Below, piece after piece: positions 1-41,473 of a DNA stretch of 41,473 nucleotides. The notes beneath the pieces were generated by a model. It made no database searches, was not told the origin of the DNA, and saw only the letters and a list, made by a program, of their open reading frames with translations. The DNA lies in IMG/VR virus record IMGVR_UViG_3300049215_000197, positions 1 to 41,473 of that record, one strand, 5' to 3'. The stretch is from a virus. Position 1 is the stretch's first letter; every line of letters starts with the position of its first letter. The translations under genes were made by a program, and so were the position numbers.

Positions 1-127
1 CTTCCAGATACTGTTAAAAAAGCTGCTGAATTTGTTTGAAGCCTAACATTAGAAATTGTTGAAGTTCCTGCGCCTGTCATGGTCAAATTACCTGTAATAG
101 TAACAGTTGGAGTCCAACCAGCGGAAG
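1..127. repeat. Terminal direct repeat, copy 1 (identical to 41347..41473). Indicates a circular or circularly permuted genome with a unique length of 41,346 bp.
   Basis: Bases 1-127 (cttccagatactg...caaccagcggaag) recur exactly at 41347-41473. Confidence 0.95.
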
Positions 128-323
128 CTGACCCAATCACATCTACTCCAGGAGTTACAGTGACATCTTCAGTGACGCTATCTCTTAGGTATATCTTATC
201 TCCTGATACGGCATCAGCCATAGCTGAAGCTAGGGTGGTATGCGTGCCTTTAGCTACTGTATTTGCGACTATGAACTTGTAAGGCCCATAGCTATTTGTC
301 GAAACTGCATGTGTTAATGCCAT
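1..323 (-). CDS. Tailspike/tail fibre 2, 5' part. The true start is ATG at 323, and the ORF continues across the circular junction into 41473..40107.
   Basis: Hand translation of the minus strand from ATG 323 gives MALTHAVSTNSYGPYKFIVANTVAKGTHTTLASAMADAVSGDKIYLRDSVTEDVTVTPGVDVIGSASAGWTPTVTITGNL-TMTGAGTS with no stop. It is in frame with the ORF-track start (position 86, equivalent to 41432). The ATG overlaps the upstream stop (TAATATG). Confidence 0.8.
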   Translation of the reverse strand, partial: MALTHAVSTNSYGPYKFIVANTVAKGTHTTLASAMADAVSGDKIYLRDSVTEDVTVTPGVDVIGSASAGWTPTVTITGNLTMTGAGTSTISNVRLQTNSAAFLTVSG

Positions 324-324
324 A

Positions 325-1707
325 TTATGCTCCTTGCCATACCCCTTCATGTCCTCCAATACAACACCAGCATGTATCCGAAGCTCGGTATGTGAGCCTT
401 ACGGAGTCACCTTGCAATGTGCTTGTCATAGTACCCCCTGCACTAGACACAATTTGTCCCAATCGTATGATCTGGCTTCCTGCTGCCTGAATAGTTAATA
501 TCTGAGTTGTATCCACGAAGAATTCAATGGTATCCCCTTGAGTAGGTGAAGCCGGCAGTGTTCCTGTAGCTGTACCTGTGATAAAGTAGCCATTCTCTTT
601 AAGTGGTGAGAAGGCGCCTGATGTATCGCTCCATGTAAAGCCTGAGCCTGTCACTGCTATAGTGATAGAGTTACTAGCATTGGTAATGGAGATACCAGCT
701 CCTGCTGTAAGTGTCGCAGCTGCGGGTGTTCCTGCTGTGCTACCTATGATAAGCTGGCCATCAGTAGCCAAGGCTGTAATCACTGGAACACCTGTTGCTC
801 CTGTAGTGAGAACTCCTCTATTAGCTGTAGCCAAGCCTGCTACCACGTTAGCTGATGAGCTATAAAGCAATTGGCTCACTGTAGTAGTAGAAGGATACGT
901 AGCTGTAGACCAAGTAGGATCAGCCCCTGTATTTGTCTGAAGTACCTGACCTGTAGTTCCCGCACCTAACTGTGTTAATGTAGCTGTACCCGCACCGATC
1001 TGAATAGCATGGTTAGTAAGCCCTGTAAGCTGAGTAGTGAGAGTAGATCCCGCACCCGATATAGTAATGCTTCCTGTGCCCACAGTATTGATATTATTAG
1101 CTACTGGAGCTATAGCCCCGCCTGAGTTACCAGTTAAAGTCTTGAGGAACCCTGTAGTTGCAGCTGATACGAAGCCATTCGCATCTACTGTGAAGTCCGC
1201 AGAGTCGAATACGGCAAGTCCTACTTTAGTGGCATCCGTACTAGCTATAGCCTGAGCTTTCTGTACATTGACAGTAAGAGTACTTACAGAACCTGAAGTG
1301 GTCACTGGCGAAGTCCCTGCTACTGTAGAGGCACCTAGGATATTCCAGTTACCTGCAGTAGGACTAAGTGCTCCTCCTGAGTTACCAGTAATTGTGTTCC
1401 CAACTCCTCCACCTGCTGTAGATACAAAACCATTCGCATCTACTGTGAATTGTGCGGAGTTGAAATTAGAGAGCCCTATCTTAGTAGCATCAGCTGCTGC
1501 TATAGCCTGGCTCTTCTGAACATTGATAGTGACTACATTGGTAGCTCCCGTGCTCTGTATAGGATTCGTACCTGCTGCAACTACGGCAGTAAGGATATCC
1601 AACACATGAGCTGCGGGAACTGCGGTACCTGAATCCGTGACATATGAGGTGGCCACAGAAGGAGGTAATATAGCTGCGGGTATCTTGAAATAGCCTGCTT
1701 GACTCAT
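325..1707 (-). CDS. Tail fibre protein 1 (460 aa) with two 85-aa internal repeats
   Basis: Long ORF rich in Gly/Thr/Ala/Ser. The motif VQK.QAIA..DATK.GL..F.SA.FTVDANGFVS...TGNSGGA occurs twice. It is start/stop coupled to both neighbours. Confidence 0.8.
   Translation of the reverse strand: MSQAGYFKIPAAILPPSVATSYVTDSGTAVPAAHVLDILTAVVAAGTNPIQSTGATNVVTINVQKSQAIAAADATKIGLSNFNSAQFTVDANGFVSTAGGGVGNTITGNSGGALSPTAGNWNILGASTVAGTSPVTTSGSVSTLTVNVQKAQAIASTDATKVGLAVFDSADFTVDANGFVSAATTGFLKTLTGNSGGAIAPVANNINTVGTGSITISGAGSTLTTQLTGLTNHAIQIGAGTATLTQLGAGTTGQVLQTNTGADPTWSTATYPSTTTVSQLLYSSSANVVAGLATANRGVLTTGATGVPVITALATDGQLIIGSTAGTPAAATLTAGAGISITNASNSITIAVTGSGFTWSDTSGAFSPLKENGYFITGTATGTLPASPTQGDTIEFFVDTTQILTIQAAGSQIIRLGQIVSSAGGTMTSTLQGDSVRLTYRASDTCWCCIGGHEGVWQGA
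1018..1527 (-). repeat. Two diverged in-frame tandem repeats of 255 bp inside tail fibre 1
   Basis: cctgagttacc... at 1121 and 1376 (255 nt apart). The protein units INVQKSQAIAAADATK... and VNVQKAQAIASTDATK... are clearly homologous. Confidence 0.85.
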
Positions 1708-2045
1708 TATTCCCCCCTGGCGTACCAGCCTTCGATATACAGTGATCCTGTAGTCGGAGCTGAGCTATATTTGATGTAGAACTGTGTCCCTAGTCCAAGT
1801 AATAGGTTATCTATCACATTGGGAGGTCCAGCATTTGTAGCTATGTCATACAAGGTGAACGAATAGGCAGGCACGAATAAGTTATTCGTAGTGCCATCGA
1901 ATGATATGAACATGTCGCCATCAGTGTTATTAGTAATCTTGAAGTACCGCCAATTGTGAGTTAGCGGGCTTCCAAGTGTTGTATATGAATTAGTTATGCT
2001 TCCATTAGCCACCGATAAGATGGCATCTGCTCTTGCTACGGCCAT
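1707..2045 (-). CDS. Small virion/tail-associated protein (112 aa), function unknown
   Basis: ORF coupled to tail fibre 1 (1-nt overlap at 1707). SD sequence (ggggggaatc) lies upstream. Confidence 0.7.
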   Translation of the reverse strand: MAVARADAILSVANGSITNSYTTLGSPLTHNWRYFKITNNTDGDMFISFDGTTNNLFVPAYSFTLYDIATNAGPPNVIDNLLLGLGTQFYIKYSSAPTTGSLYIEGWYARGE

Positions 2046-2065
2046 GATTCCCCCCTAGGATTTAA

Positions 2066-2971
2066 CTATTTGCAAAGACCGTAAGCTCTCAAGGCTGCAA
2101 TTGCTCCTTGTAAACCTAACGCAAGCTGATAGATATCATTTCGAATTGTAGCTGCATCATTGGCATAAACCATTAAGTCTGTAAAATCAGCAATAGTGCC
2201 TGTTGAACCGCCAGAAGTTACGTTATTAGTAATAGCTCCTTGTGTCTGCTGTACCGCTGCTGTAGTACCGAAGAAGCCTAGTGTTCCTGTAGAAGCTAGC
2301 ATATTAATAACATGAACTGCTGCCCCTGTTCCCAGGTTAATAGTACCAGCTCGTGTTGCCCCTGTACCCAATACGTTCACAGTGTAAGTACCTGCTGTAC
2401 CTGCCCCTGCCATGATATTAAGTGTCTGGTCAGCTCCAGGTGTAGCCCCGCTCAATAAATTCACTGTATTGGCTTGTGTAATAGAAGCTGCACTAGCAAT
2501 GTTAATTGTCTTAGCTGCTGCGTTAACTCCATTACCTAGGCTTACGGTTGTGACTCGTGGGTTATCGCCTAAAGCTAGTACTCCTGCTCCTGCTGTACCT
2601 GCACCTGACAAGATATCTACTGTAGCGTTAGCTCCACTAGCTCCGTTAGCTATCTGTACTGTTAAAGCTCCTGAGTTAATGCCATCTGCGATACCTACAG
2701 CCGTGGCAGTAGTTGCCGAAGCTAGGGTGGTATTGCCTGTAGATGTAAGTGTTGTAGAAGCCACGGTATTAGGCGTAGTAGTTCCTAATCCTGGAGGAGC
2801 TGCGAAAATAGCTGCATCCAGTGATCCTGCTGTGGCTGGTGATACGTAAACGTTCGTAAGTACGCCAGCTTCTACTTCTGTGACAGTACCTGCTCGTACG
2901 GTTGTGTTCTGAACTTGCGGATACTCTGGTGGGTAGCCTGCATATGATAAAGGGTTAGCGAATAAGCCCAT
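2066..2971 (-). CDS. Gly/Ala/Thr-rich fibrous structural protein (301 aa)
   Basis: Long ORF with GGAGG SD upstream. Low-complexity fibre-like middle and a C-terminal LGFFG...ALRAYGL region. Confidence 0.7.
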   Translation of the reverse strand: MGLFANPLSYAGYPPEYPQVQNTTVRAGTVTEVEAGVLTNVYVSPATAGSLDAAIFAAPPGLGTTTPNTVASTTLTSTGNTTLASATTATAVGIADGINSGALTVQIANGASGANATVDILSGAGTAGAGVLALGDNPRVTTVSLGNGVNAAAKTINIASAASITQANTVNLLSGATPGADQTLNIMAGAGTAGTYTVNVLGTGATRAGTINLGTGAAVHVINMLASTGTLGFFGTTAAVQQTQGAITNNVTSGGSTGTIADFTDLMVYANDAATIRNDIYQLALGLQGAIAALRAYGLCK

Positions 2972-3089
2972 ATTTCCTCCGTTTGCTGTTGCAAAGAATT
3001 TAAGTTAGTGTTATCCTTTAGATAAAAGGAGATATTAAAAATGGAAAATTTTTTAACTTATGCGATAATTATAATTCTAATGTTTGCCA

Positions 3090-6050
3090 CTAGTGACTAA
3101 GTTCATCGTCAAGTTCTTCCATAGCTAAAATGAAAGCTATAGGGTTCTTCCTAGACATAGTTGCCCGTCGAAATAATTGACGTGCATTCGGGCTAGTAAG
3201 TAATTTGTTTAAAATTTTAAAGCCAAGGTGTACTCCTACAGTAGTAGGAACTCCTAAGAAATGTGCTCCTATTGCTGCTGCTGCAACCTTTTTGCTAGCG
3301 AATATTGAAAGTAAGGCTTTGGAGTTAAGACCTAGGTTATCGAGTATGAACTTCTTCCAGGCTTCAATTTTAGCATTCTCTGGGTAGTCCTTATCTGCCA
3401 TGCGCTTTAATGTCTTCTTACCTTCTTCTAAGGTAGTCTCCTCTCTTCTATTTAGATCCTGCTCTCTCTTCTCTTTGAATAGCTTAGTGGTAGCCTTATC
3501 TTCTTCTTTAAGCTTAGTTATCTTCTGCTTCTTTTCAGCTTCGAATCTCTTAGCTATCCTCTCATTGGTGGCCTTAACCTCTCTAAGCTTCTCAGTGTTA
3601 TATTCATATGCCTGCTTAATGATATCATGCCCTTTCTTAGTGGAACTCTTCTCAGGTAAATTAGAGATCAAATCCTTCTGATATTCAAGTACTTCCGCTC
3701 TATTGCTCAAATCCTTGAAGAATAGAACGGCTTCCTCTCCACCTTGAGCCCTGATATTATTCACTGTAGCTTTATCTCTCATGAAGTTATCAAGCTTCTT
3801 GAGGTCAATATGCCCATCTTTAGTCTGGATAGATTCAACCATGTCATTGAAGCTCTGGTTCTCAAGGTAATTTTCTACCTGTTTCCAGTTAGGGCTATCC
3901 TTGAAAGCTTCACGCACTAATTTCTGCCCTTTCTCTGACTTCCATAAGTTCAATGTCTTACTTGGGCGAGTTCCATTAGTGAAGGAGCTGCTTAGCTCAT
4001 TAACTACGCCTTCTTTCTCTATCCGCCTCTTAGCTGCCAAATTATGCGGGTTCTTGGATTCAACTATATCTTCTGCTATTTGCTGTGCGTCTTTACTTAA
4101 GTACTTCTTGATCTCTCTGAGCTGCTTTCTTCCCTGCTTCAAGTTACCTTCTTGCAACTTCTCTAGGATCTCGCGCTCTACTTGTTGGTATTGTGCGGGT
4201 GTTAGCGTAGCCTTCAGGTTCTGCAATGTAGTAGGATTCATGATCTGTGCAGCTATCTTCTCACCTGCCTCTGTGGTTCTAATTCTTCTAATGGCATCAG
4301 AACCATACTTCTTAGCAACCCTGGCATGTTCCTTCTCTGCTAATTCAAATGCTGCTAATGCATCAGGAACTTCAGCTAGGCCAGCACGTATCTCAGCCTT
4401 CACATCTTTAACTATTCCCTTTAATACATTCTGAACTGTAGGTTCTAAAGCTTGGAAGTCAATGATTTCATTAAGCCTAATACCTAGTTCCATCATTTGT
4501 TCTACGGATACATCTTTGGCAGATACTATATTTACTATCTCACCAGCTGCATCTTTCTCAATGCTGTATCCTAGATCCTTCAAGCTTCTCTCTAGTGTCT
4601 TGATAACTTGGTCATATCCTGGTGGCTTAGTCTCAAGTCTGGACACATGCTGTAACTTATCTAATATCTTGTTACCTAGCTCTATAGGAGCTACGAATAT
4701 CTGCTTGGCTTTATCCTTAGCTTGGTCATAGAACGGCTTATATTCAGCTTTCTCTTTCTTAAGTCCCTGTTCTATATCCTGCTTTATACCCGTACCTAGC
4801 TCTTCTTCAGTGAATGCCCTAGTAGCATATTGATCTATTCTATCTTCAACTCCAGTCTTAGCTAAGCTTTCAGCCTCTGCTGTGAAGTCAATATCTGGTG
4901 CATAAGGCTCGGATAATGCTACTGCTTCCTTGTTAACTCTCTGAATTGTATCAGGGGATATCTTCCTTGTTCTCAGATCTGTAGGTGAAATAGGTTCAAC
5001 TTTAGGTATGAAGCCTTCAAATGCGACACCTGGTTTAGCTTCACCTGCTGCTAGTCCACCTGCTCCTGGAGCTCCTGGTGGTAACTGCCTGCCTAGTGTA
5101 GGTCTTAATCCTGCTTCTACTGGCTTAGCTGCTTCTAATGCTGCTATCTCTTCTGCATTACCAACATGAGGCTTAGCTTTAAAGCCCTGTCCTACTGCTT
5201 CTAATGGCTCCTGTTCAAGTATCGACATAGCCTTGGCAGCTACCCTCTCTGGAACAGTGAAGTCCTCACCAGAGGCCCGTAATTCATTCATAATGCCATT
5301 CAGCACTTCAAATGAAGGCTTTCCTTGTTTAGCTGATGCAAATAGTAACCTGTCGGCTAATACTGCTGATCCACCTATAGCTTTAAGACCTGCATCTAAA
5401 GCTGCCCATGCTGCACCATGTTCTAATAAGTCTTCAGCTGACGGCATCTCGCCTTGGAAAGCTTTCTCTGCTGCCCTTCCTGTAGCTCCTGCTGCCCCTA
5501 CGCCTAATATTTCAGCTAATGAGCCTAACTGCCTGGTGAATACTGGGCTCTTGCCTGCGAGCTTTATAAGTGGTCCTGTGAAGGTATTAATAAGCTTGCT
5601 ATAAGGGAGGAATGATCCTATAACTTGCCCTCTTTCGAATCCTGCTTGCTCACCTTCTGTATGCTCTAATCCTATCCCTTCTGAGAGTCCTAATGAAGCT
5701 CCTGATATTGCACCTTTTCCTAGTCCAGTAATGAACTCCTTATTTACTTCAGGTAACTCAGCTGCCTCTTCTTCTGGAAGGAATTGTGCTGCCTTAGTAT
5801 TTAATCCTTCACCTTTCTCTCGTGGCTTACCATGCTTCTTAAGGTAATCAGACTCAATCTTATCTATTTGATATTGATTCGGATTCTTACTATCCTTGTA
5901 AGCTATTCTTTCATATATTTCATTAGGAGTATACCCTGCATCTAAAGCTTTACTAACTTTATCTGAATATTCAGGATTAGTTTTGAGCCTTTGAACAATT
6001 TCATCTTCACTATATCCAGCTCTGAAAGCTTCCTGTAAGGGTGAACTCAT
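3090..6050 (-). CDS. Large internal virion/ejection protein (986 aa)
   Basis: Longest ORF in the window, at the position of T7 gp15/gp16-type proteins. Coiled-coil, Lys/Glu-rich, with a hydrophobic C-terminal segment (AAAAIGAHFLGVPTTVGVHLGF). No lytic domain recognised. Confidence 0.6.
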   Translation of the reverse strand: MSSPLQEAFRAGYSEDEIVQRLKTNPEYSDKVSKALDAGYTPNEIYERIAYKDSKNPNQYQIDKIESDYLKKHGKPREKGEGLNTKAAQFLPEEEAAELPEVNKEFITGLGKGAISGASLGLSEGIGLEHTEGEQAGFERGQVIGSFLPYSKLINTFTGPLIKLAGKSPVFTRQLGSLAEILGVGAAGATGRAAEKAFQGEMPSAEDLLEHGAAWAALDAGLKAIGGSAVLADRLLFASAKQGKPSFEVLNGIMNELRASGEDFTVPERVAAKAMSILEQEPLEAVGQGFKAKPHVGNAEEIAALEAAKPVEAGLRPTLGRQLPPGAPGAGGLAAGEAKPGVAFEGFIPKVEPISPTDLRTRKISPDTIQRVNKEAVALSEPYAPDIDFTAEAESLAKTGVEDRIDQYATRAFTEEELGTGIKQDIEQGLKKEKAEYKPFYDQAKDKAKQIFVAPIELGNKILDKLQHVSRLETKPPGYDQVIKTLERSLKDLGYSIEKDAAGEIVNIVSAKDVSVEQMMELGIRLNEIIDFQALEPTVQNVLKGIVKDVKAEIRAGLAEVPDALAAFELAEKEHARVAKKYGSDAIRRIRTTEAGEKIAAQIMNPTTLQNLKATLTPAQYQQVEREILEKLQEGNLKQGRKQLREIKKYLSKDAQQIAEDIVESKNPHNLAAKRRIEKEGVVNELSSSFTNGTRPSKTLNLWKSEKGQKLVREAFKDSPNWKQVENYLENQSFNDMVESIQTKDGHIDLKKLDNFMRDKATVNNIRAQGGEEAVLFFKDLSNRAEVLEYQKDLISNLPEKSSTKKGHDIIKQAYEYNTEKLREVKATNERIAKRFEAEKKQKITKLKEEDKATTKLFKEKREQDLNRREETTLEEGKKTLKRMADKDYPENAKIEAWKKFILDNLGLNSKALLSIFASKKVAAAAIGAHFLGVPTTVGVHLGFKILNKLLTSPNARQLFRRATMSRKNPIAFILAMEELDDELSH

Positions 6051-7051
6051 AAGCCAAATTCCTCAAATGAAGGTTTAGCTTTCTTAGAAGGTGTAACAGT
6101 AGATTTAGCCTCTTGAACTGTATCAATAATGGCATCAATGATACCTTCTGTTTCCTTATGAAATTTATCAATTACAGCCTGAGGAGGAGCACCACCATAT
6201 TCTTCATATAACCTAACTTCATCCCCAGCTCTAGCATAAGCTTGATCTAATAAATATTTAGATGCCTTAATCTTACCTTCTCTCGTAGAAGCTGATTCTG
6301 TAGGTTCAACTTTAAATTGATCAGATATCCATTGAATTTTCGCTATAGGAATTTGTCCTACTGGATTGAAAACCTTTAATACAGGCTTAATTAAAGTAGT
6401 AGCTAAAGCTTTTAATTCTGAAGCTTTTGCACTAGGAAATACATATGATGATAATCCCCTTGAAGTACTTAATTCACTGGATATCTTTTCTACTTCACCT
6501 AATGTTGATCTTAGATCCCTTAATTCAGGAAGTGTCTCTGTCTTTGTTTTAACATAATGTGTAGCTGAAAGTTCTTGAATCTTCTTCTCAGCTGGTGATA
6601 AAGCAGCTGCTTTAGGAGGTTTCAATTTCTCTTTAAGTAAGCCTTGTGCTGTCTTCAGATCTACTACACCTTTTAAGCCTTGTGCTTGATCTTCAGGTAA
6701 TTCAAGTTGATCAATAATGGCGTCTGCATCAGCTCGCTCTTTCTTTAATTTTTCCTGTTCTTTCGTGTGCTTTAGATCAGCTTGCCTTTTCTCTTCTTTG
6801 AACTTCTCTACACCCATTACATTTTCGAATAATTTCTGCTTACTTTCTTTCCCATATGTCTTGGTGTTCAAAATAGCCTGCATTATATCTTCGCCACTAG
6901 CCTGTGGTCCTAATTTAGCTACTGCATTCTGCAAAGCTTTCTCATCAGCATTCTTCTCATATGTCTCATTTATACCAGTTAATAAGTTGCTAATGGATTG
7001 GCCTAGAGCTAAAGTCTTGGCATTGCTACTTTCGGGAATTACTGTAACCAT
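6047..7051 (-). CDS. Internal virion protein (334 aa), coiled-coil
   Basis: ORF with a 4-nt overlap onto the downstream gene. Charged, helical composition. Confidence 0.6.
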   Translation of the reverse strand: MVTVIPESSNAKTLALGQSISNLLTGINETYEKNADEKALQNAVAKLGPQASGEDIMQAILNTKTYGKESKQKLFENVMGVEKFKEEKRQADLKHTKEQEKLKKERADADAIIDQLELPEDQAQGLKGVVDLKTAQGLLKEKLKPPKAAALSPAEKKIQELSATHYVKTKTETLPELRDLRSTLGEVEKISSELSTSRGLSSYVFPSAKASELKALATTLIKPVLKVFNPVGQIPIAKIQWISDQFKVEPTESASTREGKIKASKYLLDQAYARAGDEVRLYEEYGGAPPQAVIDKFHKETEGIIDAIIDTVQEAKSTVTPSKKAKPSFEEFGL

Positions 7052-7058
7052 ATATCTC

Positions 7059-7604
7059 CTAACCTGCTATTGCTGCACCAGTTTGGGCACCTAATGCGCC
7101 ACCTTTTAAGGCTCCTGTAACTATACCTGCTGGACCACCAGAAGCTCCTGCAAAGCCTCCTCCTGTAGCACCAACTACTGCCCCTGCTGCTGGAAGTATC
7201 TTATTCAATAAGGACTCAGGCTGTGCTATATTCTCTACTGTCTGCTTACCATATGCCGTGTTGACACCTTGTATCTTATTAGCTTTCTGCTGCTGCTTTG
7301 CATTATATAGAAGCTCTGCCATGTGTGCTGCGAAGTCACTACCTGCTTTACCGAAGGCTCGCTCTTGTCCTGAGCCTCCTACCTGTCCACCAGCTATGAA
7401 CTTCTCCTGAAGTGCAGGTAATACATTCTCTTGGAAATTCTTCAAAGCTGGCTTACTCACGCCTTCTTCAAATTCAGACTGGTTAAATCCACCGAAGATA
7501 TCAGCGAATGGCCCTGTACCCTCAGTGAGTCCTTGTCTTATGAGAGCTTCAAGCTCTTGCTGCATAGGAGATAAAGTACTTAATGTCTTAGTCTTAATTG
7601 CCAT
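7059..7604 (-). CDS. Internal virion protein (181 aa) with a glycine-zipper C-terminus
   Basis: The C-terminus AAGAVVGATGGGFAGASGGPAGIVTGALKGGALGAQTGAAIAG looks like a membrane-inserting Gly-zipper. Confidence 0.6.
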   Translation of the reverse strand: MAIKTKTLSTLSPMQQELEALIRQGLTEGTGPFADIFGGFNQSEFEEGVSKPALKNFQENVLPALQEKFIAGGQVGGSGQERAFGKAGSDFAAHMAELLYNAKQQQKANKIQGVNTAYGKQTVENIAQPESLLNKILPAAGAVVGATGGGFAGASGGPAGIVTGALKGGALGAQTGAAIAG

Positions 7605-7610
7605 AGTTCC

Positions 7611-8075
7611 TCAAGGCTTAGTATAATATAAAGTTACATATCCAGAATAACTAGAGTAGTTGTAACCATTAGATGTAATTGTTACGTTAGTTCCATTTCT
7701 TATTATTGATAAGTTCTGTGTGGTATCTGCGAAATTAAGATTAGGAACCATTACGGATATCTGGCCAAAGTTAAGAACACATTGCATATCTACTACAGTG
7801 AAATTGCCTGAGATAGGCACAGTTATAGAGTTCACAGTATTACCTACTGTCCACATTACTGTAGGTACAGTTATAGTCCAAAGATATACATTCGTGACCC
7901 ATACGATACTTGTCTGCCTTTCCTTGTTGAAATAGCTTAGGTCATCTATAGTAGTGTTCATCGAGTTAGCTACAAGGATATGCTGCTGTTGCAGCTGGTA
8001 TTGAAATTGCTCTTTCTCATCCTGCTCTTCGTTCTGATACTTCTGCCATGAGAAGTTAGGCTGCAATTTCGCCAT
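7611..8075 (-). CDS. Virion protein (154 aa), function unknown
   Basis: ORF coupled to the upstream gene by a 1-nt overlap at 8075. Confidence 0.65.
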   Translation of the reverse strand: MAKLQPNFSWQKYQNEEQDEKEQFQYQLQQQHILVANSMNTTIDDLSYFNKERQTSIVWVTNVYLWTITVPTVMWTVGNTVNSITVPISGNFTVVDMQCVLNFGQISVMVPNLNFADTTQNLSIIRNGTNVTITSNGYNYSSYSGYVTLYYTKP

Positions 8076-10381
8076 TAGTTGAAGATCCTTCCTGCGGGCT
8101 TCATATGCAAGTTAAAGCCGTGGATATAGATAGGCTGGTTCAAGTTTCCACCTGCGAAGTCAGCTGCATTCTGATAGAACCTTATAGTATGTGACTTACC
8201 TACTGCTCCTACATAGATACGCTTCCATACCTTAGTCTGCATCTGAGAGCTCATGGCATCAGTAGGAGTGAATATGATAGTAGATTCCTGGTAGAACCCT
8301 GCATAAGCTCCTGTGTTATCTATGTACATCTCATCATTAAGATAAAATTGAACCCTGAGTGTAGAAGTAGCATTTGCAGTGACTAGGATCTCAATGAATC
8401 CGAATCTACATAGCTGCCCTTGCTCAATGAATGGGTTGAAGTTCTTCGATATAGCATTCATCAATACAGGAGTGGTGTCATCGCCCATGGTGTTCCCATC
8501 ATTAAGCTGATACACTTTGTCAAATTGATCTCCTGCCAAGTCAATGCGGGAGTTCTTAGATATCTCATAGCTTCCCCAGGTATCATCAATAGAGCTCCAG
8601 GTATCATATATAGTTCCCCATGTAGGCACATTAACAACGCTACCATAACCAAGACAGCTGAAAGGAAATTGATATATTGCATAGGTATTATCCAGGTAGT
8701 TGAAGGCTAAAACATTGTCGGATGCAGTTACAACAGATTGGGATAATGGCAAGCTATTGTAACATAGCCAGCCTTCTTTAATGTCATCGAATCGTTCTCC
8801 ATAGCACTGGCCTATACTGTTCTGATTCAAGTAAGGTACGGGGATCTGCAAGGCTAGTGCATAGGGATCAGTGAAGTCAGGGATCTGGTCATCAACACGC
8901 TTCACATTGACACCATCGGAACCCACAATGGCATACTTACCTACTGTCGAGATCCAGGAGTTATAGTTAATGGTGCAATATGGAGCATCACAAGACCAGG
9001 TATTGTTAGTACTATCCCATCTGAAGGGAGATACTGTATCTTCTGTATATCGGAATACTCTCTCTGAGTTAGCGAATCTTACTACCAGGTCAGTATTGAT
9101 AAATCCTATAGCTACTATAGGCTCGCTGGTAGGTGCGGGTAATTGCTCATTATTGGTGAAGTTAAGAGGGAAGCCTGGTGTGCTCCACCATATGTAGTTA
9201 TCCTGGATGACACCATTAGCATTTACATTGATAAGAAGAAGCCTCTCTCTGTTTATGATAACATGAAGGCATGATCTGATATAGTATGTAGGCTTGCCAT
9301 TGGTGTAAGTCATTACCGCAGCTGCTGAGGAGATATTGGTATTCAAGAAGTGAACTGTAGTGCCATCATAATACATGATAGGATCTACGGAATTCGTAAA
9401 GAAGGCATAGTCTTGATAATTACATAGGGAGAAGAAATTAGAGAATGTTCCAGTAAATAGGTCTCCATATGTAATGAATTGGGAATCGAAATAATTTCCA
9501 TTTGCAGGTGCAGCACTGAATGTTATTGTATACGCACCAGTAACATAGTTCACACTTCCTGATGTAACGCTAGCACCTGTAAGGCTACCAAATCCGTTAT
9601 CTGTCACTGGGTTGCCATTTACTGTCCCTGTAGAGTTGAATTGTGTCCATTTCAATGTTCCTGGTAAGAATGGAGCACCAGCAAGAGTTCCTGAGAATAC
9701 TACAGTAGCACCATCACCAGTTATAATAGCTGATTGAAAGTAGTCATGTTGTAATTCTTCTATATTCTGAGTGATCTGAAGCTGATTACTGAGTACGGCG
9801 CTTGTGATGGGTATAACCTTGCCTACGCGCTTCTCATCGAATACTAGGACATCTCTGCCACCACTTACTTGATAATACTGCTTGATGCCCATGATAGCAG
9901 TAAGGCTAGTAGGATAGTAATCATAAGCGATATATACCACTCCATATGTTCCTCCTGGAGGAGCTGTAGGAAAAGTTAAACTATATGCTCCTGTACTTAC
10001 ATTTATTGTTCCATATAACCCGCTAGGTATCGTTCCTAAATTAATTATTGGTGCTGTGCCATCACTAGTATAGGTCATTGTATATTTTGAACTACCAAAT
10101 ACATGTTCTGCATATACAATAATATTTTCTGTGGTAGGGAGATGAGAAAGTGTTCCAGTAAATGTAGTTCTTGCCCCATCAGGTGATTGAGTTGTAGCTT
10201 CTATTGTCCTATTGCAGAAGTTAGCATATAATGAATACCCCAATATCTTCTCTAAGACTCCCCTATAAAGATGCGCATTTATCATGACTTGGAACGCATC
10301 TCTAGGTAGAAGCCATGGTTCTAAAGCTTCGTTAAATCCTGATCGGTAGTTATAGATAGGAAATACTTGATATTCTTTCAT
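8075..10381 (-). CDS. Large tail tube/nozzle protein (768 aa), at the T7 gp12 (tubular protein B) position
   Basis: Size and position downstream of a roughly 200-aa protein. Aromatic/Asn/Thr-rich, beta-type composition. Confidence 0.5.
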   Translation of the reverse strand: MKEYQVFPIYNYRSGFNEALEPWLLPRDAFQVMINAHLYRGVLEKILGYSLYANFCNRTIEATTQSPDGARTTFTGTLSHLPTTENIIVYAEHVFGSSKYTMTYTSDGTAPIINLGTIPSGLYGTINVSTGAYSLTFPTAPPGGTYGVVYIAYDYYPTSLTAIMGIKQYYQVSGGRDVLVFDEKRVGKVIPITSAVLSNQLQITQNIEELQHDYFQSAIITGDGATVVFSGTLAGAPFLPGTLKWTQFNSTGTVNGNPVTDNGFGSLTGASVTSGSVNYVTGAYTITFSAAPANGNYFDSQFITYGDLFTGTFSNFFSLCNYQDYAFFTNSVDPIMYYDGTTVHFLNTNISSAAAVMTYTNGKPTYYIRSCLHVIINRERLLLINVNANGVIQDNYIWWSTPGFPLNFTNNEQLPAPTSEPIVAIGFINTDLVVRFANSERVFRYTEDTVSPFRWDSTNNTWSCDAPYCTINYNSWISTVGKYAIVGSDGVNVKRVDDQIPDFTDPYALALQIPVPYLNQNSIGQCYGERFDDIKEGWLCYNSLPLSQSVVTASDNVLAFNYLDNTYAIYQFPFSCLGYGSVVNVPTWGTIYDTWSSIDDTWGSYEISKNSRIDLAGDQFDKVYQLNDGNTMGDDTTPVLMNAISKNFNPFIEQGQLCRFGFIEILVTANATSTLRVQFYLNDEMYIDNTGAYAGFYQESTIIFTPTDAMSSQMQTKVWKRIYVGAVGKSHTIRFYQNAADFAGGNLNQPIYIHGFNLHMKPAGRIFN

Positions 10382-10986
10382 TAAGGTGTATAATACTGAA
10401 CTAAATAGTTACAAAGGTTATCACTACTACCTCTACATTTAGCTCTTATTGCATACGATGAAGTAGTTAAGTTAATATTAACGTTATTAATATTAAGTGA
10501 ACTTACTGATCCATCAACTAGGGGAATATTTACAGATCCATTGAATGATGAAAATTGAATATATGCCCATGTGGCTGAAGTCTGAGACTGAATCCATAGA
10601 GTGCCGAATGAGTTAGCAGGAACTGTAACCACTGTGACTGTGCTTCCACTAGTCTTCTGAATTGTGACTGTACCTGATGCCATATAATTGTAAACTGGTG
10701 TAGTCTGAAGGAATAGATCGCCAAAGGTATCACTCTTAAACTTAGGTACTGAGTTAGCACTTACAGAACACACATAATATTGGCCATTGGTACTAGCAGG
10801 TAAGGCGGGATTCGCAACCTTGTTAGGCATGGAAGCCTGTAAGTGGTAACAAGATGCAGGAGCATTTGCCACATAATTATGTTCCTGACCTATGAATTGA
10901 GGAAGTAAGGTAAAGTTCGTATTTATGATAGGCTGTGATGCAGCTATAGTTTGGTTCACTTGTGGCACATTAGGTGTGTAAGTCAT
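10381..10986 (-). CDS. Tail tubular protein A-like (201 aa), called by position only
   Basis: ORF with a 1-nt overlap onto the 768-aa gene. Size matches gp11-type proteins. Confidence 0.45.
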   Translation of the reverse strand: MTYTPNVPQVNQTIAASQPIINTNFTLLPQFIGQEHNYVANAPASCYHLQASMPNKVANPALPASTNGQYYVCSVSANSVPKFKSDTFGDLFLQTTPVYNYMASGTVTIQKTSGSTVTVVTVPANSFGTLWIQSQTSATWAYIQFSSFNGSVNIPLVDGSVSSLNINNVNINLTTSSYAIRAKCRGSSDNLCNYLVQYYTP

Positions 10987-10994
10987 GAGATCTC

Positions 10995-11948
10995 CTAGAA
11001 TGTAGGAACTGAACGTTGATAAATATATTCTTCATAAGTATCCTGGATACATATGTTCTTGAACCTGTTGTACTCAGGTAAGTACTGGTCATACTGATCC
11101 ATCTGGTTAAAGAGCTTGAATCTATGCAATGCAGCACCCAAGGCAATGAGTGGCCCTAAATCAGGGCGAAATGGCACATCTGTATAATTCAGAAGGCTTT
11201 GAGGTATCTGAATCCCTTCCATAGTTATGCGGTAAACTTGGTCAGGCACAGGCCTAAGTACAAAAATATTCTGTGAAGCTAGGTCACTAGGTGTCGAGTC
11301 CAACAGAGGGCTTTGCGGGTAGTATAGGATAGCTTGAGGTCTTAGTGGCATATAAGTGTAGTTAGAACACGTAATGCTCGCATTGGCCACAGGAATCGTT
11401 TTAAATGCCAGTCCTGAGACAGTACCAGTTGTGTAGTCAATAGTACCTGCCACTGATCCTGTATTATTAAGTGGTGACACCTGAGTAAATGCACCCGCAC
11501 CATTGTCTTGTACTACTTGCGTGCCATCAGTGACGTACACACTATAAGGCAGCACAGGATAGGCTGAAATAGTGAAGCTATAAGAATTATTGGTTCCATC
11601 TGCCGTTGCCACCTGTTGCTTGTTAAGTTCTTCAGGGTAATCTTGAAAGAAGGTGTCAGGATCTATATACCAATCTATAGGCCAGCCATCAGCATAGGCT
11701 ACAGGATTCACTGTCTGGAAGCCTACAGGAGCTAAGTACTGATCTACTCCTGCCTGGCAGAAGAATTGATATTCTGAGTACCCCCAGAATATCTTAAGTT
11801 CTTTAGGTAGAACATATTGATAGAAGTAATTAATGAGATTCACACATTGCTGATCTGAGTACATGGAAGTATCAGGGATACCCGAAATGGATCGAAATTC
11901 ATCTATGATAGTTCTAAGTGTCCAAGCAATTCCTGTGAAATCTGTCAT
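10995..11948 (-). CDS. Virion structural protein (317 aa), at the head-tail adaptor position
   Basis: ORF in the late operon, coupled at 11948. Confidence 0.5.
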   Translation of the reverse strand: MTDFTGIAWTLRTIIDEFRSISGIPDTSMYSDQQCVNLINYFYQYVLPKELKIFWGYSEYQFFCQAGVDQYLAPVGFQTVNPVAYADGWPIDWYIDPDTFFQDYPEELNKQQVATADGTNNSYSFTISAYPVLPYSVYVTDGTQVVQDNGAGAFTQVSPLNNTGSVAGTIDYTTGTVSGLAFKTIPVANASITCSNYTYMPLRPQAILYYPQSPLLDSTPSDLASQNIFVLRPVPDQVYRITMEGIQIPQSLLNYTDVPFRPDLGPLIALGAALHRFKLFNQMDQYDQYLPEYNRFKNICIQDTYEEYIYQRSVPTF

Positions 11949-12337
11949 TATGCCCTCTCACATAAGAAGTGCGACTTATACCCAGCAACATATACTTGAG
12001 GTATGCCATCAGCATTTTTCCTATATTTCTCAATATTCTCTCTGCATCTTTCTAAGTTACGAATCACTTCCACTGGCAATGTGTACTTGTGTCCATCAAT
12101 GAGTGTGTACATCTTGAATGGGCATGTAGCACTAGAGAAATGAAATTCGAGTGGCTGCCCTGGATCTCTCTGATTCCTAAATACGATAGTTTCCATAGGA
12201 GATATCTCTCTTACTGCAACTACTTGATCTACCTGCATCTCTTTAGCCACTTCATCAAGTGGTAAATTAGCAGGTCCTGTAAGGTGCTCTTCTTGTAATT
12301 GCTCTATAGGCACCTTCTTTTGCTTTTTAAATACCAT
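11948..12337 (-). CDS. Hypothetical late protein (129 aa)
   Basis: ORF with GGAGAATTT-ATG SD, following an intercistronic hairpin. Confidence 0.65.
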   Translation of the reverse strand: MVFKKQKKVPIEQLQEEHLTGPANLPLDEVAKEMQVDQVVAVREISPMETIVFRNQRDPGQPLEFHFSSATCPFKMYTLIDGHKYTLPVEVIRNLERCRENIEKYRKNADGIPQVYVAGYKSHFLCERA

Positions 12338-12355
12338 AAATTCTCCGAGTTAAGA

Positions 12356-12375
12356 GGAGGGGTATTAACCCCTCC
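12356..12375 (-). promoter_or_regulatory. GC-rich intercistronic stem-loop (8 bp, loop TAAT) after the capsid/decoration genes. Possible attenuator or RNA-stability element.
   Basis: GGAGGGGT-atta-ACCCCTCC read directly. The downstream U-tract is weak, so this is not a classical terminator. Confidence 0.35.
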
Positions 12376-12383
12376 CTGTGATG

Positions 12384-13115
12384 TTACCAACCTGTAGGTG
12401 TGGAATAGAACGCTTCCCAATACATGATATTGGTGTTAGCTCCAACTACTGTGGTACCAAGTGTAATACCTTCATAACCAATGTCATACTGATTACCAGC
12501 AGGTTGACCCTGGGTAATAACTTGACCTGTTACTGGGTTAAGCACTGGTGCTGTAGGTGGATAAGAGATCTGATTAGCAATACCACCAGAAGAATAGGTA
12601 CCAAAACCTATTGTATTCACGGGGTTGCCAAAGAGATCGTACAAGCTGAATGTAGCAGTTGTACCGCCTCCAGCAGTGTAGTTACCTACAATGTATCTAT
12701 TTGTGTTGACTTGTGTCATTCCTACAACTTGAGATAGCGTTACGATCATGCCGTTAGCCAAATTCAATGTGTTGGTAGGTGCTCTTACGCTTACTGTGAC
12801 TACGCCTGGGTTGGCATTAGTGATACCAGTAATTGTATATTGTGTGCTCTGCCAGTCAGCACCTAGAATAACAGGAGTAAATCCGTTACTAGTTGCTACT
12901 GTGGTTACAGGTGCACCATTTGTATAAGTCTGAATTATTGCATAGGCTGAAGGTACAACATTGTTATACCATTGTGCAGTTCCAACAGCAGGAGTTGCAG
13001 AATCTGCCAATAATACAGAATAGTTAGTGATTTTGAATACATCAGGTACGAAACCCAATGCCAAACTCACAGCTGCTCCTGTGCTGGTAAAATATCCGTT
13101 TCTATATTGACTCAT
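12384..13115 (-). CDS. Capsid decoration-type protein (243 aa) with an FCCH-like beta domain
   Basis: Lies directly downstream of the major capsid gene. The segment ITGITNANPGVVTVS...ANGMIVTLSQVVGMTQVNTNRYIVG resembles the E1 FCCH-like domain seen in phage head proteins (recalled from memory). Confidence 0.45.
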   Translation of the reverse strand: MSQYRNGYFTSTGAAVSLALGFVPDVFKITNYSVLLADSATPAVGTAQWYNNVVPSAYAIIQTYTNGAPVTTVATSNGFTPVILGADWQSTQYTITGITNANPGVVTVSVRAPTNTLNLANGMIVTLSQVVGMTQVNTNRYIVGNYTAGGGTTATFSLYDLFGNPVNTIGFGTYSSGGIANQISYPPTAPVLNPVTGQVITQGQPAGNQYDIGYEGITLGTTVVGANTNIMYWEAFYSTPTGW

Positions 13116-13129
13116 TTATTCTACTCCTA

Positions 13130-14080
13130 TTATAGGTTTTCAGTTGAAAGAAGACGTGTGATCCAGTTATCATTAAGCAAGCGAGTTGCGAAAGGATACT
13201 TATAACCTACTGAGCCTCTTTGGTTTAAAGGATCGCTAGTTCCAGCAGAACCTAATGGTTTTACAATGAATTCCGCTTCTTTCGATCCAAGTTTTACAAC
13301 TCCATATGCTTCTTGTCCGAGGATAATAGAGTTATAAATAGGATATGAACCAGATGAGTCCGCGTATCCATTAGTAGATAGTAACCAGCGAACGTTATTA
13401 GTAGATCCCCACTCAGCTTCTAGTGCATCCATAGGATTAGGATAGTTAGCAGCTGATAAGAAGTCCGCGCAAGCTTCTAAGTCATTCTGGATATTTACAT
13501 CCATGAATCCCCAGTAACTAGATCTAACTGGACTAGTTGCAAATCTGTTTTCACCAGGAATTGGTTTAGTCATTAAGCGTGCATTGCCTAATCTAAGTGC
13601 TTTTACCGCAGTTTTAATATCTGGTGTTGTGATTTCTGTAGGAGTTTTAGAATTTGTACCATTAGTACAATAAATAGCCGAAGCTGTTGCCACCATCATA
13701 TTGCGAATTAAAGTGTCAAGAGTAAGCCCTAATTGCAATGAAAGTACACGTGTAGCTTCATTAAGAACTCTATCCTGTACAGTAAATTGAACTTGGTCAG
13801 TAATTACGACAAAGTTTCCGTACCACTTAATTTGTGTTGAGAAGTCAGTAACGGAAAGTGAATCCCCTGGAGGAGTAGTTCCATCCTGAATTGGAACAGT
13901 AGCAGCTGTAAGAGTGCTGTACCGTCTGAATATCATCTGATCGCCAGAATTAAGAGGAATAGTTCTCTTCTGTGCGAACATATCATAGATGTAGTAAGGT
14001 CTTGCTAAAGTAAGTAGAAGCCTATCGAAATAAGTTCTAACTTCTGGTGGGACCTGTGAAGTTGTTGTGATGTTAGCCAT
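13130..14080 (-). CDS. Major capsid protein, N4-gp56/HK97-fold family (316 aa)
   Basis: The N-terminal pattern YFDRLLL..ARPYYIYDMFAQKRTIPLNSGDQMIFRRY...L......DGTTP is typical of this family. It lies after the scaffold gene. Confidence 0.8.
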   Translation of the reverse strand: MANITTTSQVPPEVRTYFDRLLLTLARPYYIYDMFAQKRTIPLNSGDQMIFRRYSTLTAATVPIQDGTTPPGDSLSVTDFSTQIKWYGNFVVITDQVQFTVQDRVLNEATRVLSLQLGLTLDTLIRNMMVATASAIYCTNGTNSKTPTEITTPDIKTAVKALRLGNARLMTKPIPGENRFATSPVRSSYWGFMDVNIQNDLEACADFLSAANYPNPMDALEAEWGSTNNVRWLLSTNGYADSSGSYPIYNSIILGQEAYGVVKLGSKEAEFIVKPLGSAGTSDPLNQRGSVGYKYPFATRLLNDNWITRLLSTENL

Positions 14081-14093
14081 ATCAACCTGTTAG

Positions 14094-14870
14094 TTAGATA
14101 TTCGCTAAGTTCTTCGCAGCTATCTTCATGAAATCTTGATCTGACATGTTAGCGTAGTAATCAGCGGAACTAAGTTGTCCCTGACCTCCTACACTAGCAA
14201 GAGTTTGAGGCTTATGAGCATTATTCAATGCGCGCTGGCCATTCCCATTCTCATGGGGGAAATTAGCTGGTGCAGGTTGCATTGTAGCCTTGCTGTTAAG
14301 CTCAGCTAGTAGATAAGCTGCCTCATAAGGATTAGAAGCATTCTGGATCATCTCAGCGAAGATCGGGTTTTGTGATGTTAATTGCGGTACGTGCTGAGTC
14401 ACCATCTTGTTCCAGTCTTGCCTCACTGCTTTTGTCTCAACTGCTGCAAGGGCATCTTTGAATTCAGAGCGAATCCTTGTATTCTCTTGCTGTACTTGCT
14501 CAAAAGCTTTACGCACATCCCTAGGATCTTCCCAATCTAATGCTGCATAGGCATCTTCTTGCTTGATCTGAGGAGCTTGCTGAGGTGCTGGTTGGATCTG
14601 CAAAGCATTGCGATTTAGAGCCTCTGCCTGGCCCTTCCAATATTCTCGCTCTTCTTTAAACTTTGCTGCCTCTTCACGTAATGCCCGAAAGTTAAGTTCC
14701 TTATCGGACAATTTCCCCTGATCGGCGACATCGGAGCTTTGAGTTACGCCCGTATCTAACGGATCACCGACGAGTTGATCCACATTTACGTCATTGTATG
14801 AGTTATACTGCATTGGTTGCGACTCAGGGAATAACTCGGACCCTGGCCGTGACATATCTATTTCTTCCAT
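14094..14870 (-). CDS. Scaffolding protein (258 aa)
   Basis: Acidic, Gln/Ala-rich helical ORF between the portal region and the capsid gene. Confidence 0.65.
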   Translation of the reverse strand: MEEIDMSRPGSELFPESQPMQYNSYNDVNVDQLVGDPLDTGVTQSSDVADQGKLSDKELNFRALREEAAKFKEEREYWKGQAEALNRNALQIQPAPQQAPQIKQEDAYAALDWEDPRDVRKAFEQVQQENTRIRSEFKDALAAVETKAVRQDWNKMVTQHVPQLTSQNPIFAEMIQNASNPYEAAYLLAELNSKATMQPAPANFPHENGNGQRALNNAHKPQTLASVGGQGQLSSADYYANMSDQDFMKIAAKNLANI

Positions 14871-14916
14871 AATTTCTCTGGTGATGTACTCGGCGACAGT
14901 ACAGGTTACGCCCGTG

Positions 14917-15339
14917 CTAAGCTAATAGGATAGATCCTGACTTAGCTGCTGCTTTTCCTATAGATTCAGTGACATCTCTAGCATTTGTACTTAATTCCGC
15001 GTCACTGAGTGGCACGTCATAAGGCAAGCATAGATCCGTCTCTACTGATAGGATACGTTCAGCATGTGACCATTTAAATACTAGGACACCTACCATAGCT
15101 GCTGGGGGCCTCTTAGCTATGACCTCCCATCCTGCAACTACTGCGTGGTTGTGCTTTGTGTGAGGCTTAGCTGCATAGCATATCCAGAAGTCACGTCTCA
15201 GTGTCTTAGAATATATCTCTGCAAGCCTCTGGGCATCTGTCCAGCAATCACTAGCCATGGGTTCCCTAGTCTCACCCATCTCTTGTTGACCACTGTTTCT
15301 CCTCTCACCTATACATGTGGTAAGGAGATCTAAGCCCAT
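14917..15339 (-). CDS. Hypothetical protein (up to 140 aa; start uncertain, with alternative ATGs at 15279 and 15258)
   Basis: ORF in the late operon that overlaps the upstream stop. Confidence 0.6.
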   Translation of the reverse strand: MGLDLLTTCIGERRNSGQQEMGETREPMASDCWTDAQRLAEIYSKTLRRDFWICYAAKPHTKHNHAVVAGWEVIAKRPPAAMVGVLVFKWSHAERILSVETDLCLPYDVPLSDAELSTNARDVTESIGKAAAKSGSILLA

Positions 15340-15575
15340 TGATATTGCCTAAATTGAGAATGTGCCATGCCGAAGTCTTTGTCATTGCCTCTTTTACCAG
15401 CAAGTCCATAAGCTTCATCCATTGCTTCATTCTTCATCTCATAGACACCTGACTTCCAATCCATAGCTACACCTTCTGGAGTAGTCTCTGATTGATGACT
15501 AACCATAGGCTGCCTTTCATTGTCATGTTCCATGCTTTCGAATCCGCCTTGACGGCCACTAGGATTCTCTTTCAT
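15330..15575 (-). CDS. Small low-complexity protein (81 aa)
   Basis: ATG preceded by GGGAGGGG SD. TAATG overlap with the upstream micro-ORF. Confidence 0.6.
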   Translation of the reverse strand: MKENPSGRQGGFESMEHDNERQPMVSHQSETTPEGVAMDWKSGVYEMKNEAMDEAYGLAGKRGNDKDFGMAHSQFRQYQWA

Positions 15576-15700
15576 TATCCCCTCCCTTTGGGTTTCTGTA
15601 CGCTCTTGTACTTCTTCTTTATAGAGCTAGGTGAATTAGCTCTGTCAGCCTTCTTGATCGCTGACCTTGCCTTAGTTAAGGCACTCGTCTTCTTTTCCAT
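15575..15700 (-). CDS. Very basic micro-protein (41 aa: MEKKTSALTKARSAIKKADRANSPSSIKKKYKSVQKPKGRG)
   Basis: Hand-translated. Below the ORF-track cutoff. Its stop overlaps the next ATG (TAATG). Confidence 0.4.
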   Translation of the reverse strand: MEKKTSALTKARSAIKKADRANSPSSIKKKYKSVQKPKGRG

Positions 15701-15771
15701 TTGTACCTTTCTCAGTTTTGCCAGGCTGGTACTGAGTTACCTTTAAAGGATACCCACCCTTGGTGAATATC

Positions 15772-16101
15772 TTATCCGTATCCTCTTCCTTCTGTACCAA
15801 ACTTTGCACTTGGAAGTAACGTGTTCTGCAATTCTCTAGGATTCTCATACACAGCTTTGCCAGGTTGTATACCTTGCCATTTCTCCCAGTACTCATGTTG
15901 AGCTCTCTCTTTAGCTATGGCTTTATCTATTTCTGTAGAGTGCCGTGATCCACTCTGGTGTGATTCCGTATCTTCTTGCCTGCTCTTCCCCTGAAGCTGT
16001 TCCTGTGCCCATACTCCTGGAAGAGGATGGAACTTGGGGTTGTACGAGTTCTCCTGACCTGGCTGAGGCTTCAATGTATTCAGCGGTGCATTGCCCTTCA
16101 T
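15772..16101 (-). CDS. Small Gln/Glu/His-rich protein (109 aa)
   Basis: ATGA overlap with the upstream ORF. Confidence 0.6.
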   Translation of the reverse strand: MKGNAPLNTLKPQPGQENSYNPKFHPLPGVWAQEQLQGKSRQEDTESHQSGSRHSTEIDKAIAKERAQHEYWEKWQGIQPGKAVYENPRELQNTLLPSAKFGTEGRGYG

Positions 16102-16340
16102 GTATGATTTCCTCTTGTCCCAGCTGCGAGTGGTGCACTTCCATCGTTGTGTCCGTGTGCATAGTTATAAGCCTGTTGGTGCTGCTTCTGCTCGTTGTGC
16201 ATCATAAATTGCATGTCACTCATTACATCGCCCTGTGAGCCTTGCTTTAAAGCTGGTGGCATACCTGGTAGCCTGCCTTTCTTTACAGGTCCTACTACTG
16301 CTTGGTAGCCACCCTCACCTTGGTAGAGATTAGCTGTCAT
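16098..16340 (-). CDS. Small Gln/His/Met-rich protein (80 aa)
   Basis: ORF in the portal-scaffold interval, with coupled stops and starts. Confidence 0.6.
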   Translation of the reverse strand: MTANLYQGEGGYQAVVGPVKKGRLPGMPPALKQGSQGDVMSDMQFMMHNEQKQHQQAYNYAHGHNDGSAPLAAGTRGNHT

Positions 16341-16446
16341 AAGTACTCTCGCTAGTCATTGTCTCGTAGATCACATAGATATCTTCTACATCAGGTTCAG
16401 TATCAAAGCCACAGTACGTAACTTCAATATTGGCTACCTCCATCAT
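16330..16446 (-). CDS. Acidic micro-protein (38 aa: MMEVANIEVTYCGFDTEPDVEDIYVIYETMTSESTYDS)
   Basis: Hand-translated. ATGA overlap with the upstream ORF. It fills an otherwise unexplained 100-nt gap. Confidence 0.4.
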   Translation of the reverse strand: MMEVANIEVTYCGFDTEPDVEDIYVIYETMTSESTYDS

Positions 16447-16634
16447 GGTGTAGATCCGAAGTGAATACCTTCCATGTAGCTCATATGGATATCAGGCTCA
16501 ATCATGTCATATTTATAAGTACTTCTTCCGCAGTTGACCTCATATTCAAGCATTTCCCTTGAGTGGGGTTGCCTACCATTTAGATCAAGCTGTGTTGCCC
16601 AGCTAGGCTCTAGCTCTTCATATATCCCGTACAT
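16443..16634 (-). CDS. Small protein (63 aa)
   Basis: ORF two nt downstream of the previous stop. Confidence 0.55.
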   Translation of the reverse strand: MYGIYEELEPSWATQLDLNGRQPHSREMLEYEVNCGRSTYKYDMIEPDIHMSYMEGIHFGSTP

Positions 16635-16636
16635 CT

Positions 16637-16909
16637 CTACCTCTCATGTCCATACTGTGTATTGTAATCTCTACTCATATGCCGTATGATATGAGCCTTG
16701 ACTTGCTCTTTAGCTTGCTTGTGTCTCATCTGCTCGTGTTCCATATGCTCTTTCATTGGTCCACCTGCGTTATAATTCGCCTGTACTCTTCTATGATATG
16801 GCAGAGCTTCATCTGCGGTCCTAGCCTGGTTATAATGCTGTAGATCCTTGCCAGCTTGTCGCATGTCATCTTGTCCCGCACCTACCTGTCCCCAGCCATC
16901 ATTATTCAT
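16637..16909 (-). CDS. Small His/Met/Gln-rich protein (90 aa)
   Basis: 1-nt overlap with the portal stop. Confidence 0.6.
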   Translation of the reverse strand: MNNDGWGQVGAGQDDMRQAGKDLQHYNQARTADEALPYHRRVQANYNAGGPMKEHMEHEQMRHKQAKEQVKAHIIRHMSRDYNTQYGHER

Positions 16910-24642: not shown

Positions 24643-24942
24643 ATGGCCGTAAGTACAAGGAAGATCAGCTCTAAAATTAAGTTCTACCGTCTTGATTCAA
24701 TTCTACCTACAGAGAACCAAGAGGTATTAGCCTATGTTAAATTCCTGGTTCATTCGCATCGTTCGGATGAAGACAGTACTGGAGAAATATTTAGATATGT
24801 ACCTACTGTTTACAGCAAAGAAAAAGGATTTAACATTAAAGATACAGTTACTGGTCAAGCCCTTTACATTCCTAATATCCTTGGCTGGACTCCTCTTCCT
24901 GATAAATTCCCTGACTACCTAATAGAGGAAGAAGATGAATAA
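24643..24942 (+). CDS. DUF551-like protein (about 99 aa; start moved to ATG 24643, which has a GGAG SD)
   Basis: The pattern ...LPTENQEVLAYV......ILGWTPLPDKFP resembles DUF551 (recalled from memory). Confidence 0.5.
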   Translation: MAVSTRKISSKIKFYRLDSILPTENQEVLAYVKFLVHSHRSDEDSTGEIFRYVPTVYSKEKGFNIKDTVTGQALYIPNILGWTPLPDKFPDYLIEEEDE

Positions 24943-25306
24943 CTTAAGGTACCTTATCGAGTTCAACCTAGACTTCGACAAAGATAAAGTGCACAAGTTC
25001 ACTACCTGGGCATTTGGTGACGACTTCAAAGACAAGAAGCTAGATGAAATAAGACAGCTATGGAACAAGATACACGGCCACCAGTTCAAGGTAGTACCCA
25101 ATGAGAACATAGCCGTAACTGTGCCTCATATGATAGAGTTATGGAAGCAAGACGGCGACCATGAGAAAGCCAATGCCATATGGCAGGAGCAAGACAAATC
25201 CGTAACCATGTCCGAGTGGAAGCAATTCTATGATGACAGGCTTACAGATCAGAGAGATAAGCAGAAGTATACAAATGAAGTAAGAAGCATAAGGAGTAAA
25301 AATTGA
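24935..25306 (+). CDS. Hypothetical protein (123 aa)
   Basis: ORF overlapping both neighbours by a few nt. Confidence 0.6.
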   Translation: MNNLRYLIEFNLDFDKDKVHKFTTWAFGDDFKDKKLDEIRQLWNKIHGHQFKVVPNENIAVTVPHMIELWKQDGDHEKANAIWQEQDKSVTMSEWKQFYDDRLTDQRDKQKYTNEVRSIRSKN

Positions 25307-25623
25307 TGTGCTGGAAGAGAATAGAAGACGAGTTACCCAATCCTGGAATGAAGGTGCTGGTGGAATTCGACGATGGAGAAAAGCAATACTTTGAAGTAGA
25401 AGAAGAAAAAGGAAGAATTCTTAATGAATTGAAATTTAGGCAGTATTCCACATCAGGTAATATTCCAAGAAATGATGTGCATTGCGCTAAGAATGAGCGA
25501 ATTAAATACTGGATGGAGGTGCCATTGAATGCATTTAAACCCAATTTCGGAACCCTCCTGTGCATGGGTTCATCCCCACTAAGCTTTACATATAAACCAT
25601 TAACCCAAAGCCGTTGCTACTAG
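25306..25623 (+). CDS. DUF551-like protein (105 aa)
   Basis: MCWKRIEDELPNPGMKVLVEF...IKYWMEVP. TGATG coupling to the upstream gene. Confidence 0.5.
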   Translation: MCWKRIEDELPNPGMKVLVEFDDGEKQYFEVEEEKGRILNELKFRQYSTSGNIPRNDVHCAKNERIKYWMEVPLNAFKPNFGTLLCMGSSPLSFTYKPLTQSRCY

Positions 25624-25630
25624 GAGAATT

Positions 25631-26029
25631 ATGCTAATAACAAGAAAAAATACAACTATTAACTTATTAAATGTAGATGCAATTACATCTACTAATGGAA
25701 TTACATCATGTCAAATTAATTTTTATATTGGAGATAAAGCTCATTACTTTGTATATGATACAAAAACTGAACGTGATTCCGACTTGGAATTCATCCTAGA
25801 AGCATGGGAGTCAGTAGAAGCTATTGAAGCTCACTACAACATTACGAATCGGCACTTAAACAAGTGGCTAGATGCCGACTGCCATACGCCTACCAATGAA
25901 CAGGAAGTGCGGGTTAAGCTAGCTGATAACCAGGAATTCGGTGCGGTATACAGACATGGGAAATTCTGCTTAAACTCCAGTGAATTAGCATATTTCTCAA
26001 ACGTTAAATATTGGAGAAGTGTATGCTAG
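25631..26029 (+). CDS. Two-domain paralog 1 (132 aa): MLxR-type N-domain plus a DUF551-like C-domain
   Basis: GGAG SD. The C-terminus ...VKYWRSVC and its junction sequence are shared with the next gene. Confidence 0.6.
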   Translation: MLITRKNTTINLLNVDAITSTNGITSCQINFYIGDKAHYFVYDTKTERDSDLEFILEAWESVEAIEAHYNITNRHLNKWLDADCHTPTNEQEVRVKLADNQEFGAVYRHGKFCLNSSELAYFSNVKYWRSVC

Positions 26030-26451
26030 TAAGACTTGATAATAACATTTTAGATATAAGTAATTTAGAAATTATTAGGCTTCAAGATACAACTAGTAGT
26101 GATAATGTTTACCTAAGCTTATTATTTAAGGATCACACAAGTTATTCATTTTATTACGCTGATAAAAAATTAGCCCAGTGCCACTTTGAATTCCTATGGA
26201 GTCAAATTAAGAAGTCAAATTATAACCATGTGGAATACGAAGAAAAAGCTGCGAAACCTAAAGAAGCACCTGAATGGATATCCGTTCATACAGCAATGCC
26301 CTCACAAGACTGTAAATGCTATATCCAATGCGAAGATGGGTACCAATATGCAGTAGTGTATGATTCCGACATAGAGAAATTCAAGACAAGGTTCTCTGAT
26401 GGGGATGACGACTACTTCATTAATGTAACTCATTGGAGGCCACGATGCTAG
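26023..26451 (+). CDS. Two-domain paralog 2 (142 aa)
   Basis: Starts MLVRLDNNILDISNLEII and ends ...VTHWRPRC. ATGCTAG overlap with the upstream stop. Confidence 0.6.
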   Translation: MLVRLDNNILDISNLEIIRLQDTTSSDNVYLSLLFKDHTSYSFYYADKKLAQCHFEFLWSQIKKSNYNHVEYEEKAAKPKEAPEWISVHTAMPSQDCKCYIQCEDGYQYAVVYDSDIEKFKTRFSDGDDDYFINVTHWRPRC

Positions 26452-26663
26452 TCAGAAACTTAGACAAGGTAATATGCCTGGACCATGTATTCGTCATGTC
26501 CAAGAGAGAATACAAGAAGCAAATCGGTTATGATGAGGTGGCTTATGCCATCTCATTTGCTTCTATTAGTGACTACGGAGTAGAAGAATGGGAGTGGGAC
26601 ACCCCTGAACAAAGAGATGCCGTATTCGAAGGCATATACAGCCAATGGGTCAAGAAGTATTAA
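26445..26663 (+). CDS. Paralog 3, N-domain only (72 aa)
   Basis: Starts MLVRNLDKVICLDHVFV. Has the same ATGCTAG junction. Confidence 0.55.
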   Translation: MLVRNLDKVICLDHVFVMSKREYKKQIGYDEVAYAISFASISDYGVEEWEWDTPEQRDAVFEGIYSQWVKKY

Positions 26664-26794
26664 GGCCAGTGCTTGTATATCAGCCTCAATACAAAGGCAA
26701 TGACGGCACCCATGATAAGGCATAGGTATATAGCCATTACTATGGTAAGTGCCGTGGTTACGTCTTGTAAATAGGTTACACTATATTCCTGCAT
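26660..26794 (-). CDS. Possible 44-aa single-TM peptide (MQEYSVTYLQDVTTALTIVMAIYLCLIMGAVIAFVLRLIYKHWP)
   Basis: Hand-translated. Starts 2 nt after the tRNA-Asn 3' end, so any SD would lie inside the tRNA. It fills the gap to the convergent gene. Confidence 0.3.
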   Translation of the reverse strand: MQEYSVTYLQDVTTALTIVMAIYLCLIMGAVIAFVLRLIYKHWP

Positions 26795-26795
26795 C

Positions 26796-26866
26796 TGCAC
26801 TACCAGGGCTCGAACCTGGGACCTTGAAATTAACAGTTTCCTGCTCTACCACTGAGCTATAGTGCA
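26796..26866 (-). tRNA. tRNA-Asn (anticodon GTT)
   Basis: Hand fold. Acceptor TGCACTA/TAGTGCA. D arm GCTC-AGTGGTA-GAGC. Anticodon loop CTGTTAA. T arm CCAGG-TTCGAGC-CCTGG. No encoded CCA. Confidence 0.85.
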
Positions 26867-26890
26867 ATAAATTACTCTAATTCCTTAATG

Positions 26891-27358
26891 TTACCATTGT
26901 GGTTCTGTTGAATCAATTATTCTGCTTCCCCAGTACTCATCGTCGCTGAAGTCGCCTGTCTCCTGAACTTCATTACCTCTCCTGTGAAGCAATTTCTTAA
27001 AGGATCTCGTCCGTAGTCTTGCTCGTATTTCTCTGCCCATCTTATCAGTTCCATCAAAATAATAGAAGGGTTCTTCCCACGGCTCACCCTCTTTTGCTTC
27101 ATACTCTTCTTCTTTCTTCTTAATCCGCTCATATACCTCCAGGAATTTAGCCTTCAGCTTCTGAAACTCTGCTGATCTAATTGGGTCATGCCTGCACTTG
27201 TATTCCATTTCCAGCACTATAAGGTAGTAACCCCATAGGTCATCGCTATCCTCGCCGAAACGAGGACATGGGTACCACAATAGGTCAGGAGTAAAGAATT
27301 GATAAATAGGAGGAGGTAATGCCGTAATGGTAGTTGCGGAATCAGGAATTGCTTTCAT
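26891..27358 (-). CDS. Hypothetical acidic protein (155 aa; start moved to ATG 27358, which has a GGAGG SD)
   Basis: TTGGAGGTGT-ATG. No motif recognised. Confidence 0.65.
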   Translation of the reverse strand: MKAIPDSATTITALPPPIYQFFTPDLLWYPCPRFGEDSDDLWGYYLIVLEMEYKCRHDPIRSAEFQKLKAKFLEVYERIKKKEEEYEAKEGEPWEEPFYYFDGTDKMGREIRARLRTRSFKKLLHRRGNEVQETGDFSDDEYWGSRIIDSTEPQW

Positions 27359-27459
27359 ACACCTCCAATGAAAAACCCGCACAACACAATGTCATGCGGG
27401 CAAAGGAATCTCCAATGAATTAATGAAGAGTTACGTTCTTCTTCTTCAACATATGACAT
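27355..27459 (-). CDS. Possible 34-aa upstream ORF (MSYVEEEERNSSLIHWRFLCPHDIVLCGFFIGGV) spanning the 27371-27400 terminator and ending in a TATGA overlap with the next gene
   Basis: Hand-translated. Weak SD. Confidence 0.3.
   Translation of the reverse strand: MSYVEEEERNSSLIHWRFLCPHDIVLCGFFIGGV
27371..27400 (-). terminator. Rho-independent terminator (leftward) immediately upstream of the SD of 26891..27358
   Basis: Minus-sense CCCGCA-tgacattgtgttg-TGCGGG followed by TTTTTC, then ATTGGAGGTGTATG. Confidence 0.5.
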
Positions 27460-27486
27460 CCCGTAATTTATGTCATCATTTTCTTT

Positions 27487-27507
27487 CTTAATGGAATCTT
27501 AATCTAT
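27487..27507. repeat. 21-nt direct repeat, copy 1 (cttaatggaatcttaatctat); contains CTTAAT twice
   Basis: 19/21 identical to 27846..27866. Confidence 0.8.
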
Positions 27508-27526
27508 GTACACAGATTTGTGTACA
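27507..27526. promoter_or_regulatory. Perfect 8-4-8 inverted repeat TGTACACA-gatt-TGTGTACA (candidate operator)
   Basis: Read directly. Abuts repeat copy 1 and a terminator. Confidence 0.4.
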
Positions 27527-27527
27527 G

Positions 27528-27565
27528 AAAAAGTAAGCCCCCAAGGTGACTGAATCCTTGAGGGC
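27528..27565 (-). terminator. Rho-independent terminator (leftward), paralogous module A
   Basis: Minus-sense GCCCTCAAGG-attcagtca-CCTTGGGGGC followed by TTACTTTTTC. One G-U pair that exists only in minus sense. Confidence 0.65.
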
Positions 27566-27625
27566 TACAACTCAAAAGGCAGAGGAAACATTACCTATGC
27601 GCCTACAGAATACAAAATGCCGTAT

Positions 27626-27661
27626 AAAAAGTAAACCCCCTAGCGCGTAAACACTAGAGGG
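27626..27661 (-). terminator. Rho-independent terminator (leftward), paralogous module B
   Basis: Minus-sense CCCTCTAG-tgtttacgcg-CTAGGGGG followed by TTTACTTTTTATAC. It shares the flanks (AAAAAGTAA-CCCCC...GAGGGCT) and the G-U position with module A. Confidence 0.65.
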
Positions 27662-27845
27662 CTCACCCTATGAATGGTTTTGGACAGAAGAATTTTACGC
27701 TTCTTCTGCAACCTCATCCTACATAATTCCGTATTTAAAGAGAAATATATTCATATCACTTTGAATATAAGGTATTTATGAACCAGGTAACATTATGTGA
27801 CGAATTCACACATCTAATGTGCGGATTTGACACATGAGCTCATAT

Positions 27846-27866
27846 CTTAATCGGATCTTAATCTAT
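27846..27866. repeat. 21-nt direct repeat, copy 2 (cttaatcggatcttaatctat)
   Basis: 19/21 identical to 27487..27507. A 10-bp palindrome ATGAGCTCAT lies just upstream. Confidence 0.8.
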
Positions 27867-28202
27867 TATGATACAGAACTAAGGTGCGGGCATCACGCAT
27901 GTGAGAAGGAGAATAGGTCCTATATACTTAAATGGTTCTGCCTTAGTCACTTGAATTATTAACTAGGTTTGGAAAAATTTTCAGTGACATTAGGTAATAG
28001 GTATCACGTACTCCCTATGGGGCAAGGGGGGTCTTGTGCCTATCAATTTAAAGTTTTAATTACTGCATTACAGGCCCATAGAGAGCATGACGCACACGCT
28101 AGGCTATAGATACAAAGGGCAGCAATAGAGGCTGCAACCTAGGGCATTATAGCGCGAATTAGGGTGGGTCATAATCTCCATTATGGTTAAACACCGCTCA
28201 CG

Positions 28203-28610
28203 CTATTGTGTGAGCTCATTGGGTGTGGCATAGTTGACAACGTTGACTTGCAACTGACCCTTTACATCGGCTTTAAGTTCTTGCTTGTCCGACCAGCCGT
28301 ACCTGTTGCTCATGTTATAGTACCATGTTCGGCTATTACCTAGGCAACTCCCTAGTGCTTGCCTTTTACCTATGTCTTCCCACATGGCTTTCCCTTCCTG
28401 CAATGCAAGTTCAAAGACAGAATTTGAGAACTCATCAGGGTATTTGCTAAACCATTCTTTGATAGTTTTGTAGCATAACCCCCCAAACGAATCGACACTA
28501 TATCCGCCCCGCACATGAGTGCATAGCTCCTTAAATAGCTCAGCTCTCATTTCCTTGTCAGCTTCTAGTTTAGCCACCTTCTCTTCATAAGTCATCTTTT
28601 CATGTTTCAT
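28203..28610 (-). CDS. Terminase-small-subunit-like HTH protein (135 aa)
   Basis: The pattern ...GGYSVDSFGGLCYKTIKEWFSKYPDEFSNSVFELALQEGKAMWE...GNSRTWYYNMSNRYGWSDKQE resembles HTH-type TerS proteins (recalled from memory). It lies about 6 kb from terL. Confidence 0.45.
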   Translation of the reverse strand: MKHEKMTYEEKVAKLEADKEMRAELFKELCTHVRGGYSVDSFGGLCYKTIKEWFSKYPDEFSNSVFELALQEGKAMWEDIGKRQALGSCLGNSRTWYYNMSNRYGWSDKQELKADVKGQLQVNVVNYATPNELTQ

Positions 28611-28695
28611 ACGTTTCTCCTTAGTTTACACCCTTCATAACCCCTTGATTACCATATAGTTGAGAGAACATTTTCTGTAAATGCCATCATCATGC

Positions 28696-28725
28696 TTGCA
28701 TTAAATCTTGCATGTGTGCTAGTAT
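28696..28725 (+). promoter_or_regulatory. Candidate sigma70-type early promoter TTGCAT-N18-TAGTAT, with CTTGCAT duplicated
   Basis: Read directly in the divergent intergenic region upstream of the rightward early operon. Confidence 0.3.
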
Positions 28726-28861
28726 TAAACCATACGCAAGCTCAAGGTACTCAATGAGTAACACAAAGCAAGCGTAACCTGATTGACTCCTAGGTGTCCT
28801 ATTAGATTAGGCTAGTCGAGAGATCAGTGATTAGAAAAAAGCCGTAAATTAAGAGGTGAGA

Positions 28862-29044
28862 ATGAAAGGTACACAATTCAATTACAAGCTCTCGGCAGGG
28901 TACGACGATGAGCACGGGATGACATTTATTAGGGTATTCTCCGATGATATCCTTGTAATTAATCGAGAGAGATTAAGGTATGAGAGCCTTGGATACACAA
29001 CGCATTTAGAGTGTATCAATGAGCAAATGGAGGTGTCAGCATGA
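28862..29044 (+). CDS. Early protein (60 aa)
   Basis: ATG inside the conserved GTGAGAATGAAA cassette. GAGG SD. Confidence 0.6.
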   Translation: MKGTQFNYKLSAGYDDEHGMTFIRVFSDDILVINRERLRYESLGYTTHLECINEQMEVSA

Positions 29045-29304
29045 GTAAATTCTATAAGGTAACATTAGGCAACCACAAAAATGGACAGCAAGCATATACT
29101 TGCAAAAGGAATTTCTATACCAAGAGAATGGCCTTGCATTTTATCGAAAGGACATTAAATGAGGGTCAATATAGGGATGCTGTATTGACAACACATGAAG
29201 TAGATGAGTTCAATTTGGTGAGCCTTATCGATTCACAGGAATTTCAATATGAAAATATAACTCAGCAAATTTACCGTATCTCTCATGAGGTGATCTATGA
29301 CTGA
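29041..29304 (+). CDS. Early protein (87 aa)
   Basis: ATGA coupling. Confidence 0.6.
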   Translation: MSKFYKVTLGNHKNGQQAYTCKRNFYTKRMALHFIERTLNEGQYRDAVLTTHEVDEFNLVSLIDSQEFQYENITQQIYRISHEVIYD

Positions 29305-29554
29305 AGACTACGGATCAGTTACACATGAGGGGCGCGAGCTCCTCTTTACACAAGAGCCCTACCTTGATTTAAATATTAGGGGAAGCGAAACATTCGAAGG
29401 CTTTTTTGTATGGGCCGAATGTGAAGAGTTTGAATATAAACTCTTTTGGCCATATAACCGCGACGAATTAGAACTAAAACCCGATGACGATACGGAAGAC
29501 TGCTTCCTTGTCAACTGGAACAATTTTAAAGTTTTATGTAAATTTAAACTATAG
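29297..29554 (+). CDS. Acidic early protein (85 aa)
   Basis: Overlapping start. Asp/Glu-rich. Confidence 0.6.
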   Translation: MTEDYGSVTHEGRELLFTQEPYLDLNIRGSETFEGFFVWAECEEFEYKLFWPYNRDELELKPDDDTEDCFLVNWNNFKVLCKFKL

Positions 29555-29564
29555 GAAGGTGAGA

Positions 29565-29771
29565 ATGAAATATAAAATTGAAGTAGACAGCGATATACTA
29601 TCAAGTAAATATGAAACTAAATCATATGAAATGATGTTAAGTATTGTTAAAGAATGTTATGATAATCATAATTTTGATGTAAAAATATTTGAATTTAATG
29701 ATCAAGAAAGGCTTGTGGGTTTTGAACATTATCGGCCTAAAGCATTTCCAAAATTAACACATAAAATTTAA
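29565..29771 (+). CDS. Early protein (68 aa), AT-rich
   Basis: ATG in the second copy of GTGAGAATGAAA. Confidence 0.55.
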   Translation: MKYKIEVDSDILSSKYETKSYEMMLSIVKECYDNHNFDVKIFEFNDQERLVGFEHYRPKAFPKLTHKI

Positions 29772-29787
29772 TCCAAGGAGAGTGAGA

Positions 29788-30207
29788 ATGAAATATAACC
29801 AATTTTTTGAAGTAGCCACCCGAAAGGATGGAACTAATTTCGTTAGGCATACTAATAATGCGCCTGAATATCTAAAGGAATTTGTACAAAAGGTACATCA
29901 GGAACTAGAGTGCGGATTACCTAATGACTGGATATACAATGAAATTAGCAACGCCTTTGACGCCATTGAAATAGATGAGCTTGAGGAAACCCCTTTTAAT
30001 CCTGATGAATATACCCATCAGCTATTTGAATGGGCTAAGTCAGGTTGGGCGCAATACATGATTCAGCTTTACAATGACAATATTCATCATAGTAAAGACA
30101 TGATGGAGCAGATTCAAAATGGCCAATGGTACGCAGCCGACCGAATATTTCATTTGGTTAAGGAATTCATAGAGGAGAACGAAGAAGAGGAGCAAGAAAA
30201 TGACTGA
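29788..30207 (+). CDS. Early protein (139 aa) with an acidic C-terminal tail
   Basis: ATG in the third copy of GTGAGAATGAAA. Confidence 0.6.
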   Translation: MKYNQFFEVATRKDGTNFVRHTNNAPEYLKEFVQKVHQELECGLPNDWIYNEISNAFDAIEIDELEETPFNPDEYTHQLFEWAKSGWAQYMIQLYNDNIHHSKDMMEQIQNGQWYAADRIFHLVKEFIEENEEEEQEND

Positions 30208-30490
30208 AATGCACGCCATCATCAAAGGCAAGAAGTACGATACCGAGACGGCGAGGAGGATAGGGAGTCGGGAAGACTGGGATGACTCGGTAAACTATTG
30301 GCAGCATGAAACCTTTTACTTAAAGAGAACAGGTGAATTCTTTCGTGTAGATGACAAGCGGACAACGTGGGGAAACATTTACAACTACAAAAGAATTGTG
30401 CCTATATCTTTAGAGGAAGCTAAGAGTGCACTAGAGAAAATATTAAAGGTGGAGATCTATGAAAAGGTTTTCGGAGAGGTAGAGGAATAA
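30200..30490 (+). CDS. Early protein (96 aa)
   Basis: Overlapping start. Confidence 0.6.
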   Translation: MTEMHAIIKGKKYDTETARRIGSREDWDDSVNYWQHETFYLKRTGEFFRVDDKRTTWGNIYNYKRIVPISLEEAKSALEKILKVEIYEKVFGEVEE

Positions 30491-30492
30491 CA

Positions 30493-30789
30493 ATGAGTAA
30501 AAGAAAGCCTAAAATGGTGAAACACTTTTACGGATTCAGATACACGGGAGCAAGCAAAACTTCCGTGTGGGTAAATACTAAATACGTTGTTGGATACCTT
30601 TATATCTTCACCTCTAAACTTTCTAGGCAAGCATGGCTAGAAAGAGAGAACCTATCCGTTTCAACTGGATTAGGAGGAGGCAAAAGAGAAAGTATCTTCT
30701 GTACAAAAGCAATTGAATTAGTTGGACTAACACAATTCAGATGCCAATTAGAAAATTTTAAACCAGAGGATCAGTATAACTATGATTGA
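30493..30789 (+). CDS. Early protein (98 aa), basic
   Basis: Starts 2 nt after the upstream stop. Confidence 0.6.
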   Translation: MSKRKPKMVKHFYGFRYTGASKTSVWVNTKYVVGYLYIFTSKLSRQAWLERENLSVSTGLGGGKRESIFCTKAIELVGLTQFRCQLENFKPEDQYNYD

Positions 30790-30875
30790 ATCAATTATAC
30801 AATTCATATTTACGCTAGTCATCATTGACATAATGCAAGATGTGAGAAAGCACGGAATAAAAGTAACCATAAGGG

Positions 30876-31157
30876 ATGAAAATGTTCGATAAAGATAAAT
30901 TTAGAGATGAGGTTAGAAACGAAGTACCAATTTTCCGTGAGGCATTATCGGAATTCATGGAGCAATACTTTGAGAAGAAAAATATAGCTATACTGGGAGC
31001 GGTGGGTGTAATCGTGCCCACTCTTATAGACTTGCTCCTATTTGTTATTCACGAGGTGCCGATAAATAAAGAAGGAAAAAGAGAACTCTTTGAGCAGGCA
31101 TTAAAGGGAGCCAAAAAGCTATATGATGAATACGAAAGTAATAATAAGGAGGGCTAA
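30876..31157 (+). CDS. Small membrane protein (93 aa; alternative ATG at 30882)
   Basis: Central hydrophobic segment ILGAVGVIVPTLIDLLLFVI. Confidence 0.55.
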   Translation: MKMFDKDKFRDEVRNEVPIFREALSEFMEQYFEKKNIAILGAVGVIVPTLIDLLLFVIHEVPINKEGKRELFEQALKGAKKLYDEYESNNKEG

Positions 31158-31393
31158 TGGGCAAATACAAAGCCAAGGAAATTAAATACGTGGGGACTCA
31201 TGCAATTAGTGCAAGGGTTCCTCATGACTTATATGTCATGTTCAAGACACTGTGCATCGAGAACGGCATATCTATCAACGAAGGAATAGTGCAGTATTTG
31301 CGCTACCTTAAGTCACATCATAAAAGCATAAGGGAGGTACACAATGAGTCAACAGTTAGCGATTTCGAACTGGATGGGCGCAAGTCTCCATGA
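31157..31393 (+). CDS. Ribbon-helix-helix (Arc/CopG-like) DNA-binding protein (78 aa). Possible Xis or regulator.
   Basis: The pattern ISARVPHDLYVMFKTLCIENGISINEGIVQYL fits a beta-alpha-alpha RHH. It lies immediately upstream of the recombinase. Confidence 0.5.
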   Translation: MGKYKAKEIKYVGTHAISARVPHDLYVMFKTLCIENGISINEGIVQYLRYLKSHHKSIREVHNESTVSDFELDGRKSP

Positions 31394-32249
31394 GTTCACT
31401 AGCCATTTAATGCTTGAGAAGTCAGCTCCTACAGTTGAAGCCTACCGTTATGACATAGGCAGGTTCTTAGAATTCCTCATGGAAAAGAAAGTGAGACGTG
31501 CGGGACACATCAAAGCTAGCCATGTGGTTCAGTATCTAGGGTTCTGCAAGCAAGGGGGCTCGGCTGATGCCAGTATCAATAGATACTACATGGCTATAAG
31601 GAATTACTGTAATTTCCTGATGAGAACAGGGGCTATAGAGAAGGAGTTCTGCCGTGATGTGCCTGTACCTAAGCTCAGTGTTGTAGCCCCTAGGATACCA
31701 ACACGTGAAGAGGTGATGCGGATACTAGCCCAGCCCGATGTAACTACCGAATTGGGATGCCGAGATAAGGCTATACTTGAGCTACTTTATAGCTCAGGTT
31801 TGAGGTCTAGTGAGATATGTGACCTAGAACTGCACCATTTGACTCAGGACAGCGTAACGGTGTTGTGCGGTAAGAGGGGTAAGACCCGCACCGTACCTAT
31901 CACCACGGCAGCCTATGACAGTATAATGGCCTATGTCTTAAATTTCAGAGGGAGACAGAAAGGTTACTTATTTGTAACCATAATGGGTAAGCAAATGCGC
32001 AGGCAAAAGCTATGCGCTATCGTAGAGAAGTACGCCACTAACGCGGGAGTTGAGGCCGTGACCACTCACACCCTACGGCATACATGTGCCACGCATCTAT
32101 TGGATCAAGGCGCAGGGCTTAGGTTCATACAAGAGATACTAGGACACAAAAGCATTGCTTCAACTGAGAGGTATACGCATCTCTCTAGCGAGTCAATGAA
32201 AAGCATGTTTAAAACATTTCACCCAAGGCAGGAGGTAGCGCATGGATGA
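31344..32249 (+). CDS. Tyrosine recombinase, XerC/XerD-type (301 aa)
   Basis: SAM-like N-domain (TVEAYRYDIGRFLEFL). Catalytic residues are all present: R in SGLRSSE, HTLRH, ILGH, and Y in TERYTHL. Strong AGGGAGG SD. Confidence 0.85.
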   Translation: MSQQLAISNWMGASLHEFTSHLMLEKSAPTVEAYRYDIGRFLEFLMEKKVRRAGHIKASHVVQYLGFCKQGGSADASINRYYMAIRNYCNFLMRTGAIEKEFCRDVPVPKLSVVAPRIPTREEVMRILAQPDVTTELGCRDKAILELLYSSGLRSSEICDLELHHLTQDSVTVLCGKRGKTRTVPITTAAYDSIMAYVLNFRGRQKGYLFVTIMGKQMRRQKLCAIVEKYATNAGVEAVTTHTLRHTCATHLLDQGAGLRFIQEILGHKSIASTERYTHLSSESMKSMFKTFHPRQEVAHG

Positions 32250-32604
32250 AGAAGAAAGAATAAAGCAAATTAAGGATTCGAACAAGAAAATTAGCGACAC
32301 CTTAAGGAATGCGGGATTAGAAATTGAATGCGTGCACAAAAGTGACGGTGGTGCAGATAAGAAAATTGAAAACCTTATCAAGAGAGTTAACAAATGGCGG
32401 GAAGGTATGCAAGTTCATATTAGCCTACTACCTGAACATTTGAAGCGAGACTACGTTGCCGAGGAATTTAACTATCATATTAATTGCCTCGCATATGTCG
32501 TAAATCGTTTAAGCGAAGACCAAGAGCAGGCTAAAGTTATGGCTGAGCAAATTGGCCAAGTAATTTATAACACAATTTTATACGGAACCATGAAGGAAGA
32601 ATAA
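32242..32604 (+). CDS. Hypothetical protein (120 aa)
   Basis: GGAGG SD 6 nt upstream. Overlaps the recombinase stop. Confidence 0.6.
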   Translation: MDEEERIKQIKDSNKKISDTLRNAGLEIECVHKSDGGADKKIENLIKRVNKWREGMQVHISLLPEHLKRDYVAEEFNYHINCLAYVVNRLSEDQEQAKVMAEQIGQVIYNTILYGTMKEE

Positions 32605-32858
32605 TGGACGAAGATTACACAGATAGAGAGAAATTAGAGAAGTACAAAAGCAAAGTATGGCTTGCCGATGTAGCTTTTCAAGTAGCACATGCTACTAATG
32701 TGGATGACCGAGATGAAATATTAGATGTCCACTTCACAGCTACAATATGGAAGTTAACAATGTTAATTAAAACATTTGCAGTACTTGAAGGTGATGAGCA
32801 AATTGATTCACTTTTTGAATGCATTAAGGAGGCAATAAATGTCAGTGATGTCAACTAA
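32604..32858 (+). CDS. Hypothetical acidic protein (84 aa)
   Basis: TAATG coupling. Confidence 0.6.
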   Translation: MDEDYTDREKLEKYKSKVWLADVAFQVAHATNVDDRDEILDVHFTATIWKLTMLIKTFAVLEGDEQIDSLFECIKEAINVSDVN

Positions 32859-33564
32859 AGATTACGAACTATTTAAGTTACGTAATGATAATAGAGAAAA
32901 GATAGATAAGAACCATTTAAGCAGAATGGTTGAATCGTTAAGAGATAAGAACTTATTATATCTAAAGCCAATATTAGTTAACTCTAAATATGAGATAATA
33001 GATGGACAACATAGATTCTTAGCTGCTAAAGAATTAGGAATTGAACTATATTATGAAGTAAGTGATGAAATAGAAGCTAAAGATTTAATACAAATGAATC
33101 TTAGTTTACAATGGAAATTACATGACTACTTAAATTTCTATGTAAAGAATGGATATCCAGAATATATTAAGTTGAATAACTATGTTAAATCAAGTGGAGT
33201 ACATTTAAGAAATTGTATCGGTATTGGATATGGTAATTCCCATGATACAATAAATGAATTCCGAGCAGGTAAATATGTATTTAATATGGATCAATTTGAA
33301 GATAATATATTTCTAATTAATAAAACAATTGAAACTATAAATAGATATGCAGGGAAATTTGAATTTACTAAGTCACTTAAATTTTGGAGGGCATTAATAA
33401 TTCTATTTGACCACCCATCATTTAATGAAGAGATTTGGATAGCACGTCTAACTAAATATGTATACAGAATACAAGTAAAAGTTTCAACTCTTGAATATTG
33501 TAAATTATTTCAAGATATATTTAATAAGAACAATGCTGATAAAGTTGACCTAACTTGTAACTAA
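32839..33564 (+). CDS. ParB/sulfiredoxin-fold (DGQHR motif) protein (241 aa), markedly AT-rich
   Basis: PILVNSKYEIIDGQHRFLAAKELG is the ParB N-terminal/DGQHR signature. Confidence 0.6.
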   Translation: MSVMSTKDYELFKLRNDNREKIDKNHLSRMVESLRDKNLLYLKPILVNSKYEIIDGQHRFLAAKELGIELYYEVSDEIEAKDLIQMNLSLQWKLHDYLNFYVKNGYPEYIKLNNYVKSSGVHLRNCIGIGYGNSHDTINEFRAGKYVFNMDQFEDNIFLINKTIETINRYAGKFEFTKSLKFWRALIILFDHPSFNEEIWIARLTKYVYRIQVKVSTLEYCKLFQDIFNKNNADKVDLTCN

Positions 33565-33737
33565 ATGAGTATCCTACGCTCCATCCATACATCATGGTAA
33601 TCGCCCTCAGAAAGCATTGCTATGATGTATGACCTTGCCTTATCGAATTGCAAGCTACATCCCAGGAGGAAGTCTTCAGTGGCTCCCACTTCTCTACCAA
33701 ATATAAGGTATACCAGGTTCTGCTTTAAAGTTATCAT
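33561..33737 (-). CDS. Small protein (58 aa: MITLKQNLVYLIFGREVGATEDFLLGCSLQFDKARSYIIAMLSEGDYHDVWMERRILI)
   Basis: Hand-translated. ATGA coupling to the upstream gene. Its stop overlaps the convergent ParB-like stop (CTAA). Just under the ORF-track cutoff. Confidence 0.5.
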   Translation of the reverse strand: MITLKQNLVYLIFGREVGATEDFLLGCSLQFDKARSYIIAMLSEGDYHDVWMERRILI

Positions 33738-34027
33738 ACGAGCATTTCCCTCTTCTTGGCCTTAACGTATTCAAGGTACTCTTTAATCTCTCTGTAATGC
33801 CATTTACGCGTCTCAAGGGCTAATACCTCTTCCCGCACCTCTTGCTGCTTAAGAAGGAGCTTGTGCATCTTTCCATTAAGCTTAACGTTGATGTCGTCAA
33901 GGTACTCGATGAAGATGCGTATTGACTTCTCCATAGCTTTCATTTGGTCCTCAATAGGAGCCTTCTTCATCCGTAACTTGCGGAGCTTATTTAAAGTGAG
34001 CTCGACACTTGGCTTAAGTCTTACCAT
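33734..34027 (-). CDS. Coiled-coil protein (97 aa)
   Basis: ORF overlapping the RusA stop. Lys/Glu heptad-like composition. Confidence 0.6.
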   Translation of the reverse strand: MVRLKPSVELTLNKLRKLRMKKAPIEDQMKAMEKSIRIFIEYLDDINVKLNGKMHKLLLKQQEVREEVLALETRKWHYREIKEYLEYVKAKKREMLV

Positions 34028-34505
34028 TTATGAACTCCTCGCTCTCAAGGATAGCACCCTTTATATCAAAAGCATTAATGATATCTTTATCAAATGATTG
34101 AATGAATACCCTTGTTTCGCCTTCAGGGTACTTAGTCCAAGACTTGTATCTAAGGACACAGAAGAGCTGGGAGTCATCCTTCCATACAAGGCCTTTGAAG
34201 CAGTCATTAACTAGCTTCTCAAGGTTATCGCCGTCTGGCCTTATCGCGTGCGGTAGGAATTCGCGCGCTGGGGGTTCTACGAGCTTTGAGCTTCGGGCGA
34301 GTGGCATGCGAAAATGGATAACCATTAGTAATGGCTTCAGGAAGGGCACATGACTTGTCTCCTTTACGTACTCTTCCACGTAAGCTTTTACTTTGCTCAT
34401 GCCCTTGTGCGAAGGGTTGTAGGCTCCATATTTGCCTAATCTTACTGACATCTTCGGTACAGGCGTAAACGGGATGCGAATTGTGAATGTCGACATAGTG
34501 GTCAT
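34014..34505 (-). CDS. rusA: RusA-family Holliday junction resolvase (163 aa)
   Basis: RPDGDNLEKLVNDCFKGLVWKDDSQ carries the catalytic Asp cluster of RusA. The upstream part matches the F..P..P...P/R..fold pattern. Confidence 0.75.
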   Translation of the reverse strand: MTTMSTFTIRIPFTPVPKMSVRLGKYGAYNPSHKGMSKVKAYVEEYVKETSHVPFLKPLLMVIHFRMPLARSSKLVEPPAREFLPHAIRPDGDNLEKLVNDCFKGLVWKDDSQLFCVLRYKSWTKYPEGETRVFIQSFDKDIINAFDIKGAILESEEFINGKT

Positions 34506-34962
34506 ATCTCATAAATTTAAATTCTGTTCTAGGTTTCGCAGAGTAAATCTTCTGCATTTCTATCTTAACCACTTGCTTGTAGGTAGCAATGATATGGCTA
34601 TGAATAGTTTCAAGGAAAAAAAGAAGGTAGTCCGCCAGCTCGAAACTGAGAGTTGCAGGTGTAAGCTCATCCTTTAAACTTTTTTGACTTATCTTATGTC
34701 CAGTGGGAGGAGATACAAAGAATGTGATTTGCAAAACCACTGGTATTCGTGAATCAAGATAGCTGTTAAAGAAGGCTTTCAAAATATTCTTCCATCGCGG
34801 GTCCCGTTCATACTTAGAACGGTTAGACGGACTACCAAGCTCGTATTTCAGCGAATAGAGTGAAGGCTCCTCAGGCATAGTGAATACCGCAGTGACCCCC
34901 TCGGAAGGGAGCCTCTGTAGCTTTCTTATCTTCATCTTCTTGATGAGTGCCTTAAGGTCCAT
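34225..34962 (-). CDS. RusA-like paralog lacking the catalytic aspartates. The domain ends near 34505, and the ORF then runs on for 93 codons in an alternative frame over rusA.
   Basis: ...VVLQITFFVSPP...SFELADYLLFFLETI...TYKQVVKIEMQKIYSAKPRTEFKF aligns by eye to RusA blocks, with D replaced by E/A/T/Y. There is no stop in this frame until 34225. Confidence 0.5.
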   Translation of the reverse strand: MDLKALIKKMKIRKLQRLPSEGVTAVFTMPEEPSLYSLKYELGSPSNRSKYERDPRWKNILKAFFNSYLDSRIPVVLQITFFVSPPTGHKISQKSLKDELTPATLSFELADYLLFFLETIHSHIIATYKQVVKIEMQKIYSAKPRTEFKFMRYDHYVDIHNSHPVYACTEDVSKIRQIWSLQPFAQGHEQSKSLRGRVRKGDKSCALPEAITNGYPFSHATRPKLKARRTPSARIPTARDKARRR

Positions 34963-35092
34963 ACACTTCTACTGTCCCCATTACTTCTTTTATGGTACGC
35001 ATGTAGTCATCTACATCGCTGAATTCTATCTCTGTGCATGTATCTATTACTTTCTGATACATTTTCACCCAGTTACTAAAAGGAGAACTCAT
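34952..35092 (-). CDS. Small protein (46 aa, from MSSPFSNWVKMYQ...)
   Basis: Internal ATG of ORF 34952..35170 that avoids most of the overlap with the upstream gene. Confidence 0.35.
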   Translation of the reverse strand: MSSPFSNWVKMYQKVIDTCTEIEFSDVDDYMRTIKEVMGTVEVYGP

Positions 35093-35411
35093 CCTTATCA
35101 GCGGGTGGTTGGGAATGACCAGAATTATGTGCTCCATTATTCTCCTCGTGTCTAAGAGCTTCAAGTACAAGCTCTTTAATAGTTTCGTTCAGGATATCAT
35201 TATCAATTTTCACTAAGGGGAAATACTTAGGCTTAACACCTTCCGCACCTTTCACTTCCTTCTGTGGGAAGTTGAACCATTCTTTATCTGTCATCTTGAA
35301 ATGCTTGCAGTCACTGAATATGAAGCCAATTGGTAACACCTTCAGTGTAAAACTTGCCTTAAGTGAGCCCTTATTTATAGCTCTATAGTTACTGATCTCT
35401 ACTGTTGTCAT
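35076..35411 (-). CDS. Hypothetical DNA-metabolism protein (111 aa) with an SSB-like acidic C-terminal tip (DKDEFSF)
   Basis: Position in the replication operon. The C-terminal tail resembles the SSB DDDIPF-type interaction motif. Confidence 0.4.
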   Translation of the reverse strand: MTTVEISNYRAINKGSLKASFTLKVLPIGFIFSDCKHFKMTDKEWFNFPQKEVKGAEGVKPKYFPLVKIDNDILNETIKELVLEALRHEENNGAHNSGHSQPPADKDEFSF

Positions 35412-35418
35412 AAATTTC

Positions 35419-36297
35419 CTATTTGTTCTTCTTCTCTAAGTAGCCGTCCCATGACGGCTGGTAATAAAGATATGTTGTGCCCTCTGTCCCGAACATGCGG
35501 TTCTTAGCTACTTTGATCTTGACCTTGTTAGGGTCAGCCTGTGCCTCTGTTCTACTGCACCTATGTAGAATAATAATGTTATCCGCATATTGCTTAATGG
35601 AGCTCGAACCTTTAAGCCCATGCATACCTACTTCTTCCTGTGCTGCGGAACTCTGTCTTGGATGACAGATAAGTATTAAGTGGATATTGAATAGGAATGC
35701 CAGCTCATGCAACCTCTTCACTGTTTCATCTATAGCCTCATGGAGCTTATCCTTGTTATCCCGCACTAGGTAGTCAAGGTGATCAATTAGCACTACCTTT
35801 ACACCCATGCCATTAGCTATAAGCAAGGACTTAGCGAATTTGTCCATATCCGTGCCTATAGTATTAGGATTCACATATATCGAGTGAGACGAAGTGAAAG
35901 CATTGAAGGCTATGTTATCCTCCTCGGTGAAGGAGCACATCTTCATGGGCTTCCTAAGCACGATAGAGGCTATCTTACGCATCACTATCTCAGGCTTCAT
36001 CTCCCAGCTATTTATCCATACTGGGATACCCTGCATTACACAGTTCACTAATAGGTTCAGACAGAATGTGGTCTTGCCCACTCCCGTATCTGCCGTGACA
36101 ACTGTGAGCTCGCCCTTGCGTATTCCCTGCATATAGTAGTCTAGTCCCTTCCAGCCAGTAGTGAATCCCTGATCTATCTCAGTTCTATATTCATGAGATA
36201 AGTCATGCAGAGGAATGATATCTTGCTTCAATTCAGGCGTATTCAGCTTGAACTTACTAACGTATTGCTCTGTAGGAGCCTCTCGTTCTTCTTCCAT
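35419..36297 (-). CDS. DnaB-family replicative helicase, RecA-fold C-terminal domain only (292 aa)
   Basis: Walker A TADTGVGKTTF, Walker B VVLIDHLDYL, and ...ILICHPRQ...LKGSSSIKQYADNIIILHR. Confidence 0.8.
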   Translation of the reverse strand: MEEEREAPTEQYVSKFKLNTPELKQDIIPLHDLSHEYRTEIDQGFTTGWKGLDYYMQGIRKGELTVVTADTGVGKTTFCLNLLVNCVMQGIPVWINSWEMKPEIVMRKIASIVLRKPMKMCSFTEEDNIAFNAFTSSHSIYVNPNTIGTDMDKFAKSLLIANGMGVKVVLIDHLDYLVRDNKDKLHEAIDETVKRLHELAFLFNIHLILICHPRQSSAAQEEVGMHGLKGSSSIKQYADNIIILHRCSRTEAQADPNKVKIKVAKNRMFGTEGTTYLYYQPSWDGYLEKKNK

Positions 36298-36581
36298 AAC
36301 TTATTTAAATACTTCCCTAGTGGTGCCTGTATTACTTCATCGTGAGCCTTGGGAGCTTCACTAACCTTGCATATGACATCAGGCGCATTACCTAGCCAAT
36401 TCATGATAAAAGCTAGTGCTCCCTTCCTGGTCTTGCCCTTGTCGCTCATGAGCCATAGCTTCATTTTATTGAGCTCGCCTTGTATATCCTTCTTAGGATA
36501 AGCCTCTTGTATCTTCTTCATGGTTAAATCATTAATGCCCACGAATTGATGAGACTCCCTATCAAAGTATATATCTGACAT
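36243..36581 (-). CDS. Replication-associated protein (112 aa). Possible helicase loader or organiser.
   Basis: The pattern ELNKMKLWLMSDKGKTRKGALAFIMNWL is seen in phage replication accessory proteins (recalled from memory). 55-nt overlap with the helicase gene. Confidence 0.4.
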   Translation of the reverse strand: MSDIYFDRESHQFVGINDLTMKKIQEAYPKKDIQGELNKMKLWLMSDKGKTRKGALAFIMNWLGNAPDVICKVSEAPKAHDEVIQAPLGKYLNKLWKKNERLLQSNTLVSSS

Positions 36582-36610
36582 GCTGACCCCTCTCTCGCAA
36601 AGTAATTATT

Positions 36611-36886
36611 TCAGGAATTCCTTGCAACTTTTTTCAAATACTTCTTATTTCCTGCGTATCTACTTCTTCGGAAGCATTCTCTAAGTCGCTCGTTATCAAC
36701 ATATACGAAGTTAATAGCATCACGAATAAGTTCCTGAACATGGACTTGGCTCCCCCTACGAATTGTCTCGGCTGTAGCTATATCCTTCAGTGTCTGGTAC
36801 ATCTCTTTCTCAATGCGGAAGGGAATGCTAACTGAAGCTTTGAACTTCTTATATCGGCCCATGCTTTCCCTGTACTTGATGGGCAA
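36611..36886 (-). CDS. Ribbon-helix-helix regulator (91 aa or shorter)
   Basis: KASVSIPFRIEKEMYQTLKDIA fits an RHH beta-strand plus helix. First gene at a divergent promoter region. Confidence 0.5.
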   Translation of the reverse strand: MPIKYRESMGRYKKFKASVSIPFRIEKEMYQTLKDIATAETIRRGSQVHVQELIRDAINFVYVDNERLRECFRRSRYAGNKKYLKKVARNS

Positions 36887-36947
36887 ATACTTTACAATAA
36901 TTTCTTTAATTGCTATGGGTCAGGTAAGGCTTTACCAAGGGGGGTAT

Positions 36948-37067
36948 ATGTCAGAAGATAGAATGATGCTGGAGCAGTGGATAGCTGACTGCATGTTAAT
37001 AGTGGTCTATACCATGGTATTCATAACCGCAATATTCGGGACCATATTCTTACTTGTGTGGCATTGA
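36948..37067 (+). CDS. 39-aa single-TM peptide (MSEDRMMLEQWIADCMLIVVYTMVFITAIFGTIFLLVWH)
   Basis: AAGGGGGGTAT-ATG SD. TGATG coupling to the exonuclease gene. Confidence 0.5.
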   Translation: MSEDRMMLEQWIADCMLIVVYTMVFITAIFGTIFLLVWH

Positions 37068-37612
37068 TGGAGCTACCAAGAGTTACAGAGATATTAAATC
37101 CTTTCACTGGCTTCCGATTCGTAAAGAAGGACTTGCTTGAATCCGCAGCTGAGAGAGGTACTAAGGTACATGGCATATGCGCCAAGATAGCTGAAGGCCT
37201 CTATGTGCCTGATTTCACTATAGATGAAGAGTTGCAGCCCTATGTGAAGAACTTCAATATCTTCATGGAGCAATACGTAAAGGAAGTGCTCATCGTAGAA
37301 GAAAGGTATCAATGCACAGAGCTAGAATTCACTGGCCAGGTAGATATGGTAATCATGACTAAGGATGACCGCAAATTCCTTGTGGATCTGAAGACGGGTA
37401 TCAGTAAGCAGAAGAGCCATGCGGTACAAATGGCAGCCTATAGGCACCTACTTGATGAGCATGATATCCAAGTCTCAGGAGCTATGCTTGTATACCTTGC
37501 CAGGGAGAATGAGCCTGAAGTTGAATTTATCACTGACTTAGATCCTCATTGGGAGGTATTCAAGTCAGCCTTAAACTGTTACAATTACTTTTTTAAAAGG
37601 AAAAAGAAATGA
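37067..37612 (+). CDS. PD-(D/E)XK (RecB/Cas4-like) exonuclease (181 aa)
   Basis: GQVDMVIM...FLVDLKTG (D...D/ExK) plus a QMAAYRHLL (QxxxY) motif. Confidence 0.7.
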   Translation: MELPRVTEILNPFTGFRFVKKDLLESAAERGTKVHGICAKIAEGLYVPDFTIDEELQPYVKNFNIFMEQYVKEVLIVEERYQCTELEFTGQVDMVIMTKDDRKFLVDLKTGISKQKSHAVQMAAYRHLLDEHDIQVSGAMLVYLARENEPEVEFITDLDPHWEVFKSALNCYNYFFKRKKK

Positions 37613-38286
37613 CACGTAAACAAGACGAGATAGAGAAAGCTATTGATTTAGCTGCCGATGAGTTTAGAACAGAAATGCCACAGATTCAGAGAGTGGTGCC
37701 TAATATTTACATGCGAATCAGTGCTATTATGGCTGAACTTGACTACATCCAGAAGGGTACAGCTAAAGTTAATGGCCAGTATAGATTCGTAAGCCATGAC
37801 CAAGTTACTGAGAAGATTCACCCTCTCTTAGTAAAGCATGGCGTTGTGATCCTGCCTACTGTAGAAGAAAGCATACAGGACAATAACCGCACAGAAGTAA
37901 AGCTGCTGATGCAATTCATTAACATTGATGTACCTACGGATGTAGTAACTATCCGCACAATTGGATACGGTATTGATGGATCAGATAAGGGGCCTGGTAA
38001 AGCCATATCCTACGCTTATAAATACGGCATCCTGAAGACATTCTGCCTTGAGACTGGGGATGACCCAGACCAGGATCAAAGTGCTGTCTATGAGCCTGTA
38101 AAGCCCCTAGATTTCGAAGATACGATGCGTAAGGTTATGGCACTAGAAAGCCCAGCTGATGTAACTATATTCGTTAAGCATTGTGCGGAGAATGCCAAGA
38201 TGAGCGAGAATGCTATCATGGAAGCTGCTATTAAGAAGCCAGTGGAATTCAGAGATGCGTTCTATAAATGGAAGAAGAGTAAATAA
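37609..38286 (+). CDS. erf: ERF-family single-strand annealing protein (225 aa)
   Basis: YRFVSHDQVTEKIHPLLVKHGVVILPT ... GKAISYAYKYGILKTFCLETGDDPD matches the ERF signature blocks. Confidence 0.75.
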   Translation: MTRKQDEIEKAIDLAADEFRTEMPQIQRVVPNIYMRISAIMAELDYIQKGTAKVNGQYRFVSHDQVTEKIHPLLVKHGVVILPTVEESIQDNNRTEVKLLMQFINIDVPTDVVTIRTIGYGIDGSDKGPGKAISYAYKYGILKTFCLETGDDPDQDQSAVYEPVKPLDFEDTMRKVMALESPADVTIFVKHCAENAKMSENAIMEAAIKKPVEFRDAFYKWKKSK

Positions 38287-38289
38287 AGA

Positions 38290-38309
38290 AAGGGGAATTA
38301 CTTCCCCTT
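38290..38309. terminator. Hairpin between convergent genes (AAGGGGAA-ttac-TTCCCCTT). Candidate bidirectional terminator.
   Basis: 8-bp perfect stem. T-rich on the minus side (CTTTATTT); weaker on the plus side. Confidence 0.45.
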
Positions 38310-38429
38310 CTTGTTACCTGCTACATTGAGAGCTATGGCAACTGCCTGCTTTTGTGGCCTGCCTGTTTCCTTCAACTCCTTAATGTTCTCGCTAATAGCT
38401 TTCCCACTTTTTCCTTTCTGCAACGGCAT
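38298..38429 (-). CDS. Conserved 43-aa basic protein MPLQKGKSGKAISENIKELKETGRPQKQAVAIALNVAGNKKGK
   Basis: Hand-translated. The KGKS.KAISENI.EL...GRPQKQAVAIAL pattern recurs in many phage/bacterial small proteins (recalled from memory). Confidence 0.6.
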   Translation of the reverse strand: MPLQKGKSGKAISENIKELKETGRPQKQAVAIALNVAGNKKGK

Positions 38430-38513
38430 CTAATTTCTCCTCTATTCTACGGATTCTAAAATATATTGAGGTTATCCCACCTAGGATAACACCTATCAAA
38501 AAAGTAATTACGC

Positions 38514-38924
38514 TCATTTCTTTAACCTTTGGCTTTCAAGTATAGGCAAGTTAGCCTCAGTAGGCACATATACTACCGTGCTATTGGTTTGGTTCAAGCC
38601 CTGTATCCATAGATACCTTAAGTAGCTCTCATTCTCATTAAGGGAGTTACCAATGATCTTGTTAGCTGTAGCCATTCCTTCTGCTCTTATGATCTCAGCT
38701 TCAGCTAGGCATTTAGAGCTCTCCTTCTTAGCTTCTGCTTCACATACTGCTATCTGCCTATTAGATTCGGCTCTAGCAAGCTCTCCTTTACCCATCATAT
38801 GCTGATGCCATACATGAATGAAAGGATTTACGAATTCTTGATATAAGCCTAGGCAGAATATGAATATCAGCACATTCCTTATGCATTTATACCAAAAGCT
38901 ATACTCTTCAAGCTGCTCAAGCAT
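38514..38924 (-). CDS. Membrane-anchored truncated SPFH/prohibitin-like protein (136 aa)
   Basis: N-terminal TM segment (VLIFIFCLGLY). AEAEIIRAEGMATANKIIGNSL..NESYLRYLWIQGL......VVYVP resembles only the C-terminal half of HflC/prohibitin. Confidence 0.55.
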   Translation of the reverse strand: MLEQLEEYSFWYKCIRNVLIFIFCLGLYQEFVNPFIHVWHQHMMGKGELARAESNRQIAVCEAEAKKESSKCLAEAEIIRAEGMATANKIIGNSLNENESYLRYLWIQGLNQTNSTVVYVPTEANLPILESQRLKK

Positions 38925-39697
38925 TACTTCACCATTCCTATCTCGGCCAAGTACTTAGCAGGTATAACCGTAAATGTACCCGTAAGTACCCGATTCAAAT
39001 AGAATGCTCCTGTGCAGTACATGGCATTGTAATTCTTGTGCTTCTTATACCAGCTCTCTACGTTATCGTTTAAACCCGCTATACACGCATTTATCACTGG
39101 GTGGCTAGGACATGCTGCTATGAACCCATTAGCGCAGAATATGGCCTGCTGTGAGCCAATATCGCGGGCTTTATGTTCCAGCATGAGCACAAGTCCCTTA
39201 TTGGGTATAACTTCAAAGATATCGAAATAGCTTTCATTGTAATATGGGGGTGAGAAGTCGCAATCGAGATACACGCCTCCATAGTGAGAGATAAGTTCCA
39301 TTCTGAGCACATCTGATGCCGAATGGTAATTCTTAACCGAGAGAAGGAAATTGAGCAGGATATAGTTCTCGTCGGACATGATATGCTTAAGTGCTGGTAT
39401 ATCCGCATCTGTCCAAAGACAGTAGTCATAGCCGAAGTAGGCAGCATATTGCGACCATATCTCATGGGACTCAAGCACATCACATGTAGGACTCCCGAAC
39501 CAGATTTGATGTATCGTGCGGGGTATCCTCTTCTCGAAGTACGGCAATGAGCTAAACAATAACGAGTCAGGCGTTAAAGCTTGAATCGAAAGCGCATCGC
39601 AGTTCTTGTCGTACTCAGGCAAGAGGCTTGCCCATGCTCCAACTTGCGTAGACAGTAAGAATGATAATGATAAGATAAAATTTGTGATCCATTTCAT
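38924..39697 (-). CDS. Secreted GT32-family DXD glycosyltransferase (257 aa)
   Basis: Signal peptide MKWITNFILSLSFLLSTQVGAWA. IPRTIHQIWFG and SDVLRMELISHYGGVYLDCDF (DxD) motifs. Confidence 0.65.
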   Translation of the reverse strand: MKWITNFILSLSFLLSTQVGAWASLLPEYDKNCDALSIQALTPDSLLFSSLPYFEKRIPRTIHQIWFGSPTCDVLESHEIWSQYAAYFGYDYCLWTDADIPALKHIMSDENYILLNFLLSVKNYHSASDVLRMELISHYGGVYLDCDFSPPYYNESYFDIFEVIPNKGLVLMLEHKARDIGSQQAIFCANGFIAACPSHPVINACIAGLNDNVESWYKKHKNYNAMYCTGAFYLNRVLTGTFTVIPAKYLAEIGMVK

Positions 39698-39748
39698 ATT
39701 TCCTCCTTGGAAAAGTTCAGCTTCTCAAATCGGGAAAATTATGGCAAG

Positions 39749-41473: not shown

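Follow-up and report, generated by a model that had tools for sequence, protein, structure and literature searches.

The 844 nt between positions 27359 and 28202, directly downstream of a terminase-like gene, raise the question of what this stretch of phage DNA does. The original prediction, made on a window of 41,473 nt (the whole stretch of DNA that was analysed), offered three answers: one or more non-coding RNAs, a pac or cos packaging site, or an attP with arm-type repeats. Among these, the pac/cos reading is the best supported. Its support comes from one conserved part of the interval, 27907–28070, where contig ends pile up with nucleotide precision, and not from the features that had been stressed, since the terminators occur in 2 of 49 lineages and the rest of the gap has no similarity to relatives. 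With moderate confidence, we take this ~160-base non-coding DNA on the minus strand, here called element E, to be the place where the terminase recognises and cuts the DNA, the simplest case being a cos site.

The window holds a whole siphovirus-like phage genome of 41.3 kb, assembled as a circle with a 127-nt overlap. We recovered approximately 100–110 related metagenome contigs, and E is the only non-coding element that they have in common. The family is widespread and has no close cultured relative: cultured phages searched with the gap region and the E consensus gave tRNA matches only, or nothing, and a screen of 185,579 species genomes found a close relative in just one. The names of the family contigs suggest soil, peat and groundwater as sample types. 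Family tRNAs serve A/T-rich codons (Ile-TAT, Ile-AAT, Asn and Tyr), the portal is P22-like, and the helicase and other replication genes lie at 34–38 kb.

The gene bordering the gap (28203–28610, minus strand, 135 aa) heads a leftward transcription unit, and its label as TerS-like, that is, a small terminase subunit, holds. It matches gene 1 of Pseudomonas phage AH02 (tblastn, 3e-7), which is annotated as terminase small subunit and lies directly 5′ of the AH02 TerL gene. The AlphaFold2 model is all-helical (pLDDT 78.7), with the Sf6 TerS structure 3hef as the best Foldseek match (probability 0.47), and weak phrog_309 matches were found for 6 of 40 TerS family members; Pfam and NCBIfam searches returned no match. 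Homologues (n = 96) are 42–56% identical. TerL follows on the same strand, ~6 kb beyond TerS.

Most of what had been described within the gap was confirmed. The interval has no open reading frame of at least 60 aa in any frame, the longest being 34–46 aa. Hidden coding was considered and rejected, as tblastx against relatives shows no conservation inside the gap; neither blastn nor tblastx, run with the gap against the first relatives, detected similarity past the 3′ end of TerS. All three leftward terminators stand, each a stable G+C-rich hairpin followed by a U-run on the minus strand: T1 (27626–27661; −26.5 kcal/mol, z −5.8), its paralogue T2 (27528–27565; −19.7 kcal/mol, z −3.4) and T3 (27375–27401; −17.8 kcal/mol, z −5.7). 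The duplication of T1 and T2, which have an 18-nt flank in common, is borne out by the shared AAAAAGTAA(G/A)CCCCC, found genome-wide only at these two sites (chance 0.1). T3 occupies a leader or attenuator position, ending 8 nt ahead of the Shine–Dalgarno sequence of a 155-aa gene, with GGAGGTG and then the ATG at 27358. That gene (26891–27358) and a tRNA-Asn (26794–26867) form a downstream unit on the minus strand (26794–27358). Upstream of T3 lies a promoter-like site, ATGACA-17-TATGTT (27448–27476, minus strand, 9/12 match), overlapped by the operator-like ATGACAT-N10-ATGTCAT at 27453–27476; a sigma-70 scan of the region gave 7 matches against 11.4 expected, which is not above chance.

The reported direct repeat is also real and now extends to 22 nt, with plus-strand copies at 27486–27507 (TCTTAATGGAATCTTAATCTAT) and 27845–27866 (TCTTAATCGGATCTTAATCTAT) that are identical at 20 of 22 positions (chance 0.02); a search of IMG/VR for this repeat found it absent. 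The first copy abuts the perfect 8-4-8 palindrome TGTACACA-gatt-TGTGTACA (27507–27526, alternatively read as 7-6-7), and the second abuts the 10-bp palindrome ATGAGCTCAT (27834–27843). The excess of inverted repeats in the gap is modest: perfect ones with arms of at least 8 nt number three, against 0.39 in shuffled sequence and 0.45 per 844 nt genome-wide. We estimate that neither the 10-bp palindrome nor the 7-N10-7 repeat, taken alone, departs much from chance. The ‘GC-rich hairpins’ placed at 28000–28140 fared differently; as RNA hairpins they fail (z −1 to −1.8), but they overlap the sole conserved element.

In relatives, none of the terminators, the 22-nt repeat or the palindromes is conserved, terminators after the E site are present in just 2 of 49 lineages, and the gap outside E has no nucleotide similarity to relatives. 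The terminators and repeats are local, lineage-specific regulatory DNA. The whole ORF-free stretch would be composite, with E at one end and lineage-specific regulatory DNA in the remainder (27359–27906). There, the paralogous T1 and T2 would stop the TerS transcript once it is past the packaging site, and the promoter/operator-like inverted repeat together with T3 would make up a leader preceding the 155-aa gene and tRNA-Asn.

Element E behaves differently from its surroundings. An nhmmer profile detected it in ~110 unique related contigs, with E-values down to 1e-26 (2e-15 for the window), and in all relatives it lies 70–170 nt 3′ of TerS on the same strand. Alignments of E (A2, A3 and a 61-sequence profile) resolve four parts: an upstream box, a G+C-rich core, a TCA/GGACC box (the slash marking the predicted cut) followed by an A5T5 tract, and two to four iterons. 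In the window, all on the minus strand, the upstream box is ATTAAAACTTTAAATTGATAGG (28039–28060; family consensus TTAAAGATTGAAATTGTCTA), whose conserved columns are seen in A3 and in the 61-sequence profile. The core CCCCCCTTGCCCCATAGGGAG (28011–28031) contains the most conserved bases of E, TTGCCCC; it has the top information content in the 61-sequence alignment, and C70 and C71 are invariant in A3. The A/T tract GAAAATTTTTCC (27971–27982) is a further information-content peak (A110, A112, T114, T116, T117 and C119 nearly invariant in A3) and may form a static bend, as lambda I2 does. The window's own TCA/GGACC box and iterons are degenerate, which counts against a cos site here. Structure searches point away from RNA: with Rfam 15, the covariance check that had been proposed, only tRNA-Asn reaches threshold and there is no family match in the gap, a permissive search adds sub-threshold, chance-like matches, and RNAalifold on 32 E relatives finds 0 consensus pairs. 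With no Rfam match and no consensus pairing, E looks like a DNA-level element.

An indication of what E does comes from the ends of contigs. Three short-read contigs (L073, L237 and L230) share their end point, one alignment column of E, and a fourth (L106) stops 3 nt earlier. These are independent contigs from different samples and lineages, and their siblings read through; the 43 contig ends across ~1.3 kb give an expectation of 0.17 per 5-nt window. A long-read contig from a metagenome-assembled genome (CAWDQB010000068; segment L007 compared with L008) passes from phage to foreign DNA at the same column, near its position 42,073, after holding one full phage genome. The foreign DNA opens in the middle of an efflux-adaptor gene and has 60% G+C, a jump of 20%; a chimera formed at a physical DNA end would resemble this junction. 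At contig level, these observations point indirectly to a fixed virion end. In the window the predicted double-strand end falls at 27991–27994, with cleavage between 27993 and 27992 (±2 nt) and homology to the TCA/GGACC of relatives. A short-read break should require that almost no molecules span the position; neither headful pac cutting nor direct terminal repeats would fit this as well as cohesive ends do.

Other observations on contig ends weigh against cos cleavage. Most family contigs, the window included, read straight across the site, with only the four stopping at it or within 3 nt. The other chromosome end was sought as contigs starting at the cut; two DNA-pattern scans of IMG/VR and look-ups of TerL homologues gave none, so that the overhang and cohesive ends are putative. 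Look-ups with RNA-ligase homologues as a route to left-end contigs were set aside, as the matches belonged to other phages, and further TerS look-ups yielded additional contigs in which the site is crossed without a break. At the predicted cut, dyad symmetry is at background (mean 2.6–3.8 of 9 positions complementary, for 9-nt arms with spacers of 6–8 nt), whereas lambda cosN is partly symmetric.

The iterons may link E to the terminase. In relatives they are two to four clear tandem copies of T5-7-CCAA-N4-(A/C)GG-N3 whose variable part is genome-specific; in the window, three degenerate iteron-like units (TTTTTCCAAACCTAGTTAA, TAATTCAAGTGACTAAGGCAG and AACCATTTAAGTATATAGGACC; 27916–27977, minus strand, ~21 nt apart) are weak and were read by eye, and we propose them as cosB-like TerS sites. 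Similarity of iterons tracks similarity of the TerS N-terminal part after correction for the C-terminal part (partial r 0.20, permutation p 0.007, n = 42) and does not co-vary with the integrase (partial r −0.11). This TerS–iteron co-variation is of modest size, and physical linkage confounds it; in a 16-lineage subset the N-terminal part of TerS did no better than the C-terminal part.

We suggest that TerS, encoded immediately upstream, would bind the phased ~21-nt iterons through its N-terminal DNA-binding part, and that the conserved A/T tract, lying between the cut and these sites, would bend the DNA and place TerL for cutting. TerL would then cleave the TCA/GGACC box 10–11 nt before the A/T tract (27993/27992 in the window). 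A cut at this point would give a virion chromosome whose leading part carries the iterons together with the accessory genes, TerL and the head genes, and whose last gene is TerS; once joined, the site would be crossed by transcription from the TerS promoter. In this scheme the contig ends would be terminase cuts, their ends would be cohesive, and the terminators downstream would be functional.

The alternative that fares best, although we judge it unlikely, makes E the attP or resolution site of the XerC/D-like integrase and the long-read contig a true lysogen in an Acidobacteriaceae chromosome. The break column would then be the edge of a crossover core, and integrated and free forms, or Int recombinants, would branch the assembly graph; such branch points (attP versus attR, recombinant strains) also make contig ends, a point against reading the ends as terminase cuts. 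Every relative keeps the integrase, a 301-aa tyrosine recombinase, yet its profile matches cover residues 24–293 and its only Pfam domains are Phage_int_SAM_1 and Phage_integrase, a SAM-like core-binding and a catalytic domain, so that the protein is too short for an additional arm-binding domain that could read the iterons. Its gene is 3.3 kb from E, inside an operon and without adjacent non-coding DNA. The phage-to-foreign junction does fall exactly at the break column, but the foreign DNA begins mid-gene with a 20% difference in G+C, no inverted core-type sites with a 6–8-bp spacer flank the break, and the iterons vary with TerS and not with Int. The comparison with integrated copies that had been called for produced one junction, at the right column, but one that opens within a gene and for which attL was not found; neither the ~110 contigs nor the 185,579 species genomes contain another host junction, and just one of those genomes holds a close relative. 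Acidobacteria are common in habitats such as those the samples apparently represent, A/T-codon tRNAs would aid a phage of 39% G+C whose host has 60%, and one lineage carries HTH_3 and HTH_17 (excisionase-like) genes just 3′ of E. Overall, the proposal of an attP with arm-type repeats is weakened. Were E nevertheless the recombination site of the integrase and the Acidobacteriaceae contig a true lysogen, a family of 39–42% G+C would live in hosts of ~60% G+C and integrate within a gene while carrying its own A/T-codon tRNAs, at a site that is hairpin-flanked, asymmetric and devoid of arm-type Int binding.

It is likewise improbable that the site is the right boundary of a T7-like direct terminal repeat of ~350–385 bp starting in mid-TerS, with ends that are not cohesive. 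After one full genome the long-read contig ends at the site, and its start lies 352 nt ahead of that point (L008 2–353 equals L007 10175–10526); the starts of three short-read contigs from different lineages fall 359–385 nt upstream of the site and, in the TerS frame, differ by no more than 8 nt. This overlap and these starts fit a short direct terminal repeat and tell against cos. However, with terminal repeats each boundary is spanned in the other copy and therefore no short-read stops are expected, yet four contigs stop. The cluster of starts is not clearly above chance and coincides with YPEEF, a conserved motif at which mixtures of strains cause branching; the long-read start lies 15 codons from the other three, and a start inside an essential frame would be unusual.

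A replication origin, in which the iterons bind an initiator, the A/T tract unwinds and the G+C-rich core is structural, seems very unlikely: iteron-type origins typically have such phased 21-nt iterons next to an A/T tract, but E accompanies TerS in every relative and lies far from the replication genes, its A/T tract is just 10–12 bp, and double-strand ends at one nucleotide would be left unexplained. Least probable of all is that the region makes leftward non-coding RNAs, or that the TerS mRNA has a long structured 3′ UTR ending at T1/T2. Although ~540 nt separate the TerS stop from the strong terminators, short inverted repeats are in excess and a weak His_leader match (29.7 bits) was found, that match is terminator-driven and falls short of the gathering score (49), none of the Rfam families passes threshold in the region, relatives have no consensus structure, nothing outside E is conserved, and the terminators and the E-to-terminator stretch are missing from 47 of 49 lineages.

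Cleavage at E by the terminase, the reading that we prefer, amounts to a nucleotide-level prediction of the chromosome ends and packaging signal for a family without a close cultured relative. The matched variants of the TerS N-terminal domain and iterons offer a natural series for how small terminases read DNA, and pile-ups of contig ends in public assemblies can place phage termini without reads. For annotation, the striking terminators and palindromes proved lineage-specific and are not the functional core.

Comparison with known systems places each part of the locus. T1, T2 and T3 resemble the tandem and leader terminators of phage operons in their G+C-rich stems and U-runs, and T3 resembles attenuators in lying between a promoter-like site and a ribosome-binding site; unlike phage operon terminators, they are lineage-restricted, and neither an antiterminator gene nor a leader peptide was identified. 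With the attP sites of tyrosine integrases (lambda; dif/lox-type), E shares a conserved core, flanking repeats, a bend-prone A/T tract and a phage with an integrase gene, but its repeats are one-sided, its Int has no arm domain, inverted cores are missing, the int gene is 3.3 kb away and just one possible host junction is seen.

A headful phage cuts at pac once per concatemer, and in P22 and Sf6 the position of the cut is imprecise. Such cuts should not halt short-read assemblies at a single nucleotide, in which E would differ from the P22 and Sf6 sites. Like the pac systems of P22, Sf6 and SPP1, the family has an Sf6-like TerS fold, a P22-like portal and a recognition site near the TerS gene; portal and TerS of these types are both known from headful packagers, a further point against cos. 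Intrinsically bent, repeated TerS-binding DNA is also found at SPP1 pacL and pacR (PMC4856287).

Lambda cos is arranged as cosQ–cosN–I2–cosB, and cosN–I2–cosB has the order cut, A/T tract and repeated TerS sites on one side; I2 carries a poly-dA/poly-dT static bend, and R3, R2 and R1 are bound by the TerS N-terminal domain (PMC4856287). E has no sequence similarity to lambda cos, its repeats are direct, tandem and ~21 nt apart, its TerS is Sf6-like and not Nu1-like, dyad symmetry was not seen at its predicted cut with the spacers tried, and its cohesive ends are putative. Furthermore, E lies downstream of TerS and not upstream, which would put TerS and TerL at opposite ends of the virion DNA, an unusual layout, with 4–7 kb of accessory genes and tRNAs between them. 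In its architecture, E nevertheless resembles lambda cos: the site neighbours the gene for the small terminase, the position of the predicted cut is conserved, an A/T tract lies within ~10–40 bp of the cut as I2 does, and two to four repeats stand on one side only, as R3, R2 and R1 do. As in lambda, the end that bears the repeats would be followed by terminase and head genes, and late transcription would cross the joined site.

The window begins and ends with the same 127 nt (1–127 and 41347–41473, an exact direct repeat) and is therefore a complete, circularly assembled phage genome with a unit of 41,346 bp; the genome was circular or concatemeric, and the repeat is where its assembly overlaps itself. 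Run ERR9963788 has a 41,342-nt Logan contig that is identical over at least 12.4 kb. Profile searches gave a map in which leftward structural genes (major head protein, 13130–14080; portal, 16909–18870) are followed by the large terminase subunit TerL (20851–22182), an RNA ligase, two tRNA-like genes, a rightward block (24607–26663, +), a leftward tRNA-Asn and 155-aa gene, the ORF-free stretch (27359–28202) and a leftward 135-aa gene (28203–28610). A 245-bp divergent gap separates the latter from a rightward early operon, and RusA, a DnaB-like helicase, an exonuclease and Erf lie beyond it in separate blocks. The operon encodes an XerC/D-like, 301-aa tyrosine integrase (31344–32249, +), which overlaps its neighbours and has no adjacent non-coding DNA, and a ParB-like protein (32839–33564, +); the two recall a resolution or partition pair rather than a classic int–attP module. 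The blocks at 19022–20400 (+) and 24607–26663 (+), one gene of which has a DUF551 domain, break the otherwise leftward late region and look like inserted accessory cassettes; in the relatives examined, matched genes from TerS (small terminase subunit) to TerL all lie on one strand. The tRNA-like gene at 22522–22593 (−) has a 4-base anticodon (cgat), with the amino acid left unassigned by ARAGORN and no Rfam call at the gathering score. Just upstream of TerL, relatives have 1–4 ordinary tRNAs at the same place (Ile-TAT, Ile-AAT, Asn, Tyr, Asp), all but Asp serving A/T-rich codons.

The 135-aa gene, labelled TerS-like in the original prediction, is a real small-terminase homologue. It matched gene 1 of Pseudomonas phage AH02 by tblastn (3e-7), a gene that directly precedes TerL in AH02; the AlphaFold2 model of the 135-aa protein is all-helical, with Sf6 TerS as the best (weak) PDB match; and phrog_309 (TerS) was the commonest weak match among family members. 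The 96 TerS homologues (42–56% identity) lie mostly on ~40-kb contigs, many of which appear from their names to derive from soil, peat or groundwater. Gene order is kept in relatives (integrase ... TerS, ORF-poor gap, variable small genes, RNA ligase, tRNAs, TerL), and TerL identity reaches 81–86%; this is a phage family without a close cultured relative. Several close TerL homologues (P0233, P0240, P0252 and P0258) are 586–768 aa long, compared with 443; their Pfam domains (intein-splicing, Hint or LAGLIDADG) mark them as intein-bearing terminases within the family. In a set of four contigs (L104, L109, L108, L110), two TerS variants drop the conserved C terminus right after ...NMANR (residue 103) and the other two contigs break off at the same codon, a recurrent deletion or variation boundary inside the gene. 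The 111-kb metagenome contig JGI24890J29729_1000045 has three TerS copies (L065, L066, L069) spaced exactly 40,332 nt apart: a single phage genome has been assembled there as a concatemer.

Compared with the first relatives by blastn and tblastx, the gap showed no similarity. Lining up the gaps from the TerS stop codon revealed, by eye, a conserved element, E, which a 7-sequence profile found in every relative and a 32-sequence profile in ~110 unique contigs. The window copy lies at 28070–27907 on the TerS strand (−), just 3′ of the gene. Its consensus is TTAAAGATTGAAATTGTCTA - ~7 nt - AAGGGGnTTGCCCCnTAnAGGG - ~12 nt - TTTCA GGACCnCAC n AAAAATTTTTCC AAnnnnAGG..., with conservation highest in TTGCCCC, TCAGGACC and A5T5. 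Most genomes have, 3′ of the A/T tract, 2–4 tandem iterons of T5-7-CCAA-N4-(A/C)GG-N3 about 21 nt apart, and their variable part is uniform inside one genome and different between genomes.

A break recurs inside this element. One Acidobacteriaceae MAG contig, 242 kb long, opens within TerS, covers a related phage genome once, with 352 nt repeated, and then changes abruptly to ~60% G+C DNA beginning mid efflux-adaptor gene. The switch occurs at ...CCCTATTCA|, where the phage itself reads on GAACCC..., inside E and 10 nt before the A/T tract. The foreign DNA (L007, 10527–10913) opens in frame within what its translation suggests is the C-terminal portion of a gene for an RND efflux membrane-fusion protein; either the contig is chimeric or the insertion disrupts a gene. 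Three short-read contigs, drawn from other samples and lineages, terminate at this column of the alignment: L073 (...TTGATA|), L237 (...TTGATA|, sibling reading on GACC) and L230 (...GTTCA|, sibling reading on GGACC). A fourth, L106, ends 3 nt before it. About 0.17 ends are expected per 5-nt window (43 contigs ending within ~1.3 kb downstream), and we estimate the probability of four ends in some 5-nt window by chance at <0.01 after scanning correction, the long-read junction being additional. The homologous point in the window lies between 27993 and 27992, ±2 nt because its TCA|GGACC box has diverged (TTACC|TAATG). A second conserved motif, TTTACCTAAGTMCTTAACAnTCAAnnACTTA, sits 65–155 nt after the break in 6 of 69 lineages (L005, L008, L020, L039, L080, L109) and may be a promoter or protein-binding site; its window counterpart is faint (TTTAAGTATATAGG, ~27919–27932). 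Four contigs (L111, L112, L113 and L008 at position 1) start inside TerS, 353–385 nt upstream of the break, three of them no more than 8 nt apart at the YPEEF motif; such starts could come from a strain-mosaic boundary or from a terminal repeat with its left edge here.

A short-read assembly is expected to break off at a given position only where hardly any molecules cross it. The contig stops fit cohesive (cos) ends; they disfavour headful pac packaging, in which cuts occur in a minority of molecules, and direct terminal repeats, in which every boundary is bridged by the other copy. The functional core of the gap is probably a terminase site, conserved and cos-like, whose cut is predicted at 27993|27992. 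An attP or resolution site of the integrase, always present in the family, would likewise branch the assembly graph and join phage to host DNA; we regard it as unlikely, because the integrase has SAM-like and catalytic domains only and sits within an operon 3.3 kb distant, inverted core sites are absent at the break, and the single junction cuts into the reading frame of a gene, with G+C jumping by 20%, and has no further counterpart among ~110 contigs or 185,579 species (one genome each). A direct terminal repeat of ~350–385 bp would account for the 352-nt overlap of the long-read contig and for three contigs beginning 359–385 nt upstream of the site, but leaves the short-read stops at the site unexplained and is distinctly improbable. 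Iterons would suit a replication origin, a reading made very unlikely by the double-strand ends and the constant linkage of E to TerS. RNAalifold predicted zero consensus pairs in E, Rfam gave no match at threshold, and the consensus had no match in 50,697 phage records, mostly of cultured phages; we therefore conclude that E acts as DNA, and a non-coding RNA is the least credible reading. Among the three functions originally proposed for the gap (non-coding RNA, pac/cos and attP), pac/cos gains the most support, through E, and the original interpretation holds in part.

Every structured feature listed for the gap was present, lying at its stated position or only a few bases off, and no ORF of at least 60 aa was found. 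The three leftward terminators are strong: T1 (27626–27661), T2 (27528–27565) and T3 (27375–27401) fold at −26.5, −19.7 and −17.8 kcal/mol (z −5.8, −3.4 and −5.7). T1 and T2 are duplicated, with a common 18-nt flank unique to them in the genome. The direct repeat extends to 22 nt (20/22 identical, far above chance); each copy adjoins a palindrome and the pair brackets T1/T2. Perfect inverted repeats with arms of at least 8 nt are modestly enriched (3 compared with 0.39 expected), and we estimate that the 10-bp palindrome and the 7-N10-7 repeat are singly near chance. Of 49 lineages, only 2 have strict terminators after the site, so T1–T3, the 22-nt repeats and the palindromes are specific to this lineage. 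Unlike most relatives, the window has the 155-aa gene and tRNA-Asn block followed by a convergent rightward cassette. On the simplest reading, T1 and T2 would end the TerS transcript once it has passed the packaging site; a promoter-like site overlapped by ATGACAT-N10-ATGTCAT, with T3 just before a ribosome-binding site, could form a regulated leader. A promoter scan of the gap region gave nothing above chance. The proposed Rfam search returned a weak, sub-threshold His_leader match (27627–27781, −; 29.7 bits, gathering score 49, E = 0.029) covering an 11-codon ORF (MNIFLFKYGIM), a hairpin (27685–27708) and T1, and probably driven by the terminator.

Finally, a packaging role for E is favoured by its layout and by iteron co-variation. 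Iteron similarity between genomes varies modestly with the N-terminal part of TerS when the C-terminal part is controlled (partial r 0.20, p 0.007, n = 42), even though the C-terminal part lies physically nearer the iterons; in a small subset the halves are inseparable as correlates. No co-variation was seen with the integrase (partial r −0.11, n = 16). Together with a lambda-like layout, these results favour a packaging site. The order in E resembles that of lambda cosN–I2–cosB, with a cut, an A/T tract and then repeated sites on one side only, beside TerS. The N-terminal domain of lambda TerS binds three repeats, and an A/T-rich static bend lies between the repeats and the nick site, their spacing setting nick accuracy (PMC4856287).

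Follow-up and report, generated by a model that had tools for sequence, protein, structure and literature searches.

Two RusA-family genes, here called U and R, lay head to tail on the minus strand of the window (the whole 41,473-nt stretch analysed, IMG/VR record IMGVR_UViG_3300049215_000197), and the frame of the upstream gene U was kept stop-free by selection across a real dual-coding stretch shared with R. The reading preferred here, to which a probability of about three in four is assigned, is that U is a degenerate RusA gene whose tail is overprinted on R and selected as a basic, disordered appendage. The features used in the argument were as follows, with positions in the window.

34225..34962, minus strand: U gene, a 245-aa ORF with a degenerate RusA-like domain and an overprinted tail
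34468..34902, minus strand: the part of U predicted to fold, approximately residues 21-165, probably RusA-derived
34627..34644, minus strand: FELADY, U residues 107-112, degenerate counterpart of RusA D-x-D-N
34573..34587, minus strand: ATYKQ, U residues 126-130, counterpart of RusA DD-x-Q
34225..34467, minus strand: U tail, residues 166-245 plus TAA stop, overprinted and predicted disordered
34014..34496, minus strand: R gene, an intact resolvase of the RusA family, 160 aa when begun at the conserved ATG (34496)
34224..34238, minus strand: catalytic PDGDN motif of R, residues 90-94 in the 163-aa form
34173..34178, minus strand: second acidic motif of R, DD in WKDDSQ
34225..34496, minus strand: dual-coding stretch, 272 nt in length (281 nt with 34505 as the R start)
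34509..34511, minus strand: R-frame TGA located two codons 5′ of the first R ATG

In the ORF listing, the longest ORF of R was 34014..34505 (minus strand, 163 aa), its additional in-frame ATG at 34505 being specific to the window. The 34014..34505 ORF and the 281-nt overlap claimed in the initial annotation were present in this listing, the overlap becoming 272 nt when counted from the start conserved among relatives. R occupied the +1 frame of U (equivalently, U the -1 frame of R). The ATG of U overlapped the stop of a preceding 72-aa ORF by 11 nt, the U-R pair sat inside a tightly packed operon, and no promoter or terminator was found within the pair on the coding strand. At the junction, the U frame read ...GAA TTT AAA TTT ATG AGA TAT GAC CAC TAT GTC... 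and the +1 frame TGA GAT ATG ACC ACT ATG TCG. The R ATG was buried in the codon of U Tyr156, and the Asp-Asn codons GAT AAC in the PDGDN motif of R supplied the TAA stop of U. A TGA just before the rusA ATG, next to a TTTAAATTTA run, had been pointed out earlier; both were present, but neither behaved as a conserved signal. The TGA is a by-product of the Met-Arg codons of U (ATG A..), and among the first viral-set loci scored it lay 2-5 codons before the R ATG in 10 of 18, while in the remaining 8 the distance was 19-31 codons.

R is, as far as its sequence tells, a normal RusA Holliday-junction resolvase with the Asp triad. It matched PF05866 with an E value of 4.9e-14 (53.4 bits, cut-off 22.8) over profile positions 1-121 of 124, a match also obtained in a six-frame check, and it carried RPDGDNLEK and WKDDSQ, in agreement with the RusA Asp cluster initially annotated in the 34014..34505 ORF. 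The catalytic residues of E. coli RusA are D70, D72, D91, and K76; the catalytic Asp triad and Lys were present in R, at positions assigned by family alignment and not by structure. Its best GenBank phage matches were Lacticaseibacillus phage proteins with only 25% identity.

Several lines of evidence support derivation of the N-terminal domain of U from RusA. The upstream ORF had been placed in the RusA family by three blocks, VVLQITFFVSPP, SFELADYLLFFLETI, and TYKQVVKIEMQKIYSAKPRTEFKF, all of which were located in U, and HMM searches, which the initial annotation had named as a possible refutation of this placement, did not refute it. PHROG 140 (RusA-like Holliday junction resolvase) was matched by 21 of 21 members of the U family, the best with an E value of 3e-9 nearly over the full length (profile positions 41-204) and the window U with 0.01. 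Weak matches to Pfam RusA, all under the cut-off, were given by 12 of the 21 relatives (best E value 0.0014), while the window U had no match in Pfam and by itself stayed under every curated threshold. Alignment of the U family with the neighbouring R family by hhalign gave the expected register at a P value of 0.086, which is not significant, and no PDB sequence was matched when the U alignment served as a profile query. The folded domain is predicted to adopt the RusA fold. In the AF2 model, moderate overall (mean pLDDT 63.7 from an alignment of 21 sequences), residues 60-160 reached pLDDT 70-89 with the order beta-beta-beta-alpha-beta-alpha-beta-beta, and a Foldseek search with this model returned RusA 2h8c_B, 2h8e, and 2h8c_A at the top (E values 6e-5 to 5e-4, probability 1.0, TM(target) 0.49-0.52 over about 139 columns), with 1q8r also among the top matches. 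PDB entries 1q8r, 2h8c, and 2h8e are E. coli RusA (DLP12/phage 82 RusA). Searching from the U family by tblastn led to stand-alone proteins that matched PF05866 at an E value of 1e-37 and had EKYYSxNPR in common with it, and the U domain was collinear in alignment with PF05866 proteins. U resembled another RusA subfamily, the one with this C-terminal block, more than it resembled its neighbour R, and the U-R pair is therefore not a recent tandem duplication.

Compared with RusA, U was alike in predicted fold, secondary-structure order, collinearity, and the C-terminal block of one RusA subfamily, but it possessed about 20 additional residues at the N-terminus, an insertion (helix 93-98), a helix at the C-terminus, and a tail of 80 residues predicted to be disordered, and it failed the Pfam threshold that R exceeded with D-x-D-N and DD in place. 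The active site also differed. In an alignment with PF05866 proteins, the DD of RusA was replaced by (S/T)Y in U, the third catalytic Asp corresponding to the invariant Tyr128, and the catalytic Lys by Leu, Ser, or Phe; the register at ATYKQ was anchored by the common block Q(I/V)VKI..EK.YS..PR, and the hhalign alignment agreed. At FELADY, where the two alignments used differed by one residue in register, the first Asp corresponded to the invariant Glu108 and the second to Ala or Cys, or was shifted by one residue to the near-invariant Asp111. The earlier claim that the acidic catalytic residues are replaced was thus correct for the third Asp, lost together with the Lys, but not for all acidic residues, Glu108 and Asp111 being kept. 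From these replacements, U is probably catalytically dead, its metal-binding triad having decayed.

Viral and metagenome collections yielded 55 related loci, 42 of them distinct, with the U-R overlap; it was present in the window, in one Logan contig, in 28 IMG/VR loci, and in 26 metagenome loci. All 55 had the identical architecture with R in the +1 frame of U, and U, whose identity to the window U was about 30-50% across relatives, was accompanied by R in every one. An exhaustive phmmer search of 1.84 G representative proteins yielded 96 U homologues, and a word-indexed protein search with U a single one; the N-termini of the homologues aligned (MxLKxxI...). Nothing was found among GenBank phages at the nucleotide or protein level with the region, U, or a relative's U as query. 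A search of GTDB species genomes with a family alignment gave no relative, and hence neither a host nor a prophage copy. Literature searches turned up no mention of an overprint on RusA or of a pseudo-paralogue acting as its partner.

The initial annotation had left two readings of the long upstream frame, genuine overprinting or a 1-nt indel, and the comparison bore out the former, which recurred in 55 of 55 loci, most with an overprint of 70-105 codons. That an indel, whether an assembly error or a pseudogene mutation, joined the U frame to rusA is refuted by the comparison: frame and layout were the same throughout the set, the R start was the same in 54 of the 55 loci, the window agreed with the consensus of 55 independent assemblies in its frame, its R start, and the length of its tail, and the conserved domain of U reached about 10 residues beyond the R ATG. 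Sequencing error is excluded because selection keeps the U frame open, as the following figures show. At least 70 open U codons followed the R ATG in 69% of the loci and at least 27 in 95%, whereas a geometric null taken from the U frame 3′ of the U stop (0.097 stops per codon) gave probabilities of 8e-4 for at least 70 and 5e-5 for at least 96 codons. When the RusA protein was held fixed and synonymous codons were drawn from the codon usage of the phage, the fraction of simulations in which the U frame of the window remained open across the overlap was 4e-5 to 2.5e-4, and per-locus simulations gave 5e-5 to 1e-3 for most long tails. Past its stop, the U frame of the window contained 14 stops in 71 codons.

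Among 87 family representatives sharing less than 50% pairwise identity, 63 had tails of 70-109 codons, and in most long-tail relatives U terminated within the PDGDNLEKFLND motif of R. About a third of the lineages had shorter tails of 15-52 codons, and the short-tail lineages were scattered over the unresolved, star-like tree of the U domain, indicating that the long tail is dispensable or has been repeatedly lost. These short-tail members also bear on whether the frame stays open neutrally, as a consequence of local base composition in this RusA subfamily, as might be suggested by the third positions of the overlap, which were T-poor overall (12-14% versus 28%). Belonging to the same subfamily, they used T normally and had 3-8 stops in the corresponding columns; in stop-making contexts of the same alignment columns, T was used in 26 of 62 cases in short-tail genes versus 0 of 87 in long-tail genes. 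Furthermore, the +1 frame of the overlap stretch contained many stops, and T use in long-tail genes was back to 37% directly after the U stop. A neutral origin of the openness is accordingly very unlikely.

The tail product was distinctive in composition and not in sequence. It was rich in K, R, S, A, P, T, and E, with a net charge of about +13 over the last 81 residues of U (165-245) and a pLDDT below 50 over residues 166-223 in the AF2 model, and no amino-acid conservation was observed in it beyond the shadow of the RusA motifs. In its composition, aromatic and hydrophobic residues were disfavoured. Where T at the third position of a RusA codon would create Phe, Tyr, or Trp in U, it was used at frequencies of 0.18, 0.13, and 0.21 in the overlap versus 0.42, 0.41, and 0.49 outside, a two- to three-fold depletion (p 1e-4 to 1e-7, with related sequences counted as independent), and T giving Ser was depleted more weakly (0.28 versus 0.39). 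Since codons creating aromatic residues were depleted, the translated tail product seems to matter. The classic signature of dual coding was absent, because synonymous sites of R were not more conserved in the overlap, third-position identity being 0.39 inside versus 0.40 outside. In agreement with this, 33 of the 34 R-synonymous changes between the close pair L014 and L017 altered the tail, with no synonymous reduction, whereas the close pair L018 and L019 showed a two-fold synonymous reduction in the overlap; such close-pair counts were few and contradictory.

Conservation of openness alone, and not of sequence, would also be expected if what is selected is translation through the 5′ two-thirds of rusA and not the tail peptide. 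Ribosomes in the U frame would then cover mRNA that is translated poorly in the R frame, either as protection against Rho-dependent polarity or decay or as tuning of how often the buried, weakly signalled R start is used. Consistent with such a role, the operon is tightly packed with no internal promoter or terminator, the tail ends at the first permitted stop in the PDGDNLEKFLND region, and the R ATG of the window lacked a Shine-Dalgarno sequence, which most genes of the same phage possess. However, the depletion of T creating Phe, Tyr, and Trp, with that for Ser weaker, is not predicted by a demand for translation only; no RNA structure that ribosomes might open was found around the R start (z 0.09), and masking of a start site needs few overlap codons, not 90. 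This explanation is judged quite unlikely, and selection on the tail as a basic, disordered appendage is preferred.

R is, on the evidence of its start region, begun independently of U, because its ATG was at the identical alignment position in 54 of the 55 loci and GGGA or GGAG was located 8-12 nt 5′ of it in most relatives. The ATG was kept even where the overlying residue of U switched from Tyr to His. This conservation speaks against a single U-R fusion produced by a programmed +1 frameshift, possibly aided by a four-base-anticodon tRNA, an idea raised by the constant position of R in the +1 frame of U and by a tRNA with anticodon cgat and an 8-nt loop encoded in the genome. A frameshift would give no reason for 90 further open codons of U, the sequence separating the R-frame stop from the ATG varied, the TTTAAATTTA run was observed in the window only, and none of the 96 representatives was an in-frame U-R fusion; such a fusion is most improbable. 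Three candidates were examined in this connection and rejected: a link of the tRNA to U, since U had no in-frame ATCG; -1 slippery heptamers at the junction, as no conserved X XXY YYZ was present; and family members of 299-312 aa as in-frame fusions, which turned out to have very long overprints instead.

In the preferred reading, then, two RusA-family genes stand head to tail in a replication/recombination operon of an uncultured 40-kb phage lineage, and U, from another RusA subfamily, has probably lost the metal-binding triad (third Asp to Tyr, Lys lost). U reads about 80 codons past its predicted fold, over the N-terminal two-thirds of R, usually ending inside PDGDNLEKFLND. The tail is probably translated, as a basic, intrinsically disordered appendage of what may be a non-catalytic RusA-like DNA-junction-binding protein, and it probably arose by overprinting on the older RusA frame. 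More speculatively, U may partner R as a heterodimer, as the initial annotation proposed with a nickase or regulator in mind, or may modulate junction binding and cleavage. In that case, the overlap would keep the two genes from separating and couple their expression through a single stretch of mRNA. The co-occurrence in 55 of 55 loci is compatible with a complex, without being a test of one. A stronger form is entertained only tentatively, with the odds well against it: U and R might be obligate partners in a heterodimer that has one active site and acts as an asymmetric, nicking or direction-biased resolvase, in which the tail clamps or targets DNA and the overprint makes the partners inseparable.

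Mus81-Eme1(Mms4) and XPF-ERCC1 are pairs of active and inactive paralogous nucleases with one active site per heterodimer. Mus81-Mms4 is an example of such a nuclease pair (PMC2367710). The likeness of U-R lies in the combination of a structure-selective nuclease with a degenerate paralogue that has the same predicted fold, whereas the Mus81 and XPF pairs belong to another fold family, are eukaryotic or archaeal, and are encoded by non-overlapping genes. If the heterodimer were real, U-R would be a phage counterpart of Mus81-Eme1 on the RusA fold, and the overprint would be an evolved device by which the partners are inseparable by recombination and their synthesis is tied to one mRNA stretch. 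RusA-type resolvases are thought to be simple homodimers, and the present arrangement raises the idea that they can work with a pseudo-enzyme partner.

Long out-of-frame overlapping genes in phages include Rz/Rz1 of lambda and A/B and D/E of phiX174. As in these, the U-R overlap uses two frames, the newer of which is biased, poorly conserved, and largely disordered over an older enzyme; unlike these, the overprint prolongs the upstream gene U at its C-terminal end and is not an embedded gene, covers a nuclease gene, and joins two members of one protein family. Programmed frameshift fusions are known in the phage tail assembly chaperone G/GT, as well as in dnaX and prfB. They resemble U-R in that adjacent frames lie one base apart in a phage operon, but U-R had no slippery site or conserved stimulator, R has its own start, and the U frame stayed open long past the junction. 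To our knowledge, few double-stranded DNA phages have long out-of-frame overlaps that are demonstrably kept by selection, and such overlaps are usually put down to mistakes in annotation or sequencing. U-R provides a well-replicated case, with dozens of divergent lineages and short-tail relatives as an internal control, suited to studying the birth of a disordered segment atop an old enzyme frame and to asking what is selected when openness and composition, not sequence, persist. Gene callers and curators should not "repair" or shorten the U ORF. An unannotated family (96 clusters at 50% identity, without a Pfam name) can also be described as a degenerate RusA paralogue, always accompanied by an intact or decaying RusA. 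As a separate observation, the R copy in some relatives was likewise without the Asp residues; were the heterodimer real, these pairs would be junction-binding, non-cutting derivatives.

In the window, a complete virus record of 41.5 kb with terminal repeats, a DnaB-like helicase gene was followed in a closely packed operon by two ORFs, here called U and R, and no promoter-like or terminator-like sites were found on the coding strand within the pair:

34225-34962, minus strand, ORF U, 245 aa
34014-34505, minus strand, ORF R, 163 aa

According to the ORF listing, the two overlap by 281 nt; the junction reads GAA TTT AAA TTT ATG AGA TAT GAC CAC TAT GTC in the U frame and TGA GAT ATG ACC ACT ATG TCG in the +1 frame, which is that of R. 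The R product was a bona fide RusA (PF05866, E 4.9e-14, far over the gathering score) possessing both RPDGDNLEK and WKDDSQ. The ORFs, the junction and the PF05866 match thus bore out throughout what the initial annotation had described of the overlap, the junction and the RusA motifs. Between the helicase gene and U lies a 111-aa ORF (35076-35411, minus strand) ending in an acidic tip, DKDEFSF, with a counterpart of similar sequence and the same position in Logan contig L002 (nt 1348–1779).

A word-indexed protein search returned one U homologue, a 312-aa protein on L002 (3.2 kb), the DNA of which had the same layout as the window: a U-like ORF and a RusA ORF share 434 nt, R is read in +1 relative to U, and the R-frame TGA is in the same position. 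When 1.84 billion cluster representatives were searched exhaustively with phmmer, 96 U family members were obtained, mostly of 220-250 aa, in all of which the conserved part stops near residue 165. Pattern scans added 28 loci in IMG/VR and a further 26 in metagenomes, from JGI and elsewhere. In 55 of 55 loci (42 distinct), U entered the RusA-like gene in the identical relative frame, and in 54 the R ATG was at a constant alignment position within the near-invariant Tyr156 codon of U (TAT G, with CAT G replacing it in two lineages). Two explanations had been proposed for the overlap, genuine overprinting and a 1-nt indel; since layout and frame are common to the 55 loci, and the R start to 54 of them, an indel private to the window record is excluded, and overprinting stands. 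The sole locus without the usual R ATG, L040:1313-2264, has CAG TAC ATC there and a RusA frame open upstream as far as a GTG at 1743, giving a 338-nt overlap. One contig, JGI24890J29729_1000045 (111,109 nt), bore the same U-R locus three times (L032, L033 and L044) at a spacing of 40,332 nt, as if the genome of a 40-kb phage were repeated in it about 2.75 times; it appears to be a concatemer, not a 111-kb genome.

The dual-coding stretch is conserved, and U has a C-terminal extension over the first two-thirds of rusA that is selected to remain open and is biased in composition. When the RusA protein was held fixed and synonymous codons were sampled according to each genome's own codon usage, the U frame was open across the overlap in 4e-5 to 2.5e-4 of the simulated trials for the window. 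The corresponding fraction was about 1e-4 in L002 and lay between 5e-5 and 1e-3 in most loci with long tails, the tail being the U codons past the RusA-like fold. Past the stop of U, its frame had 0.097 stops per codon (346/3561), and a geometric null at this rate gives P = 8e-4 for at least 70 open codons and 5e-5 for at least 96; at least 70 were observed in 69% of the distinct loci and at least 27 in 95%. Tails were 70-109 codons long in 63 of 87 representatives, with a minor mode at 40-49; L012 and L015 have the shortest. The U-domain sequences gave a star-shaped tree. None of the 18 window codons with a stop-making T-ending option uses T. Within alignment columns 45-100, T occupied 0 of 87 stop-making contexts in the long-tail relatives versus 26 of 62 in the short-tail relatives, which serve as an internal control and carry 3-8 stops up to or within the PDGDN region. 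Synonymous sites between lineages were saturated (identity 0.39); the open frame has therefore been upheld across many lineages, not merely inherited once.

No conservation was observed in the tail amino acid sequence among relatives, and its motifs LQS/LQP and ARRRQS are RusA YNP and PDGDN shifted by one base. RusA third-position identity was 0.39 inside the overlap versus 0.40 outside, that is, with no extra conservation inside. Of 34 R-synonymous changes separating the close relatives L014 and L017, 33 altered the tail, whereas the pair L018/L019 showed a two-fold reduction. A T at a RusA third position is the first base of a U codon; with related sequences counted as independent, its use where Phe, Tyr or Trp would result in U was 0.18, 0.13 and 0.21 in the overlap versus 0.42, 0.41 and 0.49 outside it, respectively, the depletion being weaker for Cys and Leu and weakest for Ser (0.28 vs 0.39). 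In non-stop contexts, T use, counted in the same way, was 24-25% in long-tail overlaps, 37% in the same genes past the stop of U, and 41% in matched columns of the short-tail relatives. The tail, with AF2 pLDDT below 50, was enriched in Ala, Lys, Arg, Ser, Pro, Thr and Glu (K+R = 19 versus D+E = 6 in the window); such features would be expected of a hydrophilic, intrinsically disordered appendage that is translated. The main rival, selection for ribosome transit across the 5' part of rusA and not for the peptide, appears improbable, as the composition bias is not expected from a role in translation alone.

The R ATG was kept even across changes of the overlapping U codon, and in most relatives GGGA or GGAG, derived from Trp-Asp/Glu codons of U, lies 8-12 nt upstream of it. 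No Shine-Dalgarno match was found before the window R start at 34496 (34471-34521, minus strand), and most other genes of this phage have GAGG, GGAG or AGGAG. The R-frame TGA is a mere by-product of ATG-A, absent in 8 of the 18 viral-set loci first scored, and TTTAAATTTA was found in the window alone among relatives. Possible in-frame U-R fusions were rejected, the longest family members (299-312 aa) being extra-long overprints instead. ARAGORN predicted a tRNA at 22522-22593 (minus strand) with a four-base anticodon, cgat, for which the partner would be AUCG; in-frame ATCG is absent from U but occurs 23 times among the 39 genes listed for this phage, so a true quadruplet reader would upset many genes. 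Besides the TGA, TTTAAATTTA, fusion and tRNA results, further points weigh against a frameshift at the junction: it would leave 90 further open codons unexplained, no conserved -1 slippery heptamer was found, and no local RNA structure was detected around the R start (z 0.09).

As judged from profiles and a predicted fold, U derives from RusA and its active site is degenerate. Window U had no Pfam match and a weak match to PHROG 140 (RusA-like resolvase, E 0.01); this profile was matched by 21 of 21 family members (best E 3e-9; residues 21-185 versus profile 41-204), collinearly with R, and Pfam RusA gave sub-threshold matches in 12 of the 21; the earlier placement of the upstream ORF in the RusA family was thus not refuted. 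In an AF2 model from a shallow alignment (21 locus-derived sequences), the domain had pLDDT 70-89 and the predicted order of secondary-structure elements was that of RusA; the closest PDB matches were E. coli RusA 2h8c, 2h8e and 1q8r (E 6e-5 to 2e-3, probability 1.0, TM about 0.5 on target). BLAST and hhalign detected no significant similarity between U and R. The metagenome scan also yielded stand-alone strong PF05866 proteins (E 1e-37 to 7e-11) sharing with U a C-terminal block, Q(I/V)VKI..EKYYSxNPR, and U is nearer to a different RusA subfamily than to its neighbour R. Such genes, L057-L067 (PF05866 to E 1e-37; EKYYSxNPR(T/V/I)E), probably mark the subfamily ancestral to U; the RusA of L066, at 292 aa, is considerably extended at its C terminus. 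Aligned with the stand-alone proteins, RusA DD is replaced in U by (S/T)-Tyr128, with Tyr128 invariant, and the Lys by Leu, Ser or Phe. The claim that the acidic catalytic residues are replaced held for the DD and not entirely for the others: the first Asp corresponds to an invariant, still acidic Glu108, and the second to Ala or Cys with Asp111 one position on, the hhalign register being off by one residue. "Catalytically dead" is a reasonable reading of these motifs.

Taken one by one, overlapping genes, RusA and pseudo-enzyme partners all have precedents. Neither the U family nor a RusA overprint was found in the GenBank phages and GTDB species genomes searched or described in the literature searched; what is new is the combination, a degenerate RusA paralog with its tail overprinting an intact RusA, which recurs in dozens of lineages and has a built-in control.

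We propose that U would be a non-cutting, junction-binding protein of RusA fold with a basic disordered tail born by overprinting. More speculatively, and by analogy with Mus81-Eme1, U might conceivably pair with R as a heterodimer with one active site, or act as a modulator; their co-occurrence in 55 of 55 loci is no more than compatible with such pairing.

The downstream RusA copy also lacks catalytic residues in L012:3452-3916, L015:3443-3928, L026:3449-3940 and L020:3458-3913 (PHMQYFDD...YTPES, PEPQYFDD...YTPES, PPELEDLF...WERDC and PDGNSLEN...WKNDAQ, respectively) and in their metagenome twins L041/L042, L055 and L046; these phages therefore have two degenerate RusA-fold genes each.
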